A stretch of 63,675 nucleotides of DNA, filler included, from Craspedostauros australis (lineage: Eukaryota): the NCBI GenBank assembly GCA_030167865.1. It is 17 parts of 17 records of this genome, joined end to end, with 100 filler letters (N's around TTAATTAATTAA, not from the genome) between each part and the next. Parts side by side here need not be neighbours in the genome. Positions count along the whole stretch, not along the records: positions 3,399 to 33,860 come from JALAGF010001525.1; 16 more parts are not named here. One strand, 5' to 3'. Shown one piece after another: positions 1 to 63,675 of this stretch; position 1 is the stretch's first letter, and the number at the start of each line of letters is the position of its first letter. The position numbers and the translations under genes are program-made. A model generated the notes under the pieces. The model did not search any database. It worked only from the letters and a program-made list of their open reading frames with translations, and was not told the DNA's origin.

Positions 1-1
1 A

Positions 2-739
2 TGGCTCGCAGGCACGCATCAGGAAGTGCACTACATCCTAATGTCATTCGGGTTGCCTGTCCGGTCGTTCCCGGTGACCACGCGTGGTGAATGGAAGAAG
101 GGTGGTTTCTTCAAATGGATCGCCCGCCGAAAGCTCCGGGATCAAGATCCGGAGAAGTACCGAAACACTGTCGAAGTTCCGTCGCTTTGCGATGTCCTGT
201 TAGGGCGCGGCAAGCCGTTCCAAGGTCATCCCGGAAACCGCCGGTTGCACGATATCTTGGCTGCTCATTACGATGAATACAACAACGGAGGGCGGAAGGA
301 GAAGACGGAGCTGGCAGAGAAGATTGTGAAGCTGGTGAAGGCCACCCCTGCGAAGTTTCTGAGGCGTGATGAAGATGAAATGTGGGTGACTGCTTCCGAC
401 GAGGCCGCACGAGAGAAAGTATCTCACGGGTTTCGACGCAAGCGGGAATTGGAAAAGACCATCCAGGCGCAAACCTATCTATCAGACGGTGATGGTAGCG
501 GTATAAGTGGCACAGGTGCATCTGTTTCTGGATCCGCCGTGGCAGCGGTCATGAGAAACCGAGTTGGCAGTGGAGGTTGCAGCATCGGTAGCACCACGAC
601 AGACATGAGGAAGGATGGATCCGGGTCTGATGACAGCGACGGCGAGACGACGGTCACGCGAATGGGAGTCGCCTGGCCTCCGAGACGGAAACGCACGAAG
701 ATGTGTGACACTTCGTCTGCTTGCAAGGGTTGCAAGTGA
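2..739 (+). CDS. DUF6824-domain protein (diatom-expanded family), 3' part/last exon
   Basis: Frame is open from the window start. It contains GTHQEVHYILMSFGLP, then DVLLGRG..HPGN and ..W...AREKVSHGFR, the typical DUF6824 motifs. Possible splice acceptor cag at 8-10. Confidence 0.8.
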   Translation, partial: WLAGTHQEVHYILMSFGLPVRSFPVTTRGEWKKGGFFKWIARRKLRDQDPEKYRNTVEVPSLCDVLLGRGKPFQGHPGNRRLHDILAAHYDEYNNGGRKEKTELAEKIVKLVKATPAKFLRRDEDEMWVTASDEAAREKVSHGFRRKRELEKTIQAQTYLSDGDGSGISGTGASVSGSAVAAVMRNRVGSGGCSIGSTTTDMRKDGSGSDDSDGETTVTRMGVAWPPRRKRTKMCDTSSACKGCK

Positions 740-1250
740 GCACTTGAGGTGGGCGTTACTCCAGAACTTCGGATGTTGTTAAGGCGGCACATCGCGGTAT
801 CAATCGTACTCTGCCAGCAGCACGAGGTGCTCCACTTGAGGCACTCCACACCAGTTGTCAATGTCAACGATCTAATCACTGTAATAGACAACGCTCCTAT
901 CAAATTGTGTGTGACACAGTACTATACTAGTACTACATTGCTTCCATGACAAGCTGTTCAGTATGTACTCAGCTTTTCCGGCTGGGAATGCAGAAACCGC
1001 AATGTCCCCTTCAGTTGAGTGCATGTCCCATCTCCCATGCACATCCATCCTGGGTCAAAGCGCAACTCTGGCTCGTGGCCTGCAGACATATCCCTCATAA
1101 ATTTCTCATGGTACTGGCCTGCTACCTGCACCAAATGTGGAACGGTGTTCACGACAACAGTGGCTGCGGAGTTTTGGCCCCTTGTTTCCACTGGTTTGCT
1201 TGCAATTGGGAGAAGCGGGGATTGAATATTTATATCTATTTCGTGTCGTA

Positions 1251-1335
1251 GCTTCCCGATCCGTCTTCAACGTCAGAGGACACGGATCCCACGTCATGAA
1301 AGCCACTCGCAACACAAGAAGTAAGTTGACGTTCA
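1251..1335 (+). mobile_element. Left terminal inverted repeat of a Tc1/mariner-like element
   Basis: GATCCGTCTTC.ACGTCA.AGG..ACGGAT.CCACGTCATG matches 37211-37290 in direct orientation and 5340-5392 in inverted orientation; both of those lie next to mariner transposase sequence. Confidence 0.65.
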
Positions 1336-1339
1336 ATTA

Positions 1340-2032
1340 GGGACAGACTATCTCCATTTTATGGTGTCCCTCGCCGATGCCTGAAATTCATTTTGGCACG
1401 AAACTTCCTGACTTCAACGAACGCAACACCCTCCTTTCTTCTCCCCCCTCCTCTTTCATTCACGAACCATTGCTGACTCAATGCCTGCATTGACCTGAGT
1501 CCAATCATCCTGGGAACTACAGGCTCTCCAGATCCTACTGACTGAGACTCGCCTCGATTCCCTCCTTGTCTATGACAACCGCCTTGTCGTCACAGTCATA
1601 GCATGGATATCCAACCTGCTTCAACTCAAGCAGGGAATCTGATGGTGAATTCCAACTGCAACTGCTGCTGCATCATCAACTTCTATAAAAGAACTGAGCT
1701 GTTATGCTCTACACTACAATGCAACAGCACATGGAGAGATGAGCGATGACAGGGAGCAACGTCCGCCCTCAACACTGAACCATGCGGATCAGTGCAGAGC
1801 CGAATCAACTTGTGGCATCATTTCTTCATCCTACCAAGACTATAAACTAACTCATAATAACACAAGCCAAGAATAGTACAAACAGCACTACTCTACTCAT
1901 CGTTACAGTACCACATCTTCGACAAGTTCACACCTCTTGAACTGCATTGCACAGTTATCTCGAAACCAGCAGTTCACGAGGCTTTTCCACCGAATTGTGT
2001 CACCAACAGAGCACGAATTTCAACTCCGTCCT
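1340..2032 (+). mobile_element. Degenerate DNA transposon end (PIF/Harbinger-like), copy 1
   Basis: Starts TTA|GGGACAGACTA. Diverged homology to the reverse complement of 57153-57542, which shares the GGGACAGACTA terminus, and to 61773-62215. The superfamily is inferred only from the GGG terminus and TNA flank. Confidence 0.55.
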
Positions 2033-2838
2033 TGTCGAGATGTACATGTGAGTATATGTCAAGATGTACGTGTATATGTGCATCGTTCACCTGTTATTCT
2101 CTCATACACACTTGGACGGTAAAGCTACATTCGTGTCAATAGTATGCTGTGATTTGTCAAAATCACAATGGAAATGGAACACACAAAAATGAGCAGAATT
2201 TCTGGAGGAAATTTGCGATCAACGAATTCTGAGAGAATCAGGAACATCGTGCGTCCATCCATCAATGGAAACGTATGGTATCGAGCGAAACTCAATGTAC
2301 CTCCCAACTAAACCCCAGATGACAATATCATCTGACAGACTGCTGCATCATTGATGGAACGTGACATCTGGAGAGCAGAAGGATGCCTACTGACGTCAAG
2401 AGGATGTCATCGTGTCACCATGTTGACATCTGTCTCCAGGTCAGAGCAAGAGGCGAAGATCCGATGACCGAAGGGCATCAAGATCATGGATACAAGAGGT
2501 GAAATTCAAATGGTAAGTACTCATGGAGTAGAAGCCAGTAAGGAACGAACGAAGCGTCGAATGCGGAGTACACATCGAACGCGAAGTATTGTGTAGCACG
2601 AGTACACGATATTGAGAGAGAGAGAGAGAGAATACGAAGAGTAGCCAGAGAGCATCTCTCACACCAACTCATAGTCGGAGACTGAATCTACGAAACAGAT
2701 AAACGCACTGAGAGCATCGGGCAAGAGAGAGGACACCGAGAGGATTGGAGTCTCAATTTAATGAAATAGCAAACACAATGACTATCAACAACACTGTCTT
2801 CCACGATCGTAGGCTTGCTGTCACGGAACTTGCCAACA
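2033..2838 (+). mobile_element. Probable solo LTR (TGTCGAGA...CCAACA) inserted in the Harbinger-like element
   Basis: 2033-2338 matches the reverse complement of 35182-35477 with a sharp boundary at TG. Host-element homology (ATGGAG.., compare 62196) resumes at 2839. No clear TSD. Confidence 0.55.
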
Positions 2839-3298
2839 ATGGAGTGTTTCATGTTCCCAAGTTTTGCTGTTTTCAATTTTGTTGCTGCAGTCAATCATTT
2901 TGTGAGCTCCGCATTGCCATCAATTGACCATTATTATTCACTGTTTCAATTATCCCTACTCAGGAGTCTGGCCCATGTGTGGCCATTAAACCGTCGTTTC
3001 AGGTCTCCGTTGCAGAGGCGTGCGCACGACTTGCACCTCTGTTGCATTCCTGTCTTCTTCCTTCAGATGGTGCCCTGGAGTCGTATGGGTTGGCTGTATC
3101 AACCATTCAATTATGTCCAGAAGTGACCTGAATATGGAAGAAACCAGTGTTGCCTTATCGTGGTAAAGGCAAAATCCCCTTCTTCCCCTGCTGCCACCAA
3201 ACAGAATCATACCCTGTACCACCAACACCAAACGCAGACACTGTGCCAGAGAGAAGCCAAAAGTAGACAGCGAGGTTGCAAGAGGACAAACAAGGAAG

Positions 3299-3398
3299 NN
3301 NNNNNNNNNNNNNNNNNNNNNNNNNNNNNNNNNNNNNNNNNNTTAATTAATTAANNNNNNNNNNNNNNNNNNNNNNNNNNNNNNNNNNNNNNNNNNNN
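3299..3398. other. Artificial 100-bp linker N44-TTAATTAATTAA-N44 (first of 16)
   Basis: Identical linkers start at 3299, 33861, 35082, 37414, 38882, 41368, 44576, 46890, 48107, 49668, 50999, 52975, 54122, 55542, 57053 and 61673. TTAATTAATTAA puts stops in all six frames. Confidence 0.97.
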
Positions 3399-3846
3399 TA
3401 CTCCACACATCAATAGTCCCACACAAGTCAATCAACCACAACACGAACAAATGCACACTTAATCAGCAAAACCAGCACAGTTTCCAACAACACAGGAGTG
3501 GTGCTTCTCGGGTTTGTGAGCTGCTTCGCTCTCCGCGCTCCAACACTGGTTGCCCCGGTCATGCTATTCAGTCCAAGCCACCGTCGCGTACGTGTTTCAT
3601 TTCAGCTTATTTTCCGACCTATGGTAATTTTCATTTTTTACCGTTGCTCCCAGTTCAGCCACCACCAACAACGACGCGGAGGAAATACGCGCTGACAACC
3701 TTCGCCGTGCTTCGCCAGATCTTTTGTTTCGGCAACCTAAAGGACTATACTAGTTCTTCAACATCAATCGTGTGAAAAGAATGCCAAATGAACTTGTGCT
3801 CACATGAATCCAATGGGTCAAACAAGTCTGCCAAGCAAAAACAACA

Positions 3847-5145
3847 GTGTTGGCAACAAACTGCGCGAAGACCAAACACGACGACTTCATTGTTGTGGTT
3901 GTGGTCACACGAACGCACCGCAAAGATGAGGTGGTGATGATGTTGGTGGGAGGAGAACGCCATTTGGGTGCTCTACTTGCACTTGTACCATGCTTTGGCA
4001 TCAAGAGGGTCAGAGGCTTCAAGTCATCAAGAACATGCACAAACCAAGAGGGATACAGGCACATTCATGATGACAAGAAAATTTCTTGCAAGAAGGGTGA
4101 GCTGTACTCCCAACCATTGGAGATCACAGACAGTATGGAATCAGTTGGTCATTGTGATAAGCCCAAGCTGAAGTATAGCCTCAAGAAATTCTTCCATGAA
4201 AAAGAAATCCCCACACTGGATTTGCTTGCCAACAAGATCAGGGCCGAAACAGGCAAGATCAGGGTGATCTGCTACCATATGGATGGCATGGGGCCACACA
4301 CAGACACAGAACTACTTGAGTTCAGCCACAAGGAGTTTGACAGTCACAGATGGCACCTATGATTCCAACCACCAAATTCTCTCATCACGAATGTGAAAGA
4401 CAATGCGATATTCCCAGTGATGCCAACACACATGTCACCATACCAAGGTAAGCACCATGAGAGCCGCATGTTCACCACTGACACATTGTTGAATGCTTGA
4501 AAAACTTGTTGGGAACAATTAGAGCTGGACAAGGTGGCTCGCATGTATGTTCGTCATCATCAGATTGCCAACGCAATTTGTGCTGTGAAAGGAGGTGACG
4601 AGTTTGTGATGGTGCGCAAAGGGCTGAGTATGAACGTGTGCAAGCAAACATTCACTGAAGTTGATGAGGACAGCAATGAGATCGGTGTTCCCATGTCTCA
4701 CACCAACTTTGAGTTGAAGGAGGATGAGGTGACCAACAATACTGCCATGAAACCAGCTGCAACAGAGAACAATAATAACTCAGCTACCTTCAAATGCGCC
4801 AAGCCCAACATCGAAGGTATGTACAATGATGCGCTCAAGGTGATGGCTGTCAGTGGACTGCAGTGCCTGAAAACGAACCTGTCAACAACCAGCAGCCTCA
4901 TTCCATTGCTGGAGAAGCAAATCGTTGAGACCACCAAAGCCAATGAGGAGGCCGAACAACAGAAGAAAGGCAAGAAGAGAAAGAAGCAACCCAGCAAGAG
5001 CAAAGCCAACATCATTGAGCCTCACAACAACAACAGCAAGACTGAGGCAGCACCTACCATGAACACATTCGAAGTGGCCTGTCTGGCTGGCAAGACTGGA
5101 AATCACAGCAAAGCAGAGCATGGCAGCAACACAGCAGAAATGTAG
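3847..5145 (+). pseudogene. Degenerate Tc1/mariner transposase
   Basis: Closely similar to the open copy at 37516-38763 (MDG.GPH...QP.NS.ITNVKD), but with in-frame TGA stops at 4360 and 4498. Confidence 0.85.
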
Positions 5146-5339
5146 CTGCAAATCGAGGTAATTGTTATTGATTTGTATGTGTTAGTTACACTCATGATGT
5201 GAGTGTTTGTGTGCACATCATCTGCTTGATGACATGGAGGTTGGAATTGTGATGTGTTGTGTTGTGCAACCACCATGTTGTGTTATGGACCAGGTCACGT
5301 CCTGTGAGGCAATTTCACTCGTTGTGTTGCGCATGGTTT

Positions 5340-5392
5340 TGCATGACGTGGCATCCGTCCCCTGTGACGTCGAAGACGGATCGGAGAGAGAA
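5340..5392 (-). mobile_element. Right terminal inverted repeat of the mariner-like element
   Basis: Reverse complement matches 1251-1300 and 37211-37260; lies about 200 bp after the transposase stop. Confidence 0.65.
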
Positions 5393-5491
5393 GGCACAAA
5401 ATAGCTTTAAATATGCAATCGCCGTTTCTCCCAACACCAAGCAAATCAGAGTCCAAAAAGGCGAAAATTCTACGACTCTCGTGTTTTTATC

Positions 5492-8400
5492 GTGGCACCG
5501 CTTCACGTTGGGGGCAGGCCGCACAATCAGTCAGCGCATAGAGTCCAGATCGGTCCCAATACAACTCAAGCAACTGCGAATGTCGCCTCGGTTGCGTCGG
5601 TTGTGCTTCCCTCAAGCGTTACTCCAAGCGCAAATGCGAGTACAAATGTGAACATGAATGCAATCGCAACAGCAGCAGCTCCAAATACAATTGCAGATGC
5701 TAATACGGCACCAGCAACAGCCACGAAAATGAATTGCGCCAAGCCCGTCACTCGTGCACGATCAGAAACTTCCGCTGGCATGCATATGCAGTCGTTGCCC
5801 ATGGAAATGAACCAAAGGATCAATGCCAATTCATTGAATTCAGCCTCATCAATGGCATCAGAAGCCAAGCAGGCAGCGATGCAACTGAATGCCAACGGAG
5901 AGCAAAGGAAAGGCCGATTCGTGTTACGTCCGGTTGGGAGCATCGATCCCAGCACTGTTTTGATCAGCGCTGCCAACCTCACCACTGGTCGTTCCGACGT
6001 TTCCAACACCGGAAGTGCGCCGAGTTCGGCGGGAACGTCTCGGTCCAACACGCCGCAAAGGACGAAGCATGCCAGCGAAGCCAAGCCCAGCGGAACGGGC
6101 AGCCGATTTAAGGTCTACCCTGTCTCCAAAGATCAAGAGCAGGCGTTGAAAAACTTGGCAGCTTCGAAGTGTGATGGAACAACGTCTCAAGGTGGGATCC
6201 TCTATGTTCCTTCAGTGCAGGTGTCCACAAACGCACCACAGCCGAAGGTCGAAATCGCATTCTCAAAGAGTCCAGGACAAACTCGAGAGAAAGGAAGGTT
6301 CAAGATCACGCCAGTAGATCCAGGCGCCGCAGGTATGTCTCTGCAGACCACTGGGCTATCCCAACCCGAAGCAACGGCGGCCGCATCCAAAGTTGCAACG
6401 ACGCCACTCATCAATCCCAAAGTCCAATATCCCCAATCAACCTCCATCAAGAGCGCGGATGCCTCGCAGTCGTCGACTCTGAAATCGCCGTCGACAACTG
6501 TTGCACGATCGCTGCAACAACCCACCCTGCTCACGAAACATCGGCGCAATCTCAGCACGAGCCGTGCAATGTCGGAGTATGGTCCAGAAGTTCAGGTCAT
6601 ATCGGAGCAGGTCGTCGATGGAATTGGCAACATCGATACGATCAAAGGAAAGCCTCTTGTTGTTGCAGAGAAGAAAGGTCGCTTCACTGTGCTGAAGGAA
6701 CGCGCTCCTCCTGTCGTCACGAAACGCGGACGATTTGTAGTGACGAGCGTTGAGAGCCCTGCTTTGTTCTTTCCCATTCAGCCACAATCCAGCATTCCTC
6801 CATCTGCACAAGCAGACCAGGACGCGTCCACTTCACAAGCCGCGCAGCAGGCCACAGCTCCTCAACACCAGCTGGTGCAGCCGCAAGCGCAACCGCAACC
6901 ACAGATGGAACAAACACAGGCTCCAGCCCACGCGCACGCGAATGTGAACGTGAATGTAAATGTAAATGCTCATCCTCAAGCACAGTCCACCGTCGACTCC
7001 AGCCAACAATCGCAATCTCAGCAAACTGAGGCGGTGCCAGCCGCAATCCATACACAACTCCATCCACAGGCTGCCTCGTCACCGATATCTCAGCCTCGTC
7101 TCCCACTACAAGTACCAAACCTCAATGGTGACGCAGTTCAGTCTACCTACCTCCAGCTACAACCTCAGCAGATGGCCGTACTTCCGTCGCAGCCATATGA
7201 AAACAAAGGTGGTATGGCACAGCCAACGGCTCACGCCATGTCCGTTCAAGTACTTGAACCGCAGCACTCAATGGAAGAGCAATACTCGAAGCCTGCGCCA
7301 CCTGTGGTGCTATCAAGCATCGAAACCGAATATGCTCACCACGCTGCTTGCCAATCCATGCCAGCACCTGTGGATCCAAATCATCAAATTCCACAGCAGA
7401 CGACAGGAATCGTAACCGAAGCGAATGCTCAGCAGATTGCAAGTATTGCTGCTGCAACGAACACAATGATTCAAGATCCTGTGGTGCAACCAAATCAGGC
7501 CCCCGTTTCCCAGCACCCACCCATGATGCAAAGCATGGCTCTTTCACATCACCAGCAACAACAAGCGTATGCATACCAAATGCAACCAACGCATCACGTA
7601 CAACAACCGCAACAGTCGTACGATGTTGGCGCACGCACCATTCTGCCTCTCACGGCGTCAACGGATGCGAATGTTGTTGCGGCAGATCTGGTTGCGCCAT
7701 CAATTGCGTCGGAAAGTCCGGAACGGCATCCGAAGTCAACGATGAAATTGGGTGAGCATTCCGGAGATCAGAAACTGACTATCGACCAGTCTTCGTCATC
7801 GTCAACACCGATGACTGCAAGTACGACAGATGCCGCTGCGCCCCAACCGAGCCATACTAGCAGACCTCCAACAAGGCCGACCAACACAGCCAAGGCGCCG
7901 CGGGCCTACGATATTCACGGCCAATACGGCGCAGTCGGTCTTGGGAAGGCGTTTCATTTCTTGGAGCAGCTCAAATTGGAAGTCACGGGTGCAGATCGCA
8001 CGATCAAGACACTACATACTGATCTGAAACTGTTGGTAAGTTGCGCGTGTGAAGTGTGTGCGTGCGTGTGTCTGCGAGTGCTGGCTTTGCATTGCACGCT
8101 CATCCAGAGTTTTTGGCTTCCACAATTGTCGCCGCCAGTATGTACGTGTCATAGCTCTGACAAACCAACTCCCTTATTCATGCTAACTTGTTGGCACTTG
8201 AACAACCAACAATGCCATACACGTACGACTACCAACAGAGAGATAAGAACAAGGATTTGGAATTCAAGAATCGAGATCTTGACAGACGGTTGAAGGAAGA
8301 GAAGAAGGCAAGGCAAGTAGCCGACAACCAGGTGTTGGAATTGAAGAAGCAGCTGCAGCAATTGAGCGAAAGTCAACAGCTGCAGCAACAGCAGCACAAA

Positions 8401-9864
8401 TCAATCCAGACCAACGATGCTCAGAAACCAAGTCGATCCATGACTTCTCAGAAAGCATCACCTTCTGCGCCGGTTGGTGGTGATGGTGCGTTGAGTAGTC
8501 TTGCTCCAGCGGGCGCTCCGATCGCCACAGCAAATGCAAACCAAGATGCACAAGCATCCGCTCAAAGATTCAGAAATCCAACAGCGCAAATGAAAACCGA
8601 AGATGGCGCGAACGGCATCAATGCTAACCTTGTCAGCAAAGTGGAGCCGTTGAACGGCCGCTCTTCGACTACAATCACAAACAGAGATGCTGGTGTCTCA
8701 CAAACCAATGGCAAAGCAAAGGCGAATGGAAACGGGCATGATAACGCAGGAAGGCCTCCGCCGCCACTGCCACCACAAGTGCCAACAATGGCGCCGATGA
8801 CTGCGACAACAGGACTTCCGTCTCCTCTGCTGGTTCCCACGAAAAGCATGAGCGCCCCAAAGCGTCCAGCAAATATTCCCAATCAAGCACAAGCCACGAC
8901 AACAAGTATGGGCATGGGCATGGGTATGGGCATAGGCACGGGACAAGCGGTTTTGACACCTACAAAGACGAGACCCATACAGTCTTCTTTGAATGCACGG
9001 ACTGCGCAGCCACAGTTGCAAAACCCCACCGGTGCGCTGAACGACCCGAGGCAAAGAGGAATCTCAAATTCCGGAACCAGACCACCCATGCAGAAGCATG
9101 ATCAGCCGTTTGATCAATGCCACGATACAATCCCAAGCGTCGTCAACGTCTTTCACGGTGGTGATGATGATGGCACAATGACGCATGCCAGGTCGGCGAT
9201 TTCCATTTTGGATGACAGCAGCCTCTTCTTTGGCGGCAGCAAAGCCACGAACACCATATCATCGTCTGCGAACGGGGCACACATGGCCCAATACCAACAG
9301 ATGGCCGTGCCCATCCGACCAGTGCAAATGACGGACAATTGCTTGGCTCCTTCCGCGCAGCCAGCATACGACATCAAGCAACCTCTTTTGGTTTTGCCGA
9401 TCCAGCAATCCATGATGCCGCTGGCATCGTATCCTTCAGCATTCGTGAACCCCGAGTTTCTGAATGGACAGTACGCACCGGCAGCTTCAGCTGGACAGTC
9501 GTGGGATGGAGGATCGTTGTTCCATTCACAGGTTCAGTCGCAGGCCCAGCATGCAGAACAGCAGCAGCTGCAACAACAACAACAACAACAACAACAAGTG
9601 GCGGGCAGTCAGATGTCAAGCACCCGACAGCACCAATTGATCTTCCAGCAGCAGCAGATGCAGGTGCACGGTCAGCACGGACAGATGGATCCCTTTCGTT
9701 CTGACTTGTCCGCAGCGCCGCTCATTACACCGAGCCTCGCGCCGACGGCAGGGACTCCCCTCGTATCAAATGCTGCACCACGCCCGTCACCTTCGAACGG
9801 CGTGCCGGCCACAGGTGGGATGGCTTTCCACAACTTGGCGAACCTGCAGGGCAGCAAACCATAG
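5492..9864 (+). CDS. Large disordered Q/P/S/T-rich protein with five RFx[V/I/L] motifs and a central coiled coil; 2 exons (start uncertain; intron 8036-8238)
   Basis: ORFs 5492-8293 and 8188-9864 join through a phase-0 GTAAGT...CAG intron, giving a continuous heptad-like segment (LEQLKLEV...TDLKLL|RDKNKDLE...LKKQLQQL). First ATG is at 5654. Confidence 0.75.
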
Positions 9865-10182
9865 TAGAGTACTCCATGTAGAGTAGTGCTAGATCTGCAA
9901 TGGTTGAAGCAAAACAGTCAGCGGTGGCGCAATGAGACTTTCTTTCCACAGTAGTAGGTTCGTGTGTTGTCTGATTTTGGTTTTGTGGAACAAACATCCG
10001 CCCTCCGACAATCGATACCTTCCGACCTTCTGCATGATTATTCAGTCCGACCAAATCCATGGACTCTCAGCACACCCGCTTGCGACAACAACTAGAAGAG
10101 ATAGGATGTGCTTGTGATAGTTCATGTGTCGTTTAAAATTCCATGCTCTATCTAAAATGTGTTGTGCACTGCAACGCATCAC

Positions 10183-11364
10183 TTAGTTGGCTGGGCAGAC
10201 GCGCTCGACGATACGTCCGTACAGTGGCTGGACTGGGCGGCTGGTGCTTCCGACTGGTCCGGCGTTGGTGCCTGGTTTGCAAGTGCTGGCATCAATGTAG
10301 CTGACGACGAGGTCGACGAGACGCATGTACTGTGCCGGCGTGACGGCGACGGCAGTGTCGGCCAAGTTCCACCAGACGACCTCGGAGCATGGTGGCGTGG
10401 TGAGTCCACCATCGTAGTGGAAGAACGCTGTGCCCTCCGGAAGGAGGTTGTATGGGGCGAAGATGATGTCGTCCTGCAGCTTGCGTACGGCACCGCCTGG
10501 GGTGTCAACCGGGGTGTCAACTGGGTTGACATTGGCTGGTGGCGCTGGGTTGGCGCAGGCCTGACGGTTGGCCATGTCCTGCTGCTCCCATCCGGTGAGG
10601 AGGACATCGAAGAGGTCGTTTGGCTCGGTGGCATCTGGCTGGATCATCATTCCGATGACGGCGAAACGGTCGCCATCGACCTCACCGTGGACGGTGTGCA
10701 GCTCGGCACCGTAGAAGTTTCCATCGATGGTGTGCTCCGAGGAGGTGTGGATGTGGAACTGGAGGGCCTTGTAGACGCCGTTGATGCCTGGGATGCGCAC
10801 GGTTGGGTTGACGCAGCTGTCATCGCCTGGGAAGGAGGCCTTGACTCCGGTGTTGGTGAGCGAGTAGCTCATGGAGGCGTAGTTGCAGCTTCCATTCTGT
10901 GGGGTTGTGACGGACGTGGATCGCGCATTGGTTGGTTGTTCGAGACGGGCGACGGTGGAATTGGAGTTAGTAAACGAATATGCCACAACGAAAGGAAAAC
11001 ACTCAGAATGCAAATGGAAGAACCATTTCGCAAGCGATAATGCCACATGCATTGCCTGACATCATCTGAACATCTTCGATCAACCGACATCACAGTATCA
11101 GATGTGATTTGAAGGCCTGTGATCTGAGCAGAACAATGCTGAACTCACATCGAAGCGGTAGTTCTCGAAGCGGTCGCACTCGCCCTTGGTGATGGCCACT
11201 GGACTGTTGGACTTGCCGTCGCAGGCATTGTCATCCATCGGGAGCTTGCCCCAGTTCTGTGGGCCGTAGATGGAATCTGGATCGTAAGAGAATGGAGCGC
11301 TGGTTGCGGCTTGGGCGACTGGCACGGAGGCCAGAAGGGCGGCGGCTGCGAGACGGGAGAACAT
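10183..11364 (-). CDS. Alpha-carbonic anhydrase with signal peptide; exons 11364-11149 and 10896-10183 (309 aa)
   Basis: Signal peptide MFSRLAAAALLASVPVAQA; FSY..GPQNW; C.G..NSP; zinc ligands QFHIH..SEH..ELHTVH; YDGGLTTPPCSEVVWW; RPVQPL.GR. Phase-0 GTGAGT...CAG intron at 11148-10897. Confidence 0.95.
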
Positions 11365-12590
11365 GGTGGGCTGCTGGGGGGTGGTGGTATTGACGAGTAA
11401 GGACTTGCTTGCTTGTGCTGGAGGTTGACTTTGATCGACGGGCTGATCAAAAAGATGTGAGACAACCGATCGATTTCTGTGCTTGGACACCTCTGCCAAC
11501 GAGTTTCCGCAGAAAGGACACGATCCCAGACAAGCGGTGTTGTGAGTTGCGAGTTGCGGCAGCCACACGCACACTCTTCATTCCCTCCCTTCCGCCTTTC
11601 CGTCCTTCTTCACCCACACACACACGCAAAGAGGGAGAGAGAGAGAGATCTTTCTCGTCTCGCGTCACGTCATGTTGCAATGATGCACATGTCAGCATCA
11701 TCGTCATCATCATCACCCATGCGCCACATGTTCCTCTCCCAATCGTTGTTGTCTGTTTTCGCTCTCCTTTGGTGGTGGTTTTTACAAGTAACCACACACG
11801 ACAAACCCAAAAAGCAACACGCACGAAGAAAAATGACATGCGCTGACGTGTCAACCATTGATACATCTTCACGCAAGCGATGACGTCGGCAACTCTCGTT
11901 CAATGGTACCAAGAAAGCATGTGGTATCGGTAGGTACCGTGCTCCAGGGAAAGAGTATCTGTTCCAGCCCAGATTTTATTAATCATATTAATCGTAAACT
12001 CTGTTTCGATCCTGGAGACTTTCTCTCTCTCGCTTCTCGTAGCCTGTGGAGAGACAAACAACAACAATACGACCTACCCATCTTTAGCAGGTAGTCGTAC
12101 GTCAAGCAATCCGGTGGTGCAAATGTACTTGCGTGCGAACACAGCTGGGTGATGAGACAAGATGCGTTGAGCAAAGGGAAGAGCGTGTGTGACACGAGAA
12201 GGGTGTCGTAAAAGTATGAGAGAAACCGTGGCGCAATGCCTGGGTGAAAACTCTCGTTACGCGTCCGCAGTGACCGCACAAAAGATTTGGGTCTTTTGTG
12301 GCCACCGCTCTATCTTACATCTGGCATTTTGACCGATCCGATTCATACGAGTAGCCCGCACATGCACTAATATGTTGCTGTGTACTTTACCATACTCTGC
12401 CATACTCTACCATACCATACATACATATTCGTAAACGCAGGACCATCAAGTTGGCATAACTCCCAGCGTTATGAAGATGCTGAGATTGGGAAGTAGAGAA
12501 CACACTATTCTGTTTCGAGCATGTATTAGAATGGCAGTGCGGTAGCCAGCGTCAGCAGCTTGAAGCAAGCGTTGACTGCATGCCTTCCGC

Positions 12591-14683
12591 TTACCGCAAG
12601 TCCCCCTTTTTGGACTTCTGCCTCTTGACTCGCGTCCCTGTGTTGTGGCTCTCTATGCCTTTTGAACCTCTGGGTTTTATCTTCGGCATTCCCCGACTCT
12701 TCGCAGGCTTTTGAATCTCTGCCATCTTTTCGATGATCCGGTTGCCCCATACCCGAAGTCCCTTGGCCGTCAATTCTTTCTTTATCAGCGTCTCGTCCAA
12801 TGGCGGCCGGCCCTGCTCTTTTTGAATGATGAACGCCGTCGTCGATTGCATGTACCAGATGTTCCTGGTGCGCTCGCAGAACCGTTTCAGCTCCTTGTTG
12901 ACGCCCTGCGCACGGTGCCAGTATTCGCCGAGGTACGCATCGCGATTGACCAATCCTTCGTCGGGATCTTTGTGCGGCAGGATGCCATGCAGGATGAATT
13001 TCGCGTCTGGTTTGCTGATGTGCAATGCCTTGACGACGTTGAGGATGTCGGCGACCACGTAGCTGTTCGTGCATTTGCTTTCGAAGAGATCCGTGCGACC
13101 GACGTTGATGAACCATATCTTTGGATTTAGATGGTTCATGACGCCTTGCTGCAGCAGCCAAAGTAGGTTGGGTCCCTGGTTTTTTGTTCATTATTGCGTT
13201 GCGTTGTCATGCATTGTCATGCGTTGCGTAAAGTGACGTTGGTTGTAATGGTAGTAGTAGCAGCAGCCGTGTGGGGTGTGTGCCGTAGCCGGGGCGAAAG
13301 AGAGAGAGAGGAGTCGAAGGAAAATGAGAATATTGAAAGGGATGTGCAGATGCCAGGACCGATCGTTCACAGATATGGGGAGGATTTGTTATCCTTGCCA
13401 TCGCCCTGAATACCATGAAATTGCATTTCATGCTATATCATGCCTTATCATGCGTAGCATGGCTGACACATGTATTGCAACTGACCGTGTCGCCTGTGGC
13501 CCCGAGCGCCAAGCCTGTGCAATTGCCTCCTGCCTCTTTGTTGAAGAATTTATCAAACATCTTGCCCATCGCAGGGTGCTTGGTTTCTCCGAGATTGCTG
13601 GTGCCTGCCCATCGTTCCACCGACCCATCTCCCAGCAAGACAACATCCAATTCCTTGCCGCTTTTGCCAACATCTGCTGCGTTCTTTATCAGATTCTGAT
13701 GATGTTGCTTCCATTTTGGGTTGCCGTTGTTGTTGATTGGCATGCTGGGATTGGGACAAGTACAACGGACGTCGTCGTGCAGTTTGGTCTAAGAGTGTGG
13801 ATGCATCAGCAAGATTGTGCGTATGTACGCGCAGTGCAGTGCGATTGGATAGCGTTGTGCATGGGTGTGCGAAAATGTGTGCGTGTGAAGAATGGACGGG
13901 TGAGACATGTACATGGAATACGAGCAATGGTGGCTACGAGCAATGGTGGCCACGAGCACATCGATCTTGCAATGTTCTGCCCATACACACACCGCATGCC
14001 TGAGCATCGACATCGTCATCACAGAGCCGCATGTGCTGTCGTCGTCGTCGTCTTCTTTCCCTTTCAACACACTGCACAAGTCAGTGATCACTTACGAAAC
14101 ACCGCCGTTCCTTCTTGTTCGGGTTCAACATTGCATCGTAATCATTCCATTGCAATTCTGACAGCGTTCTGTTCTCCTGCCGTAGAATGAAGAAAGTCAC
14201 ACACGCCATGAAGGCGCTCATGAGGAAGTACGAAAAAATCCTCGTCATGTTCCATCCGACGCCAAAGAATTGATCTGCCCATTGCTCGTGCTTGGGTTTC
14301 GGCGGTTCCTGCCGTCGTCGACGTCCCGCGGATGTGCGGCGACGGCGCATCCCGGCGCTCGTGGAAGAAGCCGTGGAGGAGGAACAGGAAGGGCTGAAGT
14401 TGCTCTTGCCATCATAATTTTGCATCAATGAACGGTACTCTTCCGGCAAGGAGCCCTGCGATTTCTGCTGTTGCGCCTTTCCTTTTCCGATACCGATGGA
14501 GCCCGGCACTGGAACAGGCCGTAAACGTCGCGGTGCGTTGCTGGATGCCTGACGTCCCAACAGCGACTTCATCTCGATCTCCATCTGATTGTTCATCTCG
14601 AACGTGTCATCTCCTTCACCATCATCGCTATCATCCTGCGTCGGTGCTTTGTAGCCCCGTGGCGGATTCGATCTGGCGACCAT
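12591..14683 (-). CDS. Membrane-anchored SGNH/GDSL (PAF-acetylhydrolase IB-like) protein; exons 14683-14096, 13788-13486 and 13175-12591
   Basis: Two phase-0 GT-AG introns join a TM segment (IFSYFLMSAFMACVTFFIL) with DVVLLGDGSVERW, ALGATGDT|GPNLLWLLQQG, LNPKIWFINVG and ILHGILP. Catalytic residues look altered. Confidence 0.8.
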
Positions 14684-15627
14684 CTTTCCGCAATCGCTTG
14701 TGTTGCTGTTGCTACTACTGTTGCTGTTCCGAGTGTTGGTATTGCGCCTTGCGTTGTGGATGAACGGATGGATGCAAGTGGAGTCTGCGCCGGTATGGTA
14801 TGTGCTCGTAGATGTGCACGACTTGATCGAAGTCAGAGCCGAGGAAGCGGAAGAAGAGATGACTGGAAGACCGATGGATCAGCGGGGTCGGTGGATCAAC
14901 AGATGGAGCAGTGAAGGAGAACGGCTGTGGGTAGAGATGGAGAACTAACGGATTGCTTTGGGATCGTGGAGTGTCGGATGCAAGAGCGCTGTTGATCATA
15001 GCCATCAGTGAATTCGACAGAGCTGGTGCGAGGCGAAGTCCTTCTCTCTTGTGGTTGCTTCTGTCTCGAGTCCGTGAGAGCACAAGGGAGAGGAGAAGGT
15101 GCTTCGTTGGTTGGTGTGTGTTCCAACTGCAGAAACGGGGAAAGAGAGAGACTCTTTGCACAGAGTCCGTGTCACAGAAGGCACAAATGTCTTTTCCGCA
15201 CTCGTGTTTGGCTCTTGGCAGTCGGGATTGGAAGCATCATCCACAACAACACCGCAACAGACCAGACTCGCGCTTGGGTACTCTACCAACACAGAGAGTA
15301 GTTCTGTCCAACTCGACTCTCCTGGTACCTCCAAATGCACAAGTTAGTCCAAACACTACTCAATGGCGGAACCATTCGAGTACGCTTATTCCTTGGACTA
15401 CTCGTAGCTGTCTATAGTAGGTACGTCGTCCAAATGCCACGATAACAAGATGGTTGTGGCGATGCAGCTGTGCTCCTGTTGTGCGAACTGCATCATACAT
15501 GTTGGCCTACTTCCTGTTGGCACACCCGCGCACTCACATTGGAACATAATACCAGACGTAACAAGTGCGGCATCCACACCGGCACCAGCACCAGCGCTAG
15601 AGCCCATAATACGTAGCCATGCGCTGA

Positions 15628-16122
15628 CTACCACTTCATCTTCTGAATCTCCTTCCGGCATGGCTCCACGGTGTTTTGCATGAACCACTCCAAATGATCA
15701 GCCTCAAAGTCTGCCAATGACCACGGCTGATCCAAATCCAACTGACCAACGAATTCATCCTTCCAGATGTACGTCTCCACAGATACCCTTTCTCCCTCCT
15801 GTTCATTGCCGCCGTCATCGCCATCATCGGCACGGACGATCGCCTCTGTAATGCATCGCTCGTACTCCTCCGATTCGTACCAATCCAGGATCCGCAGCTC
15901 CGATTGCGACAACCCCGACACGACGCACCCATCGACGCAGCCTTGCGGTGAGCGGATCATGCCAGGAAAGACCCGATCTCGCACCTTGTACCGGGCAAAG
16001 CCATGCAGCCGCGCATAGCGGGCCACGCGGATTCGGTCTGGCAATTGTGCATGGCCCAGCAGCGTCTGCATGATGCGCGCGTTCTGCAGCGTGCCGTACA
16101 CAAAGATGGATGTCATCTTCAT
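15628..16122 (-). CDS. Gamma-glutamylcyclotransferase-like (AIG2-like) protein
   Basis: IFVYGTL, FPG, and ELRILDWYESEEYER motifs; the start codon may lie further upstream. Confidence 0.88.
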   Translation of the reverse strand: MKMTSIFVYGTLQNARIMQTLLGHAQLPDRIRVARYARLHGFARYKVRDRVFPGMIRSPQGCVDGCVVSGLSQSELRILDWYESEEYERCITEAIVRADDGDDGGNEQEGERVSVETYIWKDEFVGQLDLDQPWSLADFEADHLEWFMQNTVEPCRKEIQKMKW

Positions 16123-16375
16123 TGCGCTCTCCTGTATCTTGTGTTGGGTTGGGCTGTGCACAATGGCCATTCTATTTTCTTCGTCTCCTTCCGACGCCAA
16201 CACCCTCCACTTTGGGTGGGATCTTTGGCGGTCGAAGCCATTCCCACCCTTGGCATGAAGTCCTCCCCTTGTCTGTGTCCACGTTCTTTCGATTTCCACG
16301 TTGGATCTGATCTATTCACGAGTCCTTCATTTAAGTCCCGCTCCCTCCATTCCGCGGAAATCCACGGGGCAAGAA

Positions 16376-19300
16376 ATGACAGTAGCAACCCACGGCCCAC
16401 CCACGAAGAGTTGGCCAAGAGGAGGAGGCGACCAAGATGGCGATCATGATCAAGACTGCGCGTTGCCTGTGCACTCCACGACAACAGCACTGTTGGCACC
16501 CAATACCTATACCAATACCAGCAGGGACACCAATAGAGGTACATACAAGGTCGCGCAAGTCTCACAGGGAAGAAGCGAGAAGGCTCGATCCGCGGCCCAA
16601 TCGCAAGGGCAGCATCTTGGCGGGTGGCCACGGTCCAACAGTTCCCATTGCCCAAGACAGACGGCAACCAGAACGTGGAAGACACGCTGTTGGGAAGGTG
16701 CCAAGAAGACGGACTGCTTCTTGCTGCCAACAATAGAAGCGACCATGATCTCCCGAAGCAAGAAACGCATGAAGCAGCTGAAGGGTCGCAGCGGTGGCAA
16801 TCGGGACAAGGCAGGCAGCAAGACAGGCAGCAAGGCGGCCAGCCAACCGCTGAGCGTGAGCGTGGACACAAACGAGGACATCGCAGCCAGGAACGTCAGC
16901 CTGAGCAGCCTCCGCAGCAATGTTGCGCGAGAGGAGCAGCCGTACCACGTCCATCGACACGGGCCGGATGAACAAGAGGATGGCATCGAGGTCATCTCGG
17001 ATCATCCCCTGATCTACTCGGCGCCAACCGTCGATTCATTGGGCGACGAAAGCCTGCTCATTCATCCCCATTACGCGGCCAGGACTCCATCGCGGTTTCA
17101 ACAGATGCAGCATGCATCGTATGGTCTGCAAGCGCAGTCGCCGCAACGGTACGGATCGCAGCATGCGTCTACCACTTCAGCTGCAGCTGCGACTGAGTCT
17201 GAGAAGCCATTGCGCGGTAACGCAAAAGCGTCGCAAGCCACCCATCTCTCGCATCAGAGGAGCACTCCCCTCAGCAAAGGTCTGTCTTCTTCAACTCCGC
17301 CTGATGCCTCGAAATCGTCCTCGTCACTTGCTTCTGCGTCTTCCGCGCCATCCAAGATGTCCAAGTCACACGTCTCAAACGACCAATCTGCGCAGTATCA
17401 ACATCACCAGCATCATCGGCATCAGAATGGCTACGCTCATCATTCGAGCACAGGTACGACTACGACTACGAGCACGAGCACGAGCACGCCAAGTAAATCA
17501 TATCAATCAAGCACCAGCTATAGCACCAGTGCCACCACTTCTCACGGATCCGTATCGCCTTCCACCATCCGACGGGCCAGAGAGGCCGTGCAGCAGCAGA
17601 CGAAACCAAGCACGAGCGCACATCCACATGCCTACTCGCGATCCACGCCGCTGCGTGACCCCATCGACAAGGACTTCTTTCCGGAGGGTGAGCATCGCGA
17701 TTCCAATGCCCTCAGCGTGGCAGTGCGTTCGATTCCCATCTCGGAACGCTCCGCCTTTGCGCAAATGCCGGCACCCAGCATCTCGGAATGGTACCAACAT
17801 GCTCAGTCCGTTGGATCCAAGCGCAAGCTCTCGCCGTCGCTGCAGCATCTTCAGATTCTGCACAAGCTGCAATCCATTTCGCACATCCGTCAGGCGGCGT
17901 TCTCGGTCAGCGGTGCGAGCGACGTCCTCTTTCCAGGCGACGACAGCGATGACGACAGCGACAACGACGACAATGGTTCCAGGAGCAACGCTGTCAACAA
18001 AACCAACGGCATGCGCAATGATACGAAACAGTCCAATCGTCGAAGACGCCGGCGAAGGTATCGCAAGAATGATGGTCGCTACCGATCCATTGACCCCATC
18101 CAAGCCACAAAAGCAGCTCTCCCGCCGGAACCACCCCTGCTCAGCCACAAGAAGTACAGACTGCCCATGCGAGGGGATGTCGGATTTCCCAACACGCCCA
18201 TGGAACAGATCATGCAAAAGCAAACGGAGATCCAGCGTGAGACCCAATGGGAAGAAGCGAGTCCGCGTCTCATCGTCCTCGTCACCTCCGACGACATAGG
18301 CACTGCTGTCGAAGATGATGGTGCCGGATCCGTCGCCAACACGTCCCGCGCGTTGCATCTCGATTGGAACGGCGGCGGTGAAAAGGGCATCCCCTTTGCG
18401 GGCCCCGAATTGCTGCATGCCAAGCAGGCGAGCAAGGAGCTGCTCAAGCGCAATCGAAACAGTGCCTCGGTGGGCGTGACTGCGAGGGTCAGTTCCAGCA
18501 GGAAACTGAAAGATGTATCGATACCCCGGCTGGACTCAAAACTGTCCAGCAAGCAAGCAGAATACACGTGGAAGCAAAGACAGAGCATGTCCGTCCTGGC
18601 CCCTCCCTTGGACGCCACATATTCCAGAACACTGGGCTGGCGACCTCGTCCGTTTCATGATCGGCATCCGGGTATGCGGTACTGGATCTGCTCTCCGCTG
18701 GCTGTCAAATTGGACATCGGGAACATCGAACCGCTCGTTTGTTCGCTCACTCTCTACAGTCTACCTGTGAAGCAGTTCCGACAGCACCAGGCATCGGCAG
18801 CTTGCGCTTCCAACAACGCTGCATCATTCGAGTCATCCCAGCCGCATGGCAAACTGAGCGAACACTTCTGGTTCCCCGCTGGCGACTGGGATGGTAAGAT
18901 CGATCTCAACTCGCTCATGGCACACCGAAACGCAGAGGAGCGCAAGGCCGTGGCTACGGAATGGCGTTCCCGCAACAACAAGGCCGTCTTTTCCAGTCAC
19001 GAGCTGTCCACGCAAAATGGTGACGCCGACTTGCATTGCGTCCTGCAGATATACAAGATGGCACATCCCGATGCTCTGGCTGCCTACAACGCGCCAAAGA
19101 TGCCCGCTGCGACCTCCACGAATGAGCCAACGAACAGCAACAGCAAATCAGGTCTACGCAAACGTTTCACGAAGCGCTTTTCGAACAACGCCAACAAAAG
19201 CACCAACCCCCAGAAGGTCGGTCTTGCTCGCGAGGTTCTGATCGCTCAAACATTGGACAGAGCCAACGCGGTTCTGGAGGAGCACGGTGCACAGTTCTTG

Positions 19301-22300
19301 ACGCCCTTGTGCTTTGGCATTGTCCCTGTTGTGGCCCGGGAGAACGGCTACGATGACCTCCGTCATTCTGAGGATAGCGATGATGAAACCACCACAAACA
19401 CATCAAGGGCAGCAACTGAGTGGCCACATGGACAAACGCAAGAGATGAGTCTGTATGCGTGTTCAGAACGGTCCGAATCAGAACAGGCGTTCTGCGCTAC
19501 CTTAATGAGCATCGTTGCAACCAATGAGTCCCCATCAAATCATGTGACGGGCATGGCGAAATTGCAGCCAAATGGATCCGCCACACGCAGCACCGCATCA
19601 AGCCTTGCCCTTGACACGGTGCGCGAGGACATATCCACCCCATCCACTCCTTCCTCAATCGACGGCGATGTATCCGTCACTTCAAAAGCCTCACCGTCTC
19701 CCAAGAAGAAAGGATTCCGCCGCATGCTGTCACCATCCAGACGCAAACCAAGCAACAAGGAGGCTAGATCGCCGCCACCTCCATCCAAGACCGCCACCTC
19801 CATCACGCCATCGATAGATGACGCAAGTACGACTGCAGTGCAGCAACGTAGAGTGTTGGGTCGGGCGAACGTGTTTTCATCGCGGCTGAATTCTGACTTT
19901 CTGCAAGCGCTCCTCACGGAACCAGCGCAACCGGAGAACTCATCAGAGTCTGGAAAGGTTCGGAAGCTCTTCGTTGATGTCACGGGGGACTCTGCCATCA
20001 TGATGGATCCGCGCAACCAGAGTAGTGACTCTCAGCAACTGTCCATGTCTGACGCCAACTCCGTGAATGCAAGCGGCGGAAAACGATCAAGCCTGGTTCG
20101 TTTGCCTCGTGCGCCAAGACCTTGCGGGTACATCCAGGAATCAATTTTCCGCGAGGTCATGTACCTTCCACCGCGCGCCGCCAAGAGCTATCCTGTGGAC
20201 GTGGGACTGCCGTACCGATCGTTGATCAATCTGCTGTACCTGTACCCCCGACACGTCCGCAACGAAAGCAAGCACCAGCCTGATCCATCCATCAGATACT
20301 GCATTCAGATCGAAATGATTCGAGTCCAGCAGCAGTCTCATCCGCAAGGCGCGGGTTCCAAGACGAAGCAGATGACGCAAGTTTGCAACGCATTTCACAA
20401 TCCATTCTTTTGGACTGGCGATGAGTTGACCACCACGGTGCAGACTCGCTTGCCGCAAGGAATGGAATCCACTGCACAAGAAGGCATCAAGCTACATGAT
20501 GAATTCAAGCTGCGGTTGCCGCAAGTTCTCGATGGGACGTACAGCCTGCGCTTGGCTGTGTTGGAGGTGAAGTTCCAAAACGATGCGCGCCAATCCAGCT
20601 CCGAAATGGGACTTGGCAGCCGCGACACTGATGGGCACGGGTGCGGCGTCGCCTACAAGTGCGTCGCAGAATCCACCATACGGCTGAGCTCCTCATCCGC
20701 GCTCAACGCTTCCGGCGGCGCCAAAATTGCTACCGTCATACCGAATGGAATCCACAGAATCAAGGTTGGGGACTTCTTGCTGCAGCTAGAGACTCGGTTG
20801 GTGTCCAACATCCACACGACAGATCCGGCGTTGGCATCCGCGTTACGCGATTTCCCATCATCTATTGACACCGGCGGCAACGACAAGATGAGAGGCGTGC
20901 TGGCCACGCCATCGCAGCGACCGAACAAGGATGCGTTGCAACGAGACATATCCGCAGATTCGGCCCTCGGTGATGTGCTGTACTCCGTAGTTTTCTCCAC
21001 CGCGATCGGCAGCTCGCTCATGAGTCATTTTCAGCCACTTCTGATGATCCACCTCGCCAATCTCATCAACACCGGACAAGATCTGCCACTGCAAGGCAAC
21101 GCCAATCGATCCTTCCTGATGGAAAATGTACGAAGTCTATTGCAGCTCCTGCAACAAATCAAGCTTCATTTGCTGTCCGAGTTCGGCCACGTGCAAGGGC
21201 AGAAGCAAATTGCGTGGTTTCTGAAAACGAACCTTGACGCCTTCGACGAAGACCATCTGCGCCCGGCAACGGCCAACGACGATGACGCTGACGAGGATCG
21301 TGATTCGGAGTACCTGCAGGTGGAAACGACTCGGTCCGGCTCCGCAACCACGCTGGAATTGTTCGACGATGACGACAATGATGACTTTGACGGTGGCGCG
21401 ATACGAAAACGCAAAAAGAAGGATTCGTTGTTGGGAGACAAGCTGGATCTGCGTATTTCCCGAACCTTCTCTGCCATGGAGGGCACGGGGACGCCTTTCT
21501 CCCGTGTGGCATACGGCGCCACAAAGAACGACAGGATGAGGTTGGAGGCAGAAATGGACATGGAGAACAGCCGATTCACGTACTTGGCCGATGATGATGA
21601 AACTGTGGTGACCATGGCAACCGGCTTCCACAGCACAACGGACATCCAGATGGAAGATGCCAGGGAGGCATTCACGAATCTGGCCTTTATGAACACGCCA
21701 AACAAAGACACGACGACAACGACGACAACGGAGCACGAGGGGAAGAGCAAAGTGCAGAACAAGAACGTCGGCGGCGGCGTGGCTCGTGCGGCAGAACCCG
21801 GCATCGCCACGTCCACGACATTCGCCAACAATGGCGACGCGAACAGCTATTATCCAAGATCGTTGGAGGATCTCGGATTTGGACGCCGAGTGCGATCGGC
21901 GGCCCAAGTCATGCTCGCACCTTGCGTCACGCCGCATCTTTCGGTCGTGCTGTCCGGTCAAACCACGAGTCCGGCGAATCGCAAGCAGACGGCTGGAGGG
22001 TACATGGCAAGCTTTGGATTTGCATCGCCAGATGGTACGAAATCCATCGATGTGGGGGACGATGAAAACAAGACGAGCCTGAACGAAACAGCAAACCGAT
22101 CGCAGCAGCAGTCATACGGTGATAGGCAAACGAAGATTACCACAGGGCTGGAGACCATAGACGAAGGGTATGAAACCGCGGCAGGCACATTCCGAAACTC
22201 GACGCACTGTCCTGTCCTCAACTTTTCAGTCGGATTGTCTGCCGATCTCGTTCCCACCAAGTCAAGGGGCGAGTATCTATACGAATCACTCTTCGTGCTG

Positions 22301-25300
22301 TGGCTTCAGTGCTGGCCTGAAGGCATTGGGTTGGGTGATACCAGCAGTGCAAGTGCTGGAGGCACACGAATGAATGGCGACGACGCCGAACGTCGCAAAG
22401 GAACGAATTCAGCATCCACGTCCACTTCCAAGTCCAAGTCCAACGTAGACCACAACGATGATGGAGCATCTTTCTTCAAACATCTGGATCTTCTGCTCCC
22501 GGTCTGCCTCAAGTCCCTTTGTCTTCGCTACAGCCGAGTTGCGGGACTCAATCACAACCCGCAGGCCCGTGTCATCGGTGATGAGATGCATCTGCAAATA
22601 TTGGGACCATTCGTGGACACCATCGCGCGGCAGCTGGTGTTGGAGACGTTGGGCGAGAACGGTGGTGTTGGCGGGCATGCGAAGGATGACACGAAGGTCC
22701 TGAATTGCTTAAAATGCAGCGACTCCGTGTTGGACTTCCTGATCGGGCTTTGCACGATTCTGCATCCAGCGCAAATGGATATTTTGCTGAACATTTACTT
22801 CAAGGCACTGAGGGATATGGAGACCTCGCATCTGAACACATCCAACGTGGAGTACAGATTCGTGTGGTCGCGAGATACGCTGGAAAGAGTCCGGGGCTCG
22901 AGGCAACTGCGAATCCGCGCCGTCGAACGCCTTGCGGTATTGCCCAACTTTTTGACCTTGAATTATCCATCCCAACTGGAGAAGTTGGAGAGACGGTCGC
23001 GGTCAGTGAATTCCACTTGGAAGATGCAGCGGGTGAATACTGCGACGAAAATATCGACATCCAAGGGATCGACGACTGCGCCGACGCACGACACGCCGGA
23101 CAACGATCCGGAGAACGTCCTCTTGCCCCGCAATGGATGGCTCGCCGAGCTGCTAACGAACGAATGCCTCTCAATCTGCGCATTATCTTGCGAGGCCGTC
23201 GTTGCGGAAGCCATGGCCTATCTCGAAAGTCACGACGCGGACAGCGCCCCCAAAGCAAAGCAGTCCGCGCTGAAGAGGTTACCAGCGGCATCCTTGGAAC
23301 GTTCTGATCTTCTGATGTTCCAGTCCATCGCCATCCATTCCATCACATGCGCCTACGAACTATTGCTGCGTCGGCATGCCATGGATCGGCGGTATCAGAC
23401 AGAGAACTGCCGCAGTCGCATCGCTGCGATCTTCTCGCCCTGCATCTTCGAGCGTTCGCTCGCGAGTGTTCGGTGGTTGGCCAGGATGGAGGCGACGCAC
23501 AAGGTGCGATCGCTATGGCTGCTGTGCTTCGTCTACGTCCTCCAGGAGGCGCCGGAGAGCTTCTTACGGCAGAGTCTCAAAGGTTACTGCGATATATCGG
23601 TACGTATTACTTTTGTCTGGTGGCGTGGTCTTGTTTGATTTGCTGTGACGCGGCAGGGGCGATGCCTTCATGCGTCAATGACTTTTGGCTCTGATTGGTG
23701 GCGATTCGCCGTGATGCCAGCAACAAATGCAACCGATGCATTTCTGCGCCGATGTGTCCATGTTGCATGTTTGTGTTCTAATACCTGCTCTAATTAACGT
23801 GCTCGCCTTCTCTGCCCTCCTCGTCACGCTGCAACTACTTATCGCGGTCTTCCAATCAAACGATGCGCTGCTGCTTTGAAAACACAGAATATTCGGATCC
23901 ATCGATTCATCCGTTTGCTTCGCTTGAGCAGTTCCACTTTTCAAAGCTTCATTGACCAACCCAAGTACACGATGTTTCCTGCGGAGATCGATATCGGCAT
24001 CTCGCCTTGGCTGTTACAAGAATCCTTCAACACGATCTGTGCCACGGCGATCGTCGTGGTCGAGGAATGCAGCATCTTGTCGACCACATCACCGAAGGAG
24101 CAAAAGAAGATGATCCAGGGCATTCTAGATCTCCTGCTCCACATCCTCACGACGCCGCATTCGAGCGTCACGCATCTACGTGCCTTGGGTGCCGCCAGTC
24201 AAGCACTGGACAAGTTCGGAATCGCGCTCTTTGTTGAAATCACTGGAGCATCACTGCAGAACTGGATTCGCATCATTCTCAGTTTGATGAACAGCATCTC
24301 GCTGTCCGTTCGATCCATTGCAGTGGATTTCGTCGTGTCACTGTTCGGGAGCTCCTACGAGTTGCATGGCAACGTCGACGAGCTCTCCATGATCTTCACC
24401 ACGTTGCTGCCAGAGGTGACGGCACGGGAAGTGGGACTGTACGCTATCAACGGCCATGTGAAGGGGCACGGTGAGGTGGAGAAGTCCGTGTGGCCGTTGC
24501 GCCGATCATTCGCGGACGTTGAAGACACGAATCCGTTGGACGACGAACGCGTGGATCCGCAGCTGTCGCCCATCCTGGCAACGTTCTGCCGCGCATGTCA
24601 GGCAATGATTGATGGCGTGCTCATTGAAATGAGATTGCATGGAAGCGACTGCGTGATTGTCGGCACACGCATTGAGTCGCAAGGCACGAAGGATGGGACG
24701 TTCGATGCCGACGAAGAATCTTTGTTCGAAGCCGCGAACTTCTTCATGCCAGAAACGTCACCGCTGCAACGGCTTCGGTGGTTGCACACGCTGAAGACGC
24801 TGCACGAATCAAAAGAGCAATGGGCTGAGGCGGCCGAAACGCTAATGATGTGCGCAAAGACAAGCTCCGATTCCATACCCCACTTGCGCCGCGTGTGGAG
24901 ACCAAGCCGCTTCTCCCTTTGGTCCGACGAAAGGAGATCGCTGTGGTTGACGACCGTGGGGGAAGAGCTGGGTCATCCCGAGCGCGGGAATCAGCAGGTG
25001 ATGAGCTTTGCTGACAACTACTTGGAGCCGTCCGGTCTATTCGGATTCTCGAAGGCGCAGCTACCCACTGGTAAGTTGCCGCAACCGTCTGTGACAGATG
25101 TGTGCTCCATGCTGTCCAACTTTGCGCACGAAGCCGTGATGCTGTACGCGAAGGAAGGTGGCATGAAGGAGCTGGCATACACACGCCTCGAGTCATTGGT
25201 GAAGGTTCTGATTGGCATCCTCGATGATTACAATTCATTCAGCTCCGCGTCGTCCGCTCATGGAATTCACGGATTCGCAGCACGACGCAGGCGTGTCGAA

Positions 25301-26077
25301 GATGAGGCATCCTTGCGCAATGTCATCGCGGCATTGAGTGGCGAGATGGCCAAGTTGGCCGATTCGTTGGTGCTGGGCAGGAGAGATCCGCTGAGTCCGA
25401 AGTCGACCCGGGCGGCAGCAGCAGCATCAAGCCGCGAGCAACACATGGCCATGTTGTCGCAGCGCCCATACTTCGTCCGGTTGTTGCTGAAGGGAAAGAA
25501 GGCGCAGCGATTCCTCGAGAGCACGACGCTTCCCACCTACGCTGCATGGGACGCGCCGTGCATCTGCCGTGTCGTGAAGAGCGTGGTGGAGAGGAGCATT
25601 GCGCTGGCCAACCGCCGGGACAATGATGACTGCTTGTCCGATCTGGAGAAGATAATGTGCACCGAATTCGCGAAACCCATTTTGAAGGCCTTGCGGAGCA
25701 ACGTCGTCGCTGGAGATGGAGCGAATGGTACCAGTACTGGGAATTCCACCGCGAAGAGTGGCTCGCGGGCTGGTGCAGGAGCACCCCCTCCGGTTGTGGT
25801 GCTGAAGGTGGGATCGAGGGAAAGCCCCAAATCCATGCCAGAAGATGACAGCAAGATATACGTTCACGTTTCCTTCGTCCAAAGCACAACGGAAGAAGAC
25901 TGGGGTGAGTCCAGACGCTACCTGTTCCGCGAAGACGATTTCATGCTCGAACCTGCCGTTGCGACGGAAGGCACCATCGCATCCACACTGATCGAATACA
26001 CAGTAGCACAGACATTCCCGTGCCCGTTGTCCCGCCAACGCACCTTGCTGACGAGCGAATTCAAGTCGTTTCGGTGA
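16376..26077 (+). CDS. DOCK (dedicator of cytokinesis) family protein, DOCK-C/D-like; 2 exons (intron 23600-23887)
   Basis: IEPL.CSL.LY / KLSEHFWF; C2/DHR-1 motifs NLLYLYP and DEFKLRLP; DHR-2 lobe A SPLQRLRWL..L...H.....WAEAA; lobe B end TFPCPLSRQ. Phase-0 GTACGT...CAG intron. Start uncertain (16376 or 16746). Confidence 0.85.
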
Positions 26078-26617
26078 ATGGGAAGGGAGTAACAAGTCCA
26101 TAGCAACCTTTGCGCCGCAGGAATAGCATCGAAACAGTTTTCTTGAGTTCCCCACTCCACAGCATTTTTGTACGAGCAGCGCATCAACGAATGCCGCCCG
26201 GGCACCAGGCGACTACGATACTCGGACGAGTAGATGTGATAGGCAGAAGCAAAGGTGGTTCATATTGTGCCACCTGCGATGTCCATCTTCGGAGACAGCG
26301 TTCCTCTTTCCCAACACGGGATCCCCAACAACGAGGAAGGTGAGAGCACAGTGCATGAGTATAATAGGTACCAATGCGTACAGTCAATATAAAAGTTAAT
26401 GCACTGCTCTGTTCTGTTGTTCCATCCTGCTCGATTCCGATGCTCGCGAAACTTCGCAACCATGCCGAGTGCGACACGTTGTTGCTTTCAGCGTTTGTTT
26501 TTCGGCGGATGACAAACATCTAAAGGAATCAGCCCCCTCACAGAATCCAAATGGTTCTCCCATGCCCATGTCCATGCCCGTACAGGTCCACATCCCTCTC
26601 TCCAACTGTACGTATGC

Positions 26618-29026
26618 TCACGCCTCCAGCACGATGGGCTCCTTGTACGTTTTACCGTCGCTGTCCTTCGGTTTCGTGTCTCCCGCAGCGTCTGTCGCCG
26701 TCTGTGCCGCAGCGGCATCGAAGATACGCTGGGCTTCCGAGTTGGCCACCTCCCGAGCAGCATCATCGTCGGATGGTTCGGAGTGCGCGGTGATGTCCAT
26801 GAGAAAATCGAGAATGTCTTCATTGCTGAAGTAACATCCGTGCGCTGTGACAGCAGTGATGTACTCGTTGTCGATGGCTCGCGGTTGGAGTTGGTAGTCG
26901 ATGCGATTTTGTGTGGAACGACCGGCAAGTGGGAAAGCAAGAGGCGGTGGAGCAGGAGCAGCAGTTGATGGACTGTCCTTCTTCTTTGCCGGATCATCAA
27001 GTTCGTTAGCGTGACGATCAATGGCATCGATTACAGTCTTGGCATGTCCACTCACCATGTTCATGAAGTATCCCAAGGAGGCTGTGCTTTCGACGATGGA
27101 TTTTCGAATCTCTTCCACGACTTGTCCCGCCTTAACATGCAACCGCACATCTTGTCCTTGTCTTGTGAGATATAACGGCGGTGGGAGCTTCTCAGTCGGC
27201 GTCTCTTGTGGAAGTAGCAGTGGTTCGATCCGGTACGCCACGGGGTCGCTCGGGTGAAAGATGTTGTACAGCGAGCCGGTTGGCAAAGTGAACGGGGACA
27301 CCGGTATTGGTTTCGGTTGAGGCTTTGGTATATTTGGCACAGCTTTCTTGCTTGCGTACCACGGTGTTGCTGCCATCATTGGTATGGTTGCGATTGCTGT
27401 TTCCTGTTTCTTGGCTGCCGCCGACGATGCACCACTCGCGCCAGCGCTGTCAGCAGTTGCGTTCGCATTTGAACCTGCGTTGCTGTCTATTGCGTTGCCA
27501 TCATCGTCGATCTGTTCGAGTTCTTCGAAGACAGCGTGCGCTCCACGCAGGGTGAGGAACAGACCCACAGGAGATCCGAGAAAGAGGGTGAATTCTGGCA
27601 CGAAGGGCAGGCAATGCTTGAGGGGTTCCGACAGAGACGGTCCCCACGAACCCGCCTGCTGATTCATCCCTTCGTCGGATGAATAGCTGCGATACACAAC
27701 CTCCAAAGCTTCACCGTTCCTCGAGGACTGTATTCCGGACGACGGAAAACCCGAAGCCAGCTTCGATTTCTCCTGCAGGATGGATAGCAGATCCCAGCAA
27801 ATGACGGAGCCGAGGGAGTGGCCGATCAATGCGCATTGGCCTTTCTGGCTGTAGAAATCGGGATGGCATTTCTGGAAGGCAAGGTAGTTCTCATGGATTT
27901 GTTCCGTCACGCACTCTAGGACTTCATGGCAGAAGTTGGGCGTGAGGTACATCAGAACATCAAAGATGCAATCATTGGCGATGGCGCGCATGGCTGGGAT
28001 GGTATGCAACGTCGTGGCCCGCACCGACCTCATCAGCGAGCTGGATGACGAGTGGATGCGATCGTACCACTGGATGGGGATGAATTCGGTTCGCGTCGGT
28101 GGCGGGGGCAACCGCTGCTGCTTCCTGCGCGCCATGTCGCATTTCTTCTTCCATTCTTGCACCTGCTTTCTGTACATGTCACGTCTCATCCCGTTGACCT
28201 CATCCATCGACGACCTCACGTGCACAGTGTTCTTGGTCCACAGCGCTTCGCCGATGCCGTGAACGACGAAGATGACGTTGCGCACTGGGCCGAGAAGTAA
28301 CTCGTCTTCTTCTCCAGCCACGTGGTAGACACCGTAGCCACGCTGCAGGGTGTACGTTTTGCCGAACCATCCCTTGGCACACTTCTGCAGGACGAGGTTG
28401 CCATCCGATTTGGCAATCCGCATGCAGAAGTTGGGATCCTCCATGCTGATCTCCTCCTTGAGCAAATCGTCGATGCCGTCACCGAACGACGCCGCGTTTG
28501 CCACAGCACGTCTATAGAGATGCTCCGCCTTGCTTTCGTCCAGGTTCGACAACGGCACCAGCTTGGGCTTCTTTGGATTGCCGTCCACGGGATCCTCCCG
28601 CACGTACCAAACTGCCGAGGTGAGCCGCTTGTGGGGGCATCGATAGAAGTTGAATTGGATGACATTATTGACCGGATCAGCCGTTGCGCGGGAGCCTTCC
28701 ACCAAGCACTTCTTGTGGGGGTTCTTGTTCAGCGCCTGGCAATCGACGCGGCGCAGCGGCATCCAGACGTCGTCCTGCGCTTTGTGATTGCGCTGGTTCT
28801 TCGTACTGTCCTTGTCCTTGTCATTGTGATTGTCATTGCTGCTGCTTCCTTCGGTGGCGACCCCATTGTCAGCCTGCGCTTGTGTTTGTGCTTGTGCTTG
28901 TTCTGGCTGTTGCTCTCGCGTCTGTGCCTGCTGACGGGCGTCGGTGCTCGCATTGCTTGCGTCCTGCCACAGCCACACGCGCAAGGGTTCGGGTGAAGCG
29001 TCTTCGATGGCGATCCAGTTCGGCAT
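26618..29026 (-). CDS. DDHD-domain phospholipase A1 (PA-PLA1/SEC23IP family)
   Basis: VIFVVHGIG, GHSLG lipase motif, FLGSPVGLFL, NIFHPSDPVAYRIEP, RIDY and TAHGCYF; single exon of 802 aa. Confidence 0.93.
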   Translation of the reverse strand: MPNWIAIEDASPEPLRVWLWQDASNASTDARQQAQTREQQPEQAQAQTQAQADNGVATEGSSSNDNHNDKDKDSTKNQRNHKAQDDVWMPLRRVDCQALNKNPHKKCLVEGSRATADPVNNVIQFNFYRCPHKRLTSAVWYVREDPVDGNPKKPKLVPLSNLDESKAEHLYRRAVANAASFGDGIDDLLKEEISMEDPNFCMRIAKSDGNLVLQKCAKGWFGKTYTLQRGYGVYHVAGEEDELLLGPVRNVIFVVHGIGEALWTKNTVHVRSSMDEVNGMRRDMYRKQVQEWKKKCDMARRKQQRLPPPPTRTEFIPIQWYDRIHSSSSSLMRSVRATTLHTIPAMRAIANDCIFDVLMYLTPNFCHEVLECVTEQIHENYLAFQKCHPDFYSQKGQCALIGHSLGSVICWDLLSILQEKSKLASGFPSSGIQSSRNGEALEVVYRSYSSDEGMNQQAGSWGPSLSEPLKHCLPFVPEFTLFLGSPVGLFLTLRGAHAVFEELEQIDDDGNAIDSNAGSNANATADSAGASGASSAAAKKQETAIATIPMMAATPWYASKKAVPNIPKPQPKPIPVSPFTLPTGSLYNIFHPSDPVAYRIEPLLLPQETPTEKLPPPLYLTRQGQDVRLHVKAGQVVEEIRKSIVESTASLGYFMNMVSGHAKTVIDAIDRHANELDDPAKKKDSPSTAAPAPPPLAFPLAGRSTQNRIDYQLQPRAIDNEYITAVTAHGCYFSNEDILDFLMDITAHSEPSDDDAAREVANSEAQRIFDAAAAQTATDAAGDTKPKDSDGKTYKEPIVLEA

Positions 29027-30125
29027 TGTTGTGAATTGGGTTGTATTCTATCTGCAGCTTGGGTTCTTCAGGTTTGCCGTCCTACTCTATTCGGGTATAC
29101 TCGTGCGCTCTGCTCAACTCTGCTCTGCTTCGTCTGCAAGTGTTGCCTTGGAGACTTGCCCAGCGTGAATGGGGTGCGCACCCTTCGCGACGGAGATGAG
29201 GTTTGTTGCTGTTGGCTTCGTCATCGATTGTCTTGTCGTGTTCTGTTGTTCTTTGTTGGTTGATGATGGTTTGGGTGGCCTTTAATCATGAACAATAACA
29301 AACAGGACTAGCAATAGAGTGTCCCCTTGTACCGAAAACCGTGGAGCTGTGATTTGTTTGTACCTAACGGTAAACCGTGTTCATATCCTTCGACTTTTAT
29401 TTCATGATATTATAACTTGCCGGAACTCCAGGTACAACCAAGTTGCAAAAAACTTGTTTGTGTGGTCGTGGAAGAACAAGCAATCTGTCTGTCGCTCTTC
29501 GAACGCGTTATCCACACACTTTGCATGCACTTGTGGAGTTGCAGACGTGTTGTTGACCTCGTTGATCCCGAAGAACATCAGTTCATGTACAACCTCTTCG
29601 TGGCCAGACAGGATACCCTTTCAACGGTTTTGGAACCATTGTAATACTATTTATTGATTCTCTGCAACAAGCACGGCACCAAGGTCCTCTTTGGCCAAAA
29701 GAGAAACGTCCTGAACCAACAGATCCATCCGGAAGGCGAGCATGTGGTGTGGACGGAGGCTCATGAGCGAAAGACTCAAGGATGCACGTGCTCACGAGGT
29801 GGCTGAGCAGAGGGTGTCTTTCGTGTTCTGTTCTCCTCGTCTCTGCTCCAGTTTATCCGGAACGTTCTTGACAAGGCAACACGAGACATAAATGCTCTTG
29901 GTCCACAAGACCAATACGCTTCCCCGTTGACCGGGGAACCGAGCCGGCTGCGATACCAAAACAAGGTTTACTTCCCTGTGCCCATGAAGTGTGCATGGTT
30001 CGCTCTTCCTTGACGCACAACTTTCGCAATTGCGGCAGATGCTCACAAACTGAAGGAACAGCGCAAACACACTCCACTTTTCCTGCCGGCGCAAGTAGTC
30101 GTACGATACGCACCAACCTTCCATC

Positions 30126-33100
30126 ATGCGCGACGACGACCGTAACCAAACAGCCGAAGACAATACCGGCGATGGCGCAACAACTGCATCCAACAAATCC
30201 AATGGCAATGGTGAGGACTCTCCTGCGCCAGACATCACAGATGATGTCGAAGCCGGCATCGTCGAGCCACTTTCATTGCCTCCGTCGCAGGCACCAACGA
30301 CATTGATCTCGTCTGACGGCAACAACACTGCTGTTATCAGCGAGCACGATGTCATCCATAAATCTCTCACAAGCAGCTCTTTCATCGACCACATCAAGTT
30401 TGTCGTCGGACTCAAGTCCGACACCGTCTTCTCCACTTGGTACAACGAGAAAGGAAAGGCAATAAACAACTACACCTTCCAGCAGCTCTGGGATGAAGCA
30501 GGGCACTGCGCCCATCTCCTCCGCAACAAATGGGGAGTCAACAGAGGTGACCGCGTGGTCCTATGTTACGACTTCGGTCTGCACTTCTTCGCCATCTTCC
30601 TGGGATGCCTCCGTGCAGGCGTGACGGCCGTGTTGGTCTACCCTCCCGGACCGCCGCTGGTCAAGTCGCTCACCAAGATGAACAAGGTGATCGAGGATTG
30701 CGCTCCGTCACTCATCCTCACCCAAACATCCATCAATCTCCTTCGAGCCGCCGATCGCGCCAACCCAACATCCAAGAGCCGCTCCATGTGGCCAAGCGGG
30801 GTCAAGTACCAAGTCACCGATCGCATCATTCGCCATGATGGCTTCATCACGGACAAGACCAACGGCAAGAACAAGCGAGCCAAGAAAGGCTTCCTTTCCA
30901 GCCTCATCTCTGGCCGTTCATCATCGTCGCCGCCTTCATTCGATGAACCCAACATCGTAGGATCGGATCTGGCGTTCCTCCAGTACACATCCGGGAGCAC
31001 CGGCAACCCCAAGGGTGTGATGGTGACGCATGCCGCACTGAGAGCTAACATCGAACTTCTCCATGGTGGTTGGTTGGATTGCTTTGAAAATGACTTGGGT
31101 GATAGAGGCAAAATACCAAAGCGAATCACGGCATGCTCATGGCTACCGCAGTACCATGACATGGGTCTGATCCAGATGGNCATTGCGCCTTTGTCCGGTG
31201 CCTTCCGTCTCCATATGATGTCGCCCGTCTCATTTATCAGCAACCCGCTGCTGTGGATTGATCTGATCTCGCGACACAAGTGCCACATGAGCGCTGCGCC
31301 AGACTTTGCGTACCGTCTTGCAACACGCAAGTTCAACGAGGCGAAGAGCAAGCAGACTGGAAAAGGTCATCCCATCCCGAACCTCGACCTATCCAACGTG
31401 TATCATCTGCAAAACGCGGCCGAACCAACACGGCTGGACACAGAAAAGCACTTCTCTGACGCATTCTGCCCATACGGCCTGCGCGAGGAATGGTTTGTGG
31501 CTGGGTATGGTCTTGCAGAGAATGTGGTTGGCGTGAGTTTCAAGCATGGATTTCATGTTTCTACCATCCGCGAAGGTGAAGATCTGCATCCATCTGTGGC
31601 AATTGCACACCGCAATACTCTACACCAATCGATTGACATCATCATTGTGGACCCGGACACCTGCGTGCAACGTCCAGAAAATACCACTGGAGAGATCTGG
31701 ATCGCCGGGGCCTCTGTCGCAGCCGGATACTACAATCAAGCCCAGTTCACCGCCGACGAATTTCATGCGAAGCTGCAAGATCCTCCATCCGATGGCAATG
31801 GCAATGGCGATGGCGAGAATGCCGCTGACGGTGACAGCAATGGAGGCCGCCCTTCAACCAAGACGTACTTGCGAACGGGAGACTACGGATTCTACCAAGA
31901 TGATCATCTCTTCATTTGCGGACGCAAGAAGGACATCATCATCGTCAATGGTGTGAACTACTACCCGCAAGACATCGAGCACGCCGTCCAAGATGCATCA
32001 TCTTCCGTCCGTCCAGGCTGCGTCGCTGCGTTCTCGTCCGATGAATCAGGCAACGATGGACAGCTCGAGATCGTCTTTGAGATCCGATCCAACCATACAG
32101 ACGATGCCGCAACAATCTGTCAGGAGATCAGAAAGGCCGTGATGGAGCACATCGGATTGGCGCCTGTTACAATCGCAGCCGTCAAGGAACGCACCATCTC
32201 CAAAACAACAAGCGGCAAGATCCAGAGACGCCGCAACCGACAACGTTTGCATGACGGAGACCAGAAAATGATCTTGAACTTCAGCGCAAACCCAAATTCA
32301 ACCGCCCAAGTTGCACTGGATGGCGATGCCAAGACATCACCAACCGAAACCATGTCGGCGAGGAACGCAGACCAAGACGAGGACCTCCAAAGTAAGACGT
32401 TCAATGAGATCATCGCGAACGCAACGGGATCGCAAGTCAAGGGAGATGAAACATGGGAGGACGTTGGATTGTCATCCATGGGGGAACTGGAGCTCCGGCA
32501 ATCACTGTCAAAACGGTACAGCACCACCCTCCCCCCGAATTGCTTCGACATGTTCTCAACCCTCATGGATCTCGAAACATTCCTTGAGACATCGCACGGA
32601 GAACCACTCCCAACGCGTCTCCCAATGCTCAAGAGACTTACCACCATACGCAACGAGAAAAGGCTCTCCCAAACAACATCCACCGTCATCCAGATCATCG
32701 GCGTGCTCATCATCCTCTTCATGTTCGCTTTGCCCATCATTCCTGCCTACGGAATCGGCAAAGTCCTGGCCAACGACAATCGCACCCGCGTCGTCTTCTT
32801 CATCGATTCTTCGGCATTCATCTGGATGTGCTACCCGCTGGTGATCCCATTCTGGATGATCATGCTCACGCTGGAGGTCATCCTGTCGAAGTGGATCATC
32901 ATTGGCAGGTACCAAGAGGGATACACCAACCTCGCGTACTCCTGCTTTCTTCGATGGTGGTTCGTGGACCGACTGATGCACATGTGGGAAAACTTCGTCG
33001 GGCGCTTCATCGTGGGCACACCATTGATGACAGCATTCTGCTACCTCATGGGAGCAGATGTCCATCGTTCGTGCAACATCGATTCCTTCATTCGGGAGTT

Positions 33101-33860
33101 CGATCTGGCGAAAGTCGATGCCAGCGCCTTGGTGAGCAAACCGATCCGTTGCCGAATGTTCGGGCCATGGAAAGATGAACAAGGTCCCAGCTTGCGGTTC
33201 CGCAAGATCCTGGTGGGATCGAATGCCACGATCAAGGGCATTCTCATTCCGGGCGTCAAGGTCGGTTCCAACTGCTACGTGCAGCACGTTTCTGTCCTGG
33301 CGGAGGGTGCCCAAGCACCGCCCAACACCGTCATCCGAGGCAATCCTGGATATGTCGAAAGCGCGGCACCTGCAGCGGCAGAAGCGACAACGTCACAAGG
33401 CAGCAACATTATCAGCATTGACGGCAGCGACGATCCGCATCAAACAGGTGCGAGCACAGCCGCAGACGTAGACGGAAACGTAACGCCAAACAACAACGAT
33501 ACCAGATGGGCTATCCTGGGTGGCATGAAGATGACATGGCTGCTCGTCGAGCTGTACATGACCTTCTGCTGCTTCCTCATTTCCGATATCTTGGTCCGAG
33601 ATGACCTCCGAGACTGGAGATACTCCAAACTGCAATATTGGGTTGTATCCATCGGTCTGTCATCAGTGCTGCTGGTGATATCCAGCATCCTACTCAAGTG
33701 GGTGATGATCGGCAAGAAGAGACCGGGCAAAGCGAGCACCGGTATCTGGAGTGAATTCGCAGACTGGGCATGCGACTATCACTTCGACCGAGCATGCTTG
33801 ATACTCTATGGTCTGACCACCAATTCGATCATTTGGAACCTGGTCCACATGGCTCATGGA
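30126..33860 (+). CDS. NRPS-like protein: fatty acyl-AMP ligase + carrier protein + poly-epsilon-lysine-synthetase-like membrane/LbH region; 3' end cut by a gap
   Basis: FLQYTSGSTGNPKGV, SWLPQYHDMGLI, YGLAE, YLRTGD and KTTSGKIQR (FAAL); VGLSSMG carrier-protein motif; TM pairs followed by KW.IIGRY..G...FLRWW.VDRL and hexapeptide-like IKGILIPGVKVGSNCYV, with the unit starting again at KWVMIGK. Confidence 0.88.
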
Positions 33861-33962
33861 NNNNNNNNNNNNNNNNNNNNNNNNNNNNNNNNNNNNNNNN
33901 NNNNTTAATTAATTAANNNNNNNNNNNNNNNNNNNNNNNNNNNNNNNNNNNNNNNNNNNNCA

Positions 33963-35081
33963 TTGTCAACGCCTGGAAAGAAGTCATCGGGACCTGGACA
34001 AGGACAAGGAGGTGAGTCTGGGACCTGGAGAAACTGCCCATCCGAACTCCTTGGAAATGTCCTCGTCATCCAAGAAGGAGCCAAGTCATGCCCCGATGAC
34101 ACTGGAGCGGGTGGATGGATCACGTTTGACTTCAACGATGCCATCGCTGGAGATGTGCAATTCACATACGCCAAGCTTCTTGACTCTGACGACGGTAACG
34201 CACCAAAGATCAGGGTCTGGAAGACCGGTGAAGATGTGACCAAAGACCCTCGCACCAATGAGTACGACACGGCCCTGGCAGGAAACAACGGGCTGTGGTC
34301 GGACTCCTTCGACCAAGATGAAAACCAGAAGACCATGTATTCCGACCTTCAACGAATCCAATTTGAGTACTTCGGATCTGGATCCATCGCTGAGATCCGA
34401 TTCAAGCCTTCGAAGTGCCCACCCACCCTCAGCGGTATCAGCGACAGCGACAGCGATGATGGAAGCAGCAACGGAAGCAGCAGCGATGATGGTAACAGCA
34501 ACGGCAGCAACGGAAGCAACAGCGATGATGGTAACAGCAACGGCAGCAATGGAAGCAATGGAAGCAACGGCAGTAATGGTAGCAACGGCAGTAATGGTAG
34601 CAACGGTAGCAATGGAAGCAACGCTAGCAACGGAAGCAACAGCGATGATGGTAACAGCAACGGAAGCAATGGAAGCAACGGAAGCAACGGAAGCAATGGC
34701 AGCAATGGAAGCAACAGCGATGATGGTAACAGCAACGGAAGCAACGGAAGCAATGGAAGCAACGGAAGCAACAGCGATGATGGTAACAGCAATGGAAGCA
34801 ATGCTAGCAACGGCAGCACCGGCAGCAACGGCAGCAATGGAAGCAACGGAAGCAACAGCGATGATGGTAACAGCAACGGAAGCAACGCTAGCAATGGAAG
34901 CAACGCTAGCAACGGCAGCAATGGAAGCAACGGCAGCAACGGCAGCAACGCTAGCAACGGCAGCAACGCTAGCAACGGCAGCAACGCTAGCAACGGCAGC
35001 AACGCTAGCAACGGCAGCAACGGCAGCAATGGAAGCAATGGAAGCAACGGAAGCAACAGCGATGATGGTAACAGCAACGGA
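33963..35081 (+). CDS. Partial extracellular-type protein: globular domain followed by a long (S-N-G/A)n tandem repeat
   Basis: Open across the whole contig. GNVLVIQE..PDD..GGWITFDF..GSGSIAEI domain, then AGCAA(C/T)GG(A/C) 9-bp repeats punctuated by NSDDGN. Confidence 0.6.
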
Positions 35082-35181
35082 NNNNNNNNNNNNNNNNNNN
35101 NNNNNNNNNNNNNNNNNNNNNNNNNTTAATTAATTAANNNNNNNNNNNNNNNNNNNNNNNNNNNNNNNNNNNNNNNNNNNN

Positions 35182-35477
35182 TCTGTCAGATGATATCGTC
35201 ATCTGAGGTTTAGTTGGGAAGTACCTCGAGATTCTCTTGGTACCATTGATGCATGGACGGACGATATTCTGATTCTCCCAGAAATCGTTATTTGCAAATT
35301 TCCTCCAGAAATCTTGCCCCTTTTCGTGTGTTCCATTTCCCCTGTAATTCTGACGAATCACAGNATACTATNGACACGANTNTAGTTATACCGTCCAAGT
35401 GCGTATGAGAGAATAACAGGTGAACGATGCACATATACACGTACATCTTGACATATACTCACATGTACATCTCGACA
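35182..35477 (-). mobile_element. LTR fragment, same family as 2033-2838
   Basis: Reverse complement aligns to 2033-2338 and begins TGTCGAGATGTACATG. Confidence 0.6.
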
Positions 35478-36453
35478 CTGATGTGGGAGAACAAGGACGC
35501 GCGAATGTGCCGCTGCGTTCATGCACCGATGTGTCGATGGCTGAATGGGCTGGTTGGTTGATGTGGGAGAATGAGAGTGTGTTGGTTTGCGTGGGTGAGC
35601 ATCGCGGTTTTTATGACAGGAATGATTTGTTTGGATGGGGCGTTTTTGCGATGTTGGCGATGCAACCGAAAGTGATGTTGTGCAACACTGCTCTCTGTGG
35701 GCGTGCTTGGTTGCGCTCCCGTTGTTTTCTTGCGTTGAAACAAACCAGCATGACCGTACGCTCCATCAAGATGCAAATTCCTTCCTGTGTGGCCACGCGT
35801 ACACGCAGAAGCAGGCGCATTTCCATCGCAGCGATGAACTCCGCGTCAGCGTCCGCGCGTGACTTGGAACTGCCCGAAACGCCAAAACAGGATCGGGCAG
35901 TCCGTTGGCGCGGTCGAATACCACTTGGTGAATCGAAAACGAACACATTGAAGTTTCGCATTCCGCAGCAGTGTTCGCTCGTGACTTGGAATCTCCAAAA
36001 CTGCCCGAGCAGGATTGAACAGTCCGTTGGTGCAGTCGAATACGACCCAGTGGAAATGGACTCGCAACCATTTCGCTCGACATGACCACACTGAAACAAC
36101 GCCACAAAGATCCCAAAACGCGATCTCTTGGCCCCAAATGGTACTTTCATAGACGTTGATTGCGCCGGTATTGACATGTGCCAAACAATAATCGACAAGA
36201 ATGGGTCTAAGTAATGCCTTTTGTGGGTCAAAATGAACGCGAAGGCATAAATTAGTCTCAAATTCACATCAATCGGTATAGAAAGGGTCAAAAAATGCCC
36301 GAATGTTTCAGCTTGAACCGTTTATCGTTAATGTGCCTATTCAGAGCTGCAAAGCGCACAACAACACCCCCAGTTCATAGTGCCTCAGGGACCAAACCGT
36401 TCAAAACTTGAAAGAGCACTATCGAAAAATCACGAGGGGAAAGCAAAAGCAAA

Positions 36454-36524
36454 GTACCATGCCGGGATTCGAACCCGGAACCTCAGTTAGAATTACTGGT
36501 GCTCTACCGTTGAGCTACAGGCGA
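36454..36524 (-). ncRNA. tRNA-like sequence (pseudo-tRNA / Pol III unit), copy 1
   Basis: A box TAGCTCAACGGTAGAGC; perfect T arm CCGGG-TTCGAAT-CCCGG; anticodon-like arm CAGT-AATTCTA-ACTG; poorly paired acceptor stem; followed by TTTGCTTTT. Confidence 0.7.
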
Positions 36525-36910
36525 TGCGATTGCTGAACTGAACACAAGTGAAATTTATAGATAGTGGGGGCTACGGGAGTAACGTACTTAGCACTATTCG
36601 ATTTTGTGCTGATACTCCCCTACGCCACGACCGTGGACCACCTGCTCAAGAGCACTATGACGGAAAAGTTATCATCTCCCGGGCCTCCCCACAGCGGGAC
36701 ACCCTCAAAGCTGGGCGGCTAATAGTGCAGACGAAGTTGGGAGTGCTGCCGTAGCAGACAAGTGTGAGACTGGGTCGAAATCCGGNNNNNNNNNNNNNNN
36801 NNNNNNNNNNNNNNNNNNNNNNNNNNNNNNNNNNNNNNNNNNNNNNNNNNNNNNNNNNNNNNNNNNNNNNNNNNNNNNNNNNNNNNNNNNNNNNNNNNNN
36901 NAAAAGCAAA

Positions 36911-36981
36911 GTACCATGCCGGGATTCGAACCCGGAACCTCAGTTAGAATTACTGGTGCTCTACCGTTGAGCTACAGGCGA
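36911..36981 (-). ncRNA. tRNA-like sequence, copy 2
   Basis: Identical to 36454-36524; lies within a ~170-bp direct repeat (36445-36614 vs 36902-37071). Confidence 0.7.
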
Positions 36982-37210
36982 TGCGATTGCTGAACCGAAC
37001 AAAAGTGAAAATTATTGATAGTGGGGGCTACGGGAGTAACGTACTTAGCACTATTCGGTTTTGTGCTGATAAAACTGCAGTATACTAGCTGCAGAGAATG
37101 TAAAATGGGGTCACGATAGCACTAGTTGTAGAGTTTTGGCCCCTTGTTGCCACTGGTTTGCTTGCCTTTGGGAGCAACGGCGATTGTATANNNNNNNNNN
37201 NNNNNNNNNN

Positions 37211-37290
37211 TTCCTCCCTGATCCGTCTTCTACGTCACAGGAAGGATTCGACGTCATGCGAAACCACTCACAACACAAGATGTGAGTGCG
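37211..37290 (+). mobile_element. Left TIR of the mariner-like element
   Basis: Matches 1251-1335; transposase follows across the linker. Confidence 0.65.
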
Positions 37291-37515
37291 TCTCGCAGCA
37301 CGTCGCCCTTGCTTCGCGAGACAACGTGATGGCTGCGCAGCACACACCAATCGCGCCGCAACACACGCGGACCGTGCCACAACACAACGTGACGACTTCG
37401 CGACACAACACACNNNNNNNNNNNNNNNNNNNNNNNNNNNNNNNNNNNNNNNNNNNNTTAATTAATTAANNNNNNNNNNNNNNNNNNNNNNNNNNNNNNN
37501 NNNNNNNNNNNNNCT

Positions 37516-38464
37516 GATGACAACAAAATCTCTTGCAAGAAGGGTGAACTGTACTTTCAACCACTGGAGATCACGGGCAGCAAGGAATCAGTTGGTGTGC
37601 CTGATAAGCCCAAGCCGAAATACAGCCTCAAGAAATTCTTCCGCGAAAAAGAAATCCCTGCACTGGATTCGCTCGCCAGCAAAATCAAGGCCGAAACGGG
37701 AAAGAACGTGGTGATTCGGTACCAGATGGATGGCGCAGGGCCACACAGAGACACGGAACTGCTCAGGTTCATCAACGAGGAGTTCGACAGTCGCGGATGG
37801 CACCTACGATTCCAACCATCAAATTCTCCCATCACGAATGTGAAAGACGATGCAATATTCCCAGCGATGTCAAAACACGTGTCAGCACATCAAGGTAAGC
37901 ACTACGGGAGTCGCATGTTCACCACCGATGCGTTGTGGGGTGCTTGCAAAACCTGTTGGGAGCAATTTGGGCTGGACAAGCTGGCGCGTGCGTATGTTCG
38001 CCATCATCAGATCACCTACGCAATTTGTGCTGCGAAAGGAGGTGACGAATTTGTGACGGAGCGCAAGGGCCTGAGCATGAATGTGTGGAAACACACGTTC
38101 ACCAAAACTGACAAGGACGGCAATAAGATTGGCATTACTGTGTCTCACACGGACTTCGTGTTGGAGGAGGATGCGGCAACCAACACGACCACCAAGAAAC
38201 CAGCTGCAACAGGCACCAAAGGCAAATCAGCTGACTTCAAATACGCCAAGCCCGACATCAAAGGTATGTACGATGATGCGCTCAAGGTGATGGCTGTCAG
38301 TGGTCTGCAGTGCCTGAAAACGAACCTGCCAACAACCAGCAGCCTCATTCCATTGCTGGAGAAGCAAATCGTTGTGACCACCAAAGCCAATGAGGAGGCT
38401 GAGCAACAGAAGAAAGGCAAGAAGAAGACGCCCAGGAAGAGCAAAGCCGAGATCATTGAGCCTC

Positions 38465-38548
<84 letters not shown>

Positions 38549-38569
38549 NNNNNNNNNNNNNNNNNNNNN

Positions 38570-38653
<84 letters not shown>

Positions 38654-51100: not shown

Positions 51101-52129
51101 AAGACCTTCACCTCCCTCTTTTCGCATCAATTCGGCTCTCTCATCAATCTCGTCGACCGATTCCAAAGCCGCAGCGGCAAGTCCGCCATTCCAGGATACC
51201 CGTACAAGTTAGGACTGCTACTTTCTGGACCACCGGGCACGGGCAAGACCAGCTTCATCAAGGCCATCGCACATCACACCGATCGCCACATCGTCACAAT
51301 CCCTCTNTCAAGAGTCAAGACTAACCAAGAGCTGATGACGCTCTTCCTCACGAAGAAGTACGGAGGCTCGAACGGGGACCGCGCACTGAATCTGAGCTAC
51401 AAGGATGTCGTGTACGTGTTCGAAGACATCGATGCTTCGTCCGACGTTGTGATGGCACGTGATTTGATGACACCACCAGACGCGGCTTCGAGCACGGCAA
51501 GCGCGACCACCAACAGTGACAGCGGATCCTTCGAACAAGTGAGACCTTGGGAACAGCCAGGACATCGCCCTGCCGGTCCTGTCCACCAGACCAACATGAA
51601 CAGTCGAGGTACACGCGGCGAGGAGAACGATGGCAGCGATACCCTGAACCTATCGGGATTGCTGAACGTCCTGGACGGTATCATCGACATGCCCGGTCGA
51701 ATCATCATCATGACGACCAACCGCAAGTGCGTTCTGGATCCGGCCTTGATCCGACCTGGACGTATTGATCGACAGGTGGAGCTGGGGTACATGATCGCAT
51801 CGGATGCGATCGCCATGGTCGAACACTATAATCAAATCCAGCTGACACGCGAGCAACGCGTTCGCATTGAGCAGTGCTTTGATGCTGAATTTCGCGCTGT
51901 CGATGCTATCGATGCTGCCGACGAGGTGGATGGAGAGGATGGTAACAGCAGCCGTCACGACGATAACCCCAAGAGTATGAACAAGGCGAAGACGACAATC
52001 ACGACGGAGAAGTGCCTCCGACTGACACCAGCCGAATTGGAGCATCACGTCATCGATTTCAGCACGGTGGAAGAGTTCATGGTGTGGTTGGAGGGCAAGG
52101 TGGAAGACGCCAGCAGGGACCGTTCCTAA
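51101..52129 (+). CDS. BCS1-like AAA+ ATPase, 5' truncated
   Basis: GLLLSGPPGTGKTS, VFEDID, LSGLLNVLDG, MTTN and LDPALIRPGRID. Confidence 0.9.
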   Translation, partial: KTFTSLFSHQFGSLINLVDRFQSRSGKSAIPGYPYKLGLLLSGPPGTGKTSFIKAIAHHTDRHIVTIPXSRVKTNQELMTLFLTKKYGGSNGDRALNLSYKDVVYVFEDIDASSDVVMARDLMTPPDAASSTASATTNSDSGSFEQVRPWEQPGHRPAGPVHQTNMNSRGTRGEENDGSDTLNLSGLLNVLDGIIDMPGRIIIMTTNRKCVLDPALIRPGRIDRQVELGYMIASDAIAMVEHYNQIQLTREQRVRIEQCFDAEFRAVDAIDAADEVDGEDGNSSRHDDNPKSMNKAKTTITTEKCLRLTPAELEHHVIDFSTVEEFMVWLEGKVEDASRDRS

Positions 52130-52638
52130 ATACCCAACAGGCAAACGCAAACGTAAACGTAAACGCAAGTACAAGGGAAAGGACAGGGACATACAAGTGT
52201 ATTGAACGATGGCCGTCTGGAACATGCAATCGAATGTGGCAGGCGCGATGATAAGCTCCTTATTGTTGCAGATTCAAGCAAGTTGTTTTGAAACGACGAT
52301 GAACAAGGCACAGGAAAACACAATGTGATGTAGTACGAGAATAATACTGCTAACAACACACACGCTCCCAATCAAGTTCCATTCCTCTTCGCTTTGGCAA
52401 CTGTGCATTGTTGTGCATTGTCGTGTGTGGTTTCATGTGTGTCCTATGAGCTTTTCCGTGGAGTATGGTACTCTCTGCTGTGGAGTTCGCTCTCAGCATC
52501 TCTGTGTTGGTGAGTAGTCGAGCCCAAACGTGATGGCTGTGGTCCTGGTAGTAGTTGTTGCTGAAGGCAGAGGCTTGATTGCGGGCTGTCCGGACATGTG
52601 TTCTTCTGTTCACAAAGAGTCGATCGAGAGTTCTCATA

Positions 52639-52974
52639 TGTTGGAAATCCGGGGTTATAATTAGTACTGTAATTTAATCTGCTGTTAGAAACTGTACCGT
52701 TTTAGAACTGTGAGCTCAATCTCACTTTCTCTTCCAATTTCGATTTCATGGCAGTTGTCTACTGCAGTGGCGACACGGGGTGTCCTTGTGTTCCTAGGTG
52801 CTTCTCTCTGCATTCATCATGCTCTGTTCTTGCATCCTTATCTTGGCATCTTTGTTGTTTGCCTCTGCATCTTTGTAGCTGTCTACGTTCGCATGGTAGG
52901 AATCTGCAGTCCTGAGTACTTGCCTGTCATATGTTTCCGTTGTTGATCTCATGACACCATCGTCTCACGATTGG
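52639..52974 (+). mobile_element. LTR start, family TGTTGGAAATCC, copy 1
   Basis: Same terminus at 53833 and 55191; shares AAACTGTACCGTTTTAGAACTGTGAG with the 53833 copy and GATCTC.TGACACC..ACGATTGG with the 55191 copy. Confidence 0.7.
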
Positions 52975-53097
52975 NNNNNNNNNNNNNNNNNNNNNNNNNN
53001 NNNNNNNNNNNNNNNNNNTTAATTAATTAANNNNNNNNNNNNNNNNNNNNNNNNNNNNNNNNNNNNNNNNNNNNCTCTCCTCACCAACAACAACGAC

Positions 53098-53832
53098 TTG
53101 ATCACTCTACGTTCTCGGTGCGGTATCTTCAAACCCATCTACGATTACGTTCTAACAAGTTGTGTTAGAAAGCGGATCTCCTTTCCAGCTTCTGACAGTG
53201 CGACATACTCGGCCTCAGTCGAGCTCAATGTCACGCTGCATTGTGCCTTCGATCTCCAGATGATAGGCACGCCTTGCAGCAGGACCAGATGTCCTCCAAC
53301 GCTGATGCGGTTGTCCTTGTCTCCAGCGAACTCGCTGTCGGTGTACACCACGATCTTCCATGCGTTGTTGTTCAACAGCTTGGACTCCATCCTCAATCCG
53401 TATTCTCTCGTGTCTGACACGAACTTCATCACTCTCAGCATCTCCTTGTATGCAGTGGTCGTTGGTCCATCCAGCACCTTCGTGAGCTCTCGGACTGCAT
53501 TCGCGATGTCTGGTCTCGAATGCTTCACCAGGTATAGCAGCATACCCACTCCACTGCGGTATCTGCTGTGTCGATCCTTGTCGACCTTGGGTACCTTGCT
53601 GTTCCTCTGGATCCCTTGGCCTGGTGTGCCTGGGGTTCTGTATCGTTGAAGCTTCGTCACATCGCTCTTGAACGTATCCGTGATGTTCTTGATGATGTGA
53701 GGCTGATTCACCCAGCAGTTGGTTTCGTTCTCGTTGAATTCGATCCGGCAACTCAAGTAGTCTTCGAGTCCATCCTCGATCTGGATTCCGAATCGTTCGC
53801 ACTTGATGTCCTTCACCAGTCGCTTCAGCTCG
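53098..53832 (-). mobile_element. Copia RT C-terminus and RNase H fragment
   Basis: YRSGVGMLLYL..SRPDI, YTDSEFAGD and W.SK.Q..VTLSSTEAEY. Confidence 0.93.
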
Positions 53833-54121
53833 TGTTGGAAATCCAGGGTTATAGTAGAGTCTAATGCTTATTAAACTGTACCGTTTTAGAACTGTGAGAA
53901 CAACACACTCATTTCTCAAATCGTCGACTCGTTTGCCCATGATGATGCTGATGGCCTCCTGTAGTTGCCCCTCACAATCATCATTACAATCTCTCTCCGT
54001 CATGTCCATTTCATTGCTCATGACAAGTGCATTTCATCATGCTCAGCTGTTGAGAGATCAGTCTACACTCCTGAGGTGCATGCATGCCGATGCTCGATTC
54101 ACTCTCTTCTCATCAGACATC
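53833..54121 (+). mobile_element. LTR start, family TGTTGGAAATCC, copy 2 (nested in Copia RT)
   Basis: The RT frame is interrupted exactly at TGTTGG. Confidence 0.7.
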
Positions 54122-55190
54122 NNNNNNNNNNNNNNNNNNNNNNNNNNNNNNNNNNNNNNNNNNNNTTAATTAATTAANNNNNNNNNNNNNNNNNNNNNNN
54201 NNNNNNNNNNNNNNNNNNNNNCTTCTCATCGAAGCACACACTTCCTGTGTTGCTATTTTTATTGTTGTCGCCAATTCATGGCTGGTAGGTTACATCCTTA
54301 CCTCCTCGATCATACCGCAGTAGGAATCGCGGCCAGCACTCGAGCCTGTATCACACGATGGCCAACAGTGCCACGTGATCATCTCGATGCTTTCCATTGC
54401 TGCTCCTCATGTCACTTGCGATGTGCTCGCGACCATGGGCCATGCCCATGCCTGCGAATATCTTTTTCATTCTTTATCATATCCTTCCTTCCTGAATGCT
54501 TGTGATGGATTACCTCGCGCGTGCCACGTGCACGGACGATCAACATTAGCTATCTGCATTGCTCCTCATCCATCTCGGCTTTAATATCGACCGAGTGGTT
54601 CCGAGGCAGCTCTGCGCCTTGCAGGGGTAGGTAGGAAGCTCTCACCGCTTCCTCGATTGCATCTCATTGAGCTCCTTCAGCTATCTCGCCTTCATGGCGC
54701 AGTCTGCTGAGTCTGATGCGTCCGAGAGCGTGGTCTGCTGCGTCCAAATCTATTCTTGCGTGCAGCTTGCTCTCGTGCTCCAACCTAGCCGTAAAGGTCT
54801 CCGTGCCTTCCTCGACTTCATGGTCCCATGACCATGGACAGTTCTTCCAATGCGTGTGTCGAGCGCCTCCTTGCTTCCAGTAGTACATGCNNNNNNNNNN
54901 NNNNNNNNNNNNNNNNNNNNNNNNNNNNNNNNNNNNNNNNNNNNNNNNNNNNNNNNNNNNNNNNNNNNNNNNNNNNNNCGTCGTCGCTCGTGTGGGGGTT
55001 GCCGTGCCGTTCTTGGCGTCCATTGGCAAGGAGCACCGTGCTCCAGAGCGTCCTGCTCTCCTTTCTTGACACAGGGGACCATTATTCGCGATGGTCTCTG
55101 GTGTAGATGATGGTCATGTCGACGATGGTGATGTTGGCTAGTGTTGGTGGTGATGGAAACGTTGGATTTCAATCATAACGTTTCGAAACG

Positions 55191-55541
55191 TGTTGGAAAT
55201 CCGGGGTAACCCAGNNNNNNNNNNNNNNNNNNNNNNNNNNNNNNNNNNNNNNNNNNNNNNNNNNNNNNNNNNNNNNNNNNNNNNNNNNNNNNNCAATTCC
55301 ATTTGCCATAGCATGTATAATCCACAGTAACATCGTGAGATACTGCTGTGTTCATCATGTCATGCAGCATGTACTTCATGTACATCTCACCATGCATCTC
55401 TTCATGCACTTCATATATTTCAGTAGTTTCATTTCGCTCAACATTCATGCGGCACATTTCCGCAGTCATGCATCCATCTCGTCACAGGTTTCGTCCTTGA
55501 TCTCTTGACACCTTTTCTTACGATTGGTGTCAAGCTTGATG
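55191..55541 (+). mobile_element. LTR start, family TGTTGGAAATCC, copy 3
   Basis: Shared terminus, plus an internal motif shared with the 52639 copy. Confidence 0.6.
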
Positions 55542-55642
55542 NNNNNNNNNNNNNNNNNNNNNNNNNNNNNNNNNNNNNNNNNNNNTTAATTAATTAANNN
55601 NNNNNNNNNNNNNNNNNNNNNNNNNNNNNNNNNNNNNNNNNA

Positions 55643-57052
55643 GTGACAGTCTACGCTGTGCGCAAGTTCCTCGGGATCATGAGCAAATACATGCTCACAG
55701 GAATCATGACTCCACACTTCGATGCGCTCGACTTCGCTGCAAGCTCTCTTCGTGATCCAGCCGAATCCGACGACCTCGAAACGCTGATGAACGAAGGGCA
55801 CACTCCTCCAGAATGCGGACTCGGAGCAACAATGTTCAAGGCAAAGTTCCTCTCCATCTGGAATGCAATCGGACAGAGCCACGACTACCGGCTGGCGTTC
55901 GAATCCTTGCGACATCAAACAAGCACCATTCGCCCAGGACCATGGCAGCAACCCAGCAAGTTCGAAGTTCAGCAATTCAACCTCGGAGTGCAAGAAGGAG
56001 GCACCGAGCCGGTTCATCACGTACCCAACACGCGCGAGACCGACTATCAAGCCATCCTCCAAAGCACCCTAACAGTTGACCCAAGCTACATTCTCGACAC
56101 CAACAACTGCATCCCACAGAAGGATTGGGCCAACATCGAGCAACACGCATACTCAGTGAACATCATCGAGCCACAGCCAGATGCCACCAACTTCCCAGCT
56201 TATGTTGACTGGCAACTCATGAGCTACTTCGCTACAGGCGCCGACCTCGACATCTCTGAGCGAACGGCAGCGTACAAGGCTTCGACCTCCGACCCAGACA
56301 CACTCTCCTTCGACGAGGCCATCCGCGATAACAATAGAGACGCATGGATGCAAGCGGCAAACAAAGAAATCCAAGATCTCACCGAGAAGGGTACATGGGA
56401 GGAAGTCAACAAGGACACTGTGCCGTATGGAGAGAAGATCTACCCAGGAACGTGGGTCTTTCGCCGCAAGCGCCTCCCCGATGGTACAATCAAAAAGTAC
56501 AAGGGTTGATGGTGCTGCCGCGGCGATCTCATCTTCGAAGACTCCTCGACTTATGCGCCAGTCGTGGCATGGTCCTCCGTTCGCATCTTCCTAATCACGT
56601 CCATCGTCCTGGGATGGGTCACAACATCAATCGACTTCACCAACGCCTTCGTCCAAGCCGAAATTCACAAGCCGGTGTTCCTCCATCTACCACGAGGATT
56701 CAAGTCAAGCAAGGGGTCGAACACCTGCCTTGTCCTCANNAAGAGCCTATACGGCCTNACCATCGCCCCTCGCCTGTGGTACGAACACCTCATTCGAGCT
56801 CTCCTTGCCGAAGGATTCACGGCCTGCGACCAGGAGCAGTGCCTCTTCATCCGCGAAGGCATCATGATAGTGCTCTACGTCGATGACGCCGACATCGCAT
56901 CCAAGACCAAGAAATTCGCAGACGACTTCATCCGCTCAATGCGAAACCGAGGATTCGAACTCACCCAAGAAGGAAGCTTCAACGAGTTCCTCGGCATCGA
57001 AGTCAACCGTGACCCACAAGCCGACTACATCCACTTGCGGCAGCCAGGGCTC
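55643..57052 (+). pseudogene. Copia pol (linker + RT) fragment with an in-frame stop
   Basis: DPDTLSFDEA, TWVFRRKR.PDG..KKYKG*WCCRGD, DFTNAFVQ, KSLYG and LYVDD; TGA at 56507 where Arg is expected. Confidence 0.92.
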
Positions 57053-57152
57053 NNNNNNNNNNNNNNNNNNNNNNNNNNNNNNNNNNNNNNNNNNNNTTAA
57101 TTAATTAANNNNNNNNNNNNNNNNNNNNNNNNNNNNNNNNNNNNNNNNNNNN

Positions 57153-57542
57153 TTGCTCTCCGCACATGTAGTTACACTGCAGTGTAGGTCATGACAATCA
57201 GTGGTGACGGTCATGAAGCAGTGGCTGTGGCTGAAGCTGACACTCGGATTCCATTGCTTGAGTTGAAGCAAGTTGGATACGCATGCTGAGACCACGGTGG
57301 TAGTGTGGTGGTCATCAGCAATGAAGGAATCGAGATAAGTTTTAGTAAGGAGGATCTGAAGAGCATATAGTTCCCAGGTGGGGTGTGAGTCAGGTCGGTC
57401 AGGTTTGAGTCATGATGGATTCGTGAATGGAGGAGAGAAAGGAGGAGAAAAAGGTTTGGTGGTCAATCAAGTCGGAAGATTTCGCGCCAAAACAGGAATT
57501 TCTCCCATCGGGTTGATACCGTGTTCGGTACTAGTCTGTCCC
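57153..57542 (-). mobile_element. Harbinger-like DNA transposon end, copy 2
   Basis: Minus-strand terminus TGA|GGGACAGACTA; homologous to 1340-1740; 57153-57285 is the reverse complement of 61773-61905. Confidence 0.6.
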
Positions 57543-57836
57543 TCATTGAATCTCAACTCTGATGTTCATTGGCTCGGCTGTGCTCTGGCTCTCCGTGTCC
57601 TCGAGATGGTTGCTCCTGCAGGGGATGAGCGGAGCGCAGTCTCTCGATGATGTCAGACTCTCGCGGAAGACCCGCTGGTTGGGTCTGTGGTTGGGCGAGG
57701 AGATCTCGAGGAAGCGATCATCCCACAACAGCCGGTCGCTGCTCTCGTCCAGCGAGAGGGAGTCGTTCTCAGCATCATCGTCGCCGAAGTCGTCGTCGAC
57801 CATCATGGGGCAGATGATTTCCTTCGGAGGTGGCAT
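57543..57836 (-). CDS. Short hypothetical protein ending at the transposon junction
   Basis: 97-aa ATG ORF, acidic and Ser-rich; its stop coincides with the element terminus. No recognised domain. Confidence 0.35.
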   Translation of the reverse strand: MPPPKEIICPMMVDDDFGDDDAENDSLSLDESSDRLLWDDRFLEISSPNHRPNQRVFRESLTSSRDCAPLIPCRSNHLEDTESQSTAEPMNIRVEIQ

Positions 57837-60800
57837 CTTGTTAACTCTCAGAGCGTGGCGCCGTGGCAGGGATTGCGCGGATTATGTGATGTTGATGTGG
57901 TTGTCCTCGTTGCTTGGTGATGGACGTTTCGCGCTTCGATTGTTGGCATGCCGTCGCGGTGATGGGTTGTTGAAATTTATGATGGCTGGTGCAGTTGTGC
58001 TTCGTGCTTCGTACTTCGCGACACCTCCACGGCGTGCGAGCACGGATGGTCGTACCAACTCAGTACAGCTCAGACCATGATGGGTTTCGACATGTCAGAC
58101 ATGGCGCCAGGAACCCGAAGGAGTCAGAATGCCAGCGAGTTCGTAGGATTCTGGAACCGGGCCTCCGTTTAGATTCGAGGCAGCAGGCAGAGGGATTCGA
58201 GTTACGAGTAGCTCGTCAGGTGTACGAGCGCCAGTAACTCCTATGAACAGTAGGATCGTTCCGCTCTGTCGAGAAACCATGGTGTGGTCCCCCGTACCAA
58301 TCCTCACGTACAAGTAGCTCGTACGCGTATGATCTATGATTGATGCGAACAGAACAGGAGAGGCCCACACAGAACGATTCGGGACGTTCCACGAGGGAAG
58401 GGAAGACCTGTCAAGACACAGGCGCAGATCAGGACAGTACAGCAGAGTACAGCACAACAGAGCAAAGCGTGACGCAGAACACCAATACGAGGTACCCGCC
58501 CCCAGCCGCCAACACAACCGTCACAGATTCCTGCCACTTCTATTGATAAAATCAGGTCGGAAAGTGGAGCGATGTCACGAAGGCGGAAAACGCGATGAGC
58601 ATTTTGCAACTTCCCTTCCGATGGGTCGACCGGAGACAATTTGGGATGTCAATGCGTACCATGCGGTGGTAGGATGCTTGTCCACAAACCATGTCATGAT
58701 GTTGCCCGTGACAACCTTCCTCATTGAGAGACGTGTCGCTGGTGGTGATTGTGGTAACTCAAGCGCGCGTGCTTGCGTACCGCTGCCTGCGCGGGGTAGA
58801 GAGAAGCTCCCTCGTGGTGCAAAAGGCATCAACCTCTATCGACACTTCCAGGCAGCGATAGGAGAACTGAAGAGAGCAGCAAATTCGCAAGCGTTCTACG
58901 GAACTGACAAAGTTCGATGGTGTTGACATCGAACTTTGTTCGGCTCACGCAACAACATGCCACGGTTGAGCAGCTTTGCCCGGTGTGTTGCGTTCGCCAC
59001 TCAACCCAAGAGTAATAGTATTGGTACTCTCCAGTAGAGTCTCAAACATCTGTAAACTGGTGAAAGGTGAAGGCCGTATCCAACCCCTGTGGAGAGCACA
59101 AGATCTACGAACTTCTTCACGAGCGATAGAGAGAGAGAGAGTACTGTAGGGTAGATGGAATGATGTGTGCACTGCAGCCGTCACATTTCTCCAGTGTCCC
59201 TCCCACTCTCCCTCCGCCCCTTCACTACTCCCCTCGCTGCCTTCCTTCCTTCCTTCCTTGCTTGCTTTCTCACACCGAATCTGTATTGCTCTGAGCGAGA
59301 CGCAGAGATTGACGCGAGTAGCTCGTATCTTGGTCGCGATATGGTCTCTTTCAACCATGCTGCCATACGAGCAACACTGCCATCCTGTTGGTACCGACTT
59401 CACGGTTACATATATGACTACAGCCTACCCACGCCACGAATAGTTCGTTGAGCCCCACAGACACCCGTACAAGGACTCGTGGTCTCTCTTCCACGTGATC
59501 CCACAGAACCAACAAATGAAGCGTGCACAGCACGAGTACGACCACCTCGAGAAAGCTGTTCTTTCATGTTCAAGATGGTGAGGGTCGACCATCACCTTCA
59601 TCGCCATGGGGTGCTTTTCGCCCAGATCACAGGAGTATGCACCAGCGTTGCTGCTGGAACAGCTCTCGCAGCTGTCATCATACACTTACGAGTACAATTA
59701 CGAGTAGGTATGTTTGATGCGGCCACCGTATGGCATGACATGGCATGGTACATAGTCGTACGGGTTGAGCTGTGGACGAGGATGGCGGCCATGGCGAGCC
59801 CTTGCAATTTCATCACGCGAATCGCCAACATCTCGCGACCGCGAATTTCGTGAGGGCTGGGGATCAATTTGGCAACAAAACGAGGAGCTCCGGATAGCAA
59901 CGCTTCCCAAACCAGATCCTGCCGTGCTCGTGGTCGACGATGGCGCGTTGCGAACCATGCAACTGCTTCACGAGTATTCGTGTGTGGTACGTGGGAGATG
60001 GACATGCTTTTGCGGACCTACCTCCACGGGTGCATCAAAACCTACGTATTGGCAAGTATGGTACGGACGAGTGTTTGCACCTGCCAACAATCTACGTGTA
60101 CAAGTGGGGTTGAGAGCGATGTGCGAACACTCACGTACATTCCCAGTTGCCTTCCCATCAACTCTTCTATCCGGGTATCTATCCCGAGAGCTACTGTGAT
60201 CGAATGGGAGCACCACGCCACGCGTGCTTCGCCAAATCTACGATAGGTGGTATCTTTGTTCAATGCTGCAGTACACAAATAGGCCGCTCCAGCATGCGCG
60301 TGTTGTCGCTCCATCGTCGATACTCACGGCGAGAGGAGCCAGAGATCGGGGTTTGGTCGTGCTGGGGACTCGTTCGAGCTATGACGGCATAGGCTTGCTT
60401 GTCCTCTCCATTGGTTCTATTCTACTTTATTTCATCTTTGTTGATGTTGAACTCCACCACGTCGGACCGGATCAAAGCGTCCAAGTCCACGAATCCACAA
60501 GGATCAGGCAATAGCGCGAGAGAGAGAGCAACCGATCAAGACCAGAATGGAGAGATCGGGAGCTCCAACCTTCTACCAACCCCCATTGCCGTTCATGGTG
60601 CAATCAACGTTCGGGATGTGCTGGTATCGCGCGTTGCATAGGAACTGCCACCTGTTTCATGTTCGCTTCTCTACTCGTACATTCTATTATGTTCTTTCCT
60701 CTGTGGCCTTGTTCTGGTCGCCTGATCCTTTTGGTGGTGGGTGGAAATGCAAGATTGATGCTCCGGACCAGCCAAGGTGCCATGGGGATACGAGCTGACT

Positions 60801-61772
60801 ACGAGCATGGGACCTGCTATCTATCTGGATGGTGGTCTTGCGGTGCTCGTATGCATGTCTGGATGTGCGTGTGGCGACATCGTGCGCTCGTGTTCTGTCT
60901 CCTGTCTGATTCTTCTTTCAACTTGGAAGCAGATCCATCGTTTCTTCCAACAGGAAAGTTGCCCAACCTCGCATGTGTACTTCCTATTTGTACTCGTATT
61001 TGCAGACATGTAACACTGATGGTCGTGGGCAAGGAGGAGGATCTATGACGGAAACGACCAACGTGCAAACAGAGAACGTATCGCATTCTTATGGTAGGCG
61101 GTATAAAGAGTAGAATGCAATGGAGTACCTATGGCTGCATGTACCCTGCTGGTTTCTATCCCGTCTTGATTTGGGCTCGTTGCGTTTCTCGCACAGGGAG
61201 GGCAAGCCAAGATCGTTGCAGCCAACGACACGTCCCATGAGATTAGTGCTATTCCGTGTTATATGATGTAATAGTTGCGACAACAACTACGACGCGACAG
61301 CCATAATCTATGGATAGATCGTGCATTTGGATGTTGGATGAGAGATCCACAATTATAAGAGCCCCTCGAGCGAGTCGACCAACTGTTTGAAATGAAGAGT
61401 CTAGTCGTTTTTCTGGGATTTTAAAACTAATTACATATACATGATTCTCGTAGTCTATATACATATGGTGGACCCTTTCAGCTTCTACTTGGTTTCATTT
61501 TAAGTTTTATGGAGTGATCTATGTGTGCATTGCAGTCGCGTTGATCCAACAGCAGCAAATTCGTTAGTTTCTGCCGAAGGTTCAATTATGTTCTCATGTA
61601 TTTATCGTGAGGTGATCAGTCACGGACTTGCTTCCGAAGGTCTCAGTCGTTTGGTACGCGTTAATTACACGTNNNNNNNNNNNNNNNNNNNNNNNNNNNN
61701 NNNNNNNNNNNNNNNNTTAATTAATTAANNNNNNNNNNNNNNNNNNNNNNNNNNNNNNNNNNNNNNNNNNNN

Positions 61773-62215
61773 CATGCGTATCCAACTTGCTTCAACTCAA
61801 GCAATGGAATCCGAGTGTCAGCTTCAGCCACAGCCACTGCTTCATGACCGTCACCACTGATTGTCATGACCTACACTGCAGTGTAACTACATGTGCGGAG
61901 AGCAANNNNNNNNNNNNNNNNNNNNNNNNNNNNNNNNNNNNNNNNNNNNNNNNNNNNNNNNNNNNNNNNNNNNNNNNNNNNNNNNNNNNNNNNNNNNNNN
62001 NNNNNNNNNNNNNNNNNNNNNNNNNNNNNNNNNNNNNNNNNNNNNNNNNNNNNNNNNNNNNNNNNNNNNNNNNNNNNNNNNNNNNNNNNNACACCTCTCT
62101 TGAACTGCATCACACGGCTATCCCGAAGCCGGCAGATTCACGAGGCATTCTCCACCGATTCGCGACGCCTACGCACGAATCCTAACTACCTCTGAATGGA
62201 GGGATTCCAGCGCTA
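61773..62215 (+). mobile_element. Harbinger-like element internal fragment, copy 3
   Basis: Homologous to 1602-2032 and 2839 onward, without the LTR insertion. Confidence 0.55.
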
Positions 62216-63069
62216 CCCCTTGCAACACACTCAACTCTACCAACATCAATGCACAAGCAGAGACAGAGACAGCGACAGGGACATGAGTCTGACAGAAGGG
62301 GACGAGCCAGAAGATTCAAAGCAAGCTTGAAGGTGCTAGATAACCTATCATCCAACGCAGACGAAAGCCAAGCGACAATGGATTAGCCATTCGTTGTATT
62401 CGATACCATCGCTGTTGGGAGTTGGTGTGTACAATCCGGTCATTGTTGTACGCGAAAACACACACAAGAACAACTTCAAGAAGTTTTGAGGACACACTTG
62501 AGCAAACTGTTTCGATCCACTTAGTCAATATTGATACCGTATTGGTGGTTTCACTGGTTTGCAGAACAGAGTCTGTTCGTTATGTGTTAATGTTCTGGTA
62601 TTTGAGATACTGTGCGGCTAGGTCGTAGACTGACAGATGATACAAGGCCGACAAAGCAAGTCCAAAGAACTTTGCTCTTTCTCTCCACCGATACTTGGAG
62701 GCTCATCGGACGACATGCGAATGCTGCGAACTGTGCCGAGCAGGCAGGTGGTTAGATGGATCCACGAGTCTGCTGTTACAATACCAGCCCATGCCCAAAC
62801 CAGTAGCACTTGCGGGAAAGCGTTGTTGCTGCCCAATGATGAATTCTACAGTTCCACACTGCAAGCTGGAGGTTGCGCACATTGAAGAGCACTCTCGCTT
62901 GTTGTTTGTTCATTATCTCGACATGCCTTGCATGATGGGATGGGGAAAGCGATAAACTACCAGACGGTATCGAGTCCTATGGCGCCTACGCATGGTAGCC
63001 TGGGCCTGATAGCCTCATGTGTGCATTTGGAGGTACAAGAGCTTACATCTCTGCTCATTTTATTTTGAA

Positions 63070-63675
63070 TTAACTTGCATCTGTCAGCACGGAAACGCGG
63101 TCGATATCGATGTCCTGCTGCTCTGTCTCGACTCTGTGGCTATTGCTTTGGTCGGCTTCTTCTGATGCCGATTGGCTGGCGCTCTTCATACTGTGCGCAA
63201 TATGGGACGTAGCGGGGGTGTACGTTGACACCAGAATGATCTTGGCTCCCTCGGAGGCGTGCTGCGACACTCCCCCGCCAGTACCAGAAAGGATGCCATG
63301 AGAACGGATGCCTGGGAGGCCACCACCCTCCATTGAAAGGTCTCTGATGTACTCTGATCTCCGCTGCTTGATATCATCAATTTTGAAGATGCCACCCCAT
63401 GCCTTGAAATACTGCACCGACTTAGAAAGGTACTCCGTGGCCAGCTCCTTCTGCCCATGCAGCACGAAGTACTCACCAGCCATCTCGCAAGTTAGACCAG
63501 CGTCTTGGATGTAAGATGACCTGGCGGAAACTGCGATGGCCTTGTCGTAAGCGTTCTTCACGCTCCGCACCTTCCTTCTACCCTTGCGGATGGCGAGCTC
63601 TTCGGCATCTAGAATCAAGGCGTAATGCAGGCAGTTGGGTCCTTTTGCGGTTGTGACGGTCCGCAGTTGCTTGTG
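63070..63675 (-). CDS. C-terminal part of a predicted ATPase/TPR-like protein (COG3899-type family expanded in diatoms)
   Basis: GPNCLH..LILDAE, YDKAI..S....IQD.GL..E.AG and YF.AWG..K; open to the window end. Confidence 0.75.
   Translation of the reverse strand, partial: HKQLRTVTTAKGPNCLHYALILDAEELAIRKGRRKVRSVKNAYDKAIAVSARSSYIQDAGLTCEMAGEYFVLHGQKELATEYLSKSVQYFKAWGGIFKIDDIKQRRSEYIRDLSMEGGGLPGIRSHGILSGTGGGVSQHASEGAKIILVSTYTPATSHIAHSMKSASQSASEEADQSNSHRVETEQQDIDIDRVSVLTDAS

Follow-up and report, generated by a model that had tools for sequence, protein, structure and literature searches.

Gene frame and genome setting

The window analysed here, a 63,675-nucleotide stretch of Craspedostauros australis DNA (assembly GCA_030167865.1), is a string of small contigs separated by 16 linkers. 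Translation of its plus strand revealed an uninterrupted frame of 1245 codons that begins with the ATG at position 30126 (Table 1). The frame ends at 33860 because the contig ends there: the gap letters, N44-TTAATTAATTAA-N44, begin at 33861, and an apparent 'stop' at 33908 consists of linker letters. When three full-length relatives were used as tblastn queries, each gave one collinear match, from 30336/30381 to 33860, and no intron is therefore needed. For the relative P0002, residues 29–1173 of 1534 matched the frame collinearly with 47% identity.

A preliminary description of this locus had proposed a protein of at least 1245 residues encoded without an intron. The continuous frame and the collinear matches bear this out, but the gene is cut by the contig end, and the 1245 residues represent about 78% of an expected ~1,590–1,600. 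Judging from the relatives, the missing 3′ portion of ~340–360 codons would encode the remainder of soluble unit C2, the helices TM5–6 and unit C3 with its conserved histidine. No further pieces of the gene were found on the other contigs of the window by tblastn with the relatives, and the 3′ end was not recovered from reads: a search for sequencing runs gave one, X1, with 0.06 of the sampled words, and none listed as RNA, and the four small contigs that could be placed all lay within 33548–33860. At the other end of the protein, alignments with relatives begin at ~aa 86, and hydropathy analysis showed neither a hydrophobic signal peptide nor any hydrophobic segment before aa 144.

The gene shares its 30-kb contig with eukaryotic genes, namely an alpha-carbonic anhydrase, a DHR-2/DOCK-like gene and a DDHD gene, and the best named relatives of the encoded protein are from the diatoms Seminavis robusta and Chaetoceros tenuissimus. 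On the basis of these relatives and neighbours the gene is of eukaryotic, diatom-like origin, as the preliminary description had held. The frame at 30126–33860 is confirmed as a real gene, truncated at its 3′ end where the contig stops.

Table 1 Features of the frame and its surroundings, in window coordinates.
Feature	Position	Strand	Basis or remark
Open reading frame	30126..33860	+	1245 codons; 3′ end missing, runs into assembly gap
N-terminal extension, low-complexity, acidic, ~85 aa	30126..30380	+	Translation; not conserved in relatives
FAAL-type adenylation domain (N-terminal and C-terminal subdomains)	30462..32237	+	PF00501, PF23024, NCBIfam FAAL models
Single ambiguous base N	31180	.	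Inside codon 352, read as X
Carrier (thiolation) domain	32409..32585	+	GLSSM motif, weak PF00550, alignment, model
TM helix pair 1 (TM1 ~aa 855–880, TM2 ~aa 896–925)	32688..32900	+	Hydropathy; long helices in AlphaFold2 model
Soluble unit C1 (two helices and predicted left-handed beta-helix; KW..IGRY, RWWFVDRL, REFDL)	32913..33395	+	Best stretch of TIGR02353, conserved columns, model
Low-complexity linker, C1 to TM3	33396..33527	+	Translation; pLDDT <50 for model residues 344–374
TM helix pair 2 (TM3 aa 1138–1158, TM4 aa 1169–1197)	33537..33716	+	Hydropathy, AlphaFold2 model
Start of soluble unit C2 (LKWVMIGKK, FADWACDYHF)	33717..33860	+	Cut by contig end; relatives run ~340–360 aa further
Assembly gap and linker	33861..33960	.	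Contig past the gap need not adjoin

Adenylation and carrier domains

The N-terminal half of the protein contains the complete fatty acyl-AMP ligase (FAAL) domain that the preliminary description had recognised. The Pfam AMP-binding model PF00501 matches aa 113–536 (E = 2.7e-56), followed by the DIP2-like AMP C-domain PF23024 at aa 602–704, and all of the adenylation core motifs are present (YTSGSTGNPKG, YGLAE, TGD, GRKKD and KTTSGK). The highest-scoring NCBIfam models are FAAL families, with 285.8 bits for PRK05850, 275.7 bits for FadD32 and 270.6 bits for PRK12476. A comparison with ordinary acyl-CoA ligases, proposed in the same description, clearly favoured the FAAL assignment: FAAL profiles scored 250–286 bits, whereas the best acyl-CoA ligase model, PRK06187, reached 116.5 bits. 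The amino-acid adenylation model TIGR01733 scored 122.2 bits, below its cutoff of 317.4, and the FAAL models lead the amino-acid adenylation and aryl/acyl-CoA ligase models by >130 bits. All FAAL scores lie far under the curated NCBIfam cutoffs (at best 285.8 bits against 775), which belong to models of full-length bacterial subfamilies.

Similarly, in a sequence search of the PDB all 16 solved chains with E ≤ 1e-30 were FAALs or FAAL-like loading domains, the best being 3kxw (4.3e-72), 7r7e-g and FadD32, and the nearest relatives outside the family are the loading domains of FAAL-PKS and FAAL-NRPS proteins. After YGLAE the domain has ~13 residues more than five amino-acid adenylation domains, a putative insertion shorter than those of 3KXW or the relative P0093; the position of the FAAL-specific insertion follows the literature, including PMC8460268. 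An argument that the domain lacks the Asp that binds an alpha-amino group was dropped, as in a MAFFT alignment the FD of motif A4 is matched by the D of YHDMGL. Together, profiles and relatives assign the adenylation domain to the FAAL type and not to the amino-acid type.

Downstream of this domain, the motif GLSSM (aa 781–785) places the expected phosphopantetheine serine, Ser784, at nt 32475–32477, exactly where the preliminary description had put it (about 32475). In the profile searches that it had suggested, the FAAL models and TIGR02353 matched, but the carrier model PF00550 gave a weak match of 17.5 bits, under its gathering score of 20.8. The same model gave 30.9–69.7 bits in relatives, and precomputed annotations also list PF00550 for several relatives. 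A G-x-[STD]-S-[LMIVFA] motif lies at the equivalent position in 74 of 91 FAAL-type relatives, the GLSSM region aligns with the GGHSL carrier motif of Pls-type proteins, and AlphaFold2 predicts the segment to be helical with pLDDT 84–92. With both motif and predicted fold in place, Ser784 presumably carries the phosphopantetheine arm.

The profile matches, structural matches and adenylation motifs link this part of the protein to FAALs that load PKS/NRPS carriers, including FadD32, the Legionella FAAL 3KXW and FAAL-ACP didomains, the last of which likewise join a FAAL to a carrier (PMC8460268). Beyond the carrier, however, the window protein continues with a membrane-embedded module predicted to contain left-handed beta-helix (LbH) units, and not with a ketosynthase or condensation domain. 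DIP2/CPS1 of fungi and animals offer another example of eukaryotic FAAL-like domains outside classical PKS/NRPS, and it is the DIP2-like C-domain of Pfam that matches here. According to PMC8460268, DIP2 differs in having a DMAP1-binding domain and two tandem FAAL-like domains, without a carrier or a membrane LbH module.

The membrane module and its relation to Pls/PosA

The alternation of TM helix pairs with KW..IG, RWW..DRL and LbH-like units noted in the preliminary description was recovered by hydropathy, motifs and structure prediction. The motifs SKWIIIGRY (aa 921–929), FLRWWFVDRL (941–950), IREFDL (989–994) and LLKWVMIGKK (1189–1198) are present, and the window protein keeps 35 of the 37 columns that are conserved at ≥80% in the FAAL-type clade. 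Two of three expected TM pairs and about 1.2 of three LbH units lie within the window; the full-length relatives have all three of each, as judged from hydropathy and from a model of the relative P0006.

AlphaFold2 modelled window aa 745–1245 with pLDDT 87.8 and pTM 0.82, and the complete module of P0006 with a mean pLDDT of 88.1 and pTM 0.87. In the P0006 model, helix pairs alternate with units rich in beta-strands. Foldseek matched LbH acetyltransferases at E = 6e-5 to 1e-4, and the P0006 region equivalent to C1 superimposed on 3srt with a VIA-align Z of 12.4 (rmsd 3.5 over 153 residues). Further matches of soluble units were to 3ect with Z 12.3, to QdtC, AntD and PglB with Z ~10–11 and to LpxA/LpxD with Z 7.4–7.6. 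Pfam hexapeptide models were insignificant on the window protein (PF24894, E = 0.079; PF14602, E = 0.12; PF00132, E = 1.3), although PF00132 does match some relatives. Neither Foldseek nor VIA-align matched the whole module to a solved structure; single LbH domains were matched, and fold novelty is not implied. The C module of P0002 had no match in a sequence search of solved structures. From these models, the soluble units are predicted to adopt the LbH fold, and the complete C module of the relatives to consist of three left-handed beta-helices on six membrane helices.

The predicted fold of each soluble unit resembles that of soluble trimeric LbH acyl- and acetyltransferases such as maltose/galactoside O-acetyltransferases, sugar N-acyltransferases and LpxA/LpxD. 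In LpxA and LpxD the donor is an acyl chain bound to its carrier as a thioester. The arrangement differs from that of the soluble enzymes in that three non-identical predicted LbH units share one chain, TM pairs are interleaved between them and the donor carrier is provided in cis.

The closest architectural counterparts are Pls and PosA, the cationic homo-poly(amino acid) synthetases of epsilon-poly-L-lysine and delta-poly-L-ornithine, whose products are isopeptide-linked. They have the same order of adenylation domain, carrier and a ~650–730-residue module with three TM pairs alternating with three LbH units, and share with the family the motifs KW..GR, RWW..R and GTP as well as, in family relatives, the C3 histidine. 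For PosA, three packed beta-helices on membrane helices have been predicted (PMC10522769), a layout like that of the P0006 model. The adenylation domain of Pls/PosA is an amino-acid domain for a diamino acid, whereas that of the window protein is FAAL-type; Pls/PosA occur in bacteria or fungi, whereas the named members of the present family belong to eukaryotic protists and algae, and their product need not be a polymer.

The preliminary description had called the C-terminal layout typical of poly-epsilon-lysine synthetase and TIGR02353. Homology was recovered, with a match to window aa 781–1245 (E = 6.3e-17, 61.2 bits), but even complete family modules score 57.9–79.5 bits, far under the curated cutoff of 423.1, compared with 485.7–656 bits for Pls-type controls. 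Comparison of the family with 22 Pls-type proteins by hhalign gave a probability of 100 and E = 2.9e-68, the 785 aligned columns reaching from carrier to C3. Of 95 complete family members in a MAFFT alignment, 92 have a C3 histidine, which aligns with a histidine shared by all 22 Pls-type proteins; in the window gene, C3 and this putative catalytic residue lie beyond the contig end. Motifs in C2 and parts of C3 have diverged from Pls/PosA. A FastTree phylogeny based on the C module grouped all 87 sequences of FAAL type in one clade (support 100) that contained none of the 22 amino-acid-type sequences; since sequences were picked by similarity to the query, the deep diversity of Pls-type proteins is under-sampled in this tree. 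The separate clade and TIGR02353 scores of 58–80 bits against a cutoff of 423 make the FAAL-type family a sister group of Pls/PosA and not a member of it.

An algal and protist enzyme family and its proposed activity

A C-terminal query retrieved 745 cluster representatives at E ≤ 1e-3. All named family members are eukaryotic, from diatoms, brown algae, a pelagophyte, a choanoflagellate and Picozoa, and about two dozen named paralogues occur in S. robusta. Automatic annotation currently names family proteins 'FadD21' or 'D-alanyl carrier protein ligase', the latter label being carried by a divergent Seminavis subgroup. Domain order varies: P0167 has the order FAAL–carrier–ketosynthase–carrier–C module, and other relatives have a flavin amine-oxidase/desaturase-like domain between FAAL and carrier. 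A search among proteins of 2019–5000 aa yielded one relevant relative, P0185. A related-locus search, which used a single peptide pattern, is a weak guide to distribution among prokaryotes. Of 401 prokaryotic genomes from the phylum of G001, two had a true C-module match, and both proteins (L001 and G142) have amino-acid adenylation domains; no FAAL-type member was found in the genomes searched. The bacterial C-module proteins examined had such domains in three of three cases in one set and one of one in a second. Literature searches, including searches on diatoms and Seminavis, found no paper describing the FAAL–carrier–Pls-like architecture, in agreement with the statement in the preliminary description that no characterised product was known. 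The window gene falls within a large family of uncharacterised algal and protist enzymes.

We consider it probable, though far from assured, that this intronless diatom-type gene, its 3′ end lost, encodes a single-module, membrane-anchored NRPS-like enzyme that off-loads an acyl group onto an acceptor. The predicted order is FAAL, carrier, TM1–2, C1, TM3–4 and C2, with TM5–6 and C3 missing from the window. The FAAL domain, assigned by homology, would adenylate a free fatty acid or a comparable carboxylic acid that has no amino group, and the acyl group would be handed to the carrier of the same protein, onto the phosphopantetheine of Ser784. The C module, acting as a pseudo-trimeric LbH transferase unit, may then, at or within the membrane, off-load the carrier-bound chain onto an acceptor hydroxyl or amine, probably with the conserved C3 histidine as general base. 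The ketosynthase order of P0167 and the relatives with a flavin domain count in favour of an acyl rather than an aminoacyl cargo. This homology-based reading agrees with that of the preliminary description, acyl transfer or polymerisation at a membrane.

Between these two outcomes, a single acyl transfer is the likelier because an ordinary fatty acid has no nucleophile for chain growth. The enzyme could instead be an iterative polymer synthetase like Pls/PosA. In that case the monomers loaded by the FAAL-type domain would be bifunctional, for example hydroxy- or amino-fatty acids, and the C module would link them into a polyester or polyamide, with extrusion of the product across the membrane. 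Homology to the polymerising module extends along the full length of the C module, with the C3 histidine kept and six TM helices retained, and since its only characterised relatives are iterative polymerases, homology alone favours polymerisation; the module is known solely from enzymes that polymerise diamino acids, and it has no experimental structure (PMC10522769). Such a synthetase nevertheless seems unlikely to us. Complete members score far below bacterial Pls-type proteins on TIGR02353 (58–80 against 486–656 bits), the C2 and C3 motifs have diverged, the family forms its own clade, the relative with an in-line ketosynthase suggests that the module acts last, off-loading an acyl chain, and no evidence of a bifunctional substrate was found.

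Single acyl transfer by a fatty-acid-loading enzyme also has to be weighed against an adenylation domain that is FAAL-like by descent only and whose substrate is a different carboxylic acid (an amino, keto or aromatic acid), giving a non-lipid product. FAAL scores under the curated cutoffs, the short insertion, the D-alanyl carrier protein ligase annotation in Seminavis and the amino-acid-oxidase-like flavin domain of some relatives, with similar fusions noted in PMC8460268, are consistent with it. The margin by which FAAL models lead, together with nearest structures and nearest non-family relatives that are fatty-acid loading domains of PKS/NRPS, makes it quite improbable. That the frame belongs to a pseudogene, a chimeric assembly or contaminating bacterial DNA, as its place at a contig end, the serial small contigs and the lack of an intron might suggest, is highly improbable given its collinearity with relatives over FAAL, carrier and C module at 40–47% identity, its family-conserved residues, its eukaryotic neighbours, the diatom origin of the best named relatives and the amino-acid adenylation domains of the bacterial C-module proteins.

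The pairing of the Pls/PosA-type module with a loading domain of fatty-acid type marks out a large clade of its own, and implies that the module may be a general carrier-dependent device for acyl transfer or off-loading at membranes, not only a lysine polymerase. Named members of the clade occur in ecologically dominant algae (diatoms, brown algae and pelagophytes) as well as in a choanoflagellate and Picozoa, and the family points to unrecognised lipid or lipopolymer products in algae and protists. A high number of FAALs has been reported for diatoms (PMC12820801), and the present family appears to account for much of that count. A bolder proposal, to which we give little credence at present, is that the family constitutes a eukaryotic membrane-embedded synthase-exporter of an unrecognised class of extracellular or membrane lipids, which could be polyesters or polyamides built from functionalised fatty acids, or else small molecules or wall polymers bearing N- or O-acyl groups. 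If so, the paralogues of benthic diatoms, exemplified by those of S. robusta, would encode a diversified lipid chemistry for surface biology or signalling.

Architecture and truncation of the FAAL gene

The gene is a cut-short member of a large, so far unstudied and apparently eukaryotic family that is sister to the Pls/PosA synthetases, a family in which a fatty acyl-AMP ligase (FAAL) domain takes the place of the amino-acid adenylation domain of Pls/PosA. Both the ORF listing and the translation gave a single frame of 1245 sense codons beginning at an ATG, with codon 352 ambiguous due to one N at 31180. Beyond position 33860 the translation runs into X's and then a stop inside the artificial string N44-TTAATTAATTAA-N44, showing that the gene runs off the 3′ end of its contig (3399–33860). 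The preliminary description had proposed an uninterrupted frame of at least 1245 residues without an intron, and this was confirmed by tblastn searches of the window with three full-length relatives (P0002, P0004 and P0007), each of which matched in one collinear segment. Residues 29–1173 of the 1534 in P0002 were aligned with 47% identity, while the alignments of P0004 and P0007 reached residues 1083 of 1420 and 1076 of 1438, respectively. The single collinear match per relative indicates that no intron is needed in the gene and that ~340–360 residues are missing; tblastn with the same three relatives did not find these residues on the other contigs of the window. The 16 linkers show that the window is a chain of 17 contigs and not one chromosome stretch, and because the contigs past 33860 are only ~1–4.5 kb long, adjacency across the linkers is meaningless. 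In the public sequencing run X1, two 113-base contigs overlap the gene's contig over its final 30 bases (33831–33860) and run 83 bases further, so that public reads from a near-identical organism contain the sequence across the gap. Another X1 contig, of 313 bases, spans 33548–33860 with six differences from the window.

The complete FAAL domain described earlier was borne out by Pfam matches to both of its parts. The top NCBIfam models were FAAL families (PRK05850, 285.8 bits; FadD32, 275.7; PRK12476, 270.6; and PRK09192, 270.3), every FAAL model scoring below its own curated cutoff, compared with 116.5 bits for PRK06187, the model of ordinary long-chain acyl-CoA ligases. The amino-acid adenylation model TIGR01733 reached 122.2 bits, short of its cutoff of 317.4. 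Among solved structures, the 16 sequences matched at E ≤ 1e-30 all belong to FAALs or to FAAL-like loading domains, including Legionella FAAL 3kxw (4.3e-72), 7r7e-g, FadD32, FadD23, FadD28, E. coli FAAL 3pbk and McyG. The core motifs YTSGSTGNPKG, YGLAE, TGD, GRKKD and KTTSGK were all found. Alignment with five amino-acid adenylation domains shows extra residues in the protein at two places, after YGLAE (~13) and after APDFAY; the former lie at the site described for the FAAL-specific insertion in PMC8460268, but are short.

The GLSSM carrier motif was located with its serine, Ser784, at the predicted position. The accompanying PF00550 match was also found, but at 17.5 bits it falls below the Pfam cutoff of 20.8. 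Of 91 FAAL-type relatives, 74 have the pattern G-x-[STD]-S-[LMIVFA] at the equivalent position, and most of the other 17 retain the serine in a variant motif.

Features of the window and of the encoded protein
Feature	Position	Strand	Details
Carbonic anhydrase ORF	10183–11052	-	eukaryotic-type alpha domain, PF00194, E 2.1e-24
ORF, 2420 codons	16376–23638	+	no Pfam match
ORF, 701 codons	23972–26077	+	DHR-2 lobe A match, E 1.8e-6; downstream of the 2420-codon ORF, same direction
DDHD-domain ORF, 802 codons	26618–29026	-	PF02862, E 1.4e-28
FAAL gene, 1245 codons	30126–33860	+	3′ end missing
AMP-binding	aa 113–536		Pfam, E 2.7e-56
DIP2-like AMP C-domain	aa 602–704		Pfam, E 6.9e-8
PP-binding	aa 762–820		PF00550, sub-threshold
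GLSSM carrier motif	aa 781–785		Ser784 = nt 32475–32477
TIGR02353 match	aa 781–1245		E 6.3e-17, 61.2 bits, two stretches
CRMF	aa 1009–1012		nt 33150–33161
Open frame, truncated at each end of its contig	33963–35081	+	separate small contig
Linkers N44-TTAATTAATTAA-N44	3343, 33905, 35126, 37458, 38926, 41412, 44620, 46934, 48151, 49712, 51043, 53019, 54166, 55586, 57097, 61717		n = 16 in window 1–63675

The membrane module and its relation to Pls/PosA

Pls was reportedly first described by Yamanaka and colleagues in 2008. When the C-terminal part of the protein was searched alone, the Pls/PosA terminal domain model TIGR02353 gave the match that had been anticipated, while no Pfam hexapeptide model matched aa 781–1245 significantly. 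Hydropathy revealed four membrane helices forming two pairs, and the expected alternation with LbH-like units is supported by a beta-strand-rich unit in the predicted model and by structural matches to LbH proteins. Full-length relatives and the Pls-type control P0036 (TIGR02353, 580.7 bits) have three membrane-helix pairs. Complete family modules scored 57.9–79.5 bits with TIGR02353 and the relative P0110 scored 206.8, compared with 485.7–656 for the Pls-type controls. Profile-profile comparison by hhalign of 46 family sequences (alignment A1) with 22 Pls-type sequences (A2) gave a probability of 100 and an E of 2.9e-68; the alignment starts at the carrier domain, covers 785 columns and extends through the whole of the third LbH unit, C3. 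The C3 histidine that is invariant in the Pls-type set (Q-T-H-L-F-E-D-R) falls on a G-H dipeptide in the FAAL-type family, where 92 of the 95 members whose C3 is complete have it. In the window's gene this site would fall in the missing 3′ part, which is expected to hold the remainder of C2, a third membrane-helix pair and C3 with its D-x(5-7)-G-H motif. The window protein retains 35 of 37 columns with ≥80% conservation across the FAAL-type clade, departing only at Y938 and C972. Judged from the alignments, a Cys-Arg-x-Phe motif in C1 (CRMF in the window) is specific to the FAAL-type family, with Arg conserved in 94% and Phe in 83% of members, whereas the corresponding columns are not conserved in Pls-type proteins; the motif sits on the predicted beta-helix of C1.

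The structure predicted for the complete module of the relative P0006 (alignment A1, 695 residues) had a mean pLDDT of 88.1 and a pTM of 0.87, and that for aa 745–1245 of the window protein (alignment A4, 501 residues) had values of 87.8 and 0.82. The window model consists of a small helical carrier domain, long helix pairs and the beta-strand-rich unit, with pLDDT below 50 only in a low-complexity linker (model residues 344–374). Foldseek searches of the PDB returned LbH acetyltransferases, gamma-carbonic anhydrases and serine acetyltransferases (best E 6e-5 and 1e-4), each match covering one LbH unit. VIA-align against 48,161 representative chains found maltose O-acetyltransferase 3srt (Z 12.4, rmsd 3.5, 153 residues), 3ect (Z 12.3), the sugar N-acyl/acetyltransferases QdtC, AntD, PglB and WlbB (Z 10–11), and LpxD and LpxA (Z 7.4–7.6); no chain in this set matched the whole module. 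PMC10522769 describes a PosA prediction, made without an experimental structure, in which three beta-helices are packed like a trimeric sugar-nucleotide acyltransferase atop six membrane helices, and the predicted family models agree with this layout.

Extent and distribution of the family

Exhaustive searching by HMMER with aa 821–1245 as query retrieved 745 cluster representatives at E ≤ 1e-3, of which 318 passed a limit of 1e-10 and 71 a limit of 1e-30. Adenylation domains were typed by comparing their scores against the window's FAAL domain and the amino-acid adenylation domain of P0036, which divided 180 collected proteins into 90 FAAL-type, 19 amino-acid-type and 71 without an adenylation domain (mostly fragments). 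In a FastTree phylogeny of the region from TM1 to the start of C2 (144 sequences, three bacterial proteins among them), all 87 FAAL-type sequences fell in one clade with a support of 100, together with none of the 22 amino-acid-type sequences; 29 fragments lay inside this clade and six outside, and P0002 was the nearest neighbour of the window protein. Named family members are exclusively eukaryotic and come from diatoms (many Seminavis robusta proteins, two from Chaetoceros tenuissimus and one MMETSP diatom transcript), brown algae (Ectocarpus and Scytosiphon), the pelagophyte Chrysophaeum taylorii, the choanoflagellate Salpingoeca kvevrii and one single-cell genome of Picozoa. A search with the FAAL domain showed the Pls-like module in 26 of 91 further proteins, and in the ESM Atlas the query was closest to uncharacterised, mostly eukaryotic clusters, with Bacillariophyta the commonest phylum. 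All bacterial module proteins found, from three loci in a pattern scan of genome contigs and from genome G142, carry an amino-acid adenylation domain. G142 was one of two positives in a 401-genome sample of one phylum, the other being G001, the source of locus L001. These searches were narrow, and the claim is thus limited to no FAAL-type form having been found in the prokaryote genomes searched.

Diatoms have the most FAALs among eukaryotes according to PMC12820801 (2.9 per genome; 16 in Seminavis robusta), which mentions only 'FAAL-PKS' for Bacillariophyta and whose main text does not contain the word 'lysine'. Plant FAAL-like domains fused to HemY, catalase or amino-acid-oxidase domains are noted in PMC8460268, where the terms transmembrane, hexapeptide and diatom are absent. 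A targeted search of the open-access literature found no paper linking a FAAL to a Pls-like module.

Proposed reaction, fused domains and neighbouring genes

Homology and prediction show an adenylation domain that belongs to the FAAL clade and looks competent, a carrier whose serine is conserved, and a membrane-anchored module of LbH units homologous to the Pls/PosA polymerising module. The earlier observation is confirmed and, as far as architecture goes, its interpretation is supported. We infer that the soluble domains share one side of the membrane, the cytosolic one, because the membrane helices are paired, their flanks are basic and an N-terminal signal peptide is lacking. The FAAL domain would adenylate a fatty acid and load the acyl group onto Ser784, from which it would be handed to the LbH module and transferred to a hydroxyl or amine acceptor. 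On balance we consider this sequence, with a single acyl transfer, probable. Iterative polymerisation by the C module, favoured by the fact that all characterised relatives are polymerases, seems unlikely, since a plain fatty acid has no nucleophile, C2 and C3 of the family are strongly diverged from those of the polymerases and one relative contains a ketosynthase. In that relative, P0167, the FAAL-carrier pair is followed by the ketosynthase, a second carrier and then the C module, the order to be expected were the FAAL to load a fatty-acyl starter and the Pls-like module to act as a terminal off-loading domain. Pfam scans of 14 long family members further revealed a flavin amine-oxidase/DAO-type domain between FAAL and carrier in at least P0022, P0016, P0152, P0067 and P0044, as well as a C-terminal alpha/beta hydrolase in P0044 and a C-terminal peroxiredoxin in P0016.

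The FAAL gene is divergently oriented to a gene for a DDHD-domain protein, with ~1.1 kb between the two start codons. DDHD is a domain of phospholipase A1-type enzymes; this lipid-related neighbour could be functionally linked to the FAAL gene, and a role as a source of free fatty acids is speculation. The 2420-codon and 701-codon ORFs may be two parts of a single, very large DOCK-like gene that an intron interrupts. In the open frame at 33963–35081, an N-terminal part of ~150 residues gives way to a Ser/Asn/Gly-repeat region more than 200 residues long (SNGSNG... with SDDGNSNG interspersed).
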